From the IMG/VR virus record IMGVR_UViG_3300028920_001457, positions 1-64,000 of that record: a DNA stretch of 64,000 nt; one strand, written 5' to 3'. The translations under genes were made by a program, and so were the position numbers. Positions 1 through 64,000 of the stretch are shown here, piece by piece (the stretch's first letter is position 1; each line of letters begins with the position of its first letter). The notes under the pieces are model-generated. The model did not search any database. It was not told where the DNA came from and saw only the letters and a list, made by a program, of their open reading frames with translations. Source of the DNA: a virus.

Positions 1-1
1 T

Positions 2-85
2 ATCTATAGCTACAGCATAGGGTGCGTTGGTATATTCTGCCACAGCATCCTCAAATTGTTTTACTATCAAAAAGGGATTTGTCAT
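2..85 (-). CDS. DegT/DnrJ/EryC1/StrS-family sugar aminotransferase, N-terminal fragment (runs off window start)
   Basis: Manual translation MTNPFLIVKQFEDAVAEYTNAPYAVAID matches the FE..A.Y..A.YAVA start of this family; overlaps the stop of the upstream gene. Confidence 0.6.
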   Translation of the reverse strand, partial: MTNPFLIVKQFEDAVAEYTNAPYAVAID

Positions 86-594
86 ATCTTTGATATTATT
101 TTTGCGGGATTACCCACAGCATAAACATTAGCGGGCAGAGACTTAAAAACGACTGCCCCCGATGCCACAATGGTATTCTCTCCTATTTCAACACCTGGCA
201 TAACAAGCACATTGGCAAATAAGATAACGTTATTGTGTATCACTACACTCTTTTGGTATTCATGTTTGCGTCTTGAAAATGACCTGGCATGAGAAAATAT
301 CTGGACACCTGTAGCCAAAGAAACGTTATCACCTATTTCCACAAAACCAGAGTAGTCTATAAAGACATTACTCCCAAGAACCACACCGTCACCTATTGAT
401 ATTGTTCCTTCTAAGTTGTGGGATCGGTGTAGTGCCACATTGTGGTTAATAATGGGATTTGTTCCTATGTTAAAAAACTTTCGGTAAGCCCATGTTCTCG
501 TCCTCCATAAATATGGAAAGCTGAACCACTTTGAACCAAATAAAGTCCAAATAAACCTTGCTGTTAATTGTTGTTTTCTATATTTTTGCATCAT
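82..594 (-). CDS. Hexapeptide-repeat O/N-acetyltransferase
   Basis: IGD/IGE hexapeptide repeats and C-terminal VASGAVV...VGNPAKII. Confidence 0.85.
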   Translation of the reverse strand: MMQKYRKQQLTARFIWTLFGSKWFSFPYLWRTRTWAYRKFFNIGTNPIINHNVALHRSHNLEGTISIGDGVVLGSNVFIDYSGFVEIGDNVSLATGVQIFSHARSFSRRKHEYQKSVVIHNNVILFANVLVMPGVEIGENTIVASGAVVFKSLPANVYAVGNPAKIISKI

Positions 595-1306
595 CCCAAA
601 AATTTACATTTAACCATTCTTTTGTTGTCGTAAAATAATCATCCGTTAAATCTCTCGTAATGGTTCCTATCTTCTTTGCCTCAATATTTATTTTATTAAC
701 AATATCATCAATACCAAGCATAAAGGGGAACTTACCATCACCTATGGTATATCGTCCCATTTTCGCCAACTCTGTTGCTGTTGTGATGCCCATGTTTATA
801 CACGGTTTAATATTTACAAAACACCGATCATAATAATTTTCCTTAAAATATTCTATGGGATGTTTTGCATATCCGAGAATTATGTTATAATCTATTTGGT
901 CTTTTATCTCCATATAAAGGGGATAGCCGTACCTCTCCTGGTCTGCTGTCGATAACATATACCAATAGACATGTTCCCCTAGTGGATTTGGTTTGAACAT
1001 ACTAAAATCCTTAATTTCGAGCCTTAATTTTTTCTCTCTATACCCCCCCACATCTTTTTCTATGTCTGTGCCCGCCACTATAACATCTTTTCTCAGATTG
1101 AAAAACACATCCATAAGACGACCTGTGTTCCAAACTACCGCAAACCCCTTATGATCATTTATTTTGTCAACATCATCCATGTCATACACCCCGGCGAAAA
1201 AACAGGGAGCATTTTTGTCGCAATAGGTCTGTAACTCCCACCTTGACAAGAAACCACGCTCAAAGTGTTTTACGTGAGGTGAAAAATATGCTTGTTCAAT
1301 CAACAT
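578..1306 (-). CDS. Putative GT-B-like glycosyltransferase, paralog 1 of 3
   Basis: Paralogous to 2515-3249 and 6071-6808; C-terminal YYDRCFVNIKP...TATELAKMGR resembles the GT-B nucleotide-sugar binding region. Confidence 0.5.
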   Translation of the reverse strand: MLIEQAYFSPHVKHFERGFLSRWELQTYCDKNAPCFFAGVYDMDDVDKINDHKGFAVVWNTGRLMDVFFNLRKDVIVAGTDIEKDVGGYREKKLRLEIKDFSMFKPNPLGEHVYWYMLSTADQERYGYPLYMEIKDQIDYNIILGYAKHPIEYFKENYYDRCFVNIKPCINMGITTATELAKMGRYTIGDGKFPFMLGIDDIVNKINIEAKKIGTITRDLTDDYFTTTKEWLNVNFWDDAKI

Positions 1307-2492
1307 GAAATTCTATTTTTTCTGTTAGCATTTCAACAGTCTGTTCTGCTTCTGCGGCTGTTCTGCCCGTCACCACAACGTGTCCTATGCGGTCTGATCC
1401 AACAATAAATTTATTAACCTTATCGCCAATGTTTACATCAATTTTTAACTCTACCAGGTCTTTATGATATCTTACCCACCGTGGGATTATAATATCTCTT
1501 ATCACACCTGTCTTTTTCGACTGTAGTAAAAGGGCTGCATTAGGACGTCCCTTGCCTATTTTTATGTTTGTAAATTCACCCAGGGAAAGTTCTATGACAT
1601 ACCGATAAACATCGAAATTATAATATATAGAGATGTTTTCAGGCAGACATGTCGCCCCCATTCGTGCACCAATTTCCAATATATAGGGTTTCCCCTTAAC
1701 CATAATAAGGTCTACGTTGGCCACACAGTCCCTTATCCCCAATGCCCTAACCGCCTTTGAAACCAATATGTCTGCTTCTTGTTGCTGTGTTTTGCTTAAA
1801 TCAGCAGGCATGGAATGTCCTATCGGGGTACTTTGTGGGGGTGGTGATACGGTATCATTATGATAAAAACAAAAAACAAGTTGTCCTTCTCTTACAAACG
1901 CTTGCGATCCGAATTCAATACCCTCTAAATATTGTTCAATAATAATTTCATTTCTTTTTGTTACCCCCCTGGCATTATCCCACGCAACAGACAATTCCTC
2001 TTTTCTATTTACCTTAATAACCCCGCGGCTACCTGAGCTATCTACAGCCTTTACCATCACGGGATAACCTATATTGTCAGCAAACTGGTTGGCGTCAACA
2101 AGTTGGTCAAAAACCCCAAAGTCTGCCGTGGACACACCATGTTCTTTAAATAATCTTTTCATATTGCTTTTTATCGAACTGTTTACTGCCACATCATAAC
2201 CCGACCCCCTCAATCCAAGGCTATCTATAACACTACCCATTGCCGGCACACAAACATCTGTCCCTGTGGTTATGATACCATCAATATTAAATTCCCTTGC
2301 CACACTAATAATTCTGTCGGCGTTTCTTGTGTCACTGTCTATGAAAACATCTCCTGCATGTATGCCGGGGTATCCCGCAGGACTTACCACTATCACAAAC
2401 AAACCCATATCTTTGGCTTTCTTTATCAGGGGTACTTGGTACGTCCCCGCACCCAAAATCATTAATCTTTTTGTCTTGGAAATATTATCCAT
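1296..2492 (-). CDS. ATP-grasp ligase (carbamoyl-phosphate-synthase/biotin-carboxylase-like, glycan-locus type)
   Basis: ILGAGTYQ, GYPVMVKAVDSSGSRGV, IIEQYLEG, ILEIGARMG. Confidence 0.85.
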   Translation of the reverse strand: MDNISKTKRLMILGAGTYQVPLIKKAKDMGLFVIVVSPAGYPGIHAGDVFIDSDTRNADRIISVAREFNIDGIITTGTDVCVPAMGSVIDSLGLRGSGYDVAVNSSIKSNMKRLFKEHGVSTADFGVFDQLVDANQFADNIGYPVMVKAVDSSGSRGVIKVNRKEELSVAWDNARGVTKRNEIIIEQYLEGIEFGSQAFVREGQLVFCFYHNDTVSPPPQSTPIGHSMPADLSKTQQQEADILVSKAVRALGIRDCVANVDLIMVKGKPYILEIGARMGATCLPENISIYYNFDVYRYVIELSLGEFTNIKIGKGRPNAALLLQSKKTGVIRDIIIPRWVRYHKDLVELKIDVNIGDKVNKFIVGSDRIGHVVVTGRTAAEAEQTVEMLTEKIEFHVD

Positions 2493-2514
2493 GGTTTTAT
2501 AATTAATAAATATC

Positions 2515-3249
2515 TTATTGCCAAAAACTTATTTTTTTCCATCTATCGTCTGTAATCTGAAACCCGTCCATCATTGATGGCTGAATAGTTCCTATTTTGT
2601 GACTTTCTTCATTAATCATGTCCACCATATTGCCACGTCTGAGCATCGGGTATTGTGCATTGGATGTCGTGAGACTCATGCGTCCCATATATCCAAGTTC
2701 AAATGCCGTAGTAAACCCACAACGTCCCGACAATGAGAGATTGAGATTCGCAAAACACTTGTCGTAATATTCTTTCTTATAATCAATATTTTTGCCAGCA
2801 AGTCCATATAATATATCATATTTAACTAACTTTTTCAATTCCTCTGCTTGTCGATAGCCATAGAGGTTTCTCGAGCTCCCTGCACCTAAATAAATATATA
2901 TCTTATCGCCCATGATATTGGGGGTAAACTCGCTATAATCTTTTATTGCTATGTGAACATTTTTCACATTCGCCCCTTGTGGGAAATGACAATAAAAGCG
3001 GTTAATAAAAACAGTATCAGGGGCAAGTGCTCTTATATATTCATTATTTCTCTTAACATCTGGTGTTCCTGTCTGCCAAAGCACTTTAAACCCGCTGTGT
3101 TTTCTTATTATATTGAAATCCGTGTCATCATATAATCCAATAAACACACAGGGTTCTTGGCAATTCATATAACTATTCATCCCCCACTTTGCGGCAAACA
3201 ACTTTTCAAAATGAGCCACCCTACTTGAAAATCTATATTGCGTTATCAT
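2515..3249 (-). CDS. Putative GT-B-like glycosyltransferase, paralog 2 of 3
   Basis: Shared motifs Q.RFS..V.HFE, IKD(F/Y)S.F.P...G.K.Y.Y, YYDKCF.N, TAFELGYMGR. Confidence 0.5.
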   Translation of the reverse strand: MITQYRFSSRVAHFEKLFAAKWGMNSYMNCQEPCVFIGLYDDTDFNIIRKHSGFKVLWQTGTPDVKRNNEYIRALAPDTVFINRFYCHFPQGANVKNVHIAIKDYSEFTPNIMGDKIYIYLGAGSSRNLYGYRQAEELKKLVKYDILYGLAGKNIDYKKEYYDKCFANLNLSLSGRCGFTTAFELGYMGRMSLTTSNAQYPMLRRGNMVDMINEESHKIGTIQPSMMDGFQITDDRWKKISFWQ

Positions 3250-3922
3250 TATGAATAAATTTTATTGCATCCTTGCCTGTATTAAAAATCAAATCCACAA
3301 TACTCACATTGGGTTGAAAATCCCCATAGAGTTGCGGATATTCGGGATAACTATAATCCATCCAGTGTACATCTATACCTATTCCCCTGAAATCATTATC
3401 GGTGATGTAGTTTCTTGCCGCCGGCCCACAATAATAATCCGTGGCGCCAACCTCTTTTAGAATATTAAGAATCCTCCCTTTCCGCGTCCCTGTTTGTGTA
3501 TAATGGCGGGAGTCATCAAGGATTGTTGTTATCCCCATATAGTGGCATATATTTTCTATGAAATATTGATTAAGCTCGGATAATGTTTTATATTCTGCCT
3601 GGAAATATAATTTTTCAAACAATAGGCGCACATCATCAAAATGTGACGACTTCCAATATGAACTATATATATGTTGCCAATGTTCATACTGCCACTGCGT
3701 GGCTGGTAGTAAAACATCGCATGTCTTCACATCTCTCTTTATGTGTCCCACGGGTATGGTCAGCCATTTCAATCCGTCTTTTGTCTTTATTTTATTACGG
3801 TTGCGCCAATCACGCACCGTGTATTGCACATCATCATAAAAAATAAATAAATCACATTTATTTATTATATCGAAATAACCACGCCAGGGAATATAGTTAC
3901 TTTGTGATATTCCTACTTTCAT
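3233..3922 (-). CDS. WbqC-like family protein
   Basis: QSNYIPWRGYFDII...DDVQY...WRNRNKI...WLTIPV; YPQLYGDF.PNVSIVDLIFN. Confidence 0.9.
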   Translation of the reverse strand: MKVGISQSNYIPWRGYFDIINKCDLFIFYDDVQYTVRDWRNRNKIKTKDGLKWLTIPVGHIKRDVKTCDVLLPATQWQYEHWQHIYSSYWKSSHFDDVRLLFEKLYFQAEYKTLSELNQYFIENICHYMGITTILDDSRHYTQTGTRKGRILNILKEVGATDYYCGPAARNYITDNDFRGIGIDVHWMDYSYPEYPQLYGDFQPNVSIVDLIFNTGKDAIKFIHNDNAI

Positions 3923-4556
3923 AATTTAAAAATATTCTTCTGTCATCAAAACCATTTTCTTTATATACAAAAATAGTAAATTCAAATGGCATATAATCAT
4001 TTCTTAGCACCACATTACGTGAATAGGTATACGCTATTGTTAGTATTGTTTCGGGCGAACTGTGAAAATGGTGTTTTATTTTCCATTCTACCTTATCTGA
4101 TAAGAAGTTAAAACAAACCCCCTCGTTACACATAGACAGGGCTTTTCTGAAATACTTATTAATAAGTCCGTACCCACCCTCGAAAACATTAAATATGCCC
4201 GATCCTATTATGATATCAAATTTTTCGTCTGTACCAAATGTCGTAAAATCAGCATTAATAAATCTTTTTTTGTATTTTTTTCTGGCAAGGTTTATCATAC
4301 CTGGCACTACGTCTATCCCCGTATACCTGCAATTTTTGTCCTCGACATAAGCGTTCAAGTCACCATAGCCGCATCCTATGTCAAGGATGTTTTTATTATT
4401 AAAATCAAATCCAGATAAAATAATTTCTTTTCTTATCTTATCTGCTCCGTGATTCCACCCAAGCGAGAGAATAGAATCACCATGTTTTTGTAAAAGCTCC
4501 GAATATCTGTCAAATGCTTCCATGGTTTTATCTGTTAATTTCACCCTTGTTATCAA
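3897..4556 (-). CDS. Class I SAM-dependent methyltransferase
   Basis: ILDIGCGYGD, YTGIDVV, DIIIGSGIFN; true start may be MEAF. Confidence 0.85.
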   Translation of the reverse strand: MITRVKLTDKTMEAFDRYSELLQKHGDSILSLGWNHGADKIRKEIILSGFDFNNKNILDIGCGYGDLNAYVEDKNCRYTGIDVVPGMINLARKKYKKRFINADFTTFGTDEKFDIIIGSGIFNVFEGGYGLINKYFRKALSMCNEGVCFNFLSDKVEWKIKHHFHSSPETILTIAYTYSRNVVLRNDYMPFEFTIFVYKENGFDDRRIFLNYESRNITK

Positions 4557-5139
4557 AGTTTTCTGTTATTGATACCCATACCTGATGGTCATTGATTAAT
4601 ACTTGGAAATCACCTTTTAAAGAATCAATAAACCATTGATTAAGTAACAAGCAGCCTGTTTTAAAGATGACTTCATTGCATGTTTCGGTATTTCTAAATA
4701 CTGCCTGTGCCAATATCATCCCCGCATCAATATCATTTGTAACGCGATGTAGTGTTGTACCTGTAAATCTCTCCCCCCGCTGTCGTCCTTCAGGCAGATA
4801 TTTTAGTCCGATAACGCCACGATAGGCGGGCAAGAGGGAATAATGAATATTGATAAACTCTATTGGTAATGATAAGACCTCGGGTTTTAATATTCTCCAG
4901 CATGTGGTAATAACCACATCGGGATTCATCCGATTTAGTGTTTTGATTAAATCCCCCTGCTCATTAAAATTCACCACAATATGGTCAATCGTCATCTTCC
5001 TTGCATATTCCACAGCCCCACATTCCCTATCGCCAATAACCCCGACAACTATTACGCCCAAATCATCCTGTCGGGCATGAACATGTTTTAATGTTCCACC
5101 CCCAGATGACACCAAAAAAACAACCCTTTTTATCATCAC
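4528..5139 (-). CDS. Formyltransferase (PurN/sugar N-formyltransferase fold)
   Basis: INIHYSLLPAYRG, TGTTLHRVTNDIDAGMIL. Confidence 0.85.
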   Translation of the reverse strand: MMIKRVVFLVSSGGGTLKHVHARQDDLGVIVVGVIGDRECGAVEYARKMTIDHIVVNFNEQGDLIKTLNRMNPDVVITTCWRILKPEVLSLPIEFINIHYSLLPAYRGVIGLKYLPEGRQRGERFTGTTLHRVTNDIDAGMILAQAVFRNTETCNEVIFKTGCLLLNQWFIDSLKGDFQVLINDHQVWVSITENFDNKGEINR

Positions 5140-6065
5140 ACATCAATATATTCACATGTTCCTGCCTGCCAGTCCACACAATTCCTACACATTTCCGGCA
5201 GGTTATTCCACATTTCTGATTGTTGTAATACCCTGTATAGCCTCATTCCTTTCCATGCTTCTTGGATTGTCTGTTTGTTAATATCCCCACATGGCACATC
5301 CGCATCCATATCATTGGCACAATAGGCGACAATACCCTTGTCGGTAATAGCCATAACCTGCATATTCCAATAACAGGGATAACGACTTGTGGGTGGGTGT
5401 TTCTGTTGTGGTAACTTATTAATCCAAGTAAGCATAGGGCGTATCTTGACGGTAACATCATAGTCAGACCAGAATTCTATGAAATCTTCCTTTTCCTGCC
5501 TGTTTCCGTTCATTTCTACAAATTGGATAAAAATATCAGGATGGGTTTTCCCCATTTCTTTTTTTAATTTTACCAGATACAAAATATTAGCGACAACCTT
5601 ATGATAGTCACCCCCAACACGATATTTCTTATATACATCCACCGATGCGGCGTCTACCCCGAAATAAATAGCATCCAAATCTGAATTTATTATATTACGT
5701 GCAGTAGCCTTATCCATCAAATTACCGTTCGAGTTTAATACCACATCTGTCAGTCCCTTGGATTTAGCATAACGAATCATTCTGAAAATATTATTATCAA
5801 GATTTATGTCTCTTATTATAAATGGTTCACCAAAGTATATTAACCAAACACGTATATCTTTATTTTTCATAGCCACCTCATCAATGATTTTTGTATAAAG
5901 TGACCAGGGCATAATACCTTTTTCTCGCTTCATATCTTTATGAAAACACATACTGCATTTAAAGTTACAATAGCTACATGTATCAATAAGCAAAACCCGC
6001 GGAAAATCACCGGGGTCTTCCCTACGTGAGCGTATCCATCCTTCCCTATCCTTGTTTATCTCCAT
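5136..6065 (-). CDS. Radical SAM protein with SPASM/Twitch domain
   Basis: CNFKCSMC (CxxxCxxC), GEPF, C-terminal PC...YC...CRNC. Confidence 0.9.
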   Translation of the reverse strand: MEINKDREGWIRSRREDPGDFPRVLLIDTCSYCNFKCSMCFHKDMKREKGIMPWSLYTKIIDEVAMKNKDIRVWLIYFGEPFIIRDINLDNNIFRMIRYAKSKGLTDVVLNSNGNLMDKATARNIINSDLDAIYFGVDAASVDVYKKYRVGGDYHKVVANILYLVKLKKEMGKTHPDIFIQFVEMNGNRQEKEDFIEFWSDYDVTVKIRPMLTWINKLPQQKHPPTSRYPCYWNMQVMAITDKGIVAYCANDMDADVPCGDINKQTIQEAWKGMRLYRVLQQSEMWNNLPEMCRNCVDWQAGTCEYIDV

Positions 6066-6070
6066 AAATG

Positions 6071-6808
6071 TTAACTAATCCAAAAATTTTCGTCCTTCCA
6101 TTCATCGCCTGTGTCAAAAAAATCTCCCACAACAGATGGCTGTATTGTACCTATTTTCTTGCTCTCAGCCATAACAACAGAAAGCATTTCATCAATATCT
6201 GAGTACTTAATACAAAAGGGGGCATCCCTGTTGGATATAGTCATCCGCCCCATATATGCCATTTCTATGGCCGATGTGTTTCCGCCATAAATGGTTGGTT
6301 TTATATTAACGAAAGACCGTGAATAGTAATTATCCATAACATACTTTATGTCATGCTGATGAAACCCAATGATAATTTCAAAGGGTGATTTTTTACGAAA
6401 AGCGTCAATTATACTGTATCCATATTCCTCTTTCATTCTCTCGTTTCCAACATAACAGTATATTTTATCTCCAAGTGGTACGGGAGTAAAGAGAGAAAAG
6501 TCTTTTATGGGGAATGCGGCTCGTTTTGTCTTGTAAATACCATTTTCGGGAATTCCCTGTTGCTGACTTGCTATGTGTACAACGACCCCCCGTGGGTTTA
6601 TCTTAAAAAAACAATCCCTTAACCGTCCTGTGTTTCTCACTACCTTAAATGCCCTGTGGTTATTTATCGCATTAACATCATCCATATCATAGACACCAAC
6701 AAATAATGATGACTCATTGGGATTAAAGTATGGTACTACATCCCACTTATCACAAAAACCCTTCTCAAAGGACTTTACCTTATCAGAAAACCTTACTTGC
6801 CGAATCAT
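6071..6808 (-). CDS. Putative GT-B-like glycosyltransferase, paralog 3 of 3
   Basis: GVYDMDDV identical to paralog 1; FVNIKP...AIEMAYMGR; KKIGTIQPS. Confidence 0.5.
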   Translation of the reverse strand: MIRQVRFSDKVKSFEKGFCDKWDVVPYFNPNESSLFVGVYDMDDVNAINNHRAFKVVRNTGRLRDCFFKINPRGVVVHIASQQQGIPENGIYKTKRAAFPIKDFSLFTPVPLGDKIYCYVGNERMKEEYGYSIIDAFRKKSPFEIIIGFHQHDIKYVMDNYYSRSFVNIKPTIYGGNTSAIEMAYMGRMTISNRDAPFCIKYSDIDEMLSVVMAESKKIGTIQPSVVGDFFDTGDEWKDENFWIS

Positions 6809-7544
6809 GTCTTTTTTTTATAAATCTCAAAAACTGTTCGTCTTGTGCTTGTTTTATCCATGGTGTAAAGGAAATGTGTGACACTATATTATTAACATCA
6901 ATGATTATTGGCTTCCCGTTTTCCATGAGAAAGTCCACATCCCCGTAGTCAAACCCAAAAAGCTGACAATTATAGTCAAATTCCTCCTGCATTTGCGGGG
7001 TAAATATTTCCCGCACATGTACCCACTCATGCGTAACATAGTCGTAATTATAGTCGGGATGTCCAAACAAAGTTCTTTTCCGTTGCTTCAGGATGTATTC
7101 TATCCCATCTGCATAATAAATACGATACTTAACAAATAGGTCGCGTTCCTTGTCCTCTATGTATCTTTGATATACATAACCCTTCCTGCGTGGTGCGGGA
7201 CATTTGATAAGACTATGTAGGGCATGTTGTCCTTGTTTTTCGGCTTTTTCCACACACACGCCCTCGTGTGTTTCGGGGTTAATGCTAATGTCATTAAAAA
7301 TATCATTGACTTTTTCTTTACTTATGTCCCAACAGCCGCGGTTTATGACATTGGGTTGTGTTAGGGTAAACATATCCGGCTGTATTTGTTTTTCACAGTA
7401 ACTCCAGAAAAAATGCAAGTCGTAATGTTCCTTGGGATTACTATGAAAGGGAATCCCATATTCCATACAAATACGATGCACCCTTGATTGTGGCACCGCT
7501 TTGTTTGGTTCTGGATAAAATAATATTGTTGGATACTTACTCAT
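6783..7544 (-). CDS. ATP-grasp-like protein (RimK-like fold)
   Basis: YVYQRYIE, KYRIYY, FDYGDVDFL, IIIDVNN. Confidence 0.55.
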   Translation of the reverse strand: MSKYPTILFYPEPNKAVPQSRVHRICMEYGIPFHSNPKEHYDLHFFWSYCEKQIQPDMFTLTQPNVINRGCWDISKEKVNDIFNDISINPETHEGVCVEKAEKQGQHALHSLIKCPAPRRKGYVYQRYIEDKERDLFVKYRIYYADGIEYILKQRKRTLFGHPDYNYDYVTHEWVHVREIFTPQMQEEFDYNCQLFGFDYGDVDFLMENGKPIIIDVNNIVSHISFTPWIKQAQDEQFLRFIKKRHDSASKVF

Positions 7545-8127
7545 CTTTACAGTATTTATTGTAATTAGTTTCTATTGTGGACACATCGCTACGTGTACAT
7601 GTGTCTGACTGTGTTTGTATCTGTGTGGCCACCATAGGGAAAGTGACGAAGCAATTAAATTGTGGCTGTACGACAGTGGCAAGATAGTCATCATATTTTC
7701 TTATGTGATGTTCATGTGATAAAATATGTTCTACCGCCCCACCGGTGCGGTTACGCCAAATAATTGCATGTGTGACATGTGCATTATTTAACATAAACAG
7801 GTTTTCCGAATACCGTTTCTGTGGTTCTTTGGGTGACGCTCCAAGATACAAACAATCCCAGTCGTCGGGTAGTTGTTCAAAAGATTTATGTAAGACAGAC
7901 AATCCCCGCAAAACCTTAATGTCGTCTTCATATATGCCAAACATATTTTCATCATTACACATACGCATGATTTCCAAATGGGATTTTGCACATCCCACCC
8001 ATCCTGGTTTTATATCGTATGCGGCAAACCGCTCAACATCAATACCCAATTTGTGAAATTCATTTTGAACATAATTCCATCTCTCGGGTCGTCTATCAAG
8101 ATTTATACAGAAATTACGCATTATCAC
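7537..8127 (-). CDS. Glycosyltransferase family 25
   Basis: CINLDRRPERW, GCAKSH, IYEDD, WDCLYLG. Confidence 0.85.
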   Translation of the reverse strand: MIMRNFCINLDRRPERWNYVQNEFHKLGIDVERFAAYDIKPGWVGCAKSHLEIMRMCNDENMFGIYEDDIKVLRGLSVLHKSFEQLPDDWDCLYLGASPKEPQKRYSENLFMLNNAHVTHAIIWRNRTGGAVEHILSHEHHIRKYDDYLATVVQPQFNCFVTFPMVATQIQTQSDTCTRSDVSTIETNYNKYCKDE

Positions 8128-8402
8128 CAGTATAAAAGTACATCCTGTATGTTCAGGAGATAATAGTCATCATCTTCATATCTTACTTTCATAGGTGCTC
8201 TTGGCGGATAGAACACATGTTGTCCTTCTTTAAGGGGTACGGGTATCTTATCTGTGCCCTCGCCCACCAATACCACAATGCCATGTGATGTCACCTCTTC
8301 GGTTGTCGTAGGTATGATAATCCCACTTGCCGTTTCTTTCTGTACTTCCTCGACCCGCTTTACCAATATCTTTGTCGGCAGTATATGTTTTTCTTTTATC
8401 AT
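8124..8402 (-). CDS. groES: Co-chaperonin GroES (Cpn10)
   Basis: KILVKR...ETASGIIIP...GIVVLVGEG...DVL. Confidence 0.9.
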   Translation of the reverse strand: MIKEKHILPTKILVKRVEEVQKETASGIIIPTTTEEVTSHGIVVLVGEGTDKIPVPLKEGQHVFYPPRAPMKVRYEDDDYYLLNIQDVLLYW

Positions 8403-9190
8403 GGTCTTTGTTCTTTAAGTTTTTTTATCGTTTCTTTAATAGCGTGAATCTTATTTACGATATCGGCTATATAATCATATAACGATTGTAACTTTTTGTC
8501 TTTGTATGTACCCGCCCTGAAATCGCCTTCATTCTCATCAAATAAGGCATATTTATCGGGCATCTTCTTTTGCAAGGTATCCAGTTGCTTGTTTAGTGCA
8601 TTAGCTTCCTTCTGTAATTCTTTTATCCTAAACCGTCTTTCGTTTCTTGTCATGCCAGTAGGTTTTCAAATTCTTTTTCCTCGAATGATATTATGTCTGT
8701 CCGTACAAAACGATAGCTTATATCATCATTATCCACGAATGTAATCGTTCCAAAACGATCTACGTGAAGTACGGTACCATAAAACTGTTTGCGGTATTCC
8801 TCAGAACCCGCCACAAGCTCACCAAACTTGCCTTCGTCTTCTTTTTTAATTATCCTGTTCATAGTTCTTTATAATAAATCCCAGATTCTCTTTTTTTCGC
8901 CATTTATTTCAATTTCATCCTGAAGTCGATAACCCTCAATCCCTATCGGCTGATCCCTCTTTGTGCGTACAAAAACACCATAACACGCCCATAAAGCACA
9001 CACTTCAAACAAAAAATTTGATACTCTCTCCTGTGGTTGCCCCGCAATAGTATTGTATTTAAGTGCTTTCTTATGTATCTCATGCAGGCGTTCTTTTACA
9101 TATTTGGTTGTTGGTAGTCCCTTTGCACGACATATATCCCCCATCATAAGACTATAATATGTACGATACAAAATAGGGTCGGCAATATCT

Positions 9191-9658
9191 TCATTCGCAT
9201 AACTCATCCAATGAGGCGTCTGTCGCCAGATAAAAATCATTATAGTAGTCAGGCATTTCTTTGGGCTCTATGTGACCCGATGCGGCTGCCTGACCAATAA
9301 CACGTATCACCTCTTTTCTTAAACTTATTTTTAAGCTAAGCAATTCTGCGGGTGTGAGGCTTACCTTTGCCCTTGATGCTGCCGATTTGGTTTCTGTCGG
9401 TTCTTGTGGCGGTGCTGACTGTTCCTTTATTTCCTCCCCAACCCGCGTAAGGGTAAATAGATTATATTCGCCCTTGGGTGATTTCTTAACCTCAAGGGTA
9501 TAATCCACTTTCTCGCCCTCTTGGTATTCCCATGGTTTGTCGTTGGTTATGAATCCCTCCTTGCCGTCCGAAAGAAAGAACCTCCATCCTTTCTTCCCGT
9601 TTCTTTTAGTAAACTCTTCTACTTTGTTAATTGTAACCATAATTCTTGTTTTTTGCAA
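9191..9658 (-). CDS. Hypothetical protein, possibly OB-fold ssDNA-binding
   Basis: Beta-rich aromatic N-terminal domain plus flexible linker; function is a guess. Confidence 0.35.
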   Translation of the reverse strand: MQKTRIMVTINKVEEFTKRNGKKGWRFFLSDGKEGFITNDKPWEYQEGEKVDYTLEVKKSPKGEYNLFTLTRVGEEIKEQSAPPQEPTETKSAASRAKVSLTPAELLSLKISLRKEVIRVIGQAAASGHIEPKEMPDYYNDFYLATDASLDELCE

Positions 9659-9676
9659 ATTTAATATATTAATTCC

Positions 9677-10273
9677 TTATTCTATTTCGTATTGGTCGAG
9701 AAATTCTTCCATGTTTGCATTGGATGTATATGCATCGGATACATAATATCCACAAAGAAATTCCTTAAATTCTTCTCTCGTCTTTGGCAGTTTTTTCTTA
9801 TCGGGGATAATCTCTGCGAATTTGCCTTGATCGTAGGGATAAATTGTGTAGTTACCTTCTCCCAGATATCGCATTGTATCGCCTTCTGGTTCATATGATA
9901 AAAATTCTTTAACAATATCTGATGTACCATCATCAAATGTTTGTACTAAAATTCTCTTCCCGATATATTTATCGCAAATCTCTTTCAGGTGAGCTTCGAT
10001 TTCTTCTTTGGTAACTGAAATAAGGTTATTTTTATGGCAATGCCATACTATATCGTAAATATTATGCCAACTCTTAAAGACTTGTCCATAAACTTTGTCG
10101 CCTTCAAAATGGTGAATTAAGAAAGGATAGATTCCACCACTCGTTTTAAATCCTGCCCATTGTCCTACTTTAAATTCAGGCTTAAATTCAGGCTTATGCT
10201 TTTCTTCATAGTCCTTGCAGATTGTTTCAACTGCATCAAAAATTTGTTTTTTTAATTCATTTACATTTTCCAT
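9677..10273 (-). CDS. Hypothetical phage protein
   Basis: 198-aa ORF in a co-oriented gene run. Confidence 0.6.
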   Translation of the reverse strand: MENVNELKKQIFDAVETICKDYEEKHKPEFKPEFKVGQWAGFKTSGGIYPFLIHHFEGDKVYGQVFKSWHNIYDIVWHCHKNNLISVTKEEIEAHLKEICDKYIGKRILVQTFDDGTSDIVKEFLSYEPEGDTMRYLGEGNYTIYPYDQGKFAEIIPDKKKLPKTREEFKEFLCGYYVSDAYTSNANMEEFLDQYEIE

Positions 10274-10568
10274 GATTAATACATTTTATACATTGTTCGA
10301 TTATAATAATATTCTGCATACATTTCCGTGATGTCTTTATAGATAAATTCTTTATACATATCTTTTTTTAAGTCAAGAGTATCTATGTAGTGTAATAACT
10401 CTCGTGCGAACCAGGTGCGGTGTTGCCACTCATACTTGCGTATCTTTCTGCACATTTCTAAGAACTCCCAATTCCACCAATGGGTACATATCTCATGTAT
10501 CTTGCCATAGTCAGTAATGCCACGAGAAGACTTCTTCTTTATTATATCAGATATTTTATGTTTCTTTC

Positions 10569-10970
10569 TCATATTATTTTTTCTGCTCTCAGCATCCCAA
10601 CAATCTCATAAAAAGATTTCTTATCCATGACGACAACCTCTCCCTTGTTAGGCTTTTTGTGGATAATAATATTATAATTCTCATTTTGTGGCATAGCCTT
10701 TAGCACATCTTGATAAGCAGGGGCGTGAGACCACCTTTTCGCCTGTATCTGGAATGGCGGGGTGTTGGTAAAGTCCACAAGCTGGTCGTCCAATTGTTTG
10801 GACGCATATCTTGTCGTTTGGCATTCGTCCCAACCAAGATCAATCAGTTCCCGCCTGATTTGTCTTTCGTAGGTGTGTCCCACTGCCCTCGAATTGCTTT
10901 TCTTACTCATAATAGCCATCAAAATCATCCATCCCCGCAAAAGCAAGTTCATCAATAATATCATAATCAT
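10569..10970 (-). CDS. PD-(D/E)XK nuclease, Holliday-junction-resolvase-like
   Basis: NSRAVGHTYERQI...D...IQAKR; likely start at MSKKSN. Confidence 0.65.
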   Translation of the reverse strand: MIMILLMNLLLRGWMILMAIMSKKSNSRAVGHTYERQIRRELIDLGWDECQTTRYASKQLDDQLVDFTNTPPFQIQAKRWSHAPAYQDVLKAMPQNENYNIIIHKKPNKGEVVVMDKKSFYEIVGMLRAEKII

Positions 10971-11020
10971 TGATTACATTGCCAAATTCGTTTTTTAGTT
11001 CACTGAGCGTCTCTTTAAAT

Positions 11021-11404
11021 TCACGCTCTTGCTTTCTGTTTTTTGTCGTTTTCTTTGTCATCATTTCTAAGGTTTAAATAAGTTAATAATGCGTTATATA
11101 CTAATTTGGTCTTTTCCGAGCCGTAAAATTCACCACTTAAATCTTCCTTAATCTTTTTATAATGATAAAGCATATTGCTATGCGACCTGTAACCCAGAAT
11201 GCCCGCAATGTCCCACAAAGTACATGCGGTATAGTCATAAAGCAATACTATTATATATTTCTTCTTACCCCATAGCGGGGAACGTGTGCCTGCGTTGTCT
11301 TTTATTGCATCCCTAGGCACACCAAAATATTCACAACACCCACTTAAGATTTTATTTACCATCTCCGGGTGTGTCATTATTTTCTTGCTGTCAGTAGTAT
11401 CCAT
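11021..11404 (-). CDS. DnaA C-terminal-like helix-turn-helix DNA-binding protein
   Basis: CEYFGV...TLWDIAGILGYRSHSNMLY resembles DnaA domain IV. Confidence 0.55.
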   Translation of the reverse strand: MDTTDSKKIMTHPEMVNKILSGCCEYFGVPRDAIKDNAGTRSPLWGKKKYIIVLLYDYTACTLWDIAGILGYRSHSNMLYHYKKIKEDLSGEFYGSEKTKLVYNALLTYLNLRNDDKENDKKQKARA

Positions 11405-11790
11405 AATGCTTTTAGTTCTTCATAAGTAAAATCGCCCCTTTCCCTTACCGTATCATTCTCGTGTTCATATAATGTATATCTGTCTTTAGCATATTTTGTC
11501 AACTCGAGATAGCTTTTTGTACCCGTAACTATTGTGCGGGCTGAGTCAAATCTGTTGTTGTTAAGAGAAAATCTCATTTGTTTGTTGTCTTTGGTTCTTC
11601 GTTGTCATCACCCCTATAAAAAAGACTGTGGGGATCATTACTGTCAAAACTTGATTCTGGGATTAATGTCACCCGTGTTGCCTCTGCAACCTTTTCCCAG
11701 TCTACGGGATATTTTATTTTACACTTTTTCTTGGTTTTATAACTCATTTGGGTTCAAAAGTAAAACAGTTTTTTAACAATTCCAAATATT

Positions 11791-12306
11791 TCAGTCAAAA
11801 AGTTCGGTTTTATCTTCACTTTTCTCTATTTTTCTTTGTATCCTCTCCCACGCCAACCTATCATCTTTCTTTAATCTTTCAAGAAAATCATTCCAATAGG
11901 GTTGTTTCTTAAACCAGGCTATTGTTTTGTGTTCGAGATTATAATTACATTCGCAGTGCATCAGCCGCCAATGTTTCTCATCCCTGTAATTATCCCCAAC
12001 CCGCCCAAGGCTATGCTCAATAGTACAATACCTTGTGTCGGAAGACTGATCGAACGGCTCAAGACATAGATAACAATAATATTTCCCTTCATCTTTACAT
12101 TTTTGTATGAATGCCTTGCGTTGGTCTGTGTATCTTATGTGTTCCCCTTTTCTTTTCTTGCTTTCTTTGGGTATTGGTTTTTGTCTTTTGCGTGGTCTGG
12201 ATTTGTACAGGTCACCGCCTTTCATATAGCGACGAAATTGATGATATTTGCAAAGGTTTTTCGCAAATGCCGGTCTGTCGCAACCAGGTTCTATGCAGGT
12301 CTTCAT
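11791..12306 (-). CDS. Zn-binding HNH/NinG-like nuclease
   Basis: C..PGC...LC.YH N-terminus, CYLC, TIEH...HCECN. Confidence 0.45.
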   Translation of the reverse strand: MKTCIEPGCDRPAFAKNLCKYHQFRRYMKGGDLYKSRPRKRQKPIPKESKKRKGEHIRYTDQRKAFIQKCKDEGKYYCYLCLEPFDQSSDTRYCTIEHSLGRVGDNYRDEKHWRLMHCECNYNLEHKTIAWFKKQPYWNDFLERLKKDDRLAWERIQRKIEKSEDKTELFD

Positions 12307-12308
12307 TA

Positions 12309-15300
12309 TTAAATAAATTTAACATTCAAATCAATACTGTCGGCATACCAATCCCTTTCCATACCCTCTGTTGTTTCTTTACCCAACTCCCATGTAAAGT
12401 CATGCAGGAATTCGTAGTATGGGTTGCCATAGGGGTTAACTATCTTTTCATCGTCTTTATCCCATGTTAGAAAGGCGTTATAGAAATCCCTGAAGGATAT
12501 TTTCATTAGGATATCGTTTGCATAGTCTTTTGCACGGTTTGCTATCTCTTCAAATTTTTCGTTATAGGGATAGGTTGCTTTTACATACCATCTATTCTTA
12601 TGTTGGATTAAGTGGTACAATAGCCTAACTTCTGATTTTTTTGATTTCATCTCACAAAATTATTTATTATTGCCATTACAAGTGCTGTGCCGCCTGCTAT
12701 AAGCCCGCAAAAGAACACAACAACTACTATTATAGATATTAGCTTTTGTCCTTTGGTATACTGATATTCTTTTATCGTCTCTTGTGCGAATTTTTCTTTT
12801 GTATCCATGATTGTTTTATTTATACACCATCTTCAAATGACGGATGCGGTCTTTCTTCTCTTGCCTCATCATCGTCTTTAAGGTCTTTGGTAGTTACTTT
12901 TTGCTGTTTTTCTTCCCACACTAATCTATACTCATTCCCGAACATATCACCAGTTTCTTGATGCTGTCCCACATGATTAAAAGGTAATTCACAATGAAAT
13001 GTACAAGAATTATCACCAAAATCATCACCAAATTCTATTGAAGCATTGCATCTTTTTACTTTTTTCATATCATTCAAGTTTAAAATCCTCTATTTCTTAA
13101 TCTTCCTTGAGGCTTGGTTTATAAATTTTACGTTAACCCAATATTCTTCATAACTATTGGATTTCCTCATTTGTTCAGGTGTAACCCACTCAAACCATCT
13201 TGTTTCAGTCGGTGTCCAAATAGGGAAAAATGCAAATCTTTTTATGATTCTTTTTTCTCCTTCTTTATAATTCCTTCTTTTCATAGTTCTCTATTTTAAG
13301 TTAAACCTAATTCCTTTCTGAGTTCGCTTATCTTTTGACGGAGATGGTCTGCCCTAATTATTTCTTCTTCTGATACTCCACATACCTTATGAACCATTGG
13401 CCTTAATTCCTCATACAACCCTACCAGTTCTTCCAGCTTGGATGTGCGGTCATTAAATTTAATCTTAAACCAATCCATTATCTGACGTTGGGAAAAATTG
13501 AATCCACCTTCAGTATCCCATTCAATAAATTCTTTTTCTATTTTTAACCATTCTGTTTTTTTCATTTCTTTGAGTTTAAATAATCGTTAATGTATATTCT
13601 TTCTGCCTTTTTATATACATCTCTCTCTGTGTCTCCAATATTAAATAAATGTGAATATTTATTATTATCATATCCGATACTCATTCCTGTTGTCAGTCCA
13701 TTTGTTTTAGTTACGGAATAAATATGTATTTGACTCCTGCCTCTTTTCCTAAGTTTTTTTAATAGCCTTGTTTTCATCACTTTAGGTTTATATATTCGTC
13801 AATCATCACCCTGCATCCGGGAACGTGCCCATTTAGCACCATGTCTTGCTCCATGATTATAGTTATTAAGTAATCTCATATTGATTAATTCAGCTGAACC
13901 CTTATAAGCTGTAAATTCAGAAGATTGTATTAAAGAAAATTCCTTCTCTATCTCCTCATCTGTCAGTCCTGCGGGTTCTGCTGGCTTGAGAGTATATTCA
14001 ATATCGGTATCATTTATTTTGTCCTCGCACCATGTGACTTCACCATGATGGTTTAAATCCTTAAAATCTTCATCTTGCAATAATTCATCCTTATCAAATC
14101 CCAAATTAAGATATATCTTCTTTGGAATATTTTTTATCTGTGCTTTCATTGTGAGTTAGATTTTATATTTAGTTTTCAATAATTTAAGTATATCATCAAA
14201 TTGCTTCTGTACCCATTTTTCAACTTGGTATTTAACTTCGGTTTCGGTTTCAGCCTCAAAATCCTTACTTACTATTTCAACAAAATCACCTTTGGTATGA
14301 AGCAAAATATTACTTGTGGCACTTGGTTTAATATCATTATTGGAATTTGTTTCAATAGATACTTTTCCGCTTTCGTTATGAGTTATTATTCCCATGCCAC
14401 CTCCACGTGGCCAATACCGAGTACTAATAGTCAATATTTCACCATCATAATCCTTTTTGCCCTGACAATCATCTGTCCATTCTGCTGTTGGTTCCATAAT
14501 ACACCTCCTATTTATTAGTTTCTTTTTCAGGATATTTTTTCATACCACCATACCACATTCTTTTGCAATTAGAGCAGCCTTCGTTAAGCATATTATCCAG
14601 CTCATCAAAAGACATCTCATAACCGCAATAAGGACAGGTACGGTTAAATACAAATGTTTCGGCATCGTCTTTATAAAGAAATGATGCCATCAGTTTGCCT
14701 TCATATCTCACAAACCAGTAATCGTTTGTTCCCTGTGTTATAGTATATTTTTTCATTTCCCTTTGATTTCAGTTAGCCAGTAGTTGAATATGTCGCTAAA
14801 TGTCACTTGATTTCCGTCCATATCAAAATATTCATTATCACCATATATGTCTGTTCCTGCCTCAAAGTATTCAGAAAAGTCCATTACACACCATTCAGCA
14901 AACTCCATATACAGTTCATGGATTTCTTTGGCAAGAGAATTAAATTGAGCCTCATGTATTACTATTCCAAACCCAAAGATATTTGATGCATCCGCATATC
15001 TGTTTAATATTTCAAGTATCTTTTCCATTGTTATTCGGGGTTAGTGATATTCATACATTGTTTTAATTGATGATATATTGCAAATTGCATTTCATATAAT
15101 CTTAACGAATGCCATTTGTGGTTTTCATCTAAGCCAGATTCTTTTAGTATTCTTTTTGCATTTTTTAATGCTATTTCTCTTGCTTTTTGCATTTTTCCAT
15201 AATCGCTATTCATATCATTATATTTTAGTTAGTCTTTATCTTTCCGTCTCGCATGGCTTTAGGTATCTTATTATCTCTTATGGCAATAGCTCCATGTTTC

Positions 15301-16532
15301 CAGCCCAGCCAATAGCCCCTTTCAAAATCATTGGCATTATCAGGTAATATATTATCATTCGCTATTGTTGCCCATTTCTCAATATCTTCATCACTCACTT
15401 CATCCTTGTTTTGTGAGGCAAATTCAAGCATGGCTTCAATAACTTCATCTCTGTAATAAAATTCACCTTGTTGTATTGGTTCTTTTATGTCGAGATTATC
15501 TAATACCTCTTCTGCTCTCTGTCTGTCTGTTTTCATATCTGTAAGTTTAATTTAATATCCGGTAATATGTGGTAATAATATTTTCACTAATTCCTCTGTC
15601 TATAAGGCTATTATCATTAATGTTCGGTAATATCCGGTAAATCTAAAAGCATCTTTATTTCTAATGGACAATATGGTAACCTTTCCCCCCTTGATATACT
15701 GGCAGTATCAAAATCTAAACCAGCATAAGTACACCACTTTCCTTCCACACCCACATATTTATATTTACAAGAATGACAGTCATGTGGCAAAGGTGATATA
15801 TCACAACTCGCAATCTTTTTGAATATTTCATCACGCTGTTTCTTATTATAGCAATGTTCTTTTAATGCTTCTATATATTTCTCCATATCTGTAGGCTTAA
15901 TTTATTTGTTGTATCTCGCCAATATGGCGAGTATTTGGCGACTTATAATATTTCCTCATAATAACCTTATTGATTAAATAAAACAAACACAGTCAATAGG
16001 GCTAACAAAGCAATAATAAAGAATGCTCTGAAGATAAGTTCAGTAAGTGGTATTCTTTTTCTCTTATCTTTCAATATCCATGGATTTAGCCCCATACCAC
16101 GCCTTGCAGTTTCATCGCTGACATATTCATTAATAAAATCCATGACACGACCAAACCTGAACATAACAGCGAGTATATATATAACGGCAAACACTATCCC
16201 CGCAAGAGCATACATATTGTCAGCCCACCAATGATTAACAAAACCCTTTATAAGCACTGCAACAAAAAACAGCCATAGGGTTAAATCAACAAAGTCTCTT
16301 CTTAAGTAATTAAATAGTTTTTTCATGTCTCTTGGTCTTTAGCGGGCTCATGCGTTGTCTTAACAAGCATATAACCCATATTATCTAATTCTTTAGCTAT
16401 ATCAGTTAGTTTTTGATATAGTGTTAAGCGTTCATCGAAGACAATTAATCCTCTTTGTAAATTAACACCACGCACCATCCTTAATGCGCATTTGTCCGCA
16501 GAATCAAATAATACATCTTTAGTCGTTTCCAT
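12309..16532 (-). other. Run of about 15 small hypothetical phage ORFs
   Basis: Tightly packed co-oriented 60-120 aa ORFs with A-rich initiation regions. Confidence 0.7.
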
Positions 16533-17271
16533 AAGTTAATTTATTAATTTCTTTTTCCAAATATAAAATAGCTCTTTTAAATATGGTAGTATTTTCGCAT
16601 GAAGCACCTAAAAGTCTATTACAATTATGGCACAAAACACCCCTGATAACCCCATTGCTATGGTCGTGGTCAATACATGCCCTTTTCTTACCATTCTTAA
16701 CGGTTATGGGGTTATTGCAAATCAAACATTTATTATTTTGAATTTTTAACAACATCTCAAGGTCGTCTTTACTAAGACCATATTGTAGGAGATAGCGAAA
16801 TTCATCGTTATTTCTTTTCCTTAAACATTTCTTGCACCCACCCCTATATCCACATTTAGTGTTCTTACATTTATAAAATTCAGAAAGAGGTTTTATTTCG
16901 CCACAAATATTACACAGTTTTTTCCCGTCCTTTATCTTAGAGGACGCCTCTCTCCTTAGAATAAACTCAGAAAAAGACGAATGTCTCCCACAGTCTCCAC
17001 AAAAATAATACTGATAATTTCGTTTATAATTACGCTTCCTTATATTAAGACTTCCACAATGTCTGCACTCCAGCCGGTCGGGATTATTCCATCTCTCTTT
17101 ACTCCTATCAACAGAGCAAAAAAAACGACCACAGCTACGACATAAATAACGGCGATCTTCCCCCTGGGGGAGTCCCTTCAAATATGCATTCCTATTCCAC
17201 CTCCCCTTAGATGTAATATTATTTCCCCCACAATAGGGGCAAGTTGTTCCTTTTATTATCACTCTCCGCAT
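16519..17271 (-). CDS. Endonuclease VII-type homing endonuclease with N-terminal zinc ribbons
   Basis: CLICN...IDHDH...IRGVLCHNCNRLLG; repeated CxxC. Start revised to MRRVIIKG (17271) because the upstream region is a structured leader. Confidence 0.8.
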   Translation of the reverse strand: MRRVIIKGTTCPYCGGNNITSKGRWNRNAYLKGLPQGEDRRYLCRSCGRFFCSVDRSKERWNNPDRLECRHCGSLNIRKRNYKRNYQYYFCGDCGRHSSFSEFILRREASSKIKDGKKLCNICGEIKPLSEFYKCKNTKCGYRGGCKKCLRKRNNDEFRYLLQYGLSKDDLEMLLKIQNNKCLICNNPITVKNGKKRACIDHDHSNGVIRGVLCHNCNRLLGASCENTTIFKRAILYLEKEINKLTYGND

Positions 17272-17952
17272 TGCGATTAATATAAAAGCCCCTCCAACAG
17301 ACGGCCTATAACTCACATCGCAAGGATAGAATTCACCTATTTTCGGGGCAATGTTATTTTTAATTGTAAACACGATGTATGTTATAAGCGATACAAAGAT
17401 AGTCATTTGTTTTGAGTTCGCTTTTTCCATAATGCTTTTTAATCTTAATTTCTTGTCAAATGTAAAATGCTTTTTTGACATTTCCAAATATTTTAGCGAT
17501 TATTTTTACTTTTGGCGGGATTTTTCTACCACCAGTAAACATTATACCTTGTATTTTTTAATTTAAGCGTGTTTTTAGCGTGTTTAAGACATTTTCTTGC
17601 AAAAGTGGGTGTGTACCCCCACCAAAAGAACAAAGTCCTTTAAATCGCTTTATTTTGCCTGTTCCTCGATTGTTTTGTCAATATTATCAACCAATGCTTG
17701 ACAAAACCCCATTATAAACGGATCATTTGTTTGTCTTGATGGGGAATTTAAAACCACGGTCTTAATGCGCTGCCTAACGCGGTCTAATTCCCTTGCCAAT
17801 AATAATTCTCGTTGTGTGTGAATTTGGGTTGCATAATCGTCCATTATTTTGTGTAATAACGGATCATTTGTTCCACGTATAAAAGCCTTTGCTTTCGATG
17901 GATAGTCCTCACAAAACTCTCTTGAATTTTTCATCATTATAAATTTTTATGG

Positions 17953-18447
17953 TTAAACAATACTTTTTAATTTACTTATATATCTTTTGTCGGTTGCATA
18001 GGGCAAGTCCTTAAGAAAAGTGTAATAATCCCTTAAATCATGCCCCTTTTTTATGTAGAAGTCCTGCCATAGCTTATAATCAATTACGCTATTTAGCCAA
18101 TGGTCATATTTAGCATGGTGTTTATATATTCCCGTTGCTTTTGTCGGGCGTACCCTCGCATAGCGCATACCAAAACAATTAAACCCCTGTTTGAAAATAT
18201 CACTACGGAAGTTACCCGTTTCGTGGACTGCTTGGCGAAACGCTATTTCGGGTGATCTTATTTCCAGGTAATAAATAGCCTCTTTCAAAAGTTCGGGTGA
18301 AAATGGTTTGGTGTAAATCTCTTCAAAAAATAAATGCTTTTTAAGGTTAAATACTCTTTTTTGATTTTCTTGTGTGGATGTCAGCGGGGGGCAACCCGCA
18401 AGTAGGGGAAGCCCCGCAAAAGCTATTAATAACAATAGTTTTTTCAT
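17953..18447 (-). CDS. Glucosaminidase-like (GH73/lysozyme-fold) peptidoglycan hydrolase with signal/lipoprotein N-terminus
   Basis: QAVHETG.F.S...NCFGM...YATDKRY; N-terminal hydrophobic LLAGC. Confidence 0.7.
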   Translation of the reverse strand: MKKLLLLIAFAGLPLLAGCPPLTSTQENQKRVFNLKKHLFFEEIYTKPFSPELLKEAIYYLEIRSPEIAFRQAVHETGNFRSDIFKQGFNCFGMRYARVRPTKATGIYKHHAKYDHWLNSVIDYKLWQDFYIKKGHDLRDYYTFLKDLPYATDKRYISKLKSIV

Positions 18448-18481
18448 ATTATCCTAATTTTTAATGATTTGCAAAGATAGA

Positions 18482-21400
18482 CTATTCCCACAATAGTTCT
18501 TTTAGCTTAAGGATTGTAAGTTTTATTATCTCTTTTGCCGGATCATCACAATCTGTTCTTATGTGTGGTATCATTTTTTCAACTTCTCTTTGCACAAGTC
18601 CTGTAATTATTTCTGATGCCAGGTTAAGAACGGAATGTTCATCTGTTTTTAGTTCTGTCTTATTCATGGTTTAATCTTTTAGCGGTGAATATTCCTTATA
18701 TCCATTTGCGATTAATTCATTAATAAAGCCGTTCAGTTTATTTTTGTTTTTGAACGGTGCAATATCATAAAAATCGCTTCCGTCTTTGTGTTTTTTTATT
18801 CCGTTATGATAGCAAACCAGGTATTTTACCTTGCCAACATTGAACATTAATCTATATGTTTTCATTTTATTAAGTTTTAAAGATTAATAACTATTTACAT
18901 TTCTTAATTCATTGAGTTCTTTTAAATACCTGTCATAATTTCGTCTTTTGACTACTTTAAGATTATAGCCTAAAGATTCCAATTCGCTTTTTAAGTCAGC
19001 ATATTCATTTTCTTTAGCCGGTTTTGCGTTTTTCATACAAGCCGAATATTCAGCCCCGCCATGTTGACCAATGTGCATATAACTACTGATCCCGCCCGTA
19101 TAGTCCCATATATCATAAGGGAATAGGGCTATTATTTCGTTGTCTTCAGGAAATCGCCTAAAGATCACTTCTGTAATAAATTCATCTTTTTTCATAATTT
19201 CTAATTTTAATAGTTAGTCATTTTCTCTTAACCATGCCTGAAAATCACCAGGCATAGGATATGTTTTACTTATGACGCCCTCAATTTCAAGAACGAGTTT
19301 TCCTTTTTGTTCATATATAGAAAAGTCGGCGCCTAGAGGCTTACTGAATTCCAAATAGAATTCCTGTATTAAGTCATTTGTTTTTGTCATAAAAATAGTT
19401 TTTATTCAATAAATTCAATACCTGAATGAGTAAATTCAATACCTGAATGAGTTTGGCAATCCAAACACCAAGTATCTTCGTCTTCAATTTCCTCTAAATA
19501 ATCAAGGGAATTTTCATCGGTAAGTAAGTTGTGCCAAATTTTGGCCTCAACATTTTCACTACCACATTTTTTGCATACAATTTTTGTCTTCATAATAAAA
19601 CGCTTTTTAATGGTTAATACTAATTTTATAATTTTATTCTTCGTTTGAATCAATTATTTTAGCTGACTGATAAGCCATTGGCAGGGTTAAATATCCGCGC
19701 CGCCTAAAGTTATTCCACATTTTATTTATAGCCTCTTCGCTGTTTTCCGCAAAGACTATTTCAGTACCTAAATAAGTACCATACTGATATTTGATAGTAT
19801 ATTTTTTCATCTGCAATATTTGTTAAAAAATTCAAATTCCTTTTGCATATCTGCCTCAATTTCTTCGTTTGTGGCAATTCCCGCCCCTATTCTATTGGGT
19901 AAATCCATTTGTTCACCCCTTAATTCCATGCTTAAAAGCATATCATTAAAATAATCATATTCTGCCCTTGTTATTTCAATAAACGAACCGTCTTTAAAAT
20001 AAAGATTATAGCAAGGTATTTGTTCGGAACACTTTTTTTCGTATTCTTCCTGTTCTTTGCCATTCATCCTGTTATATTTCGTTCTGTTAAATTCACAACG
20101 GTTTTTAGTTTCCCCTTTGGCGGTTGATCCTTTGGCAATTTGCAGTTTTATCCACTCTCTTCGGGTCATTATCCCTTCTTCGTACCCTATCAATTTGTTG
20201 AGGGTAAATTCTGCTTTTTGTTCTTTGATTGTTTTCATAACGCTTTTTAATTAAAGGTTAATATTCTTAAAATCTTATGTTCTTTTTGTGTACTCTTATT
20301 CTTTCGCCCGGTTTGTGATCCCTGCAAAAGCTTAATAACTCTACTAAATATGCATTTTTATCATTTTTTATTATTTCAACTAATGACTTTCGCGGGATCA
20401 ATAACCCGCTAGGGCTATCATATTCTTTATAGTAATATTGTGCTATCATTTACTATTTATTCGTTTTATTACCTTAATAGATTTCCTTGCAATGTATTTA
20501 TTATTTAGGCTTAAGCAAAGTTTACTTATTGCCTGGTTTTTACTTTTAGCCGGAATTATCAATACCTGAGAATCCCGCACAAAAGGACTATTAAATTGTA
20601 GTTTGTATAACATAACTTAATATTTTAGTCAGTATATTTCTTTGATAGTGCAATACTACAATACAATATTAATATAACAACTGTCAGTATTATTTGTGTT
20701 ATTGTCATTTGACTTTTTCTATTTCCTCAAATAACATTCTTGCCGGCTGATTTCTCCCTGGTGTCTCTTTCCAATAACCAAAAGCAAAATAATTGTATTT
20801 TGTATTGATTTTCCTTACAACCGGCGGGAGATGTTCTATAATAAATACCGATCCCGTGGGGACAAAACTATCGTTTGACTTATAGTCAACTAATGTTTTT
20901 ACTTTGTCATTTACTTTAAATTTCATTGTTTTTTATTTTTAAGAGTTATTTTAAGCCGTTTTAAAGCACTTTCGCGGTTTAGTTGATATGTAACCCCGCT
21001 AGAGATCAAAAGTCCTTTAAATAGTGTTAAATTGATTCAAATCAGTCAAAATATATTCACCGCTTTTTATCTTTGCCTCAGTCTCTTTTTTTGTTTCATT
21101 TAAAAACTGATTACGATATTTACCGGTTGTTACTGAATAATCCCAGTAACTTTCATCAATCTGAATTTTACCGCTAAGTGGTTTGAATGCTATAATACTA
21201 TTATAAGACTGAAAATAACATCCCTTGTCTGTAAATAACCTGAATTGATTTCTAACAGGATCACCGTTAGTATTTACAAACTGTTCTACTTTACAATTAA
21301 TTGATTTCATAACATTTGATTTTAGGTTAATACTAATTTATTAATTCATTTGAGCCGTTGCGGGTAACGATCCCGCCAAAAGCTCCAGAGAACGGCTAAT

Positions 21401-22434
21401 TTCCACTAAAGTTCTAAAAGACAGTTACAATAATACATACTATTACCGCACCTATCAAATAGACTTTAATAATTAAGTTAACAATTTTAATACGTTTCAT
21501 AATTTTATGGTTTTATAATGGTTTAAGTTCACTTCAAGCAAATCACATTTGTCGCGCCTTGCTTTCATTTCTGCGTTAATAATGGCCCGTTGTTGATTAT
21601 CTTCCATGAAAGATTCAACGCCGGGATCGGCCAATATCTCACAACTCAAACAGTCAATATTATCAGTTAATTGAGCTATTTTAGTCATCTTACCGTTTTT
21701 CAATTCATTATAGTTTTTATAAATGCCATAATGATAAGTAACTGTTTTCATATCTTTAATTTTTTGGTTAATTTACACCCGCATAGTTTTGTAAATACGG
21801 GCGCTATCATTATTTACGCGGACTTTAGACCGCCAAAAGACTCCAAAGAACGGCTAAAGAATAGTAAAAACAACAGCCAGGATGCACGCTAAAGCTAAAT
21901 ACAAATAAACTGCATATTTAACTACATTTAAAAATACTTTTATAACTTTCATAGTTTAATAAATTAATGGTTAATATTATAATTTACTCGCATACTTTAT
22001 TTCTTTTTCAAGTCTTAATAGTGTACGTTCATGCACAAGCCTACATTCAAGATTTGATTCCCAACCCTCTTTCAAGGTAGCCCAATAACTTATCCCGTCG
22101 TCATCTTCCTTATGAATTTCAACAAGCCTGTCAGAATACTTACCCATTAATCTTTGTATTGTCCTCATCTCTTTATTTTTTAGTTAATATTAAAACACGC
22201 TAAATTAATTATAAAGTGCTATTTAATATCAAATAATTGTTGTAATTCTGGAATTAATCCAGATTCGTCCCCCCATTGGTTAGTCCTGCTATCTTTAAAC
22301 ATCCTGCAGCCTAATATAATCGGGGTTAAGTCTTTATATTTTAGTGCATGATATACATAGCTCGCTAATGTCCCGGCTTGGTTGCGTGTAAAACCTAATG
22401 TCATAATTTTGGTACAGATTTCTACTAGTGTCAT
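18482..22434 (-). other. Early-region cluster of small hypothetical ORFs with AT-rich spacers
   Basis: Many 60-140 aa ORFs, typical of a host-takeover region. Confidence 0.65.
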
Positions 22435-22606
22435 ATCCTTGATTTTTGGTTAATATTAATGTCTGCTAAAGTAATACTATACTGCAATATTAAAACTAAT
22501 ATTTGAATTGACAATACAAAAAATCAATTATTTTGTTAATAGACTGAAATTTAGATTGATTCTAAATAATACCGATTGATTATCAGTACGTTAGCGTAAA
22601 AACCCG

Positions 22607-22972
22607 CTAGAGTTCAATATTATACTTCTCAGCAAATAAATACAATTCCTTATTGTATGACTCTTCTATTTCTTTGACAATACCAGTAACCTGGTCTGAT
22701 ACATTGTAAAGAGTACGGCCGGCATAAGTCTTGCCAGAATCAACAATAAAACCACGCTTAAGCAATACATTGAAATATACTATAATCTTATTATAATCAA
22801 AGTATGTAACGAATTTCATTATAGCCGTTTTGGTGAATCCTTCCTTAATCAACCTACTGTAAACATAACAACCATGTAGCACTAAAGAACAGTTAACAGA
22901 CAGATTGTATTTAACCTTTAACACCTTCAGTATCCTGAATGATAAAAGAATTATATAATGAAATGATTGCAT
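22607..22972 (-). CDS. Putative winged-helix DNA-binding protein
   Basis: LLKRGFIV...RTLYNVS wing-like motif. Confidence 0.4.
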   Translation of the reverse strand: MQSFHYIILLSFRILKVLKVKYNLSVNCSLVLHGCYVYSRLIKEGFTKTAIMKFVTYFDYNKIIVYFNVLLKRGFIVDSGKTYAGRTLYNVSDQVTGIVKEIEESYNKELYLFAEKYNIEL

Positions 22973-23810
22973 AGTGATATCATTTTAATATCATTCATTT
23001 TATTAATTCCTTTGCGTTTGTTCGTGTTAGCCGCATAAAATCAGGCTATTAACCCCGCTTATTGAATTGGTATTCATGTATTGATAACTGTTATTATATT
23101 TTTCCTATAATACATATTATGTCAAATAGGATTTTATTAGTAAATATTAAGACCCTGTTATTCAGCCCGTTAACTCTTGCCTTTTTATGGTGATCCTGGC
23201 ACATTTGCATACATTTTAAACTGTTTTGTGTAAAAAAGAATTCTTATTTAGGGTGCGGGGGTTCGATTTTTTGCGATCTGAACAAAAAACAACACCCCTT
23301 ATTTTTAACATAGACCTCCCCTGTATATCGTTGTTCAGTAGCATAATATGTTTACATATATCCGTTCCCATATAGTCTTACCCATGTGCAGCAGCTAGCG
23401 AAATCTCCCCTAACACCCGTGGTTTCATATTCGTCTATACTTGGGTTTAATCTCAGGATTTCGTAATGATAGTTGTGATTGCCTGTATATCCGATAAATT
23501 GCACTTTGTATTCCATTTTCTATTAGATATGGTTTATTGTTCTGTTGTCAGTTTTACTATGTAGTTGTTTAGTGTTATTGCTTTAGCGGGTTGTATGTTA
23601 GACACTGTATTTCTGTGTGTATTGGTTATTTCTGCTACTTTGTTTTTACGGTTTGTGATGTAGATATCCATTGTGAGCATATTTATTATGACGTAGTATT
23701 GTCTGTAGTTTGTTTTCTTCATGGGTATAAAAAGTGTTTATTCGGATATATTCACTCTTTTTGTGCAAAGATAGGGGTTTTTGTTTTATATGGTAGCATG
23801 GGCGGGTTTG

Positions 23811-25055
23811 TTAGAATAGTCTTTGTTGTTTTGCAGTGTCTTTGGGTTTCTTTTCTTCTTCCCAATTATCAATCCTTGCCTGTGCTATCTCACAATATTC
23901 TTTTTCTAATTCTATGCCTATAAAATCAAATCCTTCGAGCTTTGCACCTATTCCTGTACTGCCACTGCCCATAAACGGATCGCAGATTGTTCCTTTCGGT
24001 GGTGTTATCAATCTGCATAGATAACGCATTAAAGCAATTGGTTTGACTGTTGGATGCCGATTTCCTTCACACCCCTTATTCCTTTCGCTCCTTGAAGCCT
24101 TTGCACAATAAAAGAATCGGGAAGCAGAACCTTCATCGCCCAATCCCCCAAGATTTGATGCTCTTACATTTAAGGCATATTTACCGTATTTCCCATTTTT
24201 CCCCATGCCCCCCATAGATTTATCACCACTTCCTCCCGTACTTTTAGAATAAGGAAACTCTCTTACCACTTCATCACTACCATCGTGGATGACATTGGCA
24301 GGGAAACGACCTTGTGGATGGCTTTCTGTTACTATTTGATTATAATGACCGTAACAATTCCCATCTGGCCCCTTTGGTCTGCCTCTATTTTCTACTGTTT
24401 CTATCCTACACCCGTCAATATTCAATCCCCCTGTTCCCCATTTGAGAACATTCTCTGCAATAGTCTTTTCTGATAAGGGTTTTCTTGCAAGACAGATAGG
24501 TTCGTTAGCAGGCTTAAGAGAACTGCCCCAGCCTTCCCATTCGGAAGTGCCTTTGGTTAAAACAGTCATATCCTCACAATGTTTATCGTCTTTTCTCCAA
24601 GGCCTGTCCCAACCTTCATTTATGTGTTTCCCGCTACCGCCCTTTGCTTGCTTGTAACTCATAGGCTTACCTGTACTTGTATCTATTTTTTTGCCAACCA
24701 CTTCTCTTTCATTCCCCTGTAATTTATCAACCGCCTTACCGACATTCAGACTTTTCGGGAATCCAGAGCCGTATAACCATTGTATCTGATCTCTTATTTC
24801 AAAACCAGCATCTTCAATAGCACAAGCCATACGATGATAGGTACGGGTACCGCCAAAAGCAAGTAAATGACCACCGGGTTTTAACACCCTCAAACACTCT
24901 TTCCACATATCAACATTATAAGCTATACCGGACTTATCCCATGCTTTACCCATAAACCCTAATTCATAAGGTGGATCGGTAACAATGGAATCGACACTAT
25001 TATCCGGCATTGTCGGCAGATAATCCATGCAGTGGGTATTTAAGAGCTTTATCAT
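23811..25055 (-). CDS. N6-adenine/N4-cytosine DNA methyltransferase (beta class)
   Basis: VTDPPY catalytic motif; HPTVKP; DPFMGSGSTG SAM-binding motif. Confidence 0.95.
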   Translation of the reverse strand: MIKLLNTHCMDYLPTMPDNSVDSIVTDPPYELGFMGKAWDKSGIAYNVDMWKECLRVLKPGGHLLAFGGTRTYHRMACAIEDAGFEIRDQIQWLYGSGFPKSLNVGKAVDKLQGNEREVVGKKIDTSTGKPMSYKQAKGGSGKHINEGWDRPWRKDDKHCEDMTVLTKGTSEWEGWGSSLKPANEPICLARKPLSEKTIAENVLKWGTGGLNIDGCRIETVENRGRPKGPDGNCYGHYNQIVTESHPQGRFPANVIHDGSDEVVREFPYSKSTGGSGDKSMGGMGKNGKYGKYALNVRASNLGGLGDEGSASRFFYCAKASRSERNKGCEGNRHPTVKPIALMRYLCRLITPPKGTICDPFMGSGSTGIGAKLEGFDFIGIELEKEYCEIAQARIDNWEEEKKPKDTAKQQRLF

Positions 25056-25424
25056 CTGTTTTAAGAAGGGAATCCCCGATTTGAAGTATTAACCTAACCT
25101 GAAAAGATATGAAAACTATGAAAGTGTGTGTGGGGATTCCCTGTGTTTATCATTGTATAAGTTCTTCTGGTTTTATGTTGTATTCCTCAAGCAGGCTGTC
25201 TATCTTGTATAGTGCCATGTCCAGTCCGTCGTAGGGTGACAGGGTTACTTTCTTATCCAGGGCGTCTTCTATCTGTGCTTCCAGTTCCCTGCGTACGTTG
25301 AAGACTATATCCCATAATACCTGTGCCATATCTGTTGCTTTTGTGCAGCGCAGGAATTCCTGGTATTCATCAGAGTTTTCTGTGTTGAATTTAAGTATTG
25401 CTTCCATGGTTGCTTTATTTAATA

Positions 25425-25841
25425 TCAAAATGGGAGATCATCCGTATCCCCATCATTATCATAAGGGTTAACTGCTTCAAATGTGTCTTTTTCTTTAGCG
25501 GGCAGGCTGACATCCAAGCCATCATTACCGTTAATATCTGTATGACGGATATATAATGCACGCAGGTACGTTTTGTGCCAATGATCGGATATCTTACGTC
25601 CACAGGGCTTATATGTTATCTCCACGTGGTCGCCCACCTCAAACTGTTCAAGGTTTAGTCCCCGTCCTAATTCAAACTCGGGTAAGTCCGTAAATGTTTT
25701 ACCACCATATTCTTCTTTTATCTCAAGTATTATAGAGGGGAATTCAAATGTTTTACCTTCGTTCTTTGTTCCTTTTTTCCCATCGGCGGTTCTCACCGGC
25801 TTGGCATATATTACGCCTGTTGCTTTTGGTAGGTTACTCAT
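25425..25841 (-). CDS. DUF3127-like ssDNA-binding protein
   Basis: OB-like core (FEVGDHVEITY...GR) and acidic C-terminus DDLPF. Confidence 0.6.
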   Translation of the reverse strand: MSNLPKATGVIYAKPVRTADGKKGTKNEGKTFEFPSIILEIKEEYGGKTFTDLPEFELGRGLNLEQFEVGDHVEITYKPCGRKISDHWHKTYLRALYIRHTDINGNDGLDVSLPAKEKDTFEAVNPYDNDGDTDDLPF

Positions 25842-26500
25842 ATTTTTTTTATTAAATGTTTGATTTTTATATTTCTTTCGGCCTGGGTTTCACTTGCTTT
25901 TAGCGGCAAGTGATTTAATAAATACAACTCGTAGGCTATTGCTGATTTAATACCAAAATCCCTTATAAATGAATTTCTTTTTAATATTGCCATTTATTTT
26001 TTATTTAATAATTTTGTATAATAGTTTTCTATTACTTTAGCGAGGTCGTTAACCGCTGATGGTGTAAAGTCATCTTTGGTGGCGTCCTTATCACCTATGG
26101 TAGTGTGTTTTACTATGTGGTCTGCAAGGCGGTGTGAATACATAATCACATCATCCATACAGCTATCATACCCGCTATCGAATTTATTTGTATCATAACT
26201 GTCTATAAGGAATTCTATGGCGTCCATGAGGTCATCATGGTAGCCCCCCCTAATCCTTTCTATTGTTTCCTTTGTTATCTTATTCATAGGGTAATGATTT
26301 AAGTTCTTTTACGAGTTTTTTAAGTAGGCGGTATTCTCCCCATGTCAGCCTTATAAGGACACCCCTTGAACTTATGTCGGCGTCAAAGCCCTCGCCATTC
26401 TTCCACTCGGTAACTTCAATATAATCATTTTCATTTGCAAAATGACAAAATTCTTTTGTGGTGGCATATACCGAATTTCTTTTATAGTTTTCCATAATGT

Positions 26501-26989
26501 TTATGTTAAATAGTCATTGTTCCATGTTGATTTATTTGTAATATAGTCAACCCATTCCCATGTTTTCCTGGCTTTTTTTATGTCTTTGTCTGAGTAATAA
26601 AGATACCATAGCACCATTTCCCAATATAGGTCTTCGTCGTCTACGGAGGCCACCCACCACGAACAGAACTGCCATCCGAAAAACCATATCTGAAATGACG
26701 GCGACCACTCAAAACGCGGTGTGCCATACTTGTCTTTCCATCCCAAACCATACCTGACAACCGCCATAGGCCAGCCATAGCTTATATCATAACCAAACAA
26801 CCTGATGTAACTACATCTTAAAAACTTTGGTCTTTTCTTGCGTATTGTAAGTATAGTTCTGTTAAAGTTCCATGGGTCAAAATATGGTGTGCCATGTCTT
26901 ATTCTACCGAAGTAATACCTCTTGCGGGGTAACACGAAAACCCCGTCAATCTGTTTCAGTATCTTTTTAAAGCTTTTCATCAGTCCCAT
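26501..26989 (-). CDS. Trp/Tyr-rich hypothetical phage protein
   Basis: 162-aa ORF with LGWKDKYGTPRFEW. Confidence 0.6.
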   Translation of the reverse strand: MGLMKSFKKILKQIDGVFVLPRKRYYFGRIRHGTPYFDPWNFNRTILTIRKKRPKFLRCSYIRLFGYDISYGWPMAVVRYGLGWKDKYGTPRFEWSPSFQIWFFGWQFCSWWVASVDDEDLYWEMVLWYLYYSDKDIKKARKTWEWVDYITNKSTWNNDYLT

Positions 26990-27698
26990 TCAAATGCTGT
27001 GGGGTCCCTGTTTTCCAGTCCGCACCTGAGTGCTAATTCCACATCACAATGATAAATTATCATTTCATTATCTATCATCATACATGTTATTCCACGTAAT
27101 GCATCGTGAAACTTTTCCATATTTATGTCAGGGTATTGCTTTAGCAGGGTTTGTATTTCCTTGCCGGTAAATCCTTCTTTGTTTTTTGTTGGAAAGTTAT
27201 TCACTATGTCGGTTATTTTATTCATCGCCCGCTAAAGTTTAAACCACAAAAGTAAATAACAGAATTGATATTTCCAAATAAAAAGGTAATTATTTTCTTC
27301 TGATCCCCGCAAAAGATATTATTTACTTCCATTATGTATTAACTTTTGTCGGACTTTTGGCGTTCTTCTATTTTCTTAATAGCTTCTGTTAAGTCTGCCA
27401 CAATATCCTTTGCATCGGCCAATGGTAAAACGATAAACCTATCATAACCATCATTATCGCTAAGTATAACAAATAAATCATCATTTGCATTAAGGTAAAT
27501 CTGAAGCTCAGAATAGTTATAATCTGTTTTTTCTGCTTTATAAATTTTGTTGTGTGCCATTTTTTATAAGTTTTAAATTAGTATTATTACTTTTGTCGGC
27601 TCAAATATAAATAGTATTATTGGAAAAAACAAAAAATTCACTTAAATAATTTTCCCCCTAAATAAGAATATATTTCTTTCTTTTCTTTTCCTTTCCTT

Positions 27699-27763
27699 TG
27701 TTGACATGTGTTGACATGTGTTCAACAAGTGTTAACATGTGTTGACATTTGTTGACATTTGTT
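27699..27763. repeat. Six tandem 10-11 bp iteron-like repeats (TGTTGACATG consensus), candidate replication origin
   Basis: tgttgacatg x2, tgttcaacaag, tgttaacatg, tgttgacatt x2, at the 3' end of the initiator-like gene. Confidence 0.75.
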
Positions 27764-28175
27764 CCTTTTCTTTTGCTAATTTAGCAAGTTTTTTTTCTTC
27801 TTTACGGCGCTTTGCACTTTCTTTCCCCGCCTTAGACCTTTTCTTTGATAATTCCTCTCTAATAGCTATATTTCTCACCACCCTTTCTGACCAAAACATT
27901 TCACCATCTGCTGTAAAAAGCCGATATGGGTTTATACACTCATAGATAATCTTTTCTACTTCCTCGGGTGTTAATTTCATTTGGATAGCCACCGACATAT
28001 ATATATATTTTTCAAATGGAAGGTGGTGGTTTCTATCCTCATGTAGCATTTCTATCAATCGCCAATACACGCCATAGCCAGTAGCGCCAAACTGACTTAA
28101 GAACGACTGCATCTTAGGATCATTGGTTGGATTGTAGTCGTGTGGAAAATAATAAGCGTCTTTCTGCTTGCTCAT
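27732..28175 (-). CDS. Replication initiator N-terminal domain (DUF4373/Lin1244-like)
   Basis: YYFPHD...DPK...GYGVYWRLIEML...FWSERV. Confidence 0.75.
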   Translation of the reverse strand: MSKQKDAYYFPHDYNPTNDPKMQSFLSQFGATGYGVYWRLIEMLHEDRNHHLPFEKYIYMSVAIQMKLTPEEVEKIIYECINPYRLFTADGEMFWSERVVRNIAIREELSKKRSKAGKESAKRRKEEKKLAKLAKEKEQMSTNVNTC

Positions 28176-28229
28176 GTGACTTTATTTAATTAAGACCCCC
28201 ACAAAGTAACAAACCCAATAAAGGGAAAG

Positions 28230-28310
28230 TCACGAACCTTTAATGGGAATTATTACCTGCGAGGGTCTATTGTTATTCTTAAGTTTGCTGATTGTTGTGA
28301 CTTTTACCAT
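28230..28310 (-). CDS. Putative leader peptide (MVKVTTISKLKNNNRPSQVIIPIKGS) upstream of the initiator gene
   Basis: ATG just after a TATCTTTG promoter; stop lies in the loop of the 28193-28268 hairpin. Confidence 0.4.
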   Translation of the reverse strand: MVKVTTISKLKNNNRPSQVIIPIKGS

Positions 28311-28415
28311 AGCGCAAAGATACAAATAATATTTTTATCATAATCCCCGCAAAAGTAAAATTAATATATTTAAAAAGCAAGAAAAAGTTTGGAAATTTTA
28401 AAATTATGATTAACT

Positions 28416-28829
28416 TTGTGGGCAGAAGCAGTCAGTAGACATAGAAAGGAGAAACAGAAGATGATGACAATTAAAATTGAATCAGCACGTAAATCTGAAT
28501 TTGGTTGGGTTGAGGAAACCCGACTTATCGAAACAAAACCAAATGAAATATATCTAAGAAAAATTGGGTATGTTACATTTGATGACTTCCTGAAATCTCA
28601 GTCTGAATACGCAAGTAATACTAATCATGCCGTACCCACTGCGGAGTTCGGTGATTCACCAAAACCCGAAACTAAAGATAGGGAACGGTGGTATTTGGTT
28701 GGTAATTATTATGTGGACGAGAGAATAATACACGGGTTTATCGTTTTTAATGGTATGGTTTATATAATGCAAGACGGCAAAACCGTTGATAAGATTGCCA
28801 TAGGCGACCAAAACGACGAAAAACTTTAA
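28416..28829 (+). CDS. Hypothetical protein
   Basis: ORF downstream of TAACTTTG promoter; first gene of the divergent + strand unit. Confidence 0.55.
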   Translation: MWAEAVSRHRKEKQKMMTIKIESARKSEFGWVEETRLIETKPNEIYLRKIGYVTFDDFLKSQSEYASNTNHAVPTAEFGDSPKPETKDRERWYLVGNYYVDERIIHGFIVFNGMVYIMQDGKTVDKIAIGDQNDEKL

Positions 28830-29048
28830 TTTAACAAATAAAAAGACTGCTTCTTTTTTCAATAAAAAATTTGCATTTTAAAAAACTATTATTAACTTTG
28901 CATTTGGTTTATTTCAAGCATGCCCGCCAGGGAAATAACAGAATATTCCTGATAATAATATGGTTAGACAACCTGGCGGGTTTCGGAAGTTCTTTTAAAC
29001 AACATAAAAAGGAGGTAGCCATGACGTAAGAACCAATAAATTACGACA

Positions 29049-29195
29049 GTGGCACAAAGAAAAAAAGAAAAGTCCAAAAGCGGAAATAAGAAACACGGAC
29101 GTAACAAACGTCCTGTTAATTCCGCGATGAGTGCGTATGTTCGGGGCAAAATCAGCCTCGATAGCTATTTGAAACAGACGAAAAAGTCTGAATGA
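29049..29195 (+). CDS. Small basic protein (48 aa, MAQRKKEKSKSGNKKHGRNKR...)
   Basis: GTG-start ORF found manually; Lys/Arg-rich. Confidence 0.45.
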   Translation: MAQRKKEKSKSGNKKHGRNKRPVNSAMSAYVRGKISLDSYLKQTKKSE

Positions 29196-29277
29196 CATGA
29201 TGGCGAAGGCAGAGGTGGTAAGGGTGGTAAGGACGAATGTGAACTGAAAGTTCTGTAAAGAAGCCTTCGCCTGACAT

Positions 29278-29356
29278 AGCGGTGGAGTGAAACGGATAAA
29301 TAAATCATTCGAGTCTCATAATCTCGAGATAGTGGGTTCAACTCCCACGACCGCAA
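29278..29356 (+). tRNA. tRNA-Met(CAT), initiator-like
   Basis: Anticodon loop CTCATAA, T arm GTGGG-TTCAACT-CCCAC, 1:72 mismatch. Confidence 0.8.
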
Positions 29357-29379
29357 CAAGATTAAACAATGATAAAAAT

Positions 29380-29646
29380 ATGGCTTTATTAAGATTCCCT
29401 ATTTTATTTACTGAAGAAGAGTATGAGAAGGCAGAAAACCTTGGTCTTGATCCCAAAACAAAGAAAGGGTGGGTGGTGATAAACACTGTTACTATCTGTG
29501 CCTATAATGAAATGGATAACGGTAATGTCCTTGTACGTATGGCAAATGGGGAATGTTATGAAATCCCGCTATTGGTAAAAGATTTTGAAAAGATATTAAA
29601 AGATATAGAATCTATGGTGGAACTCACTACCATAGGTGGTAATTAG
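29380..29646 (+). CDS. Hypothetical protein (start MALLRF)
   Basis: Start revised to lie downstream of the tRNA. Confidence 0.55.
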   Translation: MALLRFPILFTEEEYEKAENLGLDPKTKKGWVVINTVTICAYNEMDNGNVLVRMANGECYEIPLLVKDFEKILKDIESMVELTTIGGN

Positions 29647-29863
29647 TTCTTTCTTTGTTTTGTTCTGGCAGATGGGTCTGCATGGGAACGCCGGGGTTAG
29701 TCCCCGCGCCATTCATTTATAAAAGACATTAACAGGCGTGGGGGAAGTCCTCATTCATTAACCATTGTCGTTGTTCGGCGTGCGTGGCGACATAATTTGT
29801 GATACCCCTATCGGATATGGGGCGCTGTAAGGTGATACACAATGGAACAGGCAAAATTAAAAT

Positions 29864-29890
29864 ACCCGCCTTTTCGGGGCGGGTTTCTTT
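29864..29890 (+). terminator. Intrinsic terminator (probably bidirectional)
   Basis: ACCCGCCT-TTTC-GGGGCGGGT plus T-rich tail between convergent units. Confidence 0.75.
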
Positions 29891-29905
29891 ATTTACGGGT
29901 TTTGA

Positions 29906-30829
29906 TTATCGGGCATCCGAACGCAAGAGCAGGTTTTTTCTTGCGGGTGTTATTTCGGTACTTCGCTTATGGCTGACAGCGCCACAGTCCTTACACCTTA
30001 CTGTTTCATATCTGTTCATTGGTGTGTAATAATAAGAATCGGTTTCTTCGATATTAAATGAACCACAATTAGGGCATGCGGGTGCCTTGGCTTGCATGAT
30101 AAGTGGTAGGTTGGGATGTGATTTTATCCATGGTCTGAGCTCTATATAAACTTCCTCAAGAAGTGTTACGTCTTGTTCACAGTATTTTTCCATATATTTC
30201 AATTGTTTGGCATCGCCTTCCTCGCAATCTATCCAAAGCTGATAATTTGTTTCTAACTTTTCTTTTCTTATCATTAGTTTGCCAAGGTAGTTAAGCGAAT
30301 TAGAAGAAAACCGGAAGTGTTTTCTGCCTACCTTACAAGTGTCTATTGCCTGATAGGGTAATGGTGGCTTTAGTCCGTTTAATATGAAGCGTGTGTTCGC
30401 CTTGGGTAGATCGAAGGCATTGCCGTTGTGTGTAATTATAATGTCAGAATCATTTATTAAGTTCCATAATGACTTACATATCCTACTGTCATTGCGTTCC
30501 CTGGCTTCTTTGGAAGTAACGAAATCAGACATTATTTCCTGGTCGAAAAGCCATTTGGCACTCCACCCCAATATAAACCAATCCTTAATTATCTGTTGGT
30601 GTGTTATGTATTGTTTGCCAAGTTGCCAAAAACCCCCTATTATCCTTGCTGTTTCTATATCTAATAACAATACCTTCGGCTGTTGGGTTTCGTAGAAACT
30701 TTTTGCCCGAAGGTATCTGTTTAGTGTTTCTTCTTTTATCTTAAAATGCTCTATTGTTTTGGTGAGGCCATGTTCATTCATAAAAGTAACTACTTCGTCA
30801 ATACGGTCGGGTGTTGTGGAAAATGCCAT
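29906..30829 (-). CDS. DEDD/RNase H-like 3'-5' exonuclease (YprB-like) with C-terminal zinc ribbon
   Basis: LLDIET, THNGNAFD, YCEQDV, CPNCGS...CKDCG. Confidence 0.85.
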   Translation of the reverse strand: MAFSTTPDRIDEVVTFMNEHGLTKTIEHFKIKEETLNRYLRAKSFYETQQPKVLLLDIETARIIGGFWQLGKQYITHQQIIKDWFILGWSAKWLFDQEIMSDFVTSKEARERNDSRICKSLWNLINDSDIIITHNGNAFDLPKANTRFILNGLKPPLPYQAIDTCKVGRKHFRFSSNSLNYLGKLMIRKEKLETNYQLWIDCEEGDAKQLKYMEKYCEQDVTLLEEVYIELRPWIKSHPNLPLIMQAKAPACPNCGSFNIEETDSYYYTPMNRYETVRCKDCGAVSHKRSTEITPARKNLLLRSDAR

Positions 30830-32480
30830 AATTTCTTATTTAGTATGAATTAAGTTATCTGTATTTTCTATAAATGTATCGAATGATTTCTTACGGTGTT
30901 TTTCTTTTTTCTCTTTGAAGATTTTTGCGTCGCTTATTCTTCTTTGGTAGCCATAGTCGGCGCCATTAGCCCATATTTCCTTTAAGTTATTAAGTATTGT
31001 TTCTCTTGGCGGCTGTATCTTGTGTATCTTATCAGCCACGCTAAAGAGATAGTCCATGGGATATTTAGGGCTACTTCTTTTGGTCTGTTTCTTTTTCGCC
31101 ATAGTTATTGATTTTTGATAATGATTGCAAAAGTAAGTATAACAATCGAATATTCAAAATAAAAAGACGAATATTTTCTATAAGACCATTATTTTCGTAG
31201 AAAGTCTGCCATAGAAAACCCGCAAGAGGTAAAATATTTCTATTTATCATCAAAAACAAAGAAAAATGGAAATATATTTGGAAATTACAAAAACTGTTTT
31301 TATCTTTGCAAAAAGACAAAATATCGTCCATGGACAACACGGTTCAGAGAGAACAGAATTTCACAGAGACACTTTCAACCATACATGAGAAGCTGACACT
31401 AATGTTTCTGAGTATAAAGGAAAAGAGAGAGTTGGTAGATAGTGAGGAAATGCGAACCATCTTAGAACCCATACACAGGGCTTGGTATGATGGTGAATAT
31501 AGTTTTCACACGCAGGAATTGGATTTACCGACAGAAAGTCCTGTCCAACAGGGATTGTTCAGTCAGGTCGTCAGCGCTATAACACAGGAAAAGGAAAATG
31601 TGGCAGATAAAAATACTGGCACGGAAGTTGACAATGGGGAAGAAAAAAGGAAAGATGAATAGAGTAAGATTATTAACACAGTTGTTTAGTGATGCTTTTG
31701 GCGACATTTATTGTCCTGAAGTAACAAGTTGGACTGCACGGGGTATGTGGGTTGACCCCGATAAATATGAAATCCGCCCAAAGAAAGAATACTATGAAAC
31801 CCTCGTAAAGCACAAGGAAGAAGAAATAAAGCGTGTAGAGGAAAGGTTGTCCACGCTAAAGGAAGAAAAGGAAACCTTGCAAAAGGAAAGAAAAGCATTA
31901 GAATAGACAATACCTTAAAAACAAGAATTGGTTGTTGACAGATCAACTTGGAAGGTGAAGGGAAATTAGTTTTTCCCTTTTTTATTTGGATTTTTCAAAA
32001 GAATGATATATCTTTGGCGGAAAATAAATTTATGAAGAAGAAAAAACTGCGAAAGAGAATAAGACGATTGGAACAAGAAAATCAGCGTTTACATGATGAT
32101 ATTGTTGTTCTTATATCCGAAGATAAAGACGCAATAAGTGTCACAAAAGCCCGTTATTTACTTAACAAGAGGTTTGATGATGCCCTTTGGGACGGGAACA
32201 TTGTTGGGGGCATTAACGTGAAATACAAACATCCTTTTAATATTAATTATTTATGAAACGCAAAGATTTTTTAAGAAAGATAGGACTGGGTGCGATTGGT
32301 GTTGCTGTTGCACCAATGCTTATTTTAGAAAACAAAAGAAAAACCTCTGGGGAGCGCCATCTTAAAAAAACAGGGTTTTATAGAAAATATCCGCTCACAT
32401 ATAGGCAATGTTGGTCGCCCGGGGAAATATTAAAAATATATAAGCAAACGGGAGGATTAATCATGTGTTCCGTATAAATA

Positions 32481-33479
32481 ATGATTTCAGTCCTCATTCC
32501 AACCATAAATGATACCGAGCTTGGCGACACACTAAAGCTATTAAGAGAAACTACCGAGTATTCCTCGGATGTTGAGATAATAATAATCAATGACGGCGGC
32601 GATATACCAAATTGTGATTTACAAAATGGTAAACTGATAAACAATGGCAAGAATTGGGGTGTCGGTTATTCTTTCGACAGGGGGGCAAAACACGCAAAGG
32701 GTGATATTATTATCATTATGGGTTCTGATGTACGCCCAAGGCACGGATGGCACAAAAAGGTGTTCAACACCGTCTCAAACAACCCCGGTATTTTGGGTTG
32801 TGCTGTCAGCGTAGGGCTGAACCCCAAAAGAATGAATATGGAAGATAAGGGGTGTTTTAGGCGATATGGGGCAGACTTATTATTTACGGTGTCTGAGGAC
32901 GACCTGCCAGAGAAGTCCGCTCTAAGGGGAAAAGAAGGCGGTTATACGGCATTATTTAAAGGTAAGTGGAAACACGGTAAAGAAAACGATAGTCCCTATG
33001 AAATACCATGTCTTATGGGTGCATTTTATTTCACAAGCAAGGATTATTATTTTAAACTTCATGGCTGGGACACAGAAGAAGGTAATCCCTGGTGCGGACA
33101 TAGATATTGGTCGGGTCTTGAACCCCACATAAGCCTTAAATCATGGTTACATGGTGGTGGCTGTATGCTATACCCCGACATAGAGGCAGGACATGTTTTT
33201 GCAAGGCTAAGAAGATCACGCAGATACAGGCATGGGTTGCGTAGTGCTGAATGGATGTGGTGGAATTCGCTGTGGACACTTGAGACAATGATACTAGATG
33301 CCGACTTGAGAAAAAAACTATATGACTTTCCTATTCCTGAACTGAACCTCGGCAAAGCTAAAAAAATGATAAAAGATCATTATTCAGAAGTAGAGAGAAT
33401 CAGAGAAAGAAACCGCCAAGAGTTCAAATACGACCACACAATATTTACAGATAGGTTTGGGTATGAGTTTAATTTTTAG
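32481..33479 (+). CDS. Glycosyltransferase family 2 (GT-A fold, ppGalNAc-T-like C-terminal motifs)
   Basis: ISVLIPT, IIINDGG, GDIIIIMGSD, CLMGAFYF, WSGLEPHISLKSWL.GG. Confidence 0.85.
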   Translation: MISVLIPTINDTELGDTLKLLRETTEYSSDVEIIIINDGGDIPNCDLQNGKLINNGKNWGVGYSFDRGAKHAKGDIIIIMGSDVRPRHGWHKKVFNTVSNNPGILGCAVSVGLNPKRMNMEDKGCFRRYGADLLFTVSEDDLPEKSALRGKEGGYTALFKGKWKHGKENDSPYEIPCLMGAFYFTSKDYYFKLHGWDTEEGNPWCGHRYWSGLEPHISLKSWLHGGGCMLYPDIEAGHVFARLRRSRRYRHGLRSAEWMWWNSLWTLETMILDADLRKKLYDFPIPELNLGKAKKMIKDHYSEVERIRERNRQEFKYDHTIFTDRFGYEFNF

Positions 33480-33616
33480 AATAATAAAGAATTTCTTTTT
33501 CTTATTGTGGGTATCGCATAAGTTGAAATTCAAAAAAACAGAATGCCATCCCAATCGTATGTCATATTATCGCCATGCATGGAGGCTCGCTAAAGAAATA
33601 TCTGTTAATTAAATTA

Positions 33617-33919
33617 ATGGCATACTATAAAGTTACAACATATAAATTAAAATCCTTGGGTTTAAGAAGAAATCCCAATATTATGCAATTTGGCAAATAT
33701 TGGGTTATTGAACCACATCCAACATACGACAACAAAGATAACGGGGGAATATGGGTAACAAACTCATTATCGAATGCCCGCAAACTTAAAAAATATTATG
33801 AAGAAAGATACGGTATGGCAAGAATATTTGAATGTCAAATAGGAGATATACTATATCAAAATAGTTATCGCACCAAAACAGACAAGGTGAAACTCGCCAA
33901 AGAAATACTTGTTAATTAA
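33617..33919 (+). CDS. Hypothetical protein flanked by 31-bp direct repeats
   Basis: Start MAYYKV follows repeat copy 1. Confidence 0.55.
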   Translation: MAYYKVTTYKLKSLGLRRNPNIMQFGKYWVIEPHPTYDNKDNGGIWVTNSLSNARKLKKYYEERYGMARIFECQIGDILYQNSYRTKTDKVKLAKEILVN

Positions 33920-34223
33920 ATTATAACTATGGATAAACAGGAAAGAAAACTCATTGGGGATATTTTCAAAGAAGAATTAGACAGATTAAATGTCTTATGC
34001 GAGAGGGATGTGTATATTGATGATTATTATAGTACGGTAGAAGAAGCCGTCATAAGAACCGTCCAAAGATATCTTATAAGAGATCATCTAAAACCTGTGT
34101 CAAAATAAAGTGTTACCTTTACATGGTAGATAGGCGGAGATGATCTCCCGCCGACAAGAGGGTTGTCTTCGGTTATCCTTCTTCTACCATTTTCAAAACC
34201 GAATTAATTAAAAACGAAGGGAA

Positions 34224-34943
34224 ATGCCAAAATCAAAGACAAAAGACTGCCAGGGGATAAGTCTTAACAAAAGACGCAACAGGTGGGAGGTTACTATTAT
34301 CTATAAAAGGAAGCGCTATTATTTGGGTTCTTATCACAACAAAAAGATTGCACGGGCTGTATGGGAGTCCAAGAGAGATGAATTTTATGGGACAGAATCA
34401 GTACTCGACTTGCGTGGCGAGGTTTGGATTAAAATGGATAAACATAAGGGGGAATATTATGTTAGCAATAAGGGGCGAGTAAAAAACCTAAATTTTAAGG
34501 GCATGGGCTACGAAAGATTGTGTGGTATCATACCTTCGCATGGCTATAATCAAGTAAAGATAAATAGGGAGAGTTATTCTATACATCGGTTAGTTTTACA
34601 ATATTTTAAGGGAGAATCCGACCTTCCGGTTAATCACAAGGACGGAAATGGAACAAATAATATTTTAGAAAACCTAGAGTATGTTAGTCAGCGGATTAAT
34701 GGTTGCCATGGTTATTTTGTTGTGAACAAAAGAAATGTCCTAACGGGGGCACATTGGGATAAGTGGAATAATAGTTGGCGGTCTGAAATAAACATTAATG
34801 GTAGATTGGTATATTTAGGGTCTTTTAATACATCCATAGAGGCATGCGATAGATACTTACGGGCATTATTGGATTATGGCCTTCAGGATGATTATGATTA
34901 TATTGTCGAAATGATTGGACATAAACCCCATGTCGGAAATTAG
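34224..34943 (+). CDS. NUMOD4/HNH/AP2 homing endonuclease
   Basis: YYVSNKGRVK, IHRLV, VNHKDG...N...NLE, two AP2-like YLGS domains. Confidence 0.9.
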   Translation: MPKSKTKDCQGISLNKRRNRWEVTIIYKRKRYYLGSYHNKKIARAVWESKRDEFYGTESVLDLRGEVWIKMDKHKGEYYVSNKGRVKNLNFKGMGYERLCGIIPSHGYNQVKINRESYSIHRLVLQYFKGESDLPVNHKDGNGTNNILENLEYVSQRINGCHGYFVVNKRNVLTGAHWDKWNNSWRSEININGRLVYLGSFNTSIEACDRYLRALLDYGLQDDYDYIVEMIGHKPHVGN

Positions 34944-35023
34944 TATTATCTTTGCACTCGTATCATTAACTTTGATACCGTTGAAACAACGACCAGAGTG
35001 TTAAATTTAAAACAGTTTTTGAC

Positions 35024-35560
35024 ATGTTAGCATTAATTCAAGCAACCCGGTGGGAAGATCGTAGGGATAGTTCATTCCGAGTTCACCCACTTGATTTACA
35101 CAAGGATTCGTATAGATATTTTCTTATCAATCCGAATCGAATTACAGAGATGAAGGTTGATGCCGCCACGGGGGGCAGCTACTTCAAATTTTCTGATAAT
35201 CACCGAGATCGCCGTGAAGGAAATTCCGTTGTATGGTGTAATAGCACTGTAAGTGAGCTACAAGTCGCGCACGACACGGCCTATGCGTCTAATTTTGTGA
35301 CACTTCCGTTCTTTCCGAAAAACGACCCAAACAGGACGCCCGTAGATACGACTATTGATGTTTCAGACATAGCCTATTTTTGTGAATACAACCCCGATCC
35401 AGATAATTATGTGTGGTTGGTGCACAATTCTAAGGCTTTTAAAAGAAAAGAGCAATTAGTCAACCTTAATCTTGATGAGGCAGAGGATATTGTAGAGACA
35501 GGTACTACAAGTACGACCACTACTTCTGAGGCAGAGACCACAACTACACAACACCTGTAA
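35024..35560 (+). CDS. Putative virion structural protein, tandem paralog A
   Basis: FLINPNRITEM vs FLLNTNRIIEM in the next gene; Thr-rich tail. Confidence 0.45.
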   Translation: MLALIQATRWEDRRDSSFRVHPLDLHKDSYRYFLINPNRITEMKVDAATGGSYFKFSDNHRDRREGNSVVWCNSTVSELQVAHDTAYASNFVTLPFFPKNDPNRTPVDTTIDVSDIAYFCEYNPDPDNYVWLVHNSKAFKRKEQLVNLNLDEAEDIVETGTTSTTTTSEAETTTTQHL

Positions 35561-35578
35561 CATTAAAAGCTATTTGAT

Positions 35579-36043
35579 ATGTTATTTGTTACGAGCGTAG
35601 ATATATGGACGAGCAAAAAGCCCGCTAAGTTACTTAAGGATGCTTGGGGGACTTATTTCCTGTTAAACACTAATAGGATAATTGAGATGAGGGTCAAGGG
35701 TACTGATGATACTAAGTTTTGGTATGCACAAGACCCTGACGATGCACGGGATAGCCCCGACTATCTGGAGTGTGGTGCTTCGAGGGCTGTCATCACGGCA
35801 TGGCATGATGCTACCGCAGACAGCAAGTTTGTTTCTTTGGACATATTTCCCAATATGGATATAACGCAAACGGCTGTGGCGACGACAATAGAATGGGCGG
35901 ACATTGCCTATATTTATCAGACCTACAGGGATGTGTTGGATAATGTAGCCCACATGACATATTATGCCAATGCTTTTCAGAGGGTTGAGTGTATTATAGA
36001 ACACAACCTGCTTGGGATATTGGCGTTACAGAACGCACATTAA
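35579..36043 (+). CDS. Putative virion structural protein, tandem paralog B
   Basis: Paralog of 35024-35560 (FV.L..FP...TTI...DIAY). Confidence 0.45.
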   Translation: MLFVTSVDIWTSKKPAKLLKDAWGTYFLLNTNRIIEMRVKGTDDTKFWYAQDPDDARDSPDYLECGASRAVITAWHDATADSKFVSLDIFPNMDITQTAVATTIEWADIAYIYQTYRDVLDNVAHMTYYANAFQRVECIIEHNLLGILALQNAH

Positions 36044-36073
36044 TACCATTACGAAATTCTATCATAAGAAACG

Positions 36074-36098
36074 ACCCGTCAGTGATGGCGGGTTTTTT
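36074..36098 (+). terminator. Intrinsic terminator
   Basis: ACCCGTCA-GTGA-TGGCGGGT plus TTTTT. Confidence 0.85.
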
Positions 36099-36185
36099 AT
36101 TGTGTATTGTAATATAAAATAATTGCGAAAATATTTGGTGGATTCAAAAACATGTTTTATATTTGCAGAAGTTCTTTGAAGGTAT

Positions 36186-36386
36186 AACCGACAAATGGGG
36201 TTCCTATAAAAATACAATTGGATGTAAATTACCCCCCGCCGGTTTTCGATACGAGACAAAGAGAGTTCCTATAGACCCTGTAAAGGGTCAGCCTCTTAAG
36301 CTGATATTTACTCTCCGTCTTTTTATTTTTAATAGGTAAAGGGTGTTCCTATACAAATCAATGCTTATGATAAATACACCCCACTT
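36186..36386 (+). ncRNA. Three tandem structured RNA units with invariant GTTCCTATA and anticodon-like hairpins
   Basis: Units 36186-36244, 36254-36320, 36334-36386; covarying stems GGGGT/ACCCC, GAGAGT/ACTCTC, GGGTGT/ACACCC; promoter TTTG...TATATTTG at 36134-36165. Confidence 0.7.
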
Positions 36387-36400
36387 TTAAAATAAATAAC

Positions 36401-38155
36401 ATGAATACTTTAAGGTTATTCAATGCGGTAATCGCAAAAGAATCTACAGAAAAACCCTTCGTTTCAGAAGAGGGATTTATCATTGAATCAAATGCTCTTT
36501 GGGCAAAAAATAGGATATTGGAATTCTATCTCAAGGAAAAGTTAAGTGGTAACGATCTTAACAAAACATTTCACAAATCATGGGCTAAAATTAAAAACAG
36601 CTCTCGGTTTGAATTGTTTGTTGAGCAGATATTTCATTATATTTCTACATACGGAAGTGATTTTCAGGACGAAATATATATTCCCGATGAAGTATTAAAT
36701 GTACCTGACGTAAAGTTGTCATACAAGGTTGTCCGTGCATATTCCAAGGAGGAAATGACGGATAAGTGTTTATCACTATTAAAATCAGGTATAGCATTAA
36801 AGGAGGAAACAATTAATGAGGTGTTATCGGTGCTTGTTGAAGAACTGGATTATTCCTTTACGGGAAATGAGAAAATCAGAAACAAAGAGGCTGTTATAAA
36901 AATAGCAGATATTTATGGCGTTCTGCCCAATGACACCATGGAGTTTTTCAGATATATTATATATCGGGCTACGGGGCAGTCTCTTCTTATTAAGAGCAAT
37001 GATTTGATAATGAAAATTAAAGAAGGGAATTATAATCCGTCGGTTCAGTTTAATAAATTCGGATTAGAAAAATTGGCAACGATATTTAATCGTTTTAAGC
37101 CATTATTCTTGGCATTTAAACCCAAGTGCGGAAAAACGATCAATAAAATTGCGAAGTTGTCTAAAAAGTTTCATAAACCTCTCGTTGTCAACCCCCTTAA
37201 TACCGCAACAAGTGAGCTGATGGGGGATGATGATAGACATTGGTTGGATAATGCTACGCCGTACGCTTTATTTAAAGTATTATCGGCATGTTATACGAGA
37301 GCGAGCGGCCAAGAGTCTTTCGTTTATCGGATTAGAAACGGGAAATCCTGGGTCAAGGAAAAGGAAACTATTTTGAGGGTGAACAAGTTAAATTTTGATT
37401 TCATTATAAAGTATCTGAAAGAAAGATATGATTTATCAGAAAAGAAATTCTTTTTGCCTGCTGATATAAAATATGCCCTTCCTACATCAGAAAAAATGTT
37501 TGTTGGCAATATTCCCACAGGAACGAGATTTTATGGCAGGAAGTTGGCGGTTGGGATATATTGGGAGGACGCATGGGGGGCAAGAGACCTCGATCTTTCG
37601 GGGTTGACGCTTTCAGGGCATAAGGTTGGTTGGAATGCAGAATATGATTATGGCGAAGGACAATTAATGTATTCTGGCGATATTACATCCGCCCCCAATG
37701 GTGCGGTAGAGTACCTGTATGCCAACAAAGGGCTTCGGGAATCGGTTTTAATAAAAAACAATGTTTATTCGGGAAGTAATGAATGTGATTATAAAATCGT
37801 TATTGGGTTGGGGGATAAGATTTCTGTGGATTATATGATGAACCCAAATAATCTTTTTATAGAAGTCAAATGTAAGTCCGTACAAAAACAGACCATATTG
37901 GGGATTCTTACTCCAAAGAAAATGGGGCAGTGCTTTGTATTGCTTAATTTTGGGGCGGGACATGTAAGGGTGTCGGGCAACAGTAAGATATCTAATATCG
38001 CCCTTAAGTCACTATATGAACAATGGAACAAACCGTTTTCATTTAATAAATTGATTAAATTATTGGGGGCGCAGATTGTTGAAAACAAAGAGGATGCAGA
38101 TTATGATTTCTCGTCTGATAATTTAGAAAAAGATTCTTTTATTAAGATATTTTAA
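36401..38155 (+). CDS. Large helical protein with C-terminal TerD-like domain
   Basis: GIYW...RDLDLSG...YSGDITSAPNGAVEYL is TerD-like; N-terminal LNKTFHKSW...EQIFHYISTYG helical region. Confidence 0.6.
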   Translation: MNTLRLFNAVIAKESTEKPFVSEEGFIIESNALWAKNRILEFYLKEKLSGNDLNKTFHKSWAKIKNSSRFELFVEQIFHYISTYGSDFQDEIYIPDEVLNVPDVKLSYKVVRAYSKEEMTDKCLSLLKSGIALKEETINEVLSVLVEELDYSFTGNEKIRNKEAVIKIADIYGVLPNDTMEFFRYIIYRATGQSLLIKSNDLIMKIKEGNYNPSVQFNKFGLEKLATIFNRFKPLFLAFKPKCGKTINKIAKLSKKFHKPLVVNPLNTATSELMGDDDRHWLDNATPYALFKVLSACYTRASGQESFVYRIRNGKSWVKEKETILRVNKLNFDFIIKYLKERYDLSEKKFFLPADIKYALPTSEKMFVGNIPTGTRFYGRKLAVGIYWEDAWGARDLDLSGLTLSGHKVGWNAEYDYGEGQLMYSGDITSAPNGAVEYLYANKGLRESVLIKNNVYSGSNECDYKIVIGLGDKISVDYMMNPNNLFIEVKCKSVQKQTILGILTPKKMGQCFVLLNFGAGHVRVSGNSKISNIALKSLYEQWNKPFSFNKLIKLLGAQIVENKEDADYDFSSDNLEKDSFIKIF

Positions 38156-38156
38156 T

Positions 38157-38164
38157 TATCTTTG
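38157..38164 (+). promoter_or_regulatory. Bacteroidota-type -7 promoter element of tRNA operon 1
   Basis: TATCTTTG four nt before the leader ATG (leaderless-like). Confidence 0.65.
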
Positions 38165-38168
38165 CACC

Positions 38169-38231
38169 ATGATTAGAATACAGCATATAGAGCAACCGCA
38201 ACAGCCAAGAGCCGATATTGGGTCTGGATAG
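38169..38231 (+). CDS. Attenuator leader peptide 1 (MIRIQHIEQPQQPRADIGSG)
   Basis: Codons ATA,CAG,CAT,ATA,GAG,CAA,CCG,CAA,CAG,CCA match downstream Ile(TAT), Gln, His, Glu, Pro tRNAs. Confidence 0.85.
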   Translation: MIRIQHIEQPQQPRADIGSG

Positions 38232-38256
38232 GTGTTCTATGTGTTTATAATACAGA

Positions 38257-38287
38257 GCCTTCTGGACTATTTCAGAGGGCTTTTTTT
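38257..38287 (+). terminator. Attenuator terminator 1
   Basis: GCCTTCTGGA-CTAT-TTCAGAGGGC plus T7, just before the first tRNA. Confidence 0.85.
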
Positions 38288-38291
38288 ATTT

Positions 38292-38364
38292 CGGAAGTAT
38301 GGTGTAATCAGGTAGCATACGTGCCTTGGGCGCACGGGGAGTAGTTCGAATCTAATATTTCCGA
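38292..38364 (+). tRNA. tRNA-Pro(TGG)
   Basis: CGTGC-CTTGGGC-GCACG; acceptor CGGAAGT/ATTTCCG. Confidence 0.9.
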
Positions 38365-38370
38365 CAATAT

Positions 38371-38442
38371 TGGCACATAGGTTAATGGTAAGACCTCTCG
38401 GCTTATACCCCAGCAGTCCAAGTTCGATTCTTGGTGTGCCAA
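38371..38442 (+). tRNA. tRNA-Ile(TAT)
   Basis: Loop CTTATAC; acceptor TGGCACA/TGTGCCA; T loop TTCGATT. Confidence 0.8.
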
Positions 38443-38443
38443 C

Positions 38444-38518
38444 GGTGGTTATGGTGTAATGGCAACATAACTGTTTGTGGAGCAGTGGTTATCAGTTCGA
38501 GCCTGATTAATCACCCCA
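38444..38518 (+). tRNA. tRNA-His(GTG)
   Basis: G-1:C73, loop TTGTGGA, encoded CCA. Confidence 0.9.
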
Positions 38519-38519
38519 T

Positions 38520-38590
38520 GCTCGGTTCTTCTAACGGCAGGAAATCGGGTTTTCACCCCGGCAATAGCGGTTCAATTCCGCTACCGAGTA
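38520..38590 (+). tRNA. tRNA-Glu(TTC)
   Basis: TCGGG-TTTTCAC-CCCGG; T arm AGCGG-TTCAATT-CCGCT. Confidence 0.9.
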
Positions 38591-38596
38591 CGATAA

Positions 38597-38667
38597 TGCC
38601 TTGTGGTGTAATAGTAACACATAACACTTTGGATGTTATGTTTTCGGTGCGAATCCGAACAAGGCAT
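38597..38667 (+). tRNA. tRNA-Gln(TTG)
   Basis: TAACA-CTTTGGA-TGTTA; acceptor TGCCTTG/CAAGGCA. Confidence 0.9.
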
Positions 38668-38676
38668 CAAAATAAA

Positions 38677-38707
38677 TTTGGAAATTTAAAAATATGTATT
38701 ATCTTTG
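38677..38707 (+). promoter_or_regulatory. Bacteroidota-type promoter of tRNA operon 2
   Basis: TTTG (38677) then 19 nt then TATCTTTG (38700). Confidence 0.75.
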
Positions 38708-38726
38708 TACCAATAAAAAACAAAAA

Positions 38727-38801
38727 ATGCAGTTAGTCAGAAAGAATATGGTGAATATTGACCGCACAGGCGCAACCTTGCGAGGGGGTATTCCTATATG
38801 A
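38727..38801 (+). CDS. Attenuator leader peptide 2 (MQLVRKNMVNIDRTGATLRGGIPI)
   Basis: Core V-R-K-N-M-V-N-I-D-R-T-G-A-T covers all 10 amino acids of the 11 downstream tRNAs. Confidence 0.85.
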   Translation: MQLVRKNMVNIDRTGATLRGGIPI

Positions 38802-38822
38802 TTTCTGTAAGAAACAACAGGG

Positions 38823-38851
38823 ATGCCCTCAAGAGATTGGGGGCATTTTTT
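38823..38851 (+). terminator. Attenuator terminator 2
   Basis: ATGCCCTCAA-GAGA-TTGGGGGCAT plus T5. Confidence 0.85.
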
Positions 38852-38853
38852 AT

Positions 38854-38924
38854 TGGCTCATAGTTTAATAGTAGAACGCATCTCTGATACGGATGTAGCC
38901 TAAGTGCGATTCTTAGTGAGCCAA
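38854..38924 (+). tRNA. tRNA-Ile(GAT)
   Basis: CATCT-CTGATAC-GGATG; acceptor TGGCTCA/TGAGCCA. Confidence 0.85.
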
Positions 38925-38928
38925 CAAT

Positions 38929-39001
38929 AGCGGGTTGTGTAGAAATAGTATCTCGTCAGTCTCATAAGCTGAAGTTATGGGTGCAATCCCCATACCCGCT
39001 A
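38929..39001 (+). tRNA. tRNA-Met(CAT)
   Basis: TCAGT-CTCATAA-GCTGA; acceptor AGCGGGT/ACCCGCT. Confidence 0.85.
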
Positions 39002-39005
39002 CAAT

Positions 39006-39077
39006 GGGAATATGGTGAAATGGGTATCACGATGGACTGTTAATCCTTCGTTATAGGTTCAAGTCCTATTGTTCCCG
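39006..39077 (+). tRNA. tRNA-Asn(GTT)
   Basis: Loop CTGTTAA; G73. Confidence 0.9.
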
Positions 39078-39081
39078 CAAA

Positions 39082-39153
39082 GTCCTTGTGGTGTAATGGA
39101 GAGCACAAGTGTCTTCTAAGCATTTAGTCAGGGTTCGACTCCTTGCGGGGACA
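39082..39153 (+). tRNA. tRNA-Arg(TCT)
   Basis: Loop CTTCTAA; T loop TTCGACT. Confidence 0.9.
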
Positions 39154-39159
39154 CTAAAT

Positions 39160-39234
39160 ACCCTTGTAGGCTCCTTGGTGGAGAACCAGATTGTCACTCT
39201 GGTAAAACAGACGGATCGTAACCGTTCAGGGGTG
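39160..39234 (+). tRNA. tRNA-Asp(GTC)
   Basis: CCAGA-TTGTCAC-TCTGG; G73; atypical T loop ATCGTAA. Confidence 0.8.
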
Positions 39235-39239
39235 CAAGC

Positions 39240-39312
39240 GGGTTGCAATGTACCAAGGCTGGCGAGAGACCCTTGCAAGGTTTTTGGCTCGGTTCGATTC
39301 CGAGGCGATCCA
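39240..39312 (+). tRNA. tRNA-Ala(TGC)
   Basis: Loop CTTGCAA; G3:U70 identity pair present. Confidence 0.9.
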
Positions 39313-39315
39313 CAA

Positions 39316-39387
39316 GCAGGATAGGTGTTGATGGTTGCATAAGAGCCTTCCAAGCTCAAGGAGTGAATTCGAATTTCACATCCTGCT
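39316..39387 (+). tRNA. tRNA-Gly(TCC)
   Basis: Loop CTTCCAA; acceptor GCAGGAT/ATCCTGC; U73. Confidence 0.9.
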
Positions 39388-39391
39388 CAAT

Positions 39392-39466
39392 GGGCGATTA
39401 GTTTAATGGACAGAATATATCGCTACGGACGATATGGTGAGGATTCGATTTCTTCATCGCCCACCA
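39392..39466 (+). tRNA. tRNA-Arg(ACG)
   Basis: TATCG-CTACGGA-CGATA; encoded CCA. Confidence 0.9.
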
Positions 39467-39468
39467 AT

Positions 39469-39540
39469 GACCCTATAATTTCAACAGTAGAATCCCATCC
39501 TTTTAAGATGGTTGTCTTGGGGCGGAACCAAGTGGGGTCA
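39469..39540 (+). tRNA. tRNA-Lys(TTT)
   Basis: CCATC-CTTTTAA-GATGG; atypical T loop GGCGGAA. Confidence 0.8.
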
Positions 39541-39544
39541 CAAA

Positions 39545-39616
39545 GGCAGGTTAGTTTAAGCGGCAAAACACGTGATTTGTAACCATGAGATACGGCTTCG
39601 ATCGCTGTACTTGCCT
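39545..39616 (+). tRNA. tRNA-Thr(TGT)
   Basis: Loop TTTGTAA; acceptor GGCAGGT/ACTTGCC. Confidence 0.85.
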
Positions 39617-39621
39617 CAAAT

Positions 39622-39694
39622 AGCCCGATAGTGTAGCGGTTAAGCACGGCACCCTTACAAGATGTCAGCCACAGTTCGAGTCTGTGTTGGGCTA
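39622..39694 (+). tRNA. tRNA-Val(TAC)
   Basis: Loop CTTACAA; T loop TTCGAGT. Confidence 0.85.
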
Positions 39695-39712
39695 CAAAAA
39701 AACATAAATATA

Positions 39713-39743
39713 TTTGTTTATTTAAAAATTATTATTAATTTTG
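39713..39743 (+). promoter_or_regulatory. Bacteroidota-type promoter of tRNA operon 3
   Basis: TTTG (39713) then 19 nt then TAATTTTG (39736). Confidence 0.75.
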
Positions 39744-39749
39744 CAGATT

Positions 39750-39812
39750 ATGAAAAATCTATGGTGTTCATATAGTTTATTTTCACTCTTGCTCTTGAGG
39801 CGAGGCGGATAA
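39750..39812 (+). CDS. Attenuator leader peptide 3 (MKNLWCSYSLFSLLLLRRGG)
   Basis: CTA,TGG,TGT,TCA,TAT,AGT,TTA,TTT,TCA,CTC,TTG: at least one codon for each of the 9 downstream tRNAs. Confidence 0.9.
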   Translation: MKNLWCSYSLFSLLLLRRGG

Positions 39813-39838
39813 ACTATATCTACCAAAGATATATTGAA

Positions 39839-39864
39839 GCCTCGCTTATAAAGCGGGGTTTTTT
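39839..39864 (+). terminator. Attenuator terminator 3
   Basis: GCCTCGCTT-ATA-AAGCGGGGT plus T5. Confidence 0.85.
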
Positions 39865-39869
39865 GTTAT

Positions 39870-39942
39870 GGGGAATTGACGTAAATGGCAACCGTATTGG
39901 GTTTAAGCCCCAAGTTTGAGAGTTCGAATCTCTTGTTCCCCA
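39870..39942 (+). tRNA. tRNA-Leu(TAA), short variable loop
   Basis: TTGGG-TTTAAGC-CCCAA; A73. Confidence 0.85.
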
Positions 39943-39945
39943 CAT

Positions 39946-40018
39946 GGTCGAGTGACGTAACAGGCAACCGTATCCGTCTCAAAAGCGGAGTTTATGGGTT
40001 CGAATCCCATCTTGACCA
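39946..40018 (+). tRNA. tRNA-Leu(CAA), short variable loop
   Basis: TCCGT-CTCAAAA-GCGGA; A73. Confidence 0.85.
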
Positions 40019-40022
40019 CAAA

Positions 40023-40095
40023 GCTCAGGTAGTAAATTGGCAAAGCAACTTGACTTAGGATCAAGGATTTGTGAGTTCGAGTCTCACCCTGAGTA
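40023..40095 (+). tRNA. tRNA-Leu(TAG), short variable loop
   Basis: CTTGA-CTTAGGA-TCAAG; A73. Confidence 0.85.
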
Positions 40096-40099
40096 CTAT

Positions 40100-40191
40100 G
40101 GATGGCTAAACCACAGTAGGTCTAAGTGGGACGGTCTTGAAAACCGTAGGTCGCTCAACACGGCGTGTAAGTTCGAGTCTTACGCCATCCG
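40100..40191 (+). tRNA. tRNA-Ser(TGA)
   Basis: ACGGT-CTTGAAA-ACCGT; long variable arm; G73. Confidence 0.9.
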
Positions 40192-40195
40192 CGAA

Positions 40196-40278
40196 GGGAC
40201 GGCTTGGCATTAGTGAGCCTAAGAGTCTGTAAAACTCCCGCTTCGGCTGTGGTGGTGCAAATCCATCTCGTCCCACCA
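40196..40278 (+). tRNA. tRNA-Tyr(GTA)
   Basis: Loop CTGTAAA; variable arm; encoded CCA. Confidence 0.9.
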
Positions 40279-40279
40279 A

Positions 40280-40362
40280 GGAGAGTAAATCATCAAGGCG
40301 ATGACTACGCCCGCTAAGCGATAGGTTCTGAAAGGAATGGGACTCGGGTTCTCTGCTCTCCG
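40280..40362 (+). tRNA. tRNA-Ser(GCT), divergent
   Basis: Acceptor GGAGAGT/GCTCTCC, loop CCGCTAA (C33), long variable arm, weak T arm. Confidence 0.65.
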
Positions 40363-40367
40363 CAAAC

Positions 40368-40437
40368 AGGGATACCCATTGGAGTGGTAAGCGGTCTCCA
40401 AAACCGTGATTTGAATGTTCGACCCGTTCTATCCCTG
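40368..40437 (+). tRNA. tRNA-Trp(CCA)
   Basis: GCGGT-CTCCAAA-ACCGT; G73. Confidence 0.85.
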
Positions 40438-40441
40438 CTAT

Positions 40442-40518
40442 GGAGAAGTAGCTGAGTCGGTTCAAGCGTCGGACTGAAAATCCGAAGTAGATGAGTTCAA
40501 TTCTCATATTCTCCACCA
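40442..40518 (+). tRNA. tRNA-Phe(GAA)
   Basis: TCGGA-CTGAAAA-TCCGA; encoded CCA. Confidence 0.9.
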
Positions 40519-40519
40519 A

Positions 40520-40586
40520 GACCCAATAAAAGCACAAAACGTGGTTTGCAAAACCATGGGGGACGGTGCGATTCCGTCTTGGGTCT
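40520..40586 (+). tRNA. tRNA-Cys(GCA), D-arm reduced
   Basis: GTGGT-TTGCAAA-ACCAT; U73; D region is an unpaired A-rich 14-mer. Confidence 0.75.
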
Positions 40587-40624
40587 CTAATATATTTCTT
40601 ACCTTTGCATAAAACAAGAATAGT

Positions 40625-43135
40625 ATGGGCAAGAAACAACCGCCAAAGGCAGAAAAGAAACTTTCCTTTGAAACAGACTTTGAGTTACAGGAAGAAACCC
40701 GCCTAAAGCTACGTCCCGAAGATATAGTAAAGATAAAAGAGGAAGCAGGCAAACTACCCGATGACTTTAATCCTTATGGGAACTATATGCCCGAAAAACT
40801 CAGATTTCTGGGCGACGAACCACCCCCAAACACCAAAAGATTTGTTGGAATAAATGTGGATGATGATGATCTGACACCGATTTATGTAAGCACACCCGCC
40901 CCCCCGCCGAAAGAATTAATAGATTATCACGACCTACCACCCACAGAACAATATTGGCGGCGTATGGAAGTACCCAAACGACTGCATAAATTAGAAGAGA
41001 GAGCCTTCCTTGCGCTATTTGAGGTAGAAAGAAGAAACAGGCAGGAAACAGTACAGGGCTATAGGATTTATCAGAAATATTGGGAAATATTAGAAGCAGA
41101 ACAGGATAAATATGCGGAAGAGATAGCATGGATAAAAAAGATGTGGTGGTACAGGACTAACGGCTATTGGTTCTATAATGATGGCGAACCCGCCTATTGT
41201 ACTGGTGAATATTTTGATTATCTTAACTTTTGGTATATAAAGGATGGTGAGACACATGTGGAATTCAGGGAAGAGGATCGGGTTATTTCTATTTTTTCAC
41301 ATTATCTAAGAACAACAACCGAGTCTTTCGCCAACATAAACCCCACCACGGGTAGGGCAATGAAAAATAAAGATGGCAAGTATGATATGGTGGATGTCGG
41401 TGCAAGAGTATTTTTCGGTGACATGAAACCGAAATTCAGGAGGTGTGGGGAAACGCAATGGGCGTGTCACGGGATATGGCTTGGTGCGAGTACGACACCC
41501 GCCGCTTATGGTACTATCATATCCATGGATGGTGAAAACGCACAAAAGCACTATTACAAAAAGCTAATACCCGCATGGAATAAATATCCTATGTTTCTCA
41601 AGCCAATATGGATGGGTACGAAACGTCCCACAAATATTAAGTTGATAGAACCACCCAATGTATTTAATCCCAATATGGAGGGATTGGGTTCTAATATTGA
41701 TTATACAGAAAGCTCCGGGGTGTCGAAGAATGATGGTGATACATTACATTTTTGTCTCTCAGACGAGGAGGGAAAAAGTAAGTCACCTATAGCCGAAAGG
41801 TGGAGTGTAAATAAGATAGCTATGTCAACGGGTGGTGGGTCTAACATCCTTAATAACGCTTATGCGTGGCATCCGAGTACCGTTGAGGATATTGGTGACG
41901 GTGCGCCAGAGTATTTTAAAATGTGGCAACTATCTAATTTTTATGAAAGGATACCCATACTTGGGCAGACACACTCGGGGTTGGCAAGGATTTTCATTCC
42001 CGCATATAAGAAACTCGAGGGTTTTATTGACAGGTGGGGTAAGTCGGTATCGGATACACCAACGAAACGACAGATAAAATACAGTCCACGAGCCAAATTT
42101 GCACTCACGGGCAAGGGTGCAAGGGAAACACTACAGGCAGTTCTTGATTCCTTGTTAGCCAAGGGGACACCCGAGGCACTTGAGGCATACAGGTCAAGGC
42201 GCAGAAAGTTCCCGATGAAGTCGGCAGATGCATGGTTGGGGAGTTCGGGTAATGTGGGTTTCAACCTTGAGATAATAGACAAGCGTATAGAGGAACTCAA
42301 TAGGATAAAGTCTTTTGGCAAGATGAATTATAAAACCGGGTATTTTTACAGGGAAAACAATCATCCACAGGGCGATGTGTTGTGGCGTACAGACCTCGAC
42401 AACCCCAAGTTTATCATGTCCAAGGACTTACCACAGGAATTAACCAACAGAAGGAGTGTGGTCGACTTTTACGATGGTCTCAGGCAACAGTGGAAGAAAT
42501 CATGGACACCAGTAGACGGATATAAATTCACCCTTGGGGTGGATATGTTCAGAAATCTATCGCCCGTAGAGGCAAAACAGGCATCTAAATTTGGGGGATT
42601 TACCAATAACTCCCGCCAGAGTAATGGTGGTATAGCTATTCTATGGGAATATGATTCAGAATATCCCGATAGTGGCAGGTGTGTATTGTCGTATAATTAT
42701 CGTCCATCGACACAAAAAGAGTTTATGGATGATGTTCTTATGGCGGCACAGTATTTCGGGGCAATGATATATCCCGAACAAAACGTAGAGCGGTTTATTG
42801 AGTATATGTTTGATGAGGGCTATGGCGGGTATGGGCTTTATGATATTGATTTGGTAACTGGTAATATAAAGAAACTACCAGGGCGATATACTACAAAAGA
42901 AAGCCTGCAAGAGATGTTCAGGGAATATAAGGACTATATAGAACGTAAGGGTGCGGAAGAAGAACACGATGATTTGCTAATGCAGATGAAAAACATACGT
43001 GGGGTAGAAGATGCTACACGTAATGACCTTTTCGTTGCTTTCGGTATGTGTCTTCTTGGAAGTAAGTCCCGTGTCAGGGAAATTATAAAGCGTGAAGACT
43101 TTGGTGAGGCAATAGCAATAGACGATATTTTTTAA
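40625..43135 (+). CDS. Terminase large subunit (crAss-like)
   Basis: Walker A-like KPKFRRCGET, Walker B-like LSDEEGK, nuclease LGVD, E.NV and D..VAFG motifs; sits before portal. Confidence 0.85.
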   Translation: MGKKQPPKAEKKLSFETDFELQEETRLKLRPEDIVKIKEEAGKLPDDFNPYGNYMPEKLRFLGDEPPPNTKRFVGINVDDDDLTPIYVSTPAPPPKELIDYHDLPPTEQYWRRMEVPKRLHKLEERAFLALFEVERRNRQETVQGYRIYQKYWEILEAEQDKYAEEIAWIKKMWWYRTNGYWFYNDGEPAYCTGEYFDYLNFWYIKDGETHVEFREEDRVISIFSHYLRTTTESFANINPTTGRAMKNKDGKYDMVDVGARVFFGDMKPKFRRCGETQWACHGIWLGASTTPAAYGTIISMDGENAQKHYYKKLIPAWNKYPMFLKPIWMGTKRPTNIKLIEPPNVFNPNMEGLGSNIDYTESSGVSKNDGDTLHFCLSDEEGKSKSPIAERWSVNKIAMSTGGGSNILNNAYAWHPSTVEDIGDGAPEYFKMWQLSNFYERIPILGQTHSGLARIFIPAYKKLEGFIDRWGKSVSDTPTKRQIKYSPRAKFALTGKGARETLQAVLDSLLAKGTPEALEAYRSRRRKFPMKSADAWLGSSGNVGFNLEIIDKRIEELNRIKSFGKMNYKTGYFYRENNHPQGDVLWRTDLDNPKFIMSKDLPQELTNRRSVVDFYDGLRQQWKKSWTPVDGYKFTLGVDMFRNLSPVEAKQASKFGGFTNNSRQSNGGIAILWEYDSEYPDSGRCVLSYNYRPSTQKEFMDDVLMAAQYFGAMIYPEQNVERFIEYMFDEGYGGYGLYDIDLVTGNIKKLPGRYTTKESLQEMFREYKDYIERKGAEEEHDDLLMQMKNIRGVEDATRNDLFVAFGMCLLGSKSRVREIIKREDFGEAIAIDDIF

Positions 43136-43166
43136 ATTAGTAACTTTGCATCAAATTTAGTTACGA

Positions 43167-45518
43167 ATGAATCTTGCACAGAAGAATTATGTTGAGGGTG
43201 AGTATAGTTTCCCCCGACAAGACATAAATCCGAAAGAGAAAGACGAATCCTACCATAGACGTAATACCGAAGCTATATATTCCCTATTTTGTAAAGGAAA
43301 AACAGCCTGGGGTGTCAATGCCTATGATTACTTTCAGACATTAAGGGATTACTCATGCGGCAATCAGTCTACAGACCGCTATAAATCATGGTTATTATCA
43401 GACCAGTCCGAGGGTGCTACAGAGACAGTGGCGACGGATTCTTTTGATAGCATACCCCTGTCGAGGGTCAGCAAAAAAGAGGGATGGTATGCCATGATGT
43501 GGCAGAACATAAGTCCTGCGCCGACGATACTTGAAGCCCTGCATGGGCAATTTGATAAGTTAGATCACGACCTGTATGTTAATGCCATTGATTCCAACTC
43601 CAAAGACATAGAAGAAAATGAGGCGTTCCTTAAATATTTTGAAGGGAAGAACCTTGCATGGCAGACAGAGTATAAGCAAAAGGCGGGCATACCTATAGAC
43701 GAAGAGGTTTATTATCCCAAGTCACAACAGGAATTTGAGATGTTTAAGGCTCAAGACGGCTTTAAACTTGGTGTGGCACGCAGTATGCAAAAACTACTTC
43801 GTTATTCCTTTGGTGTAAGTAAGTGGGATACGGTGGCACGCAAGAAGGTGATAGATGATATTATATGTCTGCGTTATGGTGCTTTGAGAGATTATTATGA
43901 TAGTGAGGATCATAAGTTCAAGACCAAGTGGGCAGACCCCGCAAGGACGGTAATACAATTTTCCAATGAATCCGACTATAGTGATAGTGAATATGGCGGG
44001 TATTTTGAATTCTGGACTATATCCAACCTAAAGAGGAAAAGACCCGATGTGGATGAAAGTAAATGGAAGGCTCTTGCACGCTCATCGAATGCCATGGGAT
44101 TTCTTGATAACCCACGCACATGGAACGACAAATACAGCGCATTAGACCCATCTACACATCTATATGGCTATGATAGCTTCAAAGTACCAGTATTCTGGGG
44201 TGTGTGGATAGATATGGATGCACAGAAAAGACAGTATTATACGTCTTATGGACGTAGGCTTGTGCGGGATTTGGAATATGACGAAGAAGGCAAAAACACC
44301 GAAAACAAAGAAGTAAAGACAGTCCATATAAGAAAGGTAAGGGAATGTTATTGGGTGATAGGCACAGAGATAACTTTTGATTCAGGTGTTGTTAAGATGG
44401 CATCCCGCAAGGGATATAGCAAACCGCAACTACCCATACATGTAGAACAGCTATTACAGCCTTCGATAGTAGAAAGGCTTATCCCTATCTTAGATCAGAT
44501 AGAACTGACATTCTTACGATACCAGAACTCTCTTGCACAGATGGTAGAAAACGGTTATGCCCTGAACACCTCTATGCTTGGTAATGTGACCTATGGCGGG
44601 AAGAAACTAAAACCCGCAGAGGTGGTTAAGTTATTCAGGCAGACAGGATTCCTGTTGTATCAGTATGCGGCAGGAACAGGGTTATATACAGGTGGTGTAG
44701 CCACACCCATCACAGAGATAGAGGGGGGTATGAAGAAACGTGTCGAAGAGACATTACAGACTTTAGATATGTGGTTTGGCGTTATAAAGTCCATGACGGG
44801 GATAGATGTTGTCGCATTGGCGACGACCCCCGTAGCCACAGACCCCAAAGAGCTACCGGCAGGACAGGTGCAGATAACACAAAACGTGCTAAAGACTATC
44901 ATGTACGCTACCTCTGAATTAAAGCAGAGTGTGGGTGAGTGTATGATGCGCAGGATACAGACGGGCATAAGAACGAACAAATCTATACGCAAGGCTTATG
45001 CGGGTGTTATAAGTAATGCCGACATGGAGGCTATTGTGAGGATGGAAGCCGAGGGTACGCAGTATGGGCTGACACTCAAACCGAAACCCGACAAGATAGC
45101 CAAGGCAAGGTTCGAGAAATGGATTGACATAGCCCTACAAAACACGAGAGAACAGCGTCCGGGCATAGACCTTAATGATGCTATATACTTCATGTCACAA
45201 CTTGAGAACGGTGCTGACCTGACCGAATTAGAGAAACAGCTTGAATATGCTATTGAGAAGAATAAGCAAGAGGCACAGGCTAATTCTGAAAGGATGATGC
45301 AGGTACAGGCAGAGGAAAACCGCAAGAGTGAGGAACAAAAACAGCAAGGCGAACTTGCTAATATAAAAGCAGAGGCAGAAGTTAAGCTACAGGAAGAACT
45401 TGTACGGGGACAGATTAAAGATAGAGAGTCGAACAAAGAGATAGCGGCAGACCTTTATAAGTCATTAAGGGAGGAAGCTGCGGCTGAAGAAGGCGTTAAT
45501 ATTAGCGGAGGACGATAA
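43167..45518 (+). CDS. Portal protein
   Basis: 783 aa, follows terminase, helical with Q/E-rich coiled C-terminus; crAss-like order. Confidence 0.8.
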   Translation: MNLAQKNYVEGEYSFPRQDINPKEKDESYHRRNTEAIYSLFCKGKTAWGVNAYDYFQTLRDYSCGNQSTDRYKSWLLSDQSEGATETVATDSFDSIPLSRVSKKEGWYAMMWQNISPAPTILEALHGQFDKLDHDLYVNAIDSNSKDIEENEAFLKYFEGKNLAWQTEYKQKAGIPIDEEVYYPKSQQEFEMFKAQDGFKLGVARSMQKLLRYSFGVSKWDTVARKKVIDDIICLRYGALRDYYDSEDHKFKTKWADPARTVIQFSNESDYSDSEYGGYFEFWTISNLKRKRPDVDESKWKALARSSNAMGFLDNPRTWNDKYSALDPSTHLYGYDSFKVPVFWGVWIDMDAQKRQYYTSYGRRLVRDLEYDEEGKNTENKEVKTVHIRKVRECYWVIGTEITFDSGVVKMASRKGYSKPQLPIHVEQLLQPSIVERLIPILDQIELTFLRYQNSLAQMVENGYALNTSMLGNVTYGGKKLKPAEVVKLFRQTGFLLYQYAAGTGLYTGGVATPITEIEGGMKKRVEETLQTLDMWFGVIKSMTGIDVVALATTPVATDPKELPAGQVQITQNVLKTIMYATSELKQSVGECMMRRIQTGIRTNKSIRKAYAGVISNADMEAIVRMEAEGTQYGLTLKPKPDKIAKARFEKWIDIALQNTREQRPGIDLNDAIYFMSQLENGADLTELEKQLEYAIEKNKQEAQANSERMMQVQAEENRKSEEQKQQGELANIKAEAEVKLQEELVRGQIKDRESNKEIAADLYKSLREEAAAEEGVNISGGR

Positions 45519-45520
45519 TC

Positions 45521-45766
45521 ATGGCAACAGGAAGAGATAAATTAAGAATATTTGAAAATGTAGTGGCGAGAGTAGGGTTTAGTGGTGATGTCGTAGGTGA
45601 GTTTGCCAAGGCACTATCAGCACTGAATGGTATACAGGCGTATAATGATGCAATTGAGCCAACTATGAGCCAACTGCCCCCACAGGGACAAAACTTACCA
45701 CCAGAACAGTCAAATAATACGGGTTTCATGTCCCCCGCTAATGAAATGGGGCAAAATATCGTCTAA
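45521..45766 (+). CDS. Small hypothetical head-module protein
   Basis: Between portal and scaffold. Confidence 0.5.
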   Translation: MATGRDKLRIFENVVARVGFSGDVVGEFAKALSALNGIQAYNDAIEPTMSQLPPQGQNLPPEQSNNTGFMSPANEMGQNIV

Positions 45767-45861
45767 ACGGTAAAATAATCAGGGAATTTAGTACATAAAA
45801 ATAGTATTAAAAATATTATTACTAATTTTGCAAACGAAAAACAAGATAAAAAACAGAAACC

Positions 45862-47064
45862 ATGGCAGATTTTCCAAACATGAGTCAATCGCCGCCAGAA
45901 GAAACCCAACAGGCGGAAACAACTACGGAAGAGGTTAAGGAACAGAGTCAGGGACAGACCACACAGACCGAAGCCTCTACCGAAACAACAACAGAAGAAA
46001 AGCCACAAAGCGAGGCTACAGAAGAAAGGATTTTGGGACAGACGACTACCGAAGGAACGGAACAGTCAGAGCAACCCGCAGAGACAGAAGGAGGACCCGC
46101 CGAAGTGGATAAGTTCATTGAAACTTTTAATAAGCGTTTTAACACTACTTATGAAAATGAGGACGCAATTAAGGACTTATTTGACCGATCAGGGAAGGTT
46201 GGTGAATATGAGGAAAAATTGAAAGAATTTGATAGCCTCAAAAGCAGTGTTGATACGTATAAAGAACAACTGGAAGAAGTACGAGCCAACGGGTTATCAG
46301 ACCTTATGGGCAAACCCCTTATTCGTGGTGCGTATATTGCAGACCAGCTTCTTGCCAAATATCCCGACAAAGACCCATTCATACTACAGGAAGTAGCCAT
46401 GCTGGACTTAAACAAAATGACGGACTTAGAGGTATTGGCGAGAGAAGCAAAGATTAATAATCCGAACCTAAACCTTGAGGATATAAAACAGGTTATCCTG
46501 GATGATATAAAACCTGAAACACCCGTAGAGGATTGGACAAGTACGGACAAGACAAAACTTGCTGTCAGGGCTGGTAATGCAAGGGCAAATCTTAAAAGCC
46601 TGTTACAGGGCATAGATGTACCAAAGACCGTCACGAAAGAGGAAAGAGAGGCTGCTGCACAACAGGCTTTAGAGGACAAGAAAAAAGCCGCACAGCCCTT
46701 CAAAGAGGTTTTCACAAAGTTTGATACCTACGAAAACGAAGATTTTTCTTTTACTGTGCCTGATGAATACAAGAACGGATTGGGGCAAACATTCGACGAT
46801 GTGTTTATTGAGGCCGGCGTTGAGATAAACAAGGACAATATAGGTCTATTGGAAGCCTTTAAAAGAGGTTTGTTTTTAGATGAGTATTTTCCACAAATAA
46901 AAGCGGTGATAGAGAAACAAGCCAAAGCATCTGTACAGGAAAAGACAGATGAAGAGCTTGATAACACAGAGCCGCCCAATACAGCGACAGCGGCAGAACA
47001 GCCGACGACAGAAGAAAAACTACCGGGAATAGGCGACTTCTTTCAAACAAATAAAAGAAGATAA
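45862..47064 (+). CDS. Putative capsid scaffolding protein
   Basis: Acidic low-complexity N-terminus, helical; directly upstream of capsid gene. Confidence 0.65.
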   Translation: MADFPNMSQSPPEETQQAETTTEEVKEQSQGQTTQTEASTETTTEEKPQSEATEERILGQTTTEGTEQSEQPAETEGGPAEVDKFIETFNKRFNTTYENEDAIKDLFDRSGKVGEYEEKLKEFDSLKSSVDTYKEQLEEVRANGLSDLMGKPLIRGAYIADQLLAKYPDKDPFILQEVAMLDLNKMTDLEVLAREAKINNPNLNLEDIKQVILDDIKPETPVEDWTSTDKTKLAVRAGNARANLKSLLQGIDVPKTVTKEEREAAAQQALEDKKKAAQPFKEVFTKFDTYENEDFSFTVPDEYKNGLGQTFDDVFIEAGVEINKDNIGLLEAFKRGLFLDEYFPQIKAVIEKQAKASVQEKTDEELDNTEPPNTATAAEQPTTEEKLPGIGDFFQTNKRR

Positions 47065-47087
47065 TAAAACCTAAACTTTTACAATAA

Positions 47088-48542
47088 ATGTCAACAACCA
47101 CACTAGGAACAATTAGTTCCAACACAAAGAACGTGCGTTATGGATATCAATTTGATTCTATCTATAACACCATGCTCAAACCCCAAATCTATGGGGACTA
47201 TTTAAGATACTACGGCAAGGGCGTGGGTCTGTTGGAGTTTCTGTATATAAACGGACAGACAACCAACATAAAAGGTAATACGACCACTTATTGGGCTGAA
47301 GGCTCACTCACAAAACTTGTCGAGATTGAAGGTGCTATTGCTATAGCCGCCGAAGGTGCTGATATAACATTTGCGCTTGCCGCAGGTGAATATGATGCCA
47401 ACGGTAACTGCTATCTTAATACCAACGATATAATTGTCATTCCCGCATATTACATTGAAGAACCCACGGGTACTCAATCCATTATGCCTGCCGAATATCA
47501 GATAACAGGGAATGACGGTGCGGCTGCACCAGCAACCGTATATACAGCAAGACCCAAACTTGTCACCACACATCTCAATATAGCTGTTCCTGACGGAACA
47601 AAGCTGATGGTAACTGGTGGAAACTACTCACTTGAGTCAGCAGGTGGTGGCGTTAGGTCTTCGGGATGGTACTCAGATACCTTTGTCAACTCAATCAAAA
47701 AAGCTGATTGGGGTATCGGCCGGGGTACACAGAGTAACGAGAGATACTACGAAACATTGCGTGGTGGCGGAACAGGTATTCTTACCAAGAACACCATGGA
47801 AGCCGACTATTGGCTTGACAAGTACATCAACGATGAGATATGGCTGTCACAGGGTCTCACCAATACCCTTAACATGAATAACCGTAATGGTGTTGCCATA
47901 CCAGCAACAGCCACGGTAGGCGTGCTAAAGCACTTGGTAGACTCAGCTATGAAGCAGTATTACACTGCCGCATATCAGCTAACAGACTTTGACGACCTCA
48001 AAGACCTGCTTATGTCTCAGGGTATCACAGAAAGAAACCTTGCCTTCTTTATGGGTTCAAATCTCTACCAACAGATAGAAAACACAGGACTTGATACTAT
48101 CAAGGAATTCTCTGGCGGGACAGACCTTATGAGAAAGCTCGATGAGATACATGTAGCCTTCAAAGCTATCAACAAGAACGGTGTCTACACAATATTTAAA
48201 GAACTGCCGTCCTTGAGTGATCCAACTGCTTACGGTGCAACAGCCTTCAATGATTACTTCAAAGACTTAGGATTTATACTTCCTGATGTCGATGTAACGG
48301 TTATGAGAGGTGACTTTGAAGCCGCAGGTGCCTTCAAAATTAAGAACCTGACACTGGGCTTCAAAAACTACAATGGCGAGAACCGTACAAGGGTAGTTAA
48401 AGACATACCGAGTATGGCAGGACAGGGTAGCATCGCAGTCGATAATTATGATGATAGCCGCGGATCAATGCTTAGCGAATTCAGTGTCCAGTTCGTGCTT
48501 CCGAACCAGGCAATACTTGTCTTAAACGACAATATCTTATAA
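47088..48542 (+). CDS. Major capsid protein
   Basis: 484 aa after scaffold, strong codon bias, followed by terminator. Confidence 0.8.
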   Translation: MSTTTLGTISSNTKNVRYGYQFDSIYNTMLKPQIYGDYLRYYGKGVGLLEFLYINGQTTNIKGNTTTYWAEGSLTKLVEIEGAIAIAAEGADITFALAAGEYDANGNCYLNTNDIIVIPAYYIEEPTGTQSIMPAEYQITGNDGAAAPATVYTARPKLVTTHLNIAVPDGTKLMVTGGNYSLESAGGGVRSSGWYSDTFVNSIKKADWGIGRGTQSNERYYETLRGGGTGILTKNTMEADYWLDKYINDEIWLSQGLTNTLNMNNRNGVAIPATATVGVLKHLVDSAMKQYYTAAYQLTDFDDLKDLLMSQGITERNLAFFMGSNLYQQIENTGLDTIKEFSGGTDLMRKLDEIHVAFKAINKNGVYTIFKELPSLSDPTAYGATAFNDYFKDLGFILPDVDVTVMRGDFEAAGAFKIKNLTLGFKNYNGENRTRVVKDIPSMAGQGSIAVDNYDDSRGSMLSEFSVQFVLPNQAILVLNDNIL

Positions 48543-48565
48543 TTCAGATTTACAGATGATTATAG

Positions 48566-48592
48566 AGAGGGTGCGAGAGTTCCCTCTTTTTT
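48566..48592 (+). terminator. Intrinsic terminator
   Basis: AGAGGG...CCCTCT plus T tract. Confidence 0.65.
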
Positions 48593-48725
48593 ATTTGTAT
48601 ATTTGAAAAATTCATTTTATCTTCGTACCTTTGTGGTCAGATAGTCGGGGGTGGCCTCCCGATGAAAGTGGAAACCCGAACTCCATTTCTGGCCTTTTTG
48701 TTCGGGATAATTAAACAAACGGGTT

Positions 48726-49475
48726 ATGGAAACTAAAATTTGTATAAGGTGCAAGAGAAATTTATCTGTAAATGATTTTCATAAAAACAAAAACACCAAA
48801 GATGGTTATCAGGGATATTGTAAGGAATGCCGAGTGGAAATGCGTAATGCTGAATTAGGTGAACAAAGAAAATTATTAAAGAGAGGACTGAGAATGTGTA
48901 GGAGATGTGGGGAAATAAAAAAACTCACGGAATTTGTAAAAAACAAAGAATGTACTCTTGGTTATAGTTATACTTGTCTAGCATGCAGTAGGGCAGATTG
49001 GGTTAAATACAGAAGAAAGCAAAGTTATAAAGAATATTATAGGAACTATCATATTGAATATAATAAAAAAAACAGAGCAATCCTAAGTGAGAAGGCGGTA
49101 AAATATTATCAAAACAGGTATTATGATGATTTGAATTATAGAATAAGGCTTTTATTAAAGGGTAGGCTTAACCATGCACTTTATGGAAACAACAAAAATT
49201 CCAAAAGTAAATTTTTGGATATATTAGGATGTAGTATAGAGGATTTAAAATCATATATAGAAAAGCAATGGAAAGACGGTATGTCTTGGGACAATTGGCG
49301 ACATGATGGTTGGCATATAGATCATATTAAACCATGTGCGAGTTTTGATTTAACCGATTATAAACAACAAAAAGAATGTTTTCATTATACAAATCTACGT
49401 CCAATGTGGGCACGGGATAATTTTTTGAAGAGTAGTATTTATAATGGCGTGCATCATAGAAAAAAGAATAATTAA
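48726..49475 (+). CDS. HNH homing endonuclease with N-terminal zinc fingers
   Basis: C..C repeats; GMSWDN...WHIDHIKP...CFHYTNLRPMWA.DN. Confidence 0.9.
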   Translation: METKICIRCKRNLSVNDFHKNKNTKDGYQGYCKECRVEMRNAELGEQRKLLKRGLRMCRRCGEIKKLTEFVKNKECTLGYSYTCLACSRADWVKYRRKQSYKEYYRNYHIEYNKKNRAILSEKAVKYYQNRYYDDLNYRIRLLLKGRLNHALYGNNKNSKSKFLDILGCSIEDLKSYIEKQWKDGMSWDNWRHDGWHIDHIKPCASFDLTDYKQQKECFHYTNLRPMWARDNFLKSSIYNGVHHRKKNN

Positions 49476-49523
49476 AAAAGTATTATCTTTGTAGGCGAAT
49501 AACAAGAATTAAAAACAGAAACC

Positions 49524-50585
49524 ATGATCTTAGTCAATAAGGAAAGATTGATGATGGATGCTTTGCAAGACCCAAAGCATAAGCATCACGAATTTGCAAA
49601 ATTTTACAATAACACATTGGAGTTTTTGCAAAAGAGATACAAAAACTACATGAGGTATACGCGACCAGGGTATCCCAAGACGACAAAGGGTAGGGACTCA
49701 CGCGGGTTTGACATACCACACATGAAGAAGCCCACACCGCCAATGGCAATTCCATTGAAAGCAAATGTTAATGTAGAAGGTAAGTTAGGCAAGAACCTAT
49801 GGGCGTGTTGCCTTGACGACCCCACATTACTACCGGGTAATCTGTGGGACTTGGGACGCAGACGTTCCATAACCATAGAAGAAGAACTTATCGTGGATAT
49901 AGAGAAAGAACCCGATTTGGCTTTCTTCCTTTATGCCATAAGTCCTTTTAAGAAAAAGAACATTATCAGACTGCATGACCCCGAGGGTATCGATGCCGAG
50001 ATAGGGGCAGAACAGGAGCTTATCACCAAGCGTAAGACAGCAGTATGGACATCGCTTACTGACGAGAAAAAACTGCGTACAGTGGCGAGTGCATATAATG
50101 TAGCTATGGTAGATAGGAAACAGCCCAATGCTATCCGTCAGGAACTTGAGAAGATACTTGAATACAATGACAGGCATAAAGGCATACAGCCATATCTTAA
50201 AGGTACGGATGAACTGCTTGAGGAATTACATCTTACCGATGCCCTTATCATGCGTGCTTATGTACAGAAAACCATTGATGACAAGAAATTAGCATATCGT
50301 CCTGATGGCAGGTGGAAGATAGGTGATAAGATAATAGTACAGGTACCGCAGAATGAGACGAAGACAAGAACGGAATATCTATGTTCTTATCTTTTGGCGG
50401 GTAACAATGCCGAAAAGCTCAAGGAGTTCATACATGACACACTCACAAAGGAATATCTTGACAACTTAGAACTTGAGAAAGAATGGTCTTGGTTGTTTAA
50501 GGTAGCCACGGGACAGGCACCCAACTTCAAGAAGAAAGAGGAAATCAAGACAAGAGTTAGAGAGACATTCTGCCCGATTGGGTAG
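49524..50585 (+). CDS. Conserved head-module protein of unknown function
   Basis: 353 aa downstream of the capsid gene, same codon style as core genes. Confidence 0.55.
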   Translation: MILVNKERLMMDALQDPKHKHHEFAKFYNNTLEFLQKRYKNYMRYTRPGYPKTTKGRDSRGFDIPHMKKPTPPMAIPLKANVNVEGKLGKNLWACCLDDPTLLPGNLWDLGRRRSITIEEELIVDIEKEPDLAFFLYAISPFKKKNIIRLHDPEGIDAEIGAEQELITKRKTAVWTSLTDEKKLRTVASAYNVAMVDRKQPNAIRQELEKILEYNDRHKGIQPYLKGTDELLEELHLTDALIMRAYVQKTIDDKKLAYRPDGRWKIGDKIIVQVPQNETKTRTEYLCSYLLAGNNAEKLKEFIHDTLTKEYLDNLELEKEWSWLFKVATGQAPNFKKKEEIKTRVRETFCPIG

Positions 50586-50651
50586 GTTTCTGGGTTGTCT
50601 GTCGGATTTGTGATTTGCGAATTGCGATTCGTATGACTTCCAATTCTTGTT

Positions 50652-50675
50652 CCAGCCCTTCGGGGCTGGTTTCTT
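50652..50675 (+). terminator. Intrinsic terminator
   Basis: CCAGCCC-TTCG-GGGCTGG plus TTTCTT. Confidence 0.85.
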
Positions 50676-50696
50676 CTGAAATAATTATCAATTTAT

Positions 50697-51330
50697 TTGG
50701 ATTTCTCGTTTATGTGTTTTATCTTTGGTGAAAATTAAAAACAAGAAGACATGAATCATATTGATTTTTGGACAGAAAAAAAAATGGACTTAATTAAAAA
50801 GGGGAATCTTGCATTTGATATCCACATGGTTGATATATCAAAAGAAGAATTTAAGCAAATAAAAGAAACCGACTTTTTAATTTCTACTCGTAATTTACCA
50901 ATATCGCAAAAAACATTAAAGCGTCTCGGGATTAATAAAGTTTTAAAATATAGCGGAATATTTTGGCTCTTACGAGTTTATTAAATCAAAAATAAACAGG
51001 AGGTATATTATGATAAGGATTAAACAACCTAAAATTAAGAAAGGAACAGAGTTTACGGGGTGGGCTACTTTTAATTGGGGGATATGTCATCAGAGAGTTT
51101 TCAGAACCCGGAAAGAAGCAAAAGCTTTTTGTATTGGCATGGGAAAAGAAGGTTTGACTTGGGATGATGTTAAAGATCATTTCAGAATAGAAAAAGTTAA
51201 ATGTATTGTTATTTAAACTTAATTCACAATGAAAGAAGAACACTACACAGATATTGATAATTATCTAAATTTAAAGAAATAAAATAACAAAACAAACAAT
51301 AGTCCAGCCCGTATTTCTACGGGTTTTTTT
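50697..51330 (+). other. Moron-like cassette: promoter, small ORFs (50751-50984, 51010-51216), terminator
   Basis: TTTG...TATCTTTG promoter, AT-rich ORFs, terminator GCCCGTA-TTTC-TACGGGT plus T tract. Confidence 0.55.
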
Positions 51331-51361
51331 ATTTTAACTAACTTTGCAGAAAAGTTAGCAA

Positions 51362-52117
51362 ATGCTGTTAGTTGAAGAAATTTATAATCTCTTATTAGAC
51401 GAGTTAAGGGTTGATGAACGTGGTCTTTCTTGTGATGTAGATACCTTCAATAGGCTGGCAAGACTTGTCAATCAGGAGGTATACAATGATTTGGTAAGGC
51501 GGTTTGAGGCGGATCAGTCCAATATCAATGCCCTTGGCTCATTAAAGATTCATAACTATAACATAGCCCTCACTGCGGGGGTGGGGACATTGCCCATAAA
51601 CTATGGTAGGCTTATAGGTAAGCCGAGGATAGTAGACGATGATGGTGTCACCCGATATGTTGATTTAGCCACGTCTTTTGAACATGGTAGCCGTAGTGAG
51701 GATTATCTCACACAACCCACAACCACACACCCTACATGTCGGATAGGCGGTGTGGATGCTGATGGTTATATGCAGATAAGGGTGTCGCCAACGACAATAA
51801 CCAATATCTATATAGACTACCTAAAAGAACTTAGCGTACCCTTTCTTGATTATTATGTTTCAGATACCACGTTACGTTATACATATTTTGACGAGACGGG
51901 TGATTTACAGACTGTGCCCGTAGGCTCAACTTATCGTGATGATACACCAGGGGCGGGGACAGCAACAACAGTATCGCTAACAAATAACTTTGACTGGACA
52001 GAAGATGAACTCCCCCTTATACTTACCAAACTTGTCAATAGAGTAGCCAAGCAGTTACCTGATGAATTATTATTACAGGCTACAAACAGAGAACAGGATA
52101 AAAGTGATGCTCAATGA
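51362..52117 (+). CDS. Tail ring/adaptor protein
   Basis: About 250 aa; GTLPINY motif; first of three similar-sized genes before the muzzle gene. Confidence 0.55.
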   Translation: MLLVEEIYNLLLDELRVDERGLSCDVDTFNRLARLVNQEVYNDLVRRFEADQSNINALGSLKIHNYNIALTAGVGTLPINYGRLIGKPRIVDDDGVTRYVDLATSFEHGSRSEDYLTQPTTTHPTCRIGGVDADGYMQIRVSPTTITNIYIDYLKELSVPFLDYYVSDTTLRYTYFDETGDLQTVPVGSTYRDDTPGAGTATTVSLTNNFDWTEDELPLILTKLVNRVAKQLPDELLLQATNREQDKSDAQ

Positions 52118-52743
52118 TAAAATCAGAACTACGGTCAGCAGTTTTAAATTCTTTGCTTAAGTGGGACTCTACGGCGAAATACCACCCAAGGTTTTTGGAT
52201 GCTGTGATAGAGAAGACACGTAATGAAGTCCTGACAGAGATATGGCAGGCAGACCCCCTTGCCCTGCAAAGGTTTACCAAAGGATATGGATATACCACGG
52301 CGCTGACAATATCCACAGAACCCACATCGGGGGTATATTACACCACATTACCAGAGAATATAGTACCTTTCCCCGATAAAGCATCGGGTGTCAGGCGTGT
52401 GGCGTATGCTACGCAAACAGGCATAGGCTTTTATCCAATGGATCAGAGGGAATGGGACTTGGTGATGGGCGGTAGCTATACCAACTATGTCAAGAATAAG
52501 GTGGGATATATCGTAACGCCAACAAGAGTTGAATACTATGGTATGACGGGTGCTGTTATTACGGCGGGTGTAAGGATGGATATTATCATCCCATTTTCAA
52601 AATACAGTGATACAGATGTGGTGTTGGTACCCGAACACATAGATGGACAGGGGCGTGGTCTTATAGACAGATGTGTGGCAAAACTGATGCAGATACCGCC
52701 ACAGGTAGATTTAGTTGATGATAACGCAGATATGGTACAATAA
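52114..52743 (+). CDS. Tail ring protein
   Basis: YYTTLPE motif, position. Confidence 0.5.
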   Translation: MIKSELRSAVLNSLLKWDSTAKYHPRFLDAVIEKTRNEVLTEIWQADPLALQRFTKGYGYTTALTISTEPTSGVYYTTLPENIVPFPDKASGVRRVAYATQTGIGFYPMDQREWDLVMGGSYTNYVKNKVGYIVTPTRVEYYGMTGAVITAGVRMDIIIPFSKYSDTDVVLVPEHIDGQGRGLIDRCVAKLMQIPPQVDLVDDNADMVQ

Positions 52744-53456
52744 TGGCAGCGACAAATTCTTTAATAGATATTAATCAGGCAGTAAGCAGATTTTTACTGA
52801 AATATAAACTATCAACAGAAGACGCATTTATCTTCACAGAACATGCATGTGATTGTATCAGGGACTTTAGCCTGTTCGATTCAGGGGACGTTGTCTCGGA
52901 AAAGGTAACAATAAGTGCATTGGGCATTATTGAGATGCCTGATAGCATGGTGGGTTTTAATGGTTTGTTTATACCTATTAATGGTGAGCTTTGGCCGTTT
53001 ACAGAAGTGGATACAATCGTCAATACAACAACGACTACGGCGGGTGTGGAAGGACAGGATAGCGACTTTGGTGAGGGTGTGGCAATATATGACTATGCAA
53101 GTGAGGGTTATGGCGGACGACCAGGGGTCAATGATTATAAATACACTTTAGACTGGCAAGCAAGACGTATTTTCTGTGAGGGAATAACGAGCGATACAGT
53201 GCTGTTGAGGTATGTAACAAGCGGGGTAGAGATAACGGGGACAACCTATGTGCCCGAATTTGTTCTGCCTATGATAGATACCTATCTGTTATGGAAAAGT
53301 TCTTATTGGCGTCCTGATTTAAAAAGAGAAAGACCATTACTTGAACGGGACTATACCAATGCAGAGCTAAAGGTCAGGAACTTTATCAATAGCATGTCGT
53401 ATGACCAATGGCGGGATGTCTTACTTTCAACAAGTGTACTTGCACCTATAAGATAA
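52743..53456 (+). CDS. Tail ring protein
   Basis: IEMPDSMV, VLLRYV.SG...YVPE motifs, position. Confidence 0.55.
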   Translation: MAATNSLIDINQAVSRFLLKYKLSTEDAFIFTEHACDCIRDFSLFDSGDVVSEKVTISALGIIEMPDSMVGFNGLFIPINGELWPFTEVDTIVNTTTTTAGVEGQDSDFGEGVAIYDYASEGYGGRPGVNDYKYTLDWQARRIFCEGITSDTVLLRYVTSGVEITGTTYVPEFVLPMIDTYLLWKSSYWRPDLKRERPLLERDYTNAELKVRNFINSMSYDQWRDVLLSTSVLAPIR

Positions 53457-53457
53457 T

Positions 53458-56400
53458 ATGGCAAAGATAAAAGATGAAATCATATTTACAGATTTTGGGC
53501 TGAACCAGGATGATGACCTGCGGTATGTCGGCAAGGGCAGTACGCCTTACGCTATGAATATATTGAAGGGCGAAGATGGTGCCTCGGGTGTGATAACCAA
53601 CATGAAGGGCAACAAACTTGTCAGTTATCAGCTTGGCGATTCCAACACTTATTTTGTCCTTGGCAGTTGCTATGATACTCTCACAAGAAATGTATATTAC
53701 TTCATATTTTCACAGCCTTATGACACCACGGGTAGCGGTGATTATGAATACGACAATAGGTTACTACAGTTTAATGAGGATGATGAGGAGATAACCCTTA
53801 TTTTCAGGGATACCAGAAATTACTTCGGCTTAGACCCTGCCCGTCCTATGAAAGACCCGTTTGTTTTGGGTGAATGGCTGTATTTCAATCCCATAACATC
53901 CGAGCCCAAGATGATACATCTCACCATGGCATATTATTATACTGCCTGTACCTATAGGACAGTACCGGGATATTATGTATATGATGCCACAGATACTTAT
54001 TTATATGGTGATAAGGTGTCTTACTTTGGTGGTTTGTTTCTTGCTTTGGCGGCTGTGGCTGTTGGTGAAACACCTGTTACGACACCCGCCAAATGGGATA
54101 GGATAGGTAGTGTTTATCAGGACGAATCATTCCTACAATTTGATTCTGAATTCCGCTATGCTTTTAATGTTATAAAACAACCGCCTGCCCATAGACCTAT
54201 TTGTAATTACGCCACAGACGCAGAGAGGTCTTTTAATAACGTCAAGGGGAAAGTATTCAGATTCACGCACAGATATAAGTATTTTGATAATACATATTCT
54301 GTATGGGGGGCATATTCAGATGTGATGTTGCCACCCGATGATGAGAGTTATAATGGGGAGATAACAGGGAATGATATATCTAATAATTATATAGAAGTCA
54401 GAATACCTTTGTTTTCTGCTGCCTTAATCAAGGAAATAGAACTTGTATTTCAGGAGGTGGATGGCAATTGGCGGTGTGCTAAAGTTATTAACAGAAGGGA
54501 TTTAGATATAATAACAGACATCTATTACACACATGATTTTTATAATGATGAATCTTATCCCGAGATAGATGATACATATATCAATACATCCCACGATAGT
54601 GTTCCACGAACAGCCAATTGTCAGGAAATAATCAACAAGAATATTCTCACCTATGCTTATTGTAAGGAGGGGTTTAATAATCTCGATAAAGAAGACATAG
54701 ATGTAAGTCTGACACCTGAACCAGTAGAATTTGAGGTTGGTGCGGCGGTGCAAGCTTATGGTGCTTTTATATATGATGCCGTGGGGGATATAGTTTATGG
54801 ATGGGAAGACGATCCGCTTAACGCCGATATTGTTTTATATGCCTATGCTTTAATTGGTCTTAATAACGCCTTCCTTGCAGGTATTAGTGTGGGAGATGTG
54901 TTCAGGATAACAGTTGATGGTACACAGTATCATTATGTGTTACTTGATGCCGATGATGATAGTGTACAGGACTTAGTTGTGGGCATTGTGGCTTTCTTGA
55001 ATACCATAGCACCGAATTATAATGCTATAGTCGACCCACTAGATGACACTTATGTTAGGTTAGAGGCTGGTTATGGTGTGGAGGAAATAAGTGTCAGCCA
55101 AGCGTCATTTCACAACACTGGGGTTGGTGAAGATGCGGCCTATCTCATAAAACAAAGAGGATTTAAGACAGGGGCATGGCATCCATTCTGTATTTTTTAT
55201 TATGACGAAGCATTGCGTAGGTGGGATGCACAAACAGCAAAAGATAAAACCGATGGTGCTGTGGCATGGGAAATAGATGGCACGGTGGTTTATGTTCCAT
55301 TACTTGCAGAATATTCACCCACACCTACAGGTTTAAATGTTAAATGGGTTGTTAATTGGGAGGTAAACCATCTTCCGCCCGAAGGTGCTAAATATTGGCG
55401 ATGGGGTTATGCGGGCAATACTCTTTGTTCATATTTTATACGTTATATTATTGATGATGACGACCCGATAGGTGATGTCGCCGTGGGTAGTGCAGAAGAA
55501 CCCATTAACACTACTTATATAAATATCAAACCATTACAGACGCTTACCAATACAGCGGAAAATGACTGGAATAAATTTCCCAACTCAAATATAAGATCAT
55601 ATTCATGGGAATCAGGTGATAGGATTAGGTTTATTACCGAAGCTGCTGGGGCGAATGACATAGGTGCGCCACTTGACACCATCTATGATTATGAGATTAT
55701 TATGCAGGATGAAGCTAATCATAAAATTTATATAAGAGAATTTGATTGGGCTGCCGCTGGAATTGGTGCGCAAACTCTTGTGGAGATATATTGTCCGCTT
55801 AAGGGTGGTACGGAAACTGTTTATTATGAGTTTGGCGAAATAATGCCTATTATTGAAGATTCAGCGGGCAATCTTGTTCATGGTGCGCCGATAGTTGCCA
55901 ATAGCCAGGACTATGATTTAAGTATTGCCGCAACAGGGGTTTTTACAACGGGTGATGTTTACCATATATTAAGAACGCCAAGCTGTCCTATAGAAGATAT
56001 AGAAGCGTATGTCCATGAATCTATGTGGTATTCAGACTTTTATGATAGTGATGATTGGGATAAGGGCAAGACAGGGATGGAAACTATATTTAATGAACGC
56101 TATCTTAATATAGTAAGATATTCATATCCTTATTTACAGAACACACAAATTAATGGGTTAAGCACCTTTGATGGCGATAATTACAAGCCATTAAATGATG
56201 TCTACGGCGAAATACTGCGTATCATAGAAATAGGTGACACGCTAAAGGTATATCAAAGAAAGAAACCAAGCTCTATACTTATCGGACGTACAGAATATAC
56301 AGATGCCGAGGGTAATACTACTGTGGCTATCAGTGAAAGGGTGCTTGGCGCACTAAGATATTCTACCACTAACTATGGTACGGAATTTCCCGAAAGCATA

Positions 56401-58530
56401 GAAAGAAATAACCGTTATGTCTATGGGTTTGATGTTTATAATGGTGTCCTTTGGCGGGATTCGCCCAACGGTATCTTCCCTGTAAGTGGACGTTACGAAT
56501 CTATGGACGGTGGCAGTGACTATAAGATGGAAACCTATTTCAAGGAAAAAGCCAAGGAACTGCTTGTATCGGGAACAGACCATGTACAGGTGCCTATCGT
56601 ATGGGATGAGCGCCATAAGAACTTATATGTGATATTCAAAGATACTGTACTTGAAGAAAACAATGAGAATATTGTATTTCACGAAGCAAGTAACCGTTGG
56701 ATATGTTTCACTGATATGGACAGGACTTATGACGAGGGGTGGAATCAGATACTTGAATTGGATTGGTGGGTATTATGGGGTTTTGATGGTGGTCTTGGCT
56801 ATAGCTTTGATGAGGACACACGTTTTGCTGTGTTCGATATAGGTGACGGTCTGGGTACGCCAGAAACAGTCAGGGCGTTTGGTTCATTAACTGAATTAAC
56901 GCTGACGGCACTTGCACCCGATATTATTATTGACTCCACACCCGTACCACCGCTTGCGGTAATGCATGTAGAACCACTAGTTCCCGTTCCTATTTCCTCG
57001 TGGATAGATTCGAGCAACGAGAACCCTGCCATAGCCTACGATTGTGACACCATAGGTGAGGTAACAGCAACTGGACAGGCAACAATAACAGCCTATGCCA
57101 AGAGTTCTGAATTACAGACTATCTTAATAAAGATAAACCACATTACCGAATCGTGGTTGCATGTAACAAAAGCCGATGGTGTGTATCTTAGTATCGGACA
57201 AACATTGGTTTCAGGAACGGATGCTTTGCATGATCCGCCATATAAGGATGTTGATTTGTATTTCTTTTCAACAACAGGGGGTAACACTGGGGCAGCACGT
57301 ACCGCACAGGTTATCTTTGAAGATGGTTTTGGTAATTATGAAATTGTAACAGTACATCAGGCTGTCAATCCCACACCCCCGGATGTCACCGTTGGCGTAT
57401 TGGGTGGTGATATATGGCTTACCCTAACAGGAGAGGAAGGGATAGCCACACTTGGCAGTAATAACATAACTGTTAATTTCACCCCCGACCATGGTGATAA
57501 GATAGCAGGACAGTATTATACTGTTTACTGGTCTGCATTTATAACAAGGGATGGTATTTATTCAAATGAATCATGTGGAACGGGTTATTGGTCTAATATA
57601 GAAGATGAGGTGGCTACAAGTGAAACTGCATCTGTTAGTATTCCCGATGCCTCTGTGCCAAGAGTTGGTGACACATTTTATATTTATTTATCGGTTAATT
57701 ATGTTAATATTGAGGATGTGACAATAGACACCCTGTCATTATTAACCATCACACCATTAGTACCCCAAGCCATAGTATCGAACTGCACAATAACAGGAAG
57801 TCCGATATCCTTTACCCATGATGAACTATATGATGCCCCTCTGAACGACGCACAACCATTTGTTGTGCTTAAAGCCCCGGCCACGGCAACCTGTAAGATA
57901 ATCTACATAGAATCATGGCTTAGATTATTCAATTCTCTGGGGGTTGAGTTATTTAACGGGATGACACCCGATTCTGTTGATGCTACTGGCGTGGGTGAAA
58001 CCCTGCGTGTTGTACCCAGAACAGCCAATACGGGCGGTGATAGGGAAGGTACTTATGATGGTGATGGGACGGCAGTGGTATTTCATGTTCAGGAATATGG
58101 CGACATAGGTAAGCTGGTTGTATATCAAGCCCACGCTCCAACCACATTTGAACATGACACCATATATATAAGTTCTACGGGAAGTGCATATCTGAGTTTT
58201 AAATATGGCAGCGTTCAGAGAATTGTCGGAACGGATGTTAGTAATGAGCTAAGTATGTCGTTTTGTATTGAATCGACATTACACGGATGGAACGAACCCT
58301 ATACTTTATATTATAAGGTATTTGTTAAGAAAGCAGCGAGTTCCACTTATTATTACACATGGCTCGCAGAGGGTTCATTTACCTATTATGATGAGATGGG
58401 CATCAGTCTTATTTCCTCGCCCCCCAATAACATATATTTATATGATGATGGTGGTGCGGCTTATCTTGTAACAGACGCAGATACCATTGAAGTATGGGTA
58501 TCGCATGTTAATTTTTGGAGCAGGGCGTAA
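53458..58530 (+). CDS. Tail muzzle/stabilization protein (P22 gp10-like propeller) with about 600-aa Ig/BACON-like extension
   Basis: GLNQDDD...YAMNI, RYS...TQINGLSTF, YGTEFPES, VFHEASNRW, followed by repeated ESWL...NTG..R modules. Confidence 0.7.
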   Translation: MAKIKDEIIFTDFGLNQDDDLRYVGKGSTPYAMNILKGEDGASGVITNMKGNKLVSYQLGDSNTYFVLGSCYDTLTRNVYYFIFSQPYDTTGSGDYEYDNRLLQFNEDDEEITLIFRDTRNYFGLDPARPMKDPFVLGEWLYFNPITSEPKMIHLTMAYYYTACTYRTVPGYYVYDATDTYLYGDKVSYFGGLFLALAAVAVGETPVTTPAKWDRIGSVYQDESFLQFDSEFRYAFNVIKQPPAHRPICNYATDAERSFNNVKGKVFRFTHRYKYFDNTYSVWGAYSDVMLPPDDESYNGEITGNDISNNYIEVRIPLFSAALIKEIELVFQEVDGNWRCAKVINRRDLDIITDIYYTHDFYNDESYPEIDDTYINTSHDSVPRTANCQEIINKNILTYAYCKEGFNNLDKEDIDVSLTPEPVEFEVGAAVQAYGAFIYDAVGDIVYGWEDDPLNADIVLYAYALIGLNNAFLAGISVGDVFRITVDGTQYHYVLLDADDDSVQDLVVGIVAFLNTIAPNYNAIVDPLDDTYVRLEAGYGVEEISVSQASFHNTGVGEDAAYLIKQRGFKTGAWHPFCIFYYDEALRRWDAQTAKDKTDGAVAWEIDGTVVYVPLLAEYSPTPTGLNVKWVVNWEVNHLPPEGAKYWRWGYAGNTLCSYFIRYIIDDDDPIGDVAVGSAEEPINTTYINIKPLQTLTNTAENDWNKFPNSNIRSYSWESGDRIRFITEAAGANDIGAPLDTIYDYEIIMQDEANHKIYIREFDWAAAGIGAQTLVEIYCPLKGGTETVYYEFGEIMPIIEDSAGNLVHGAPIVANSQDYDLSIAATGVFTTGDVYHILRTPSCPIEDIEAYVHESMWYSDFYDSDDWDKGKTGMETIFNERYLNIVRYSYPYLQNTQINGLSTFDGDNYKPLNDVYGEILRIIEIGDTLKVYQRKKPSSILIGRTEYTDAEGNTTVAISERVLGALRYSTTNYGTEFPESIERNNRYVYGFDVYNGVLWRDSPNGIFPVSGRYESMDGGSDYKMETYFKEKAKELLVSGTDHVQVPIVWDERHKNLYVIFKDTVLEENNENIVFHEASNRWICFTDMDRTYDEGWNQILELDWWVLWGFDGGLGYSFDEDTRFAVFDIGDGLGTPETVRAFGSLTELTLTALAPDIIIDSTPVPPLAVMHVEPLVPVPISSWIDSSNENPAIAYDCDTIGEVTATGQATITAYAKSSELQTILIKINHITESWLHVTKADGVYLSIGQTLVSGTDALHDPPYKDVDLYFFSTTGGNTGAARTAQVIFEDGFGNYEIVTVHQAVNPTPPDVTVGVLGGDIWLTLTGEEGIATLGSNNITVNFTPDHGDKIAGQYYTVYWSAFITRDGIYSNESCGTGYWSNIEDEVATSETASVSIPDASVPRVGDTFYIYLSVNYVNIEDVTIDTLSLLTITPLVPQAIVSNCTITGSPISFTHDELYDAPLNDAQPFVVLKAPATATCKIIYIESWLRLFNSLGVELFNGMTPDSVDATGVGETLRVVPRTANTGGDREGTYDGDGTAVVFHVQEYGDIGKLVVYQAHAPTTFEHDTIYISSTGSAYLSFKYGSVQRIVGTDVSNELSMSFCIESTLHGWNEPYTLYYKVFVKKAASSTYYYTWLAEGSFTYYDEMGISLISSPPNNIYLYDDGGAAYLVTDADTIEVWVSHVNFWSRA

Positions 58531-58569
58531 ATTTTTAGTAATTTTGCAAAAACTTAATAATAACATAAA

Positions 58570-58989
58570 ATGGCAGTAACAGGAACAATACCGAAACAGG
58601 TTAAGAGAGAAATTGTAGACGCATGGTTGCCAGCCGCAGAAACCACATGGAAGGTTGCATTGCTTGATGATACCTTTGTGTATGACCACACCACACATGT
58701 CACCTATGCTGATGTTAGTGGAGATGAGATTGCTGGGATAGGATATACGGCGGGGGGGGCAACACTTGCAGGTAGGGTTGTGGGTTATGTGGACACGGAT
58801 GACACATACATAGACGCCACGGATACCCAATGGACTACTGCTACATTTGCCAATGTGCAGTATGTGGTAGTCTATGAAACATCCGGCGGGTTAATACGTG
58901 TTATCTATGACCTCGGCACGACACATGATGTAACAGCAGGTACTTTCACTATTCAGTGGAATACTGGGGGGTTAATTAAGGTAGTCTAA
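58570..58989 (+). CDS. Small virion structural protein
   Basis: KVALLD...E..G.GYTAGGATL...GTFTIQWN. Confidence 0.65.
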   Translation: MAVTGTIPKQVKREIVDAWLPAAETTWKVALLDDTFVYDHTTHVTYADVSGDEIAGIGYTAGGATLAGRVVGYVDTDDTYIDATDTQWTTATFANVQYVVVYETSGGLIRVIYDLGTTHDVTAGTFTIQWNTGGLIKVV

Positions 58990-59002
58990 AAATTATTCGG
59001 TT

Positions 59003-60040
59003 ATGCAGAAGGACAATATCTGTAGATCATCAGAATTCCATATGGATGAAGGTGATGTTTTACACCTCAGATTCCTCGATGAAACCTTTCAGCCAATAGA
59101 GTTTATGTTGGCTTCAAGCGGGGATAATGATAATATTGATGAAGTACCTGATGCGCCTACTGCATTAGCCGCAAGTGATATAACAGATAGTAGCTTTTAT
59201 GCTAACTGGAATTATCAGGAAAACACGCTTGGGTTCTATCTTGATGTTTCAACAGCAAGTGATTTCAGTTCTTTTGTTGTGGGATACGAGGATTTGGATG
59301 TCGGGTTGGTTAATGAATATAGTGTTGTGGGATTGGGTGATGCTATTCCATATTATTATCGTTTAAGAGCATATAATGATATAGGCACAAGCGTGAATTC
59401 TAATATAATCACCCTGACAACTGCATGTGAGGTAATAACTGATTTCGATGGTAATGTATATACTTATGTGACAATAGGAACACAACAGTGGTTGGTTGAA
59501 AATCTACAGACAACACATTATAATGATGGCACGGCAATTCCAAATTTGACATTAAACGCTGATTGGATCGCAGAAGACGGTACACCGGGACATGATGGTG
59601 CATATTGTTGGTATGATAATGATGCTGTTACCTATGCTGATTATGGGTGTTTATATAATTGGTATGCGGTAGATAATGCACATGGGTTTGCGGTGGTAGG
59701 TTGGCGAATTCCCACTAATGCAGATATGACAACATTATCTGATTATTTGGGGGGATTGTTGGGTACTGGGGGTGAATTAAAAGAAACTGGCACGGTGCAT
59801 TGGAACAGTCCGAATACAGGAGCAACTAACGAAACGGGGTTTACGGCTCTTCCAGGTGGCTTGCGGGCGGTGGCTGGTGCATTCTCTAACATTGGAGTTA
59901 GTGGACATTGGTGGTCGTCCACGGAAGTTGATGCTGGAAATGCATGGCTTCGTTATTTGACTGCTCCTGATGATGATATTATTGTTAATAGTGTTGCTAA
60001 ATATGCTGGTTATTCGGTTAAATGTATGAGAGATGTATAA
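59003..60040 (+). CDS. FN3 plus Fibrobacter succinogenes major (FISUMP) domain protein, putative adhesin
   Basis: YYYRLRAYN FN3; DFDGNVY..V.IG.Q.W..ENL, YGCLYNWYAV, GFTALPGG.R, GYSVKCMRD. Confidence 0.9.
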   Translation: MQKDNICRSSEFHMDEGDVLHLRFLDETFQPIEFMLASSGDNDNIDEVPDAPTALAASDITDSSFYANWNYQENTLGFYLDVSTASDFSSFVVGYEDLDVGLVNEYSVVGLGDAIPYYYRLRAYNDIGTSVNSNIITLTTACEVITDFDGNVYTYVTIGTQQWLVENLQTTHYNDGTAIPNLTLNADWIAEDGTPGHDGAYCWYDNDAVTYADYGCLYNWYAVDNAHGFAVVGWRIPTNADMTTLSDYLGGLLGTGGELKETGTVHWNSPNTGATNETGFTALPGGLRAVAGAFSNIGVSGHWWSSTEVDAGNAWLRYLTAPDDDIIVNSVAKYAGYSVKCMRDV

Positions 60041-60076
60041 AACATTAATATATGGCAAGAGAGTATCAAATAATGA

Positions 60077-60754
60077 ATGAGAATTATGGGACGACCCAAT
60101 AGTGGATTAAATATTGGTGGTATTTATAAAATACAATCTATAATAAAGCCCGATAGGGTTTATATTGGTAGTGCTGTTAATTTCAGGCATAGAAGGAATA
60201 TACATTTCAGAACTCTAAGAAAAAACAAGCATAAAAATCCCAAGTTACAGGCTCATTATAATAAGTATGGGGGAAAAGACTTGGTGTTTTCAATTCTTGT
60301 TGTTTGTGATATAAAATATATTACTCCCGAAGGTGGGGTTATTTGGCTTGAACAATTTTTTCTTGATGCCTATAAACCCTGGTTCAATATTGCCAAAATT
60401 GCAGGGAGTAGTTTGGGCGTTAAGAGATCGGATAAAACCAAGGCGCTGCTTAGTAGAATAAAGGGGAATAAGACCGATGAAGAAAAAAGGAAATGTGGGG
60501 AACATAATATAGGACGAATACCGTGGAATAAGGGGATGAAATTTGGGAAGCAAAGTCCTGAATTAGTGGAAAAACGAGTAGCCCCGATGCGGGGGAGGAA
60601 AAGACCACCTTTTTCGCAGGAATGGAGAGATAATTTAAGTAAATCCCACATGGGGCACAAACAACCCCAAGGGGTATTAGATAAAAGATCAAAGGCGATG
60701 AAATTAGTTTGGGCAAAAAAGAAAGAATTAGAGAATAAGGAGGCTGTGGCATGA
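60077..60754 (+). CDS. GIY-YIG homing endonuclease with NUMOD3 repeats
   Basis: GIYKI...VYIGSA, AGSSLGVKRS, PWNKG. Confidence 0.9.
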   Translation: MRIMGRPNSGLNIGGIYKIQSIIKPDRVYIGSAVNFRHRRNIHFRTLRKNKHKNPKLQAHYNKYGGKDLVFSILVVCDIKYITPEGGVIWLEQFFLDAYKPWFNIAKIAGSSLGVKRSDKTKALLSRIKGNKTDEEKRKCGEHNIGRIPWNKGMKFGKQSPELVEKRVAPMRGRKRPPFSQEWRDNLSKSHMGHKQPQGVLDKRSKAMKLVWAKKKELENKEAVA

Positions 60755-61341
60755 GAGAGTACGAACTTGTCGCTACAAAAACCGGCTCGCACTACCTATT
60801 ACTGGGGCTCGACAATTCAGAATTATGCGGGTTTCGCCTCCAGATGTGGATTACCCACTACAACCCAAGAGCCGTGGACTGGGCACAAAAAATGGGACTC
60901 AATTTTTGTTCATTTCTTGGAGGCGATGTGTGGGTGCATAATGATGAAACAGCAGACAGGTGTAATCTTTTTGGTGAGAAGCGGGATTGTATCATTGGCG
61001 TGGTGTCTAATGAACAGCCATTGACTATTAAGTTATATGATTCCTTGGGCGTTCATAGTGATGATTCATGGGAGGTCACTTCTATAACCATACCTGCCAC
61101 ATCCAACTATCCTGATGGCATGAGTTCAAGGATACCATTAGAGCAGTTTAAGAAGCGCAAGGGTGTTTGGGAGGCTAAGTTTCTGAGGAACATGAAAAGT
61201 ACCGACAGCACATCAAGGGTTTTGGATGCTTTACGGGGGGAGCCGCTCAAGGGCTATGAGCTATATATGACATTAAAAAACACTAATACAGAACAGGTAA
61301 AGCTGTTTAAGGTAACAACAAATATGACAGTAGCACGATAA
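60751..61341 (+). CDS. Probable C-terminal part of the tail muzzle protein encoded as a separate gene
   Basis: SF.GG.VWVHN...RCNLFG...VVSN..P...F.K..G.W.A..LR...GEPLKG. Confidence 0.6.
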   Translation: MREYELVATKTGSHYLLLGLDNSELCGFRLQMWITHYNPRAVDWAQKMGLNFCSFLGGDVWVHNDETADRCNLFGEKRDCIIGVVSNEQPLTIKLYDSLGVHSDDSWEVTSITIPATSNYPDGMSSRIPLEQFKKRKGVWEAKFLRNMKSTDSTSRVLDALRGEPLKGYELYMTLKNTNTEQVKLFKVTTNMTVAR

Positions 61342-61370
61342 TGATTAACTTTGTAAATTAAAATATAACG

Positions 61371-62084
61371 ATGGCAGGTGAAAAAACAGGTATATTGAGT
61401 TCATTACTTGGCGGGTTGAGTCCATTGGGAGTAATAGCGGGTTTAGCGCCGAGTGTTTTGCAGGGCATCTTCAGTGGTATTGGGTTGGGAAGAACATCAG
61501 CACAATTCAATAGACAAAAAGCCAATCGTCCCGGATACGAAATTCCTGAAGAACTCTATCAAAACTTAGAGGCCGCAAAACTATTGGGTGCACAGAAGGC
61601 ACCTGGTTATGCATCACAGTTATCTGAGATACGACAGGCGAGTGCGAGGGAATATGGTAGGAGAGAGCGTGGTGCTATAAGTTCCAATGCCCTTATGGCA
61701 GGTGACATTTATCAAAAAGAACTTGATGCTATACAGGGACTTGCACGTATGAATGAAGAATGGGCGGCAAAACAAGCACAAAACATAAATTTGGCAAGGG
61801 GGGCTATTGGCGAACAGAAATTACAAAAACAGTCATGGGAGAGTCTTATTCCATGGCAGACAGAGATGAACAGACTTGGTGAACAGAAAGCGTCCTATAT
61901 GCAGGGTTTGATGGGTGCGTTACAGGGACTTGGACAGAATGTCACGGATTTGTATGGAACAAAGTCTTTCACGGATTTTTATAAGGGTTTGTATCCACAG
62001 GGCGGTGCGGGTGGCTCAGGTGACATTACGAAAAATTTTGCTGACATATTGAGTTTGGCACAAAGATTTGGAAATTTTAGATAA
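61371..62084 (+). CDS. Putative internal virion/ejection protein
   Basis: Gly/Ala/Gln-rich, hydrophobic N-terminus, RPGYEIP. Confidence 0.55.
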   Translation: MAGEKTGILSSLLGGLSPLGVIAGLAPSVLQGIFSGIGLGRTSAQFNRQKANRPGYEIPEELYQNLEAAKLLGAQKAPGYASQLSEIRQASAREYGRRERGAISSNALMAGDIYQKELDAIQGLARMNEEWAAKQAQNINLARGAIGEQKLQKQSWESLIPWQTEMNRLGEQKASYMQGLMGALQGLGQNVTDLYGTKSFTDFYKGLYPQGGAGGSGDITKNFADILSLAQRFGNFR

Positions 62085-63435
62085 TATGGCAGACACACCG
62101 ATTTTATATACGGGAAAGGGCATATCAACACAGTTTCCACAGGACACAGGACAGACAACGAAAAGACTGTCTGACTTTATTACCCGTGCCGAGAAGATAC
62201 GGTATGATACTTTCCGTCAGAAAAAACAAGAATTTTTAGAAAATCTGCAAGTAGAACCCGCCTTTTTTATATCCCAAGCGGCACAGGAGGCACAAGCTAA
62301 AACACTAAAAGAATATAATGATAAGTGGTCACAAAGATATAAAGAGTCGGGATATAATCTATCCCCAGATGAAGAAATGCAGATGATAGCAGATAAAAAT
62401 TATCTTCAATTACAACAAAATGATCTATTGGCACATCAGGAAAGATGGATGGAACATGCGAAATTAGTGGAGGCTGACAGGCGCAATTATTATAACGGAA
62501 ATGCTTTCTGGGAAAAAAACACAAATGATTTTTTTGATACAGGACGATATGAGGCGACCCACATACCAATAAAACCTAAAGACTTTGCTGGTTTCTTACA
62601 AAAAGAAAGTGCGGCACGGGAGACAAAATACCCCATGGGAACAAAACGAATAGAGGGGAAAGATTGGCCTATTTATACTAATTTGATAGATGAAGGCTAT
62701 GGTGAAAACGGGTTGGTGAATAATCCCAATGACGGTGTGTCTGAGCTTATAAGACAGAGTGCTTTTAAAGATGAACAAGCTACGTTGGGTATGTTAGAAG
62801 ATTGGGCTGAACTTGATGATACAGAGAAAGCACGGTGGTTTGTTGATGAAGACAAAAGTGGTGATATAAGCAGGACAGAAAAAGAAAATGGTATTGTGCG
62901 TTGGGCAATAAACAATCCGCGCTATCGTGAACAGGCACGTATAGAGAGTAGTTATGCACCAAGGAATGTATCGCAACCAAAGACAGCCAAACGCACACCA
63001 ATGGTTATTCATGGCAAACAAGTCACTGTATATCCCGCCAAAAAAAGAACAGAACCAATAAGGTATGTGGATGGTGAAAATAAGAGGACAGGACTTTATT
63101 CTTTTGGGGGTTCTACTGTACTGACTGACATTCCCACCGATGGTGCTATTCTATTAAGAGGGTCTGCGGGGGTTAAATTACGTGGTGGCGGTAATATAAC
63201 TGGTCAGTTAGTGGATTATGATATTAACAATAACACACTAATAGTAAGGACGACAACTGGTATTCCTTCACAAAACATAGACCCCAAACAACTTGTGGAA
63301 ATACCACTGGCTAATGTTTTGGATAGTGAGAACCTACCTATATTAGATGAAAATGGAAGGGAAATAACGATAGCTGAACTAAGGGGGAAGGAAAAACCCG
63401 CCGAGAGAATGAGAAGATTGGCAGAAGGTAAATAA
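62068..63435 (+). CDS. Putative internal virion (cargo) protein
   Basis: 455 aa, position in the ejection module. Confidence 0.5.
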   Translation: MEILDNMADTPILYTGKGISTQFPQDTGQTTKRLSDFITRAEKIRYDTFRQKKQEFLENLQVEPAFFISQAAQEAQAKTLKEYNDKWSQRYKESGYNLSPDEEMQMIADKNYLQLQQNDLLAHQERWMEHAKLVEADRRNYYNGNAFWEKNTNDFFDTGRYEATHIPIKPKDFAGFLQKESAARETKYPMGTKRIEGKDWPIYTNLIDEGYGENGLVNNPNDGVSELIRQSAFKDEQATLGMLEDWAELDDTEKARWFVDEDKSGDISRTEKENGIVRWAINNPRYREQARIESSYAPRNVSQPKTAKRTPMVIHGKQVTVYPAKKRTEPIRYVDGENKRTGLYSFGGSTVLTDIPTDGAILLRGSAGVKLRGGGNITGQLVDYDINNNTLIVRTTTGIPSQNIDPKQLVEIPLANVLDSENLPILDENGREITIAELRGKEKPAERMRRLAEGK

Positions 63436-63436
63436 C

Positions 63437-64000
63437 ATGGAAGATAAAATTACTGAACTATATAATATTTTAAATGATTCCAAGGAATTTGGTGGCATAT
63501 ACAAAACCCCCGAAGAACTTCGCAATATACTTTCTGATGAAACAAAAGTAGGTGAATTCTATAATATTTTAAATGATTCAGAAGAATTTGGTGGTATATT
63601 TCCTGATTTAGAAACATTCAAGAGTGCTTTCCCCGTAAAAAAAAAAGAACTTTCTTTCTTGGATATTGTTACGACTGCATCAGGCAAAGAACCACTTCCA
63701 TTTTTAGGACAATCAAAAGCATCATCAAATCAACCACAACCATCACCATTAACCGATAAGGGGTCTTATGGCGGTGATATTCTTGAGCGCATAGGGGCGG
63801 GTGCTATTGATATAGCAACATCAGCACCAAGTCAGTTAAGTTTTGCAAAGAGAATATTGGATATACCCAAGAAGATAGCTGTCAAGGAACTCGAAATGCT
63901 TGGACTATCCAAGGAAAATGCAGAAAAAGTATCTGGTTTCATTCCCTATCTCAAGCCACCCGCCATTAGTGCGGGGGTGAATATATCTAACGAAGCATGG
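63437..64000 (+). CDS. N-terminus of a probable large ejection protein (runs off window end)
   Basis: Open frame to the end; duplicated YNILNDS.EFGGI repeat followed by VKKKE. Confidence 0.6.
   Translation, partial: MEDKITELYNILNDSKEFGGIYKTPEELRNILSDETKVGEFYNILNDSEEFGGIFPDLETFKSAFPVKKKELSFLDIVTTASGKEPLPFLGQSKASSNQPQPSPLTDKGSYGGDILERIGAGAIDIATSAPSQLSFAKRILDIPKKIAVKELEMLGLSKENAEKVSGFIPYLKPPAISAGVNISNEAW

What the first reader, a model, noticed from the sequence alone, without database searches (positions are those of the whole stretch)
36134..38155. Three covarying RNA repeats with anticodon-loop mimics upstream of a TerD-domain protein, adjacent to the tRNA array
Seen: three units share outer stem, AAA, inner stem, invariant TCCTATA, variable hairpin(s), AT-rich linker and closing stem. 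Inner stems covary (GGGGT/ACCCC, GAGAGT/ACTCTC, GGGTGT/ACACCC). Unit 2 carries TCAGC-CTCTTAA-GCTGA, a perfect tRNA-Lys(CTT) anticodon arm, and GACCC-TGTAAA-GGGTC, which is Tyr-like. Unit 1 has ACA-ATTGGA-TGT, resembling this phage's Gln arm. Unit 3 has ATCA-ATGCTTA-TGAT, weakly Ser(GCT)-like. Established: Lys and Tyr tRNAs are known defence-nuclease targets, and Ro60/Y RNA complexes use a conserved protein-binding stem plus a tRNA-like module. Inference: the 584-aa protein binds these RNAs, which act as decoys or cleavage sensors for anticodon nucleases, forming a second arm of the tRNA-rescue module.
Basis: partly seen in the sequence, partly recalled or inferred. Interest (0 to 1): 0.85.

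Follow-up and report, generated by a model that had tools for sequence, protein, structure and literature searches.

The report
Small-RNA array with TerD-fold protein partner
Three small folded RNAs that share one conserved "handle" sit in front of an uncharacterised phage protein; this RNA-protein pair recurs in phage tRNA gene clusters and next to RNA-ligase genes in bacteria, so it is probably an undescribed RNA-protein particle for tRNA damage control, analogous to Ro60/Y RNA but built from unrelated parts.

Summary
Window 36187-36388 holds three RNA units, each with an outer stem, an AAA/C internal loop, a covarying 6-bp inner stem, GUUCCUAUA and a variable arm. A covariance model finds exactly these three in 64 kb (E 1e-16 to 3e-8). 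They lie between a Bacteroidota-type promoter (36134-36165) and the 584-aa ORF (36401-38155).

The ORF belongs to a large unnamed family (at least 1370 clusters at 50% identity). AlphaFold gives it an orphan helical N-domain and a TerD-fold C-domain. I found no link to Ro60/TROVE (hhalign probability 0.1%; no fold match).

RNA and protein co-occur in both search directions:
- 176 model hits in 77 protein loci, all on the gene's strand.
- In 151 Bacteroidota genomes, strong RNA hits only in the two that carry the gene.

Context: RtcB ligase in 51 of 59 bacterial loci, and tRNA arrays in phages.

In relatives the variable arm is a tRNA-elbow mimic with sub-threshold YrlA hits. Anticodon-like loops (YU-NNN-AA) are enriched (p 8e-7). 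Unit 2's hairpin is 15/17 identical to the anticodon arm of this phage's own tRNA(CAU).

Best reading: a handle-plus-cargo RNP analogous to Ro60/Y RNA. Binding, expression and the decoy function are untested. This scan reached the same reading earlier on other genomes. I found no publication describing it.

The parts
36073..36094 (+). Intrinsic terminator of the upstream gene. It marks the 5' boundary of the transcription unit.
   Evidence: Stem of 9 pairs plus a T run.
36134..36165 (+). Bacteroidota-type promoter, TTTG-N20-TATATTTG (-33 and -7 elements). It is the only promoter-like site ahead of the RNAs and the ORF.
   Evidence: Pattern TTTGN{17,23}TANNTTTG gives 18 sites in the window against 4.1 expected; one is here, and two more head the tRNA operons. 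The same TATATTTG and leader precede the array in L001.
36187..36243 (+). RNA unit 1. Handle: outer stem, AAA/C internal loop, inner stem UGGGGU/ACCCCC, GUUCCUAUA. Cargo: A/U-rich arm with the small hairpin UACA-AUUGGA-UGUA (UUGGA type).
   Evidence: R1 hit of 42.5 bits, E 2.9e-11; this unit was not in the seed. Sequence read.
36252..36322 (+). RNA unit 2. Handle: AGAC/GUCU outer stem and GAGAGU/ACUCUC inner stem. Cargo: two hairpins, GACCC-UGUAAA-GGGUC (36274-36289) and UCAGC-CUCUUAA-GCUGA (36288-36304). The second is shaped like an anticodon stem-loop.
   Evidence: R1 hit of 33.5 bits, E 3e-8; not in the seed. The MFE fold shows both hairpins. The second hairpin is 15/17 identical to the anticodon arm of the phage tRNA(CAU) at 38929. 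Orthologous units in L011, L061, L050 and S-CRM01 carry a T arm plus a capped hairpin here.
36332..36388 (+). RNA unit 3. Handle: AUAGGU/ACUUUU outer stem and GGGUGU/ACACCC inner stem. Cargo includes AUCA-AUGCUUA-UGAU. The unit ends 13 nt before the start codon. The AUAGGU...CACUUAU type of last unit is conserved across flavobacterial and phage loci.
   Evidence: R1 hit of 58.8 bits, E 1e-16; this unit was in the seed. Orthologues are in alignment A3.
36401..37441 (+). N-terminal, mostly helical domain of the 584-aa protein (aa 1-347). No family and no solved structural relative were found. It has a conserved basic stretch (F229 R231 K233 K240 K255 H258) and invariant N161, E163, N248, H258 and R312. 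It is the candidate RNA-binding part.
   Evidence: AF2 model with pLDDT 93.7 and pTM 0.92. Conservation. No hit in Pfam, PHROGs, PADLOC, NCBIfam or PDB sequences. Best fold match is Z 5.9 over 66 residues.
37532..38014 (+). TerD-fold beta-sandwich domain (about aa 378-538). The TerD-type acidic motifs are retained (DLDLS D396/D398, SGD G426/D427, E437).
   Evidence: Foldseek probability 1.00 to 2kxt, 3ibz and 2qng. VIA Z 10.6 (rmsd 3.0, 142 aligned) to 2qz7_B and Z 9.5 to 2kxt. Invariant columns.
36401..38155 (+). The whole ORF of 584 aa, a member of a large unnamed family.
   Evidence: At least 2780 hits. 1370 clusters at 50% identity, nearly all full length.
38254..38283 (+). Intrinsic terminator after the ORF. 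It marks the 3' boundary of the unit, just before the first tRNA.
   Evidence: 13-pair stem plus a T run.
38292..40518 (+). tRNA array of 22 genes by ARAGORN at lowered threshold. This is genomic context shared with the homologues in cyanophages S-CRM01 and S-CBWM1.

Best explanation
One promoter (36134-36165) transcribes three small structured RNAs and then the 584-aa protein.

Each RNA has a constant 'handle': an outer stem, an AAA/C internal loop, a 6-bp inner stem that always closes with G-C and U-A, and then UUCCU(AUA). Each also has a variable 'cargo' arm. The protein has an orphan helical N-domain and a TerD-fold C-domain. It most likely binds the handle, so each RNA forms a small RNP. 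This is inferred from co-occurrence, strand and covariation. It has not been shown.

The cargo mimics parts of tRNA. In this phage these are anticodon-stem-loop-like hairpins. In relatives they include a whole tRNA 'elbow' (T arm, capped acceptor stem, D loop), sometimes with the RNA circularly permuted.

The particle would therefore present tRNA-like surfaces to tRNA-recognising enzymes. It could recruit or gate repair and turnover factors, as Ro60/Y RNA does, or it could occupy anticodon nucleases. In bacteria it works with the RtcB ligase encoded in the same operon. In phages it serves the phage's own tRNA array during conflict over tRNA integrity.

My confidence falls step by step: about 0.9 that RNA and protein are a functional pair, about 0.7 that they bind directly, and about 0.4 for the tRNA-damage function.
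For: Structure and specificity:
- In the seed alignment of 66 units, 94.8% of cells pair against 69.8% in shuffles. There are 242 double-change cells against 71 (0 of 500 shuffles reach this), and sliding the partner collapses the signal.
- The same holds for 120 distinct model hits: 93.9% against 69.9%, and 424 against 137.
- About 25 G-U pairs at one outer-stem position fit only the + strand read as RNA.
- The only window hits are the three units.

Co-occurrence:
- A strict pattern search finds units in 63 of 69 protein-first viral loci (28-72% identity), 136 on the gene strand and 3 opposite.
- R1 gives 176 hits at E<=1e-3 in 77 loci, all on the gene's strand.
- The RNA-first scan of 151 Bacteroidota genomes gives strong hits only in G001 and G030, both directly beside the protein gene.
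- Units occur upstream, downstream, or kilobases away inside tRNA arrays (S-CBWM1, Phass-1, L214, L231). This argues for trans-acting RNAs.

tRNA mimicry:
- Permuted tRNA-like units hit Rfam YrlA at 33-41 bits.
- A tRNA carrying the handle in place of its anticodon loop occurs in L014 and L001.
- Non-canonical T arms lie beside handles in roughly 50 of 103 distinct loci (58 had a T arm near a handle, a few of them inside called tRNAs).
- YU-NNN-AA loops make up 10 of 66 hairpins against 195 of 10017 in background, Fisher 7.6e-7.
- 15 of 106 variable arms are at least 13/17 identical to an anticodon arm, against 2.25 in shuffles.
- Unit 2's hairpin is 15/17 identical to the arm of the phage's own tRNA(CAU).

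Context:
- RtcB is present in 51 of 59 bacterial loci, 46 of them upstream on the same strand. A WYL regulator is present in 38 of 59.
- 24 of 72 viral loci carry tRNAs, and 16 carry three or more.
- The homologue lies inside the tRNA arrays of S-CRM01 and S-CBWM1.

Handle variants agree within a locus more often than between loci (40% against 17.5%).
Against: - There are no expression, processing or binding data. No RNA sequencing run holds this DNA.
- In the window the RNAs lie in the 5' leader of the gene's own mRNA, so a cis role cannot be excluded.
- The protein has no recognisable RNA-binding domain.
- This phage record (77% complete) encodes no RNA ligase, and no RtcB lies within 2.5 kb in any of the 72 viral loci.
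- The window's own units lack the tRNA-elbow module.
- Most variable arms in the family are unstructured.
- The bacterial loci are mostly Chryseobacterium, so the RtcB count is not phylogenetically independent.
- Units for the seed alignment were chosen by pairing, which inflates the percentage paired but not the number of pair types.
Confidence: 0.62

Rival explanations
1. Decoy or cleavage sensor. The anticodon-like hairpins act as baits for host anticodon nucleases, for example Lys-, Ser- or Tyr-specific enzymes. The protein either stabilises the baits or reports their cleavage. This is a special case of the best explanation, not an alternative to the RNP itself.
For: - YU-NNN-AA loops are enriched in variable arms.
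- The recurring 'anticodons' are Lys UUU/CUU, Ser GCU and Asn GUU.
- Unit 2's hairpin nearly copies the anticodon arm of the phage's own tRNA(CAU).
- The locus sits at a phage tRNA array.
Against: - Only about 10% of units carry such hairpins, and many loci have none.
- The commonest structured cargo in relatives is the tRNA elbow, which has the handle where the anticodon loop would be.
- Bacterial chromosomes carry the same module next to RtcB. That fits repair better than anti-defence.
- No nuclease assay is available.
Confidence: 0.2
2. Cis-regulatory leader. The units are operators in the 5' UTR. The protein, or another factor, binds them to autoregulate translation or transcription read-through of the gene. 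There would be no trans function.
For: - In the window the units lie between the only promoter and the ORF, and unit 3 ends 13 nt before the ATG.
- In flavobacterial loci the units are followed by U-rich tracts.
- The last unit type is conserved next to the start codon.
Against: - In S-CRM01, L214, L215, L224, L225, L231 and Phass-1, units also lie downstream of the gene. In S-CBWM1 one lies 2.5 kb away among tRNAs.
- The cyanophage units have no U tracts.
- Some units are embedded in tRNA-like RNAs with free acceptor ends. That implies RNase P/Z-type processing into separate molecules.
- One to eight diverged but orthologous unit types per locus is unlike any known protein-binding leader.
Confidence: 0.12
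3. Type III toxin-antitoxin-like module. The protein is a toxic RNase or other effector. It is held inactive by the tandem RNAs encoded just upstream, as in ToxIN.
For: The layout matches: a promoter, a tandem array of structured RNA units and then a protein gene on the same strand. The module is sporadic and looks mobile, present in about 1% of sampled Bacteroidota genomes.
Against: - The units are diverged paralogues with conserved orthologues across genomes, not near-identical repeats.
- No terminator separates the array from the gene in the window.
- The protein is three times the size of ToxN/AbiQ-type toxins, has no nuclease-like match, and has no PADLOC hit.
- The tRNA-mimic cargo and the RtcB linkage are not explained by this model.
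Confidence: 0.06

Closest known systems
Ro60 (Rsr) with bacterial Y RNAs (YrlA/YrlB, Yrn1), for example the Salmonella rsr-yrlBA-rtcBA operon and phage-encoded Rsr/YrlA (Chen et al. 2014, PMC4201824; Hughes et al. 2020, PMC7790460)
   Same: - A protein of about 520-600 aa is encoded next to one or several small RNAs.
- The RNAs combine a conserved stem (the protein-binding stem in Y RNAs; inferred for the handle here) with a variable module.
- That module is often a tRNA mimic with a T arm, capped acceptor stem and D loop. Relatives' units hit Rfam YrlA at 33-41 bits.
- There is operon linkage to the RtcB RNA ligase in bacteria.
- The pair also occurs in phages.
- The protein is a helical N-domain followed by a metal-binding-type C-domain.
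   Different: - No TROVE domain: Pfam is silent, hhalign against Bacteroidota TROVE proteins gives probability 0.1%, and there is no fold match.
- The C-domain has a TerD fold, not vWA.
- The RNA handle is AAA/C loop + NNNNGU + UUCCU, not the GNCGAAN0-1G / GGUCCGA motif of Y RNAs (PMC4201824).
- There are up to 8 units per locus.
- Many units carry no tRNA-like module at all, including all three in this window.
- True TROVE genes coexist with this family in at least two genomes, G001 and G274. The two are therefore not simple replacements for each other.
TerD family (tellurite-resistance Ca2+-binding beta-sandwich; PDB 2kxt, 2qz7, 3ibz)
   Same: The C-terminal 160 residues adopt the TerD fold and keep the acidic DxDxS / GD / E positions.
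   Different: The Pfam TerD model does not score. TerD proteins are single-domain proteins of about 190 aa found in ter operons. They have no known RNA partner and no 350-aa helical N-domain.
Type III toxin-antitoxin systems (ToxIN, AbiQ/antiQ, CptIN)
   Same: A tandem array of structured RNA units lies directly upstream of a protein gene that is thought to bind them. The RNA-protein pairing is inferred from synteny.
   Different: The units are diverged and carry distinct cargo. There is no evidence for an endoribonuclease fold or for toxicity. The module is linked to RtcB and to tRNA arrays.
tRNA-like structures and permuted tRNA genes
   Same: Some relatives' units contain genuine T arm, acceptor and D arm elements in permuted order. 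Others are tRNAs with the handle in place of the anticodon loop (Rfam tRNA 48.7 bits in L014).
   Different: They have no anticodon loop and so are not decoding tRNAs. The three units in the window carry no T arm and do not hit the tRNA model.

Membership tests
Ro60/Rsr - Y RNA ribonucleoprotein | The protein contains a TROVE domain (sequence level) | tested here: not met
   Pfam has no TROVE hit at E<=0.1. A family profile of 79 sequences against 8 Bacteroidota TROVE proteins gives hhalign probability 0.11%. A PDB sequence profile search finds nothing.
Ro60/Rsr - Y RNA ribonucleoprotein | The N-terminal domain folds as a TROVE HEAT-repeat ring | tested here: inconclusive
   No Ro60 chain appears among the Foldseek or VIA-wide matches, for either the whole model or the domain-only model. 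The best N-domain Z is 5.9 over 66 residues.
Ro60/Rsr - Y RNA ribonucleoprotein | C-terminal vWA domain with a MIDAS site | tested here: not met
   The C-domain matches the TerD fold instead (Z 10.6 and 9.5; Foldseek probability 1.00).
Ro60/Rsr - Y RNA ribonucleoprotein | The RNA carries the Ro-binding motif (GNCGAAN0-1G in bacteria, GGUCCGA in vertebrates) in the terminal stem | tested here: not met
   The handle consensus is auaGGCAAAgGaaGUUCCUAUA...UACuuCcCGCCuau. The Y RNA motif is as described in PMC4201824.
Ro60/Rsr - Y RNA ribonucleoprotein | At least one partner RNA has a tRNA-like domain (T arm, closed acceptor stem, D arm) | tested here: inconclusive
   This is met in relatives. YrlA model hits score 40.8, 35.9 and 33.1 bits, below the gathering score of 69, and non-canonical T arms lie beside handles in roughly 50 of 103 distinct loci (58 had a T arm near a handle, a few inside called tRNAs). 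It is not met by the window's three units.
Ro60/Rsr - Y RNA ribonucleoprotein | Operon linkage with the RtcB RNA ligase | tested here: inconclusive
   51 of 59 bacterial homologue loci have RtcB within 3 kb. The window's phage record has no RtcB or Rnl gene, and no RtcB lies within 2.5 kb in any of the 72 viral loci.
TerD family (Pfam PF02342) | TerD beta-sandwich fold | tested here: met
   VIA Z 10.6 (rmsd 3.0, 142 aligned) to 2qz7_B and Z 9.5 to 2kxt. Foldseek probability 1.00.
TerD family (Pfam PF02342) | Scores above the Pfam TerD threshold | tested here: not met
   There is no TerD hit at E<=0.1. None of the 120 listed homologues has a precomputed Pfam domain.
Type III toxin-antitoxin (ToxIN-like) | Near-identical tandem RNA repeats followed by a terminator and then the toxin gene | tested here: not met
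   The units share only the handle; their 19-nt cores are 79-84% identical and their arms are unrelated. No terminator is predicted between 36388 and 36401.
Type III toxin-antitoxin (ToxIN-like) | The protein is a ToxN/AbiQ-type endoribonuclease | tested here: inconclusive
   There is no PADLOC, Pfam or fold match to such toxins. Absence of a match is not proof.
Any Rfam family | A match to a curated covariance model | tested here: not met
   No Rfam 15 hit at E<=10 falls inside 36044-36400.

The most novel reading that the evidence does not exclude
This is a previously undescribed, widespread class of ribonucleoprotein, found in phages of Bacteroidota and cyanobacteria and in Flavobacteriia chromosomes. 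One orphan-fold/TerD protein is loaded, through a universal RNA handle, with interchangeable cargo RNAs. Each cargo imitates a different part of tRNA: the elbow, or the anticodon stem-loops of Lys, Ser, Asn and Tyr. Together these form a programmable panel of tRNA mimics that senses, decoys or channels repair of nuclease-damaged tRNAs. It arose independently of Ro60/Y RNA.
Probability: 0.35. Interest if true: 0.9.

Novelty: new variant of a known kind. Interest (0 to 1): 0.8.

Why it matters
Ro60/Y RNA is so far the only known protein-small-RNA particle linked to RNA repair operons and tRNA mimicry. What it actually does in bacteria is still unclear.

Here is a second solution, with no detectable relationship to Ro60 in sequence or fold. 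It has a sharply defined RNA handle and modular tRNA-mimic cargo. The family has more than a thousand protein clusters, and it sits in exactly the two contexts where tRNA integrity is contested: RtcB operons and phage tRNA arrays.

The pair gives an independent system in which to ask what such particles do. It defines a new RNA family and a new protein fold to characterise. It also offers a possible new layer in the phage-host conflict over tRNA cleavage.

The handle-plus-cargo design is easy to test. Compensatory mutants, pull-downs and nuclease assays are all feasible in culturable Chryseobacterium and Flavobacterium strains and in the cultured cyanophages S-CRM01 and S-CBWM1.

Tried and rejected
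- Rfam 15 scan of 35500-40800 at E<=10 found nothing in the RNA region.
- Pfam, PHROGs, PADLOC and NCBIfam had no family for the protein. A PDB sequence profile search gave only noise. The ESM Atlas returned only unnamed viral or 'TerD family' clusters at scores of 0.86 or below.
- Fold searches of the N-domain gave no match above Z 5.9, and those covered only a 60-70 residue helical sub-bundle. The domain-only model was weaker (pLDDT 78).
- The motif-first scan of IMG/VR with an 18-nt pattern (14 specified bases) gave mostly chance hits; only 2 of 80 listed loci hold the protein. I dropped it as a co-occurrence test and replaced it with covariance-model searches.
- A swapped-arm control for covariation was confounded by shared arms between orthologous units. 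I replaced it with the count of structure pairs.
- Sequencing runs: no RNA holder is listed, and only the probable source metagenome holds the stretch.
- Burroughs & Aravind 2016 (NAR, RNA repair systems) is not held, so I could not check whether it mentions this family.
- Literature searches for TerD+RtcB, YrlA+phage, and tRNA-like+WYL found no description of this pair.
- The weak R1 hit in genome G062 is not a unit.
- A DNA-level reading (iterons or recombinase sites; the core resembles the Flp FRT half-site GAAGTTCCTATAC from memory) was rejected. Hits are strictly strand-specific, contain G-U pairs and show compensatory changes.
- T-loop mimicry by UUCCUAUA was rejected because the cyanophage variants (UUCCUGU, UUCCUUU) lack the required A.
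Full report
**1. What is in the window.**

The intergenic stretch 36044-36400 starts with the terminator of the upstream gene (36073-36094). A Bacteroidota-type promoter follows, TTTG-N20-TATATTTG, at 36134-36165. It is one of 18 such sites in the window against 4.1 expected by chance.

Three tandem units follow. Each has the same order of parts:
- an outer stem of 4-6 bp;
- AAA;
- a 6-nt inner-stem arm ending in GU;
- UCCUAUA;
- a variable arm;
- an A/U-rich linker;
- ACNNNN;
- a single C;
- the 3' arm of the outer stem.

The spacing of 3 nt on one side and 1 nt on the other between the two helices is constant. The ORF starts 13 nt after unit 3 (36401-38155, 584 aa). A terminator (38254-38283) and the tRNA array (38292 onward; 22 tRNAs at lowered ARAGORN threshold) come next. 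No second promoter-like site lies between the units and the ORF. RNAs and protein are therefore one transcription unit.

**2. Is it more than chance?**

Exact GTTCCTATA occurs only at the three units, plus one unrelated minus-strand site. AAANNNNGTTCCTATA occurs three times in the whole 77-kb phage record and never in the reversed control.

I aligned 66 short units, 65 of them from other loci (A3), and built covariance model R1. A filter-free scan of both strands of the window returned the three units at E 1e-16, 2.9e-11 and 3e-8. The next hit was at E 0.26. Units 1 and 2 were not in the seed.

**3. RNA structure.**

| Alignment | Cells paired | Shuffled | Double-change cells | Shuffled |
|---|---|---|---|---|
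| A3, 66 seed units | 94.8% | 69.8% | 242 | 71 (0 of 500 shuffles reach it) |
| A4, 120 distinct R1 hits | 93.9% | 69.9% | 424 | 137 |

- On A3 the covariation score is 0.786. It falls to 0.10-0.18 when the partner column is slid by 1-3 positions.
- Four inner-stem positions each show 3-5 pair types. The two closing pairs (G-C and U-A) are invariant.
- Caveat: the seed units were chosen by pairing, and A4 is fitted to the model. The percentage paired is therefore inflated. The number of pair types and the slide control are less affected.
- About 25 G-U pairs at one outer-stem position, and strict strand specificity, point to RNA rather than DNA.

**4. The protein.**

Pfam, PHROGs, PADLOC and NCBIfam give nothing. 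The family is large:
- at least 2780 hits among 90%-identity clusters;
- 1370 clusters at 50% identity, 890 of them at E<=1e-30, nearly all full length at 580-640 aa.

Named members come from Flavobacteriia chromosomes (Chryseobacterium, Aquimarina, Winogradskyella, Tenacibaculum, Kordia). Others come from phages, including cyanophages S-CRM01 and S-CBWM1 and the gut phage Phass-1. Only 4 of 401 sampled Bacteroidota genomes carry it, so it is an accessory gene.

AlphaFold with 79 homologues gives pLDDT 93.7 and pTM 0.92.
- Residues about 378-538 adopt the TerD fold. Foldseek gives probability 1.00 to 2kxt, 3ibz and 2qng. VIA gives Z 10.6, rmsd 3.0, 142 aligned to 2qz7_B. The TerD-type acidic positions are invariant.
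- Residues 1-347 are mostly helical with two small sheets. I found no convincing relative. The best Z is 5.9 over 66 residues for the whole model and 5.5 for a domain-only model.
- A profile-profile comparison with eight Bacteroidota TROVE proteins gives probability 0.1%.

The proposed TROVE-like ring gets no support: sequence profiles exclude a detectable TROVE relationship, and the fold searches found no Ro60 match, which by the tools' own rule does not exclude the fold.

**5. RNA and protein travel together.**

- Protein-first: a strict pattern search finds units in 63 of 69 IMG/VR loci (28-72% identity), 136 on the gene's strand and 3 opposite. Four of the six without units are truncated.
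- R1 finds 176 hits at E<=1e-3 in 77 loci, every one on the gene's strand.
- Two loci that match only the TerD part (L190, L191) have none.
- Chryseobacterium and other flavobacterial loci have 3-4 units directly upstream.
- RNA-first: in 151 Bacteroidota genomes, strong hits (E 1e-11 to 1e-16) occur only in G001 and G030. These are the two sampled genomes that carry the gene, and the hits abut it. One weak hit elsewhere is not a unit.
- Units are usually upstream. They can also lie just downstream (S-CRM01, L214, L215, L224, L225, L231), 1.3 kb downstream (Phass-1), or 2.5 kb away among tRNAs (S-CBWM1).
- The bases after UUCCU agree within a locus more often than between loci (40% against 17.5%). 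This fits recognition by the cognate protein, although gene conversion among units could do the same.

**6. What the variable arms are.**

(a) tRNA-elbow mimics. In many relatives the arm holds a T arm (GGUUCGANUCC), an acceptor-like stem capped by a tetraloop, and a D arm or a UGGUU stretch, in permuted order. These units hit Rfam YrlA at 40.8, 35.9 and 33.1 bits, below the gathering score of 69.

(b) Permuted chimeras. In L001 and in most Chryseobacterium loci the first RNA is a tRNA-like molecule with open acceptor ends. The handle, circularly permuted and capped by a loop, replaces the anticodon loop (Rfam tRNA 48.7 bits). The same two-dimensional architecture with the ends in different places is hard to explain except as RNA structure. 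Non-canonical T arms lie beside handles in roughly 50 of 103 distinct loci (58 had a T arm near a handle, a few of them inside called tRNAs).

(c) Anticodon-stem-loop-like hairpins.
- Among 7-nt-loop hairpins in variable arms, 10 of 66 read YU-NNN-AA against 195 of 10017 in background hairpins from the same loci (Fisher 7.6e-7).
- 15 of 106 arms are at least 13/17 identical to some anticodon arm, against 2.25 in shuffles. Two of the top-listed matches are T arms, not anticodon arms.
- The recurring 'anticodons' are UUU/CUU (Lys), GCU (Ser) and GUU (Asn). A Tyr-type loop, CUGUAAA, occurs in L001.

(d) Plain arms. Most arms are unstructured and A/U-rich, with no more hairpins than shuffled sequence. 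Some carry UUGGA or AUGAA.

The window's units:
- Unit 1 is of the UUGGA type. Its small hairpin resembles the phage tRNA-Gln arm but has a 6-nt loop.
- Unit 2 has two hairpins. In L011, L061, L050 and S-CRM01 the orthologous unit carries a T arm plus a capped hairpin at this place.
- Unit 2's second hairpin, UCAGC-CUCUUAA-GCUGA, has a canonical anticodon-loop shape. It is 15/17 identical to the arm of the phage's own tRNA(CAU) at 38929.
- Unit 3's AUGCUUA loop resembles the recurrent GCU loops but has U at position 37.
- None of the three has a T arm.

**7. Genomic context.**

*Bacteria.* RtcB is present in 51 of 59 loci. In 46 it lies upstream on the same strand, giving the order RtcB, RNAs, protein. 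A WYL-WCX regulator is present in 38 of 59. A T4 Rnl1-type ligase, an RNase T-like exonuclease or an AAA_13 ATPase appear occasionally. These loci are mostly Chryseobacterium, so the counts are not independent. Aquimarina and Kordia show the same theme with different layouts.

*Phages.* No RtcB lies within 2.5 kb. However, 24 of 72 loci hold tRNAs and 16 hold three or more. The S-CRM01 and S-CBWM1 homologues lie inside their tRNA arrays.

*This phage.* The record is 77% complete and encodes no RtcB or Rnl ligase.

*Coexistence.* True TROVE genes occur in 20 of 301 Bacteroidota genomes. These include G001 and G274, which also carry this family. The two systems therefore coexist.

**8. Interpretation.**

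Shown:
- a structured, strand-specific RNA family with a constant handle and modular cargo;
- obligate synteny with one protein family across distant phages and bacteria;
- tRNA-mimic cargo;
- linkage to RtcB or to tRNA arrays.

Inferred: the protein binds the handle; the RNAs are processed to discrete species; and the particle acts on tRNA damage, repair or defence.

The closest analogue is Ro60/Y RNA (rsr-yrlBA-rtcBA; PMC4201824, PMC7790460). Membership fails on the TROVE domain at sequence level (the fold test was inconclusive), on the vWA domain, and on the Ro-binding motif.

A purely cis-regulatory role is disfavoured by the downstream and distant units and by the tRNA-ended chimeras. The start-proximal last unit could still autoregulate in addition. 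A type III TA-like reading is the least likely.

**9. Novelty.**

Neither the RNA (Rfam 15) nor the protein (Pfam, PHROGs, PADLOC, NCBIfam) belongs to a curated family. Full-text searches found no description of the pair. One key review was not available to me.

Earlier follow-ups in this scan reached the same Ro60/Y-like reading on other genomes. I saw those notes only after forming mine.

New in this report:
- the RNA-first genome test;
- the hhalign test against TROVE proteins;
- the coexistence of TROVE genes with this family;
- the family-wide enrichment of anticodon-loop-like cargo;
- the near-copy of the phage's own tRNA(CAU) arm in unit 2.

Noticed in passing
window 38929-39002: A tRNA with anticodon CAU (Met or Ile2) is missed by ARAGORN at default settings but is called at -ps90 and by Rfam (34.5 bits). 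Its anticodon arm, TCAGT-CTCATAA-GCTGA, differs at only 2 of 17 positions from the second hairpin of RNA unit 2.
   Followed up: partly
L014 5183-7453 (Chryseobacterium aahli locus): A 757-aa AAA_13 protein (E 1e-113) lies directly downstream of the homologue. From memory, this is the family that includes PrrC/RloC-type anticodon-nuclease ATPase modules. It is present in only 2 of 59 bacterial loci.
   Followed up: partly
G001:C2:18920-19648 and G274:C59:249782-250522: Genomes that carry the TerD-fold protein and its RNAs also encode a bona fide TROVE (Ro60/Rsr) protein elsewhere. The two systems coexist and do not replace each other.
   Followed up: partly
L006 6987-7453 (Phage Phass-1, code-15 clade, human gut): Six R1 hits lie 1.3-1.7 kb downstream of a distant homologue (30% identity over 72% of the query). 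They partly overlap an annotated hypothetical CDS (6995-7294), which may therefore be a mis-call.
   Followed up: no
window 38677-38707 and 39713-39743: Two more TTTG-N-TAnnTTTG promoter-like sites head the second and third tRNA blocks.
   Followed up: no
window 34224-34943: An HNH endonuclease with NUMOD4 and AP2 domains (homing-endonuclease type) lies about 1.2 kb upstream of the RNA array.
   Followed up: no
L086 (IMGVR_UViG_3300030012_004533) 285-1949: This viral contig has a 32%-identical homologue. A loose pattern search found about five candidate units on each strand. It was not checked with the covariance model.
   Followed up: no
L005 6180-6356 (S-CBWM1): Two annotated 'pseudo-tRNAs' lie just downstream of the homologue. 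They carry no handle motif.
   Followed up: no

Follow-up and report, generated by a model that had tools for sequence, protein, structure and literature searches.

Leader-peptide attenuators are found in enterobacteria at trp, his, leu and pheA, and multivalent ones are exemplified by the thr leader, which reads Thr and Ile, and the ilvGMEDA leader, which reads Leu, Val and Ile. In E. coli the pheST operon is attenuated by the pheM leader; in that system the target is an aminoacyl-tRNA synthetase, a single amino acid is read and the genome is cellular. T-box riboswitches bind uncharged tRNA directly via a specifier codon without any need for a ribosome, and they regulate synthetases and transporters, not tRNA genes. 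On-demand expression of tRNA genes has been described for the trn L-array of Anabaena sp. PCC 7120, a supernumerary tRNA operon that stays silent until translation is impaired and is controlled at initiation by the repressor TrcR, which binds direct repeats over the -10 box (PMC8421152, PMC10272220); the words leader peptide and attenuator do not occur in these two papers. Phage tRNAs, in turn, have been shown to act in counter-defence against the tRNA-cleaving PARIS/AriB system and anticodon nucleases (PMC11464382, PMC10264068). Our literature search returned no published description of trp-operon-style attenuation acting on tRNA genes. We consider it fairly likely that transcription of each phage tRNA block in the locus described here is controlled by its own ribosome-mediated (leader-peptide) attenuator, three in all, and that a block is probably made only if translation of its codons is slow.

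The DNA analyzed (the window, 64,000 nucleotides) belongs to an uncultured phage from marine sediment. It carries 25 tRNA genes for all 20 amino acids, arranged in three blocks of 5, 11 and 9, as the initial annotation had proposed and as ARAGORN, Rfam and, for two genes, hand inspection now confirm. All features given below lie on the plus strand. Block 1 (38292-38668) encodes Pro-TGG, Ile-TAT, His-GTG, Glu-TTC and Gln-TTG. Block 2 (38854-39695) encodes Ile-GAT, Met-CAT, Asn, Arg-TCT, Asp, Ala-TGC, Gly-TCC, Arg-ACG, Lys-TTT, Thr-TGT and Val-TAC, and block 3 (39870-40590) Leu-TAA, Leu-CAA, Leu-TAG, Ser-TGA, Tyr-GTA, a Ser-GCT-like gene, Trp-CCA, Phe-GAA and Cys-GCA. ARAGORN called 18 of these genes at default settings and 23 with a relaxed threshold. 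The Rfam tRNA models recovered 18 at or above the gathering score, while Ser-TGA and Trp appeared as sub-threshold matches to the tRNA-Sec model. The Ser-GCT-like gene (40280-40365; bulged anticodon stem, C33) and Cys-GCA (40520-40590; weak D arm) are non-canonical and were assigned by hand inspection and by position-homology with relatives in which ARAGORN calls them. A TACCTTTG promoter box, recognized by its motif, lies 3' of block 3 at 40600 and is followed by the terminase large subunit gene (40625-43135); no terminator was found in the interval between block 3 and this box and gene. The array with its leaders is also present in three metagenomic relatives (L007, L009 and L014; TerL 73-78% identical), and other, equally close relatives lack the whole array. 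The carriers are thus four related genomes with a common origin, so that conservation among them does not amount to independent replication.

Each tRNA block is preceded by a Bacteroidota-type promoter, an ORF of 20-24 codons and an intrinsic terminator. TAnnTTTG boxes start at 38157, 38700 and 39736, the last two with a TTTG about 20 nt further upstream. Promoter 1 consists of the -7 box TATCTTTG (38157-38164), which is conserved in L009. Promoter 2 combines a -33 TTTG (38677-38680) with the -7 box TATCTTTG (38700-38707) and is conserved in L007 and L009; promoter 3, identified by motif, combines a -33 TTTG (39713-39716) with the -7 box TAATTTTG (39736-39743). In Flavobacterium psychrophilum the -7 box occupies positions -12 to -5 (PMC9723704). 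The predicted transcription start of leader 1 falls on the A of its ATG (38169), and its mRNA would therefore be leaderless. For leader 2 the predicted start near 38712 leaves a 15-nt A-rich 5' UTR, and for leader 3 a start near 39748 leaves 2 nt. Leaderless mRNAs make up about 5.5% in F. psychrophilum, and leader-peptide attenuation upstream of amino-acid operons has been described in the same species (PMC9723704). Since the nearest cultured phages have Flavobacteriaceae as hosts, attenuation by translated leaders appears plausible for the host by analogy. The requirement of leaders 1 and 3 for leaderless or near-leaderless initiation, a minority mode in Flavobacteria, counts against it.

The three leader ORFs (ORF 1, 38169-38231, 20 codons and TAG; ORF 2, 38727-38801, 24 codons and TGA; ORF 3, 39750-39812, 20 codons and TAA) each carry a core of codons that are read by the tRNAs of the block downstream. 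Codons 4-13 of leader 1 specify I(ATA)-Q-H-I(ATA)-E-Q-P-Q-Q-P and cover all five tRNAs of block 1. Codons 4-17 of leader 2, V-R(AGA)-K-N-M-V-N-I(ATT)-D-R(CGC)-T-G-A-T, cover all 11 of block 2, and codons 4-16 of leader 3, L(CTA)-W-C-S(TCA)-Y-S(AGT)-L(TTA)-F-S-L-L(TTG)-L-L, all nine of block 3. Under strict wobble rules every tRNA (25/25) finds a cognate codon at least once in the leader of its block, and the own-block runs reach 10, 14 and 13 codons when U34 is allowed to read four-fold boxes. The initial annotation's claim that the leader cores use own-block codons is thereby upheld, and so are all its isoacceptor assignments: ATA is found in the core of leader 1, ahead of the block with tRNA-Ile-TAT, and ATT in that of leader 2, ahead of the block with tRNA-Ile-GAT, together with AGA and CGC in leader 2 and CTA, TTA, TTG, TCA and AGT in leader 3. 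The permutation of leader codons against anticodons that it had suggested gave a clear answer, as none of 200,000 random 5/11/9 partitions of the tRNAs reached the observed match, nor did any of 100,000 nucleotide shuffles. The match is restricted to the ORF frame (runs of 1-4 in the other two frames), and the true leader-block pairing outscores all five alternative pairings. The strictly read codon sets of blocks 1, 2 and 3 account for 17%, 43% and 22% of phage codons. Codons of other blocks are present at leader positions 2-3 and in the tails. For most tRNAs the leader holds one or two codons, whereas classical attenuators have runs of control codons, which makes sensitivity to a single tRNA uncertain.

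The order of promoter, leader ORF, antiterminator and terminator proposed initially was recovered in all three units, but an additional upstream hairpin (1:2) had been overlooked. Its presence in each leader makes the design a full trp-type three-hairpin switch. In leader 1, hairpin 1:2, the anti-antiterminator (38182-38245; MFE, z = -5.4), has its 5' strand within the control codons (38182-38197) and its 3' strand at and after the stop codon (38231-38245). The antiterminator 2:3 (38221-38268) pairs the ORF tail (38221-38233) with the 5' arm of the terminator, and the intrinsic terminator itself (38254-38291), with a 13-bp stem, a 4-nt loop and a U-tract, abuts tRNA-Pro. In leader 2 the strands of hairpin 1:2 (38738-38807; MFE, z = -5.9) are 38738-38759 and 38787-38807, the antiterminator (38784-38830) joins the ORF tail (38784-38795) to the terminator 5' arm (38819-38830), and the terminator with its U-tract spans 38819-38853. 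Folding of leader 3 gave hairpin 1:2 (39757-39830; strands 39757-39782 and 39807-39830; z = -5.3), which RNAalifold predicts independently, an antiterminator (39798-39847) between the ORF tail (39798-39806) and the terminator 5' arm (39839-39847), and a terminator with U-tract (39836-39869).

Folding with a ribosome mask separated three states. In the absence of a ribosome, hairpin 1:2 and the terminator form. The terminator is also the predicted structure for a ribosome that has reached the tail or the stop codon, and a ribosome stalled in the core codons yields the antiterminator. This outcome was stable for ribosome footprints of +10 to +16 nt. In leader 1, hairpin 1:2 disappears with the ribosome on codons 4-14, and with the A site on these codons the antiterminator sequesters 11 of 13 terminator-arm bases. 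In leader 2 the corresponding value is 12/14 for codons 1-15 and 0 for codons 23-25, and for leader 3, with the ribosome stalled in the core, it is 9/12. The non-matching tail codons are located in the predicted termination zone. The predicted antitermination window of leader 1 reaches 3-4 codons into block-2 codons.

L007, L009 and L014 keep the promoters, ORFs, stop positions and terminators, as well as the same folding logic and the codon match. Both mutually exclusive structures remain paired in these relatives, and all three helices (1:2, 2:3 and 3:4) show compensatory double changes. Paired cells in the alignments amount to about 95% overall for the leader-3 structures and 87-92% for the leader-2 structures (89-100% in the main helices). 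For leader 2, hairpin 1:2 is paired in 92.6% of cells (3 sequences) with compensatory changes present, the antiterminator in 94% and the terminator in 100% (3 sequences). In leader 3, compensatory pairs occur in hairpin 1:2 at alignment columns 33/92 and 47/80, and the antiterminator, paired in 100% of cells (4 sequences), shows a C-G to U-A change at columns 75/108. The structural reading held in the permutation, frame, shuffle and ribosome-mask folding tests and, by its compensatory changes, in the comparison with the three relatives. The L009 homologue of leader 1 retains Q-H-I(ATA)-E-Q-P. Core codons differ between this phage and L009 at 7 positions in leader 3 and 9 in leader 2, and 6 and 8 of these changes, respectively, remained in-set. 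The argument is inflated because the tRNAs are grouped roughly by the first base of the codon, so that point mutations tend to stay in-set. The codon match, although kept in all three relatives, does not extend to strict one-to-one coverage. The match in L009 includes 21-23 of 24 tRNAs (a level attained in no more than 2 of 100,000 partitions); Val codons are missing from its leader 2, where Gly is encoded in the tail only, and its leader 3 is without a strictly cognate Leu-TAG codon. Leader 2 of L007 covers all 11 tRNAs only with a TTG start. In four relative leaders (L007_2, L007_3, L014_3 and L009_2) the MFE of the ribosome-free nascent RNA is already the antiterminator, so that a default-off state would there depend on co-transcriptional kinetics.

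In the proposed mechanism, transcription would start at the promoter of Bacteroidota sigma-A type and a ribosome would begin the leader of 20-24 codons, via a leaderless or near-leaderless 5' AUG in leaders 1 and 3. A fast ribosome would reach the tail or stop codon and cover region 2; the terminator hairpin and U-tract would then form and RNA polymerase would halt about 10 nt before the first tRNA. Delay at any codon of the central window would instead cover region 1 and leave region 2 free for the terminator 5' arm, and polymerase would continue into the tRNA block. As the central window consists almost entirely of own-block codons, with at least one per tRNA, each attenuator would act as an OR gate over decoder supply. 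The outcome would be an autogenous, demand-driven feedback in which transcription of a block continues as long as its tRNAs are limiting and ceases once they are plentiful. Sequence and computation establish the individual parts and the codon match, as well as the alternative structures with their conservation. From these we infer that the leaders are translated, that delay at a single codon would be enough to change the fold, and that tRNA amount, not charging, would be the signal. More speculatively, shortage of one tRNA might induce only the block that is short, and the array might provide rescue from tRNA-depleting defences. An RtcB ligase gene inserted within the L007 tRNA array is only a circumstantial hint of a tRNA-damage context.

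The attenuators could be real and yet report general translation status, such as ribosome availability, amino-acid starvation or charging, or transcription-translation coupling, or they could serve as timing devices that allow high tRNA output early in infection and then shut it off. The codon match would then be a by-product of a preference for 'typical' phage codons. The architecture would respond to any slowing of the leader ribosome, one codon per tRNA makes a weak specific sensor, and other-block codons do occur at positions 2-3 and in the tails. However, a general sensor needs neither a partition of codons by block nor discrimination of ATA from ATT. The block-specific match lies far above chance and is kept despite turnover of individual codons, and the out-of-block codons are mostly placed where stalling is predicted not to give read-through. 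We regard this explanation as unlikely.

That there is no regulation at all, the hairpins being ordinary terminators or processing or stability elements that insulate the blocks and the ORFs being untranslated with fortuitous codons, seems highly improbable to us. TAnnTTTG is only mildly enriched genome-wide (61 on the plus strand against about 40 expected, a rough estimate from base composition), and short ORFs are common in AT-rich DNA. Yet a terminator between a promoter and its genes would be pointless unless it belonged to a switch, the codon match is frame-specific with p < 5e-6, and ORF start, stop and frame are conserved along with two mutually exclusive structures that show compensatory changes. 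We give similarly little credence to the idea that the system chiefly yields a trans-acting product, either the terminated leader RNA (about 110 nt) or the peptide of 20-24 residues, with tRNA control being secondary. Trans-acting attenuator-derived sRNAs and leader peptides exist (PMC6614838, PMC7298713), with rnTrpL and peTrpL of Sinorhizobium as the precedent, and the leader RNAs are strongly structured. However, no target is evident, and the peptide sequences are not conserved as such: residue order shifts although the residues still belong to the same set, which makes a peptide function less likely.

Compared with described systems, the proposed attenuation of the tRNA blocks shares with T-box riboswitches a terminator/antiterminator switch in cis that reads the state of specific tRNAs, and T-boxes likewise control genes of the translation apparatus. 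They differ in being ribosome-independent and in targeting synthetases and transporters, and the Rfam search gave no T-box match here. The Anabaena trn L-array is likewise accessory and horizontally mobile, its expression on demand under compromised translation is what we propose for the phage blocks as well, and rtcB is associated with it as an RtcB gene is with the L007 array; unlike the phage leaders, it uses one promoter for the whole array and has no codon-specific sensing. As in phage-tRNA counter-defence, the tRNAs carried by the phage could stand in for host tRNAs that have been depleted; the studies in question describe tRNAs, not their regulation, and contain neither 'leader peptide' nor 'attenuator' (PMC11464382, PMC10264068). 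pheM-pheST is similar in that a component of the translation apparatus is placed under a leader-peptide attenuator reading the cognate aminoacyl-tRNA supply, and different in its synthetase target, single amino acid and cellular genome. With the enterobacterial attenuators the phage leaders share a short promoter-proximal ORF with control codons, alternative 1:2, 2:3 and 3:4 hairpins, an intrinsic terminator before the regulated genes, a decision made by ribosome position and more than one amino acid per leader. The Rfam Trp_leader and Phe_leader models gave sub-threshold matches on leader 3, which reflect architectural resemblance only. The phage leaders, in contrast, take 5, 11 and 9 inputs, most of them represented by one or two codons where the enterobacterial leaders have runs for 1-3 amino acids, discriminate at the isoacceptor level (ATA versus ATT), are phage-borne and use Bacteroidota promoters and (near-)leaderless starts. 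Whereas the enterobacterial attenuators control biosynthetic enzymes, the phage leaders would control tRNA genes, so that the sensed species and the product coincide.

The tRNA array lies on the plus strand between a 584-aa gene with no assigned family (36401-38155) and the gene for the terminase large subunit (TerL; 40625-43135, plus strand), within a virus record of 77.4 kb of which the window is the first 64 kb (G+C content 38.6%). The best TerL matches are phages of Flavobacteriaceae (Cellulophaga, Tenacibaculum, Maribacter and Flavobacterium) at about 24% identity. DNA of the window is present in marine-sediment and salt-marsh metagenomes, the host is uncultured, and a search of sequencing runs listed no RNA sequencing run with the locus. 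ARAGORN identified 18 tRNA genes at its default and 23 at a relaxed threshold, and Rfam agreed in placing 18 at or above the gathering score. Two genes, missed by ARAGORN even at relaxed thresholds, are non-canonical: a Ser-GCT-like tRNA (40280-40365) with a bulged anticodon stem and a C at position 33, conserved in the metagenome relatives L007 and L014, and a Cys-GCA tRNA (40520-40590) with a reduced D arm. At the positions of these two genes, ARAGORN calls Ser-GCT and Cys genes in the relatives. Altogether, 25 tRNA genes covering all 20 amino acids are arranged in blocks of 5 (38292-38668), 11 (38854-39695) and 9 genes (39870-40590). This partition roughly follows the layout of the genetic code table: block 1 decodes CCN, CAN, GAR and AUA, block 2 the A-first codons (except AUA and AGY), the G-first codons (except GAR) and CGN, and block 3 every U-first sense codon together with CUN and AGY. 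A homing endonuclease gene of the HNH type (HNH_3 / NUMOD4 / AP2; 34224-34943, plus strand) is found 3 kb upstream of the array.

Each block is preceded by the same layout of a promoter, a short ORF and a strong hairpin with a U-tract. Bacteroidota sigma-A promoters are indicated by -7 boxes (TAnnTTTG) at 38157, 38700 and 39736, and promoters 2 and 3 also carry a -33 TTTG (at 38677 and 39713, respectively). These -7 and -33 elements are kept in L007, L009 and L014, the three metagenome contigs with a homologous array; promoter 1 has no clean -33 element in the window, and one is present in L009. The leader ORFs (38169-38231, 38727-38801 and 39750-39812) comprise 20, 24 and 20 codons and begin 0, 15 and 2 nt after the predicted transcription starts. 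Since the -7 box of Flavobacterium psychrophilum spans -12 to -5 (PMC9723704), the A of the first leader's ATG is predicted to be the first base of transcript 1. The start of transcript 3 would fall 2 nt ahead of its ATG, and that of transcript 2 15 nt ahead, within A-rich sequence. Leaders 1 and 3 of the relatives likewise have just 4-7 nt between box and ATG. Flavobacteria use leaderless initiation as a minority mode (5.5%; PMC9723704). An ATG at 38694 was considered as a longer start of leader 2 and was rejected, as it lies upstream of the -7 box. Directly upstream of the tRNA genes, each unit carries an intrinsic terminator with a G+C stem (-15 to -18 kcal/mol) and a U-tract of 6-7 nt, the end of which is 3-9 nt away from the first tRNA. 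Placed between a promoter and tRNA genes, a terminator makes sense only as a switch.

The codons of the leaders match the tRNAs of the blocks behind them. Under strict wobble rules (U34 reading A and G; G34 reading C and U; C34 reading G; A34 reading U, C and A; TAT reading ATA only), every one of the 25 tRNAs has a cognate codon in its own leader. When U34 may read four-fold boxes, the runs of own-block codons are unbroken over codons 4-13, 4-17 and 4-16. The match is frame-specific, as the other two frames yield runs of just 1-4 codons, and it extends to isoacceptors: ATA occurs twice in the core, the central control codons, of leader 1 and tRNA-Ile-TAT is in block 1, while ATT is in the core of leader 2 and tRNA-Ile-GAT in block 2. 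ATA is the commonest Ile codon of the phage. Most tRNAs are represented by only one or two leader codons, and blocks 1, 2 and 3 read 17%, 43% and 22% of the codons of the phage. The initial annotation had described three codon-matched tRNA operons, isoacceptors included, and had proposed a permutation of leader codons against downstream anticodons. We ran this permutation, and none of 200,000 random 5/11/9 re-partitions of the anticodons equalled the actual arrangement in coverage, in how many codons match or in the length of the runs (p < 5e-6). In addition, the correct pairing of leaders and blocks outscored all five wrong pairings, and 0 of 100,000 nucleotide shuffles per leader equalled the observed values. 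The codon-matched layout is therefore confirmed.

The control codons are concentrated in a stretch of each ORF that overlaps the predicted antitermination window. On their own, the leader RNAs adopt a long hairpin and the terminator, with folding z-scores of -5.3 to -5.9 against shuffled sequences. In the long hairpin (1:2), the control-codon region (region 1) is paired with the region of the stop codon (region 2), so that the stops fall inside its 3' strand. We then masked the bases that a ribosome would cover and predicted the fold of the nascent RNA as far as the terminator loop. Without a ribosome, 1:2 forms and the 5' arm of the terminator is left unpaired. With the A site at any core codon, 11 of 13, 12 of 14 and 9 of 12 bases of this arm in the three leaders are paired to region 2, which gives the antiterminator (2:3). 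A ribosome at the tail or the stop codon covers region 2, and the terminator arm is again unpaired; the tail codons that do not match the block fall in this termination zone. The switching was stable over footprints of +10 to +16 nt. In silico, the leaders thus hold mutually exclusive 1:2, 2:3 and 3:4 (terminator) hairpins, among which the position of the ribosome chooses. The antiterminator noted in the initial annotation is borne out by this masked folding; the anti-antiterminator hairpin 1:2 had been missed there. We noticed that region 1 has the heptamer CATATAG at its core both in leader 1 (38184-38190) and in leader 3 (39769-39775), that the partner of this heptamer in both is CTAT(G/A)T, located after the stop codon, and that the heptamer is read in different frames, as His-Ile(ATA) in leader 1 and as (Ser)-Tyr-(Ser) in leader 3. 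The counterpart in leader 2 is ATATGG paired with CCTATAT. This common heptamer and pairing suggests that the three attenuators are diverged paralogues which were re-coded for their blocks.

Homologous arrays were found at the same place in L007, L009 and L014, whose TerL proteins are 73-78% identical to that of the window and which share promoters, leader ORFs, terminators and folding logic with it; the four genomes with the system share one origin. For leader 3 (four sequences), the structure of 1:2 plus terminator and the antiterminator structure are each about 95% paired, with individual helices at 89-100%, and double compensatory changes affect two pairs in 1:2, one in the terminator and one in the antiterminator. 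Sliding the pairing partners as a control lowered pairing to 27-55%, and RNAalifold independently predicted 1:2 and the terminator. For leader 2 (three sequences), overall pairing of the structures is 87-92%, and that of the main helices is 93-100%. The peptide sequences, on the other hand, are not conserved. Between the window and L009 the core codons differ at seven positions in leader 3 and nine in leader 2, and 6 of the 7 and 8 of the 9 changed codons stay within the set of their own block, although changed codons will often be in-set by themselves because the division into blocks is roughly by first codon base. The L009 leaders match 21-23 of 24 tRNAs, which is equalled by at most 2 in 100,000 partitions, with imperfect coverage in leader 2, where a Val codon is lacking; in L007 all 20 of 20 tRNAs are matched, provided that translation of leader 2 begins at an in-frame TTG. 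As codons turn over within their set while the structures are kept, what selection seems to maintain is the set of tRNAs required for reading each leader, along with the RNA structures, and not the peptide. Four leaders of the relatives already adopt the antiterminator as their thermodynamic default when no ribosome is present, and termination would there rely on the order of folding.

The arrays of the relatives also vary in content. Between blocks 1 and 2, L007 carries a full-length RtcB RNA ligase gene (L007:519-1688, plus strand; Pfam PF01139, E = 5.6e-115) with a TAnnTTTG promoter of its own, and no RtcB gene was found in the record of the window, which is 77% complete. In block 1 of L007, a tRNA with a CAT anticodon (L007:87-234, with an unassigned 75-nt element ahead of it) takes the place of the tRNA-Ile-TAT of the window. 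It could be a lysidine-type tRNA-Ile2, the leader of which lies off the contig. Block 2 of L014 contains a homing endonuclease gene of the HNH type (L014:571-1023, plus strand). Contigs from four salt-marsh DNA runs are fragments of 100-600 nt with related mosaic arrays, too short for a co-variation test. Compared with 38100-40650 of the window, some contigs of runs X2-X4 and X7 contain joints that skip single tRNA genes (e.g., from 40020 to 40093 and from 40366 to 40510), and in some, leader 1 is of an L009-like type beyond 38199. Mosaic arrays are present in the phage population.

Searches of GenBank phages by blastn returned single-tRNA matches only and no relative, IMG/VR held no match to two conserved leader DNA patterns, and GTDB genome contigs searched with a TerL profile yielded no relative. 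About 25 further TerL homologues are 64-79% identical. Among relatives found in IMG/VR by TerL, a complete genome of 82.6 kb (L002/L018) has zero tRNAs, and L003 and L016 have no array. L008, L010 and L016 are about 75% identical in TerL and lack, upstream of TerL, the tRNA cassette found at 38157-40590 of the window. Relatives as distant as those with the array thus do without it, which argues for an insertion of the whole 2.4-kb cassette as an accessory module that is, as judged from these genomes, present or absent as a unit directly upstream of the TerL promoter. Among relatives of the 584-aa protein, L006 has an array of 17 tRNAs in which no leader ORF or attenuator was seen by eye, and L004 and L005 have none; consequently, the architecture is not general to neighboring arrays. 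In the crAss-like phage cr111_1, an unrelated spot check, the first tRNA is preceded by a 13-codon ORF and a hairpin without U-tract, and we found no convincing attenuator there. A DpsA-like gene and a homing endonuclease gene lie among the tRNA genes of the cr111_1 array (MT774387.1, 87-91 kb); dpsA and rtcB have been reported as neighbors of cyanobacterial L-arrays (PMC8421152).

Taken together, the reading of the three units as attenuators is well supported in silico. The switch would be set by how fast a ribosome moves over codons whose decoding calls for precisely the tRNAs of the block behind them, and the simplest reading is an autogenous, demand-driven control of each block. Slow decoding of the codons of a block would lead to its transcription, and accumulated tRNAs would turn it off again. 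Slow decoding might result from scarcity of such tRNAs in the host, from high codon demand of the phage or from cleavage of host tRNAs. Charging could in principle act as the signal, but extra tRNA would be useless under amino-acid starvation, which would favor the amount of tRNA as the more probable signal. A sensing-and-rescue function of the attenuators is plausible. For fifty years, codon compensation and escape from defenses that target tRNAs have been debated as the purpose of phage tRNA genes, and to our knowledge the regulation of these genes has hardly been addressed. For an anti-defense role, the RtcB gene within the array of L007 offers circumstantial support. It is a tentative possibility, which we consider rather improbable as a whole, that the phage keeps a cis-encoded surveillance of the tRNA pool, with each attenuator acting as an OR gate over all tRNAs of its block that follows decoding speed codon by codon and turns on only the block in short supply, serving homeostasis as well as the replacement of host tRNAs destroyed by anticodon nucleases. 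A switch coupled to translation, with control codons that list the tRNAs behind it, would for the first time show tRNA genes under the control of their own decoding activity. It would widen leader-peptide attenuation, known for one to three amino acids, to as many as eleven inputs, and sensing would take place at the level of isoacceptors. Fusions of the leaders to reporters would provide a direct handle on which tRNAs become limiting in infection, and the compact, modular elements of about 130 nt could act as codon-specific biosensors of tRNA supply.

Compared with known systems, a T-box riboswitch was rejected, because Rfam returned no T-box match at E <= 1 in 37900-40800. Leader 3 alone matched Trp_leader (RF00513; 30.0 bits, threshold 41) and Phe_leader (RF01859; 25.2 bits, threshold 55), both below gathering, which we take as architectural resemblance and not as homology. 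In a full-text literature search, no description emerged of phage or cellular tRNA genes under leader-peptide attenuation, which does not prove that none exists, and the words "leader peptide" and "attenuator" do not occur in the principal papers on phage tRNAs and PARIS. Among published ideas, the trn L-array of Anabaena comes nearest: it is silent until translation is impaired, is linked with rtcB and has the repressor TrcR acting on its promoter (PMC8421152, PMC10272220); neither paper mentions a leader peptide or attenuation. The promoter type of the window is unlike that of the TrcR-controlled L-array. In the trp, his and thr attenuators, the position of the ribosome sets the logic of three hairpins, and the folding logic of the window leaders is the same. 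Closest in mechanism are the thr and ilvGMEDA leaders, which are multivalent attenuators, and closest in controlling the translation apparatus is pheM-pheST, where leader attenuation acts on part of that apparatus. By their predicted mechanism, the three units belong to the leader-peptide attenuators, whose computable defining features are all present save one: the regulated genes are tRNAs, and not genes for amino-acid biosynthesis or a synthetase as in the classical scope. This target of the putative attenuators is the point of novelty.

Follow-up and report, generated by a model that had tools for sequence, protein, structure and literature searches.

A short open reading frame ahead of five phage tRNA genes lists, without interruption, codons read by these five tRNAs. 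We interpret it as part of a ribosome-mediated leader-peptide attenuator, which very probably gates the tRNA operon and whose regulatory codons are those of the gated tRNAs. The tRNAs are probably made only when ribosomes decode the leader codons slowly. In silico the region meets the structural criteria for an attenuator of this type: an ORF, codons matched to the regulated genes, a terminator, an antiterminator that excludes it, and dependence on the position of the stalled ribosome.

The sequence stems from an uncultured phage (IMGVR_UViG_3300028920_001457). The window, i.e. the whole stretch of DNA analysed, comprises 64,000 nt and is part of a 77-kb IMG/VR virus record. The tRNA array lies between a gene encoding a 584-aa protein and the terminase gene; structural genes are also present in the window. 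The first unit of the array and its surroundings contain the following features:

36401-38155, gene of 584 aa upstream of the tRNA array, function unassigned
38157-38164, plus strand, -7 promoter box TATCTTTG of the Bacteroidota sigma-A type, motif-level evidence only
38169-38231, plus strand, leader ORF 1 with its ATG at 38169, 20 codons followed by TAG (38229-38231), peptide MIRIQHIEQPQQPRADIGSG, translation inferred
38178-38207, plus strand, sensor run (codons 4-13), all 10 codons read by the five downstream tRNAs
38292-38365, plus strand, tRNA-Pro (TGG), detected by ARAGORN and Rfam
38371-38443, plus strand, tRNA-Ile (TAT), reading ATA, detected by ARAGORN and Rfam
38445-38518, plus strand, tRNA-His (GTG), detected by ARAGORN and Rfam
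38520-38591, plus strand, tRNA-Glu (TTC), detected by ARAGORN and Rfam
38597-38668, plus strand, tRNA-Gln (TTG), detected by ARAGORN and Rfam
40625-43135, large terminase gene

ARAGORN reports 18 tRNAs in the array at its default setting and 23 at a relaxed threshold, most of which are corroborated by a search with Rfam. The array is divided into three units in which the order of parts is identical: a promoter box TAnnTTTG of the Bacteroidota type, a short ORF, a hairpin with a T-run, and the tRNA genes, the first of which always starts within about 10 nt of the hairpin and T-run. Taken together the tRNA sets of the three units cover all 20 amino acids. Because ATA accounts for 55% of the Ile codons of the phage, its demand for tRNA-Ile(UAU) is real. 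No tRNA-repair or RNA-ligase genes were found near the array of the window, and the 77-kb record contains no RtcB.

We analyzed the codon content of leader 1 against a background of 30 long phage ORFs (11,434 codons). Codons 4-13 read ATA CAG CAT ATA GAG CAA CCG CAA CAG CCA, i.e. Ile-ATA, Gln, His, Ile-ATA, Glu, Gln, Pro, Gln, Gln and Pro, with His and Glu each sampled by one codon. A preliminary description of the sequence had pointed out these ten consecutive codons for the five amino acids of the downstream tRNAs; the run was recovered at the same coordinates and proved to be far from a chance occurrence. The five tRNAs of unit 1 can read 19% of the codons used by the phage, so that a run of 10 such codons in 19 is expected with P ~7e-7, and among 200,000 windows drawn at random from phage genes no run was as long. 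The six reading frames of the window contain 599 ORFs that start with ATG and have 12-40 codons; leader 1 alone among them has a run of at least 6 unit-1 codons. Repeating the scan with the unit-2 and unit-3 codons picked out exactly two further ORFs, each preceding its own unit. The cross-matrix of leaders and units deviates little from a diagonal one: the own-unit run is 10 codons long for leader 1, 14 for leader 2 and 13 for leader 3 (P ~1.6e-7 for the last), and leaders 2 and 3 are nearly free of codons belonging to the other units. The correspondence extends to isoacceptors: leader 1 uses ATA, matching tRNA-Ile(UAU), and leader 2 uses ATT, matching tRNA-Ile(GAU), and the AGA and CGY codons of leader 2 (CGC in the window) correspond to Arg-TCT and Arg-ACG. 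The interpretation of the run as a sensor, already put forward in the preliminary description, gains support from this isoacceptor-level match together with the conservation of a codon core that tolerates synonymous changes only (see below). The two sister attenuators, both with the same arrangement of elements, are located as follows:

38700-38853, plus strand, sister attenuator 2: -7 box 38700-38707; leader ORF 38727-38801 (MQLVRKNMVNIDRTGATLRGGIPI); antiterminator 38784-38795 with 38819-38830; terminator 38822-38847
39736-39869, plus strand, sister attenuator 3: -7 box 39736-39743; leader ORF 39750-39812 (MKNLWCSYSLFSLLLLRRGG); antiterminator 39800-39806 with 39839-39845; terminator 39836-39862

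Unit 2 comprises 11 tRNAs (Ile-GAT, Met, Asn, Arg-TCT, Asp, Ala, Gly, Arg-ACG, Lys, Thr and Val). In unit 3 we found three tRNAs for Leu and one each for Ser, Tyr, Trp and Phe; by eye Ser-GCT and Cys can be added.

Downstream of the sensor run, the leader 1 region contains the pairing elements typical of an attenuator:

38182-38194, plus strand, region 1, lying in the sensor codons and forming the 5' strand of helix 1:2 (MFE folds)
38222-38233, plus strand, 5' strand of the antiterminator, consisting of the last sense codons and the stop codon (constrained folds)
38233-38245, plus strand, region 2, the 3' strand of helix 1:2, just past the stop codon (MFE folds)
38254-38291, plus strand, intrinsic terminator with a 13-pair stem (38254-38266 with 38271-38283; hairpin of -17 kcal/mol) followed by a T-run
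38257-38267, plus strand, 3' strand of the antiterminator, shared with the terminator as its 5' arm (constrained folds)

The terminator is the best-scoring terminator-like site of the region. Since it ends 1 nt ahead of tRNA-Pro (38292), there is no space for a second promoter. As proposed earlier, the stretch 38221-38238 is able to pair with 38254-38268, and we calculated -13.6 kcal/mol for this duplex; in constrained folds positions 38222-38228 and 38230-38233 are paired with 38257-38267. An element absent from the preliminary description is helix 1:2, in which region 1 pairs with region 2 in ribosome-free RNA. With helices 1:2, 2:3 and 3:4, leader 1 displays the full trp-like scheme. Ribosome-free RNA folds into a long 5' hairpin, the inner hairpin of which holds 38219-38227, plus the terminator, and the fold of the whole leader has a z-score of -5.4 in comparison to shuffled sequences.

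Folding of the full leader at equilibrium with the ribosome masked was not informative, the probability of the terminator being 0.95 at every ribosome position. As this calculation does not discriminate, we adopted a fold that represents the moment of decision: RNA that ends with the terminator's 5' arm and still lacks its 3' arm, with the footprint of the ribosome set as unpairable. Here the antiterminator forms only with the ribosome on the sensor region: its probability is 0.85-0.92 when the A-site is located at codons 4-14 and drops to 0.1-0.3 when it is located anywhere from codon 15 to the stop, or when no ribosome is present. The earlier suggestion that a ribosome at the stop codon hides the antiterminator is in agreement with this profile. 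Varying the reach of the footprint between +6 and +14 nt past the A-site codon did not move the permissive window away from the sensor run. When the upstream RNA was replaced by dinucleotide shuffles, the probability was 0.46 +/- 0.21 as against the observed 0.88, and 0 of 150 shuffles gave a value as high. The same ribosome-position profile was obtained for all 16 leaders (three families, up to seven genomes). At equilibrium the terminator always wins, also with a stalled ribosome (-27.1 versus -17.0 kcal/mol), and the switch must therefore be kinetic. The same holds for the trp attenuator, where the terminator is likewise more stable than the antiterminator.

We used scans with the terminase and the leader motifs to find relatives of the array. 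The three-unit array occurs in the complete viral contigs G006 (locus L037) and G007 (locus L038), and a metagenome contig (L020) carries all three units as well. Partial copies are present at L018, L025 and L039, and L032/L035 represents a deletion derivative. The leader 1 peptides compared were:

window, MIRIQHIEQPQQPRADIGSG
L020, MIRNQHIEQPINLLRW
L037, MIRIQHIEQPIDLLTG
L038, MRMNQHIEQPINLLGG
L032, MIRIQHIEQPISLLTG

The comparison did not include leader 1 of L018, in whose unit 1 a CAT tRNA takes the place of the TAT tRNA. In all five genomes the core CAR CAT ATA GAG CAR CCN is present and the peptide Gln-His-Ile(ATA)-Glu-Gln-Pro is invariant. This core includes a codon for each of the five tRNAs of unit 1 and varies at three synonymous third positions only (CAG/CAA, CAA/CAG and CCG/CCA/CCT). 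For the codons flanking the core the encoded amino acid varies freely among the relatives. In leader 3 residues are permuted between genomes with the set remaining constant (WC or CW; SLFS, SSFL or SFSL), and permutation within the set of the unit is further exemplified for leaders 2 and 3 by VRK, AKT, IKR and TRK. As the order is permuted and the set is kept, selection in leaders 2 and 3 appears to act on the list of codons and not on the peptide.

The pairing elements are retained in the relatives as well. The 3' half of leader 1 in the window (last codons, region 2 and both arms of the terminator) is entirely unlike that of the relatives, with the logic of three helices being preserved, which amounts to a natural module swap. 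In the relatives helix 1:2 of leader 1 is formed by CATATAGAG with CTCTATAT and includes a compensatory pair (A:T, G:C or G:T), in which a synonymous change of CAA to CAG is matched on the opposite strand of the helix. Covariation for leader 1 remains thin, because only five sequences are available, four of which are close to each other. For the 12-bp antiterminator of attenuator 2, 90% of the cells are paired in five genomes, with changes from wobble to Watson-Crick pairs. The 7-bp antiterminator of attenuator 3 is 100% paired in 7/7 genomes and contains a compensatory pair (CG in four, UA in two and UG in one genome); in its helix 1:2 a swap between UA and CG was found.

The codon match is not kept everywhere, as the QHIEQP leader of L032/L035 precedes a remnant array of Pro, Trp, Phe and Cys tRNAs only; this mismatch looks like the result of a deletion. 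More distant relatives possess tRNA arrays or single tRNAs without any leader, and scans of viral contigs with the terminase and the 584-aa protein likewise returned distant relatives that lack attenuators. At L018 a gene for the tRNA ligase RtcB (Pfam E = 5.6e-115) with its own promoter is located inside the array. Contig fragments from four salt-marsh DNA runs contained one variant leader, ending in QHIEQPPILLSG and a stop codon, from a loose end at 38199. Searching a GenBank phage collection for relatives yielded generic tRNA matches only. Three degenerate leader patterns detected no new genomes among viral contigs, an earlier leader-2 pattern gave no match, and five matches to the 17-mer core were located within protein genes and were attributed to chance. 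In bacterial genomes the leader-1 pattern matched six times, with about four matches expected by chance. Inspection was limited to one of these, from a Bacteroidales MAG, which forms the beginning of a longer ORF (MKTNQHIEQPEDQ...); none of the remaining five has a tRNA gene in its vicinity. The leader-3 pattern had no match in bacterial genomes. The array of the crAss-like phage cr111_1 features a promoter and a 13-codon ORF ahead of tRNA-Gln, with no clear terminator or codon match.

The -7 box of unit 1 directly abuts the stop codon of the 584-aa gene. The preliminary description had placed the ATG only 4 nt past this box and had taken this to suggest leaderless translation. The spacing is correct: TATCTTTG is separated from the ATG at 38169 by the spacer cacc. 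The box is also present in four relatives, with a spacer of 4 nt in three of them and of 5 nt in the fourth. Where longer ORFs in the window follow promoter-like motifs, the spacer is 15-42 nt, with a single exception. In flavobacteria the sigma-A box TAnnTTTG is located at -12 to -5, 5.5% of the mRNAs are leaderless and leader-peptide attenuation has been inferred (PMC9723704); in B. thetaiotaomicron 3.7% of the 5' UTRs are shorter than 10 nt (PMC7366714). Given the published position of the box, +1 would coincide with the A of the ATG in the window and in three of the four relatives. The position of the box, the 4-nt spacer in relatives, the longer spacers elsewhere and the first 13 nt of leader 1, which are unpaired in the MFE fold, make a leaderless mRNA, or one with a leader of 1 nt, a reasonable prediction. 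We lean towards it with some reserve, as it is unproven and inferred from promoter geometry without transcription start data.

For unit 1 we propose the following course of events. The ORF, the codon match and its significance, the conservation, the alternative structures and their dependence on the ribosome position were established by computation; in the absence of expression data, promoter use, transcription start, translation, termination, read-through and the physiological trigger are inferred only. The first transcribed nucleotide would be position 38169, the A of the start codon, or a direct neighbour of it, and the leaderless 5' end would be loaded with a ribosome. With aminoacyl-tRNAs for Ile(ATA), Gln, His, Glu and Pro being plentiful, this ribosome should arrive at codons 15-20 or at the stop before RNA polymerase completes the terminator. 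At the end of the ORF it would cover 38222-38233, allowing the terminator (38254-38283) to form and transcription to stop 1 nt before tRNA-Pro. If any one of the tRNAs is scarce, the ribosome is predicted to stall in codons 4-13 and to open helix 1:2. The stall would leave 38222-38233 free to pair with the emerging 5' arm of the terminator, resulting in read-through into the five tRNA genes. Fresh tRNAs would speed up translation of the leader and the operon would be shut again, which would constitute a negative feedback on the tRNA pool with OR logic. Units 2 and 3 would work likewise for their own tRNAs.

The same device could have a different natural input, namely starvation of the host for amino acids and the resulting charging state instead of tRNA loss, with tRNA supply being raised whenever translation slows. 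A stalled ribosome cannot distinguish a missing from an uncharged tRNA, as established for the his, trp and ilv attenuators, and our structure and codon data fit both inputs equally. We nevertheless regard starvation as an unlikely input: additional tRNA gives no relief of amino-acid starvation and would be of little benefit to the phage, and the match at the level of isoacceptors (ATA versus ATT; AGA versus CGC) points to tRNA species. The RtcB repair ligase inside the array of the sister phage points in the same direction, which is still an inference.

Alternatively, the short ORFs might encode small peptides that act by themselves, e.g. on the ribosome or on tRNA enzymes, with the hairpin only ending their mRNA and the tRNAs being transcribed by read-through or from another start. 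The Q-H-I-E-Q-P core is indeed conserved at the amino-acid level, and peTrpL is a known example of a trans-acting leader peptide (PMC7298713). Yet permuted residues with a kept set in leaders 2 and 3 suit a checklist of codons and would not suit a peptide that has to fold or bind. In addition, leader 1 of the window has a C-terminal half entirely different from that of its relatives, and three unrelated peptides would each need to consist of precisely those amino acids that the following tRNA block serves. We consider this explanation highly improbable. Even less credit can be given to the idea that the hairpin at 38254-38283 merely terminates transcription of the 584-aa gene, or has a role in RNA processing or stability, and that the ORF is an untranslated coincidence. 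No RNA data are at hand, and the hairpin does follow the stop codon of this gene at a distance of only about 100 nt; however, the conserved -7 box separates the two, and the unit of promoter, ORF and terminator recurs twice inside the array without a preceding protein gene. Codon statistics, exclusively synonymous variation and dependence on the ribosome position would all have to be accidents.

Attenuation by a translating ribosome has well-known precedents. The thr leader senses Thr and Ile, and the ilvGMEDA leader Ile, Leu and Val. Together with trp these systems resemble the phage leader: a short ORF carries regulatory codons for more than one amino acid and precedes an intrinsic terminator with an overlapping antiterminator. 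In both, the terminator is more stable than the antiterminator, and RNA without a ribosome keeps the latter sequestered in a 1:2 helix; termination is favoured by a ribosome at the stop codon and read-through by a stalled one. In contrast to the enterobacterial attenuators, the device described here is phage-borne and regulates tRNA genes instead of genes for biosynthetic enzymes, so that the operon senses what it produces itself and the feedback is direct. In addition, a single phage leader samples up to 11 tRNA species with one to four codons each, and we know of no leader that is more multivalent. Leader 1 shows no sequence relationship to these attenuators, and Rfam cmscan of 38169-38291 at E <= 1 gave no match, including to His_leader, Trp_leader, Thr_leader, Leu_leader and Phe_leader; for leader 3 sub-threshold matches to Trp_leader (30 bits versus 41) and to Phe_leader were found. 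At the same cut-off there was no match to the T-box (RF00230). T-box riboswitches bind uncharged tRNA directly and control aminoacyl-tRNA synthetase and amino-acid genes. As in the phage leader, an antiterminator makes terminator read-through dependent on how a particular tRNA is faring, but neither ribosome nor ORF is required, whereas the phage architecture depends on the ORF.

For the predicted leaderless start a parallel exists in mycobacteria, where leaderless short ORFs with poly-cysteine are reported to be cysteine-responsive attenuators (bioRxiv 10.1101/834739). They share with the phage leaders a regulatory short ORF at the 5' end of the transcript on which the ribosome loads without a 5' UTR, and differ in belonging to another phylum, in responding to a single amino acid and in controlling protein-coding operons; for the phage the leaderless start is only predicted. 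The nearest published case for the target is the trn array of Anabaena PCC 7120. This array of 26 genes is silent and is induced under translational stress, with rtcB linked to it, and a repressor protein, TrcR, binds direct repeats at its promoter (PMC8421152, PMC10272220). In both systems a supplementary tRNA array is silent by default and switched on when translation is impaired (as predicted for the phage), and a link to rtcB exists, in the phage case at L018. The control by TrcR sets the Anabaena array apart; an attenuator, leader peptide or terminator is not mentioned in these two papers. In the literature on attenuation or leader peptides in connection with tRNA operons, tRNA arrays and phage tRNAs we did not find such control of tRNA genes. 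Mechanistically we are dealing with classical ribosome-mediated attenuation in a multivalent and probably leaderless form, which is unlike the attenuators known to us in its target, a tRNA operon sensing its own products.

This would extend trp-type attenuation, among the oldest models of gene regulation, to a new class of targets, RNA genes that feed back on their own sensor, and would offer synthetic biology a compact, portable sensor for the availability of individual tRNAs. The purpose of phage tRNA genes has been debated for more than 50 years, the two positions being compensation for codon usage and replacement of tRNAs destroyed by host defences. To our knowledge their regulation has hardly been addressed. 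A leader that lists codons shows what the phage monitors, namely the decoding speed of each codon, and this is testable with reporters and defined tRNA pools. As a tentative interpretation, the three attenuators may form a surveillance circuit for the whole tRNA pool, covering all 20 amino acids, in which a near-complete tRNA set stays silent until the matching host tRNAs are lost to anticodon nucleases, to other tRNA-cleaving anti-phage defences or to host shut-off. The RtcB gene in the array of L018 fits this interpretation, as do published accounts of phage tRNAs overcoming tRNA-targeting defences (PMC10264068, PMC11555353). If it is true, the array would provide the phage with an inducible, self-limiting counter-defence.

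At the default ARAGORN threshold five tRNAs of the window's array were overlooked, all of which were recovered at a relaxed threshold. Two further tRNA-like genes were recognized only by eye:

38929-39002, tRNA Met-CAT, ARAGORN at relaxed threshold
39316-39388, tRNA Gly-TCC, ARAGORN at relaxed threshold
39469-39541, tRNA Lys-TTT, ARAGORN at relaxed threshold
40100-40192, tRNA Ser-TGA, ARAGORN at relaxed threshold
40368-40438, tRNA Trp-CCA, ARAGORN at relaxed threshold
40279-40366, Ser-GCT-like tRNA-like gene, by eye only
40519-40590, Cys-GCA-like tRNA-like gene, by eye only

The Ser-GCT-like and Cys-GCA-like genes were not called by ARAGORN at any threshold. On inspection by eye their acceptor, anticodon and T arms are clear and the D arm is degenerate. 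The Ser-GCT-like element, with the pattern ggagagtaaatcat...ctgctaagg...gttctgaaaggaat...gctctccgc, was found again in the unrelated crAss-like phage cr111_1 (MT774387.1; L041 2809-2901), where it lies in a gap without annotation between a tRNA-Asp and a tRNA-Pro. It may be a conserved non-canonical tRNA. With both genes counted the array would comprise 25 tRNAs for all 20 amino acids. Under the wobble rules used CGG is the sole codon which the array tRNAs cannot read. The phage has a GC content of 38%. In 30 long ORFs of the window ATA accounts for 55% of the Ile codons and for 3.9% of all codons.

The leader ORFs of the proposed attenuators were compared with related phage contigs and with Rfam. 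Leader 1 of the window has a 3' half (38208-38283), comprising QQPRADIGSG, region 2 (the 3' strand of helix 1:2) and the AGAGCCTTCTGG terminator, that shows no sequence kinship to the version common to all relatives (L020, L037, L038 and L032), which consists of I-x-L-L-x-G, GGGGTGAGG and a CCCTCCCC terminator. A leader 1 variant from a salt marsh carries the relatives' common version and not that of the window. For leader 3 the region 39772-39866 gave a sub-threshold Rfam match to Trp_leader (30 bits vs a gathering threshold of 41, E = 0.002) and another to Phe_leader; this likeness is one of form only. In a deletion derivative of the array (L032 4300-5257, minus strand, and L035) about 2 kb are missing. 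Leader 1 of L032, MIRIQHIEQPISLLTG, is retained with its own terminator. Between this terminator and the terminase promoter there remain only a Pro and a Trp call, then Phe and Cys. Since the Pro and Trp calls overlap by 19 nt, they probably represent a fused or broken tRNA. The match between the leader 1 codons and the remaining tRNAs is lost.

The sister phage L018 carries an RtcB tRNA-splicing/repair ligase gene (519-1688; Pfam PF01139, E = 5.6e-115) within its array, placed between units 1 and 2 and preceded by its own TTTG/TATCTTTG promoter. A search of the whole 77-kb record of the window's phage found no RtcB. At 162-234 of L018 a tRNA with the anticodon CAT occupies the place where unit 1 otherwise has tRNA-Ile(TAT). 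This could be a tRNA-Met or a lysidine-type Ile2 still reading ATA; the contig ends before leader 1, so the leader facing this tRNA is absent from the sequence. Insertions between the tRNAs of units 2 and 3 also differ among relatives:

L038 1994-2413, insertion with a 139-aa ORF (no match in Pfam)
L037 2449-2878, insertion
L025 272-1025, insertion

The closest terminase relative by identity (L022, 82%) has no array. Directly 5' of its terminase promoter we noticed by eye a single Ala-like (TGC) tRNA-like sequence (2270-2345), which ARAGORN did not call. Given its absence from this closest relative, the array behaves as a gain-and-loss cassette at a terminase-adjacent site.

Follow-up and report, generated by a model that had tools for sequence, protein, structure and literature searches.

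Leader-peptide attenuation has been the model for the control of amino-acid biosynthesis for fifty years, and attenuation of the trp and his type reads the availability of charged tRNA. The three phage tRNA operons described here resemble the enterobacterial leaders thrL (Thr and Ile), ilvL/ivbL (Ile, Leu and Val), trpL, hisL, and pheL in having a promoter-proximal short ORF with regulatory codons, and they share with them the 1:2, 2:3, and 3:4 helices, an intrinsic terminator, and what would be control by ribosome position. Like T-box riboswitches, they would sense the state of specific tRNAs and switch between a terminator and an antiterminator upstream of translation-related genes. They are also similar to the trn operon of Anabaena sp. 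PCC 7120, a silent array of 26 tRNA genes, in that a supernumerary array would be kept off until translation is impaired. A further likeness is to the leaderless polycysteine sORF attenuators of mycobacteria, in which the codons of a short ORF reportedly sense supply and control the genes of a downstream operon (bioRxiv 10.1101/834739). Literature searches turned up no account of tRNA genes being controlled through leader peptides. In the phage studied here it is tRNA genes that leader-peptide attenuation appears to control, each leader serving as an isoacceptor-by-isoacceptor checklist.

The source is an uncultured salt-marsh phage, whose host is likewise uncultured and whose record is 77 kb long and 77% complete, and the window that was analysed is a 64,000-nucleotide stretch of it. 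Three tRNA blocks lie on the plus strand, each 3' of a short leader ORF and a transcription terminator that is predicted to be switchable, and taken together they cover all 20 amino acids. Block 1 (38292-38668) has Pro-TGG, Ile-TAT, His-GTG, Glu-TTC, and Gln-TTG; block 2 (38854-39695) has Ile-GAT, Met-CAT, Asn-GTT, Arg-TCT, Asp-GTC, Ala-TGC, Gly-TCC, Arg-ACG, Lys-TTT, Thr-TGT, and Val-TAC; and block 3 (39870-40590) has Leu-TAA, Leu-CAA, Leu-TAG, Ser-TGA, Tyr-GTA, Ser-GCT, Trp-CCA, Phe-GAA, and Cys-GCA. In block 2, ARAGORN with default settings called Ile-GAT, Asn, Arg-TCT, Asp, Ala, Arg-ACG, Thr, and Val; Met-CAT (38930-39000) and Gly-TCC (39316-39387) were added by Rfam, and Lys-TTT (39469-39541) was called by ARAGORN only when the threshold was lowered. 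This Lys tRNA has an odd T-loop, yet it is conserved in relatives. Ser-GCT of block 3 (40280-40363) is atypical and Cys-GCA (about 40520-40590) has an atypical D-arm, and these three tRNAs may be poorly functional. When block 3 tRNAs were aligned with their homologues the anticodon loops were found to be conserved and the stems carried compensatory changes. A gene for the RtcB tRNA ligase lies inside the tRNA array of one relative; none was found in the phage's own 77-kb, 77% complete record. The 584-aa protein encoded upstream had no PHROGs or Pfam match. Four salt-marsh DNA read sets yielded short, fragmented contigs of related strains and nothing usable on transcript ends, and a search of public sequencing runs listed no RNA run that holds this sequence.

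Leader ORF 2 (38727-38801, plus strand) consists of 24 codons and a TGA stop, namely, ATG CAG TTA, a run of 14 regulatory codons (codons 4-17; VRKNMVNIDRTGAT), and a 7-codon tail. An earlier note on this DNA had claimed that 14 consecutive codons sample all 10 amino acids of block 2. This was confirmed, and the run specifies those 10 exclusively and has a cognate codon for 11/11 block 2 anticodons. The run is 14 codons long if four-box reading by U34 tRNAs is allowed. If wobble is applied strictly, the U34 tRNAs do not decode GTC, GGC, or ACC, and the strictly cognate codons are then 5-14 together with GCA. The same pattern is seen in the other two operons. Every one of codons 4-13 of leader 1 (IQHIEQPQQP) is read by block 1, the match being to Pro, Ile-TAT, His, Glu, and Gln, and every one of codons 4-16 of leader 3 (LWCSYSLFSLLLL) is read by block 3, the match being to three Leu, two Ser, Tyr, Trp, Phe, and Cys. 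Thus, the runs matched to a leader's own block are 10 codons (5/5 tRNAs), 14 codons (11/11), and 13 codons (9/9) for leaders 1, 2, and 3, whereas the longest run of any leader against another operon's block is at most 5 codons. Isoacceptors have codons of their own: AGA and CGC for Arg, TCA and AGT for Ser, CTA, TTA, and TTG for Leu, and ATA for Ile-TAT. Among the 127,996 six-frame codon positions of the whole window, 21 stretches of 14 codons fall wholly within the block 2 set and only one of them, leader 2, covers all 11 tRNAs; each of the three leader runs is the sole such stretch. The chance of a match per start position is 2.4e-8 for leader 1, about 4.6e-7 for leader 2, and 8.8e-10 for leader 3. 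In modelling of attenuators more regulatory codons are said to give more sensitivity. Since many tRNAs have one leader codon each, the response to a mild or partial shortage may be weak. In one modelling study the sensitivity of attenuators is tied to the regulatory codons (PMC1183508).

Each leader is preceded by a promoter of the Bacteroidota type, for which the sigma-A consensus is TAnnTTTG at -12 to -5 and TTTG near -33 (PMC7366714, PMC9723704), and the ORFs begin 4-19 nt behind the TAnnTTTG box. The operon 2 promoter (38677-38707, plus strand) has TTTG at 38677-38680 as the -33 element and TATCTTTG at 38700-38707 as the -7 box. The window holds 24 copies of TATCTTTG where 3.9 would be expected, a six-fold enrichment. 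Transcription of operon 2 is predicted to start at about 38712, which gives an A-rich 5' UTR of 15 nt. In attenuator 1 (38157-38291, plus strand; -7 box 38157-38164, leader ORF 38169-38231) the predicted start is the A of the ATG and the transcript would be leaderless, and in attenuator 3 (39736-39869, plus strand; -7 box 39736-39743, leader ORF 39750-39812) the predicted 5' UTR is 2 nt. In every relative, the -7 boxes of leaders 1 and 3 are spaced such that the start falls on the ATG or at most 3 nt from it. Leaderless mRNAs are scarce in Bacteroidota, making up 3.7-5.5% (PMC7366714, PMC9723704).

Leaders and arrays are kept in six related loci (L021, L023, L032, L035, L036, and L039/L042), in which the helices and the codon match are also kept and the codon order is changed, for example, from WC to CW and from SLFS to SFSL or SSFL. 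The large terminase (TerL) was compared in three of these loci and is 73-78% identical. Leader 2 is conserved in L021, L023, and L035, and leader 1 has relatives in L023, L035, and L039. In leader 2 of L023 there is a Ser codon within the run and 9/11 tRNAs are covered. Leader 1 of the deletion variant L039/L042 now lies 5' of Trp, Phe, and Cys and, therefore, the codon match is not universal among the relatives. Other IMG/VR relatives that were reached through TerL or the 584-aa protein (L001-L003, L013, and L014) have no tRNA array beside these genes, and another, L015, has an unrelated tRNA array in which no leader ORF was seen on reading. The nearest GenBank phage, the crAss-like cr111_1 (L012), has some tRNAs in common with this phage and a different array. 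A first scan with a DNA pattern for leader 2 gave zero matches. A looser pattern gave five loci, all of them without tRNAs and probably due to chance; nearly all of the 92 matches to a loose leader 3 pattern and 5 of the 7 matches to a leader 1 17-mer were also chance matches.

Could the ORFs be untranslated and the match be a by-product of local sequence bias or of constraint on RNA structure? Most of the codons for block 3 begin with T and the region of leader 3 is rich in T, and the ORFs partly overlap conserved helices. On the other hand, the match is frame-specific and unique in the window, with a joint chance far under 1e-15. It is seen in three leaders, each with a set of its own, and is kept in relatives despite the changed codon order, and the ATGs are located at predicted transcript starts. 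We therefore regard coincidence as scarcely credible.

The leader 2 RNA can form three helices on the plus strand. The 5' half of hairpin 1:2 (38738-38807; -26.8 kcal/mol), the anti-antiterminator, overlaps the regulatory codons, and the 3' half of this hairpin forms region 2. The antiterminator 2:3 (38784-38830; -19.9 kcal/mol) was described in the earlier note as a 12-bp helix with G:U pairs between 38784-38795 and 38819-38830, and this is exact, there being 12 pairs of which three are G:U. The note also had this helix excluding the terminator with the GAGA loop, and 38819-38830 is the 5' arm of the terminator hairpin at 38819-38850. This intrinsic terminator 3:4 (38819-38853) has 14 pairs including the closing A:U, a GAGA loop, and a U-run, with -17.9 kcal/mol on 38819-38850, and it ends 3 nt 5' of the first tRNA. 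The stop codon is positioned such that a finishing ribosome would cover region 2. Judged from the DNA, the proposal that this is the operon 2 attenuator is supported by the promoter, the short ORF, the alternative helices, the U-run, the stop-codon placement, and conservation.

Hairpin 1:2, antiterminator 2:3, and terminator 3:4 are present in all three leaders, and computationally 2:3 and 3:4 are mutually exclusive. The 1:2 hairpin, the antiterminator, and the terminator with its U-run are at 38182-38245, 38221-38268, and 38254-38283 in attenuator 1 and at 39757-39830, 39798-39847, and 39836-39862 in attenuator 3. The gap from the end of the terminator to the first tRNA is 3-8 nt across the three operons. 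The leaders fold, into 1:2 plus the terminator, much better than shuffled sequences do, with z of -4.5 to -5.3. Helix 1:2 (-25 to -27 kcal/mol) is more stable than 2:3 (-15 to -20), which is about equal to 3:4 (-15 to -18). A simple terminator scan picked up the terminators of leaders 1 and 3 and missed that of leader 2. In the relatives the helices are 86-95% paired as against 27-55% in slid controls, with compensatory changes, these figures being based on 4-5 sequences and on structures taken from the window itself. For leader 2, in four phages, hairpin 1:2 is paired in 92.6% of cells with 4 pairs changed on both sides, helix 2:3 in 91.7% with zero both-side changes, and the terminator in 100%.

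Folding with a ribosome mask was modelled co-transcriptionally on transcripts that ended before the 3' arm of the terminator. The 5' arm of the terminator was sequestered (P 0.6-0.9) when the A-site was at codons 4-14 of leader 1, 1-16 of leader 2, and 1-13 of leader 3, and it was free when the ribosome was on the tail or the stop (about 0.3 for leaders 1 and 3, and 0.27-0.70 for leader 2). The change of state falls at codons 14/15, 16/17, and 13/14 of leaders 1, 2, and 3, respectively; in this model the terminator arm is sequestered only with the ribosome on the matched codons. With full-length RNA the terminator probability was at most 0.18 at codons 8-15 of leader 2 and 5-12 of leader 3. 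In the equilibrium folding model no switch was seen for leader 1, the terminator never being released; for this leader release occurs in the co-transcriptional model only.

These folding results bear on the explanation that the short ORFs are translated but act on the processing or stability of the precursor, by 5' shielding or by the timing of RNase P/E, and that the hairpins are constitutive insulators between operons. The terminators abut the first tRNA and so RNase P must cut there, and after blocks 1 and 2 there is no terminator except that of the next attenuator. However, this leaves unexplained both the 2:3 helix, which is conserved and mutually exclusive with the terminator whose arm it overlaps, and the coincidence of the switch window with the matched codons, and we consider it very improbable.

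It is likely that each tRNA operon is gated by a ribosome-mediated attenuator of the trp/his type whose leader ORF works as a checklist for the codons that the operon's own tRNAs decode. The tRNA set is probably made only when ribosomes run short of those tRNAs. Translation of the leaders, its coupling to transcription, and a shortage of tRNA as the natural signal are inferences, and tight coupling in the Bacteroidota hosts is assumed. A transcript would start at the Bacteroidota sigma-A promoter and a ribosome would translate the leader directly behind the polymerase. If all the listed codons are decoded promptly, the ribosome would reach the tail or the stop and cover region 2, the 3:4 terminator would form, and transcription would halt a few bases 5' of the first tRNA. 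A shortage of any of the listed tRNAs would make the ribosome stall within the run and melt hairpin 1:2, and the region 2 thus freed would pair with region 3, so that no terminator forms and the whole tRNA block is transcribed. Fresh tRNAs would then relieve the stall, which amounts to negative feedback. The likely use is to provide tRNA solely when the host pool fails, for instance through cleavage by anticodon nucleases of the host, through host shut-off, or through a mismatch in codon usage.

The same attenuator could have amino-acid starvation or general translation stress as its natural input, the tRNA blocks then being part of a general stress response as in the Anabaena trn array. An attenuator senses charged tRNA and cannot tell a missing tRNA from an uncharged one, and translation inhibitors do induce the Anabaena array (PMC8421152, PMC10272220). 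However, extra tRNA is of no help when amino acids are limiting. A general sensor has no need to list isoacceptors separately (two Arg, two Ser, three Leu, and Ile-ATA) or to partition the 20 amino acids among the leaders exactly as the operons do, and the Anabaena array is under the protein repressor TrcR without a leader. We consider this input unlikely. Since the output is tRNA, loss of tRNA is a likelier physiological signal than amino-acid starvation, and phage tRNAs have been proposed to counter the depletion of host tRNA (PMC10264068). On balance, we favor the view that the leaders are sensors of tRNA supply and make up a class not described before, in which each leader has to be decoded by exactly the isoacceptors of its operon. 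Loss of any one host tRNA, for instance to a defence based on an anticodon nuclease, would then switch on a replacement set that in turn switches itself off. If this is the case, tRNA genes would be regulated by their own decoding performance, which would give a direct answer to how phages time the expression of tRNA arrays and would provide a mechanistic link from these arrays to the depletion of host tRNA and to defence. The attenuators would also be compact natural parts with which the capacity to decode chosen codons can be read out. The rule that the codons of a leader and the anticodons downstream of it make up the same set is usable for annotating tRNA operons in uncultured phages.

Leader 3 has sub-threshold matches to the Rfam families Trp_leader (RF00513; at 39772-39866, 30 bits against a cut-off of 41) and Phe_leader (RF01859; 25 bits against 55), and the results for L021 and L032 are similar. 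Leaders 1 and 2 have zero matches to Rfam leader families, and no leader reaches a gathering threshold. Within 38100-40700 there was no Rfam T-box match at E up to 1. A T-box binds tRNA directly through one specifier codon and without translation, whereas the phage sensor has an ORF from ATG to stop at the start of the transcript. The Anabaena trn array is a single operon on a bacterial plasmid without codon matching. Its promoter is controlled by the RHH repressor TrcR, and neither a leader peptide nor an attenuator is mentioned for it (PMC8421152, PMC10272220). The mycobacterial polycysteine system differs in that it reportedly has one amino-acid input and controls protein-coding genes (bioRxiv 10.1101/834739), and it belongs to another phylum. 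The enterobacterial leaders have tandem repeats of codons for one to three amino acids and control enzymes. The phage attenuators, in contrast, are phage-encoded, have tRNA genes as their output, lie behind Bacteroidota-type promoters with two of the leaders on leaderless or near-leaderless mRNAs, and sample 5, 10, and 6 amino acids (5, 11, and 9 isoacceptors) in leaders 1, 2, and 3, mostly with one or two codons each. The claim that leader 2 exceeds the thr and ilv leaders in its number of inputs is thus borne out by the 10 amino acids that it samples.

The window comes from a 77-kb record of an uncultured virus; near-identical DNA was found in one run from marine sediment, and many salt-marsh runs contained related DNA. 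Its 25 tRNA genes lie in three blocks on the + strand between an ORF of 584 amino acids of unknown function on the 5' side (36401-38155) and the gene for the large terminase, TerL (40625-43135; PHROG terminase, E 2e-46). Block 1 (38292-38668) codes for tRNAs Pro-TGG, Ile-TAT, His, Glu, and Gln, block 2 (38854-39695) for Ile-GAT, Met, Asn, Arg-TCT, Asp, Ala, Gly, Arg-ACG, Lys, Thr, and Val, and block 3 (39870-40590) for Leu-TAA, Leu-CAA, Leu-TAG, Ser-TGA, Tyr, Ser-GCT, Trp, Phe, and Cys. Jointly the blocks cover all 20 amino acids and Ile alone is present in two of them. This split partly tracks the codon table: block 3 has the T-first codons and the other Leu and Ser boxes, block 2 the codons that start with A or G (minus Glu and ATA) and CGN, and block 1 Pro, His, Gln, Glu, and ATA. 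Three of the tRNA genes are atypical. Lys-TTT (39469-39541) has the T-loop GGCGGAA and was called by ARAGORN at a lowered threshold only; Ser-GCT (40280-40363) has a bulged anticodon stem and at the lowered threshold was given an anomalous four-base anticodon; and Cys-GCA (40520-40590), which has a degenerate D-arm, was not called by ARAGORN in the window, its position and anticodon being read from the sequence. Related phages carry homologues of all three in which the anticodon loop is conserved, there are compensatory stem changes in the homologues of the Lys and Cys tRNAs, and L023, a related metagenome contig, has a canonical Lys tRNA at the position of the atypical one. Elsewhere in the window are an isolated borderline tRNA match far from the array (29278-29356, + strand; 29.4 bits against a cut-off of 29; no ARAGORN call), an HNH endonuclease gene upstream of the array region (34224-34943, + strand; PHROG 99, E 9e-33), and a Type-P3 twister ribozyme (21760-21840, - strand; 59 bits, gathering score 39.9).

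Each block is headed by a short ORF, namely, leader 1 (38169-38231), leader 2 (38727-38801), and leader 3 (39750-39812). It had been claimed in the earlier note that a run of 14 codons in leader 2 samples all the amino acids of block 2, and indeed codons 4-17 draw on these 10 amino acids only and use all 10. There is a cognate codon for 11 of the 11 anticodons, including those of both Arg isoacceptors (AGA and CGC). The run is of 14 codons if U34 tRNAs read four-codon boxes; under strict wobble GTC, GGC, and ACC drop out and the strictly cognate run is codons 5-14. A six-frame scan of the window (127,996 codon positions) gave 21 stretches of 14 codons wholly within the block 2 set and leader 2 alone covered all 11 tRNAs, the chance of such a match being 4.6e-7 per start position with the phage's own codon usage. 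In leader 1, a run of ten codons (4-13) is read by block 1 only and includes codons for all five of its tRNAs; Ile is encoded there by ATA, which Ile-TAT reads. In leader 3, thirteen consecutive codons (4-16) are read by block 3 only and cover its nine tRNAs; the first eight each belong to a different tRNA, and every Leu and Ser isoacceptor has a separate codon. Each of these two runs is the sole such stretch in the 64 kb (per-position chance 2.4e-8 for leader 1 and 8.8e-10 for leader 3). The matched run begins at codon 4 in all three leaders, and when every leader was compared with every block long runs were on the diagonal of the three-by-three table only, with at most 5 codons off it. Coincidence can be excluded as the source of this match.

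In the Bacteroidota sigma-A consensus, TAnnTTTG lies at -12 to -5 and a TTTG element near -33 (PMC7366714, PMC9723704). A predicted promoter of this type precedes each leader, and the window has 24 copies of TATCTTTG, where 3.9 would be expected. From the consensus spacing, the predicted start of operon 1 is the A of the leader ATG and that of operon 3 is 2 nt 5' of it, while operon 2 has a predicted A-rich 5' UTR of 15 nt. Since the promoter-to-ATG spacings are kept in relatives, the leader ATGs are supported as real starts. Leaderless initiation, on which the attenuator model depends, is rare in Bacteroidota (PMC7366714, PMC9723704).

Compared with shuffled sequences, the three leader RNAs fold far better (z -4.5 to -5.3). 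Each is predicted to form a large 5' hairpin (1:2, the anti-antiterminator) that contains the matched codons and a terminator hairpin (3:4) with a U-run. The terminator's end is 3-8 nt from the first tRNA. In leader 2, the helix between 38784-38795 and 38819-38830 and the GAGA-loop terminator were found exactly where the earlier note had placed them. Helix energies over the leaders are -25 to -27 kcal/mol for 1:2, -15 to -20 for 2:3 (the antiterminator), and -15 to -18 for 3:4, an order that matches classical attenuators. A ribosome mask covering the A-site codon, 15 nt on its 5' side, and 11 nt on its 3' side was moved codon by codon and, in a co-transcriptional variant, transcripts were cut short of the 3' arm of the terminator. 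The terminator 5' arm was predicted to be sequestered by region 2 at A-site codons 4-14 in leader 1 (P 0.85-0.92), 1-16 in leader 2 (P 0.70-0.86), and 1-13 in leader 3 (P 0.61-0.76), and these boundaries coincide with the ends of the matched runs. With the ribosome on the tail or stop, the arm was free again (about 0.3 in leaders 1 and 3 and 0.27-0.70 in leader 2, cut transcripts). In the cruder equilibrium model with full-length RNA, terminator probability was at most 0.18 at codons 8-15 of leader 2 and at most 0.14 at codons 5-12 of leader 3, and leader 1 showed no switch.

Leaders are present in all the relatives recovered. L021, L023, and L032 are metagenome contigs found by a profile of TerL homologues (TerL 73-78% identical) and have homologous tRNA arrays directly 5' of TerL; L035, L036, and L039/L042 were recovered from IMG/VR by DNA patterns. 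Scored against each phage's own tRNA set, leaders 1, 2, and 3 matched 5/5, 9/11, and 8/8 in L023 and 5/5, 11/11, and 8/8 in L035. In L021, where the contig is cut and is without leader 1, leader 2 matched 11/11, presuming an in-frame TTG at the conserved position as start, and leader 3 matched 9/9. The peptides vary in that residues are permuted or replaced by others of the set: WC turns into CW, SLFS into SFSL or SSFL, and V/R/K/T/G are swapped for A/K/T/R. Such permuted peptides are what selection on codon membership, and not on the peptide itself, would give. Leader 3 has one TTG in L023 and L035, both of which are without Leu-CAA, and two in the four phages with Leu-CAA; because one evolutionary event may account for this pattern, it is no more than a hint. 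In relatives, the terminated structure was 94.6% paired for leader 3 and 92.5% for leader 2 and the antiterminated structure 94.4% and 85.9%, compared with 27-55% in slid controls, and changes on both sides were found in 1:2, 3:4, and the 2:3 helix of leader 3. The leader 1 terminator differs wholly in sequence between the window and L023, L035, and L039 and in each case takes the form of a GC hairpin with a U-run. This helix conservation, in 4-5 sequences and for structures derived from the window, gives support, not proof, to the alternative structures.

Several relatives have other genes or rearrangements in the array. L021 has an RtcB tRNA-ligase gene with its own TATCTTTG promoter between block 1 and attenuator 2 (519-1688; Pfam PF01139, E 5.6e-115), and RtcB was not found in the window's own 77-kb record. 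A 151-aa ORF inside block 2 of L032 (571-1023) is a putative endonuclease from HNH-like Cys/His motifs seen by eye, and inside block 3 of L035 there is a PD-(D/E)XK endonuclease gene with its own promoter (5315-5710; Pfam E 4e-22). In a deletion variant (L039:4560-5000 and L042:6660-7110, both - strand), what comes after leader 1 and its terminator is a 5' part of tRNA-Pro fused to the body of tRNA-Trp, and then Phe and Cys. The variant has lost about 20 tRNAs along with attenuators 2 and 3 and, therefore, leader 1 is now mismatched to its downstream tRNAs.

On sequence and folding models, ribosome-mediated attenuation that controls tRNA genes is the best-supported reading, and the proposal that the operon 2 leader is an attenuator is supported by all the sequence-level features of membership, which it passed. 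Assuming that transcription and translation are coupled, a stall at any listed codon would open the operon with the gene for the missing tRNA, and the newly made tRNA would close it again. The leaders point to tRNA shortage as the signal sensed, because every isoacceptor is listed and amino-acid starvation is not curable by extra tRNA. Many of the inputs are one codon each and, reportedly, in an attenuator modelling study single-codon inputs may blunt the response to mild shortage. It has been proposed that phage tRNAs take the place of host tRNAs that anticodon nucleases have depleted (PMC10264068). If true, the attenuator reading, which is open to direct testing, would bring tRNA genes, and the conflict between phage and host over the tRNA pool, within the scope of a textbook mechanism.

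No published account of leader-peptide control of tRNA genes was found in the literature. The leaders fall in no Rfam leader family, leader 3 alone giving matches (sub-threshold, to Trp_leader and Phe_leader), and T-box identity was rejected by the Rfam search. The only published tRNA array found that is silent until translation is impaired is the Anabaena trn operon, which differs from the phage arrays in that it is controlled by the repressor TrcR, with no leader peptide, attenuator or terminator mentioned (PMC8421152, PMC10272220). The trp, his, thr, and ilv leaders appear to share their working principle with the phage leaders, in which every sequence-level feature of that class was found.
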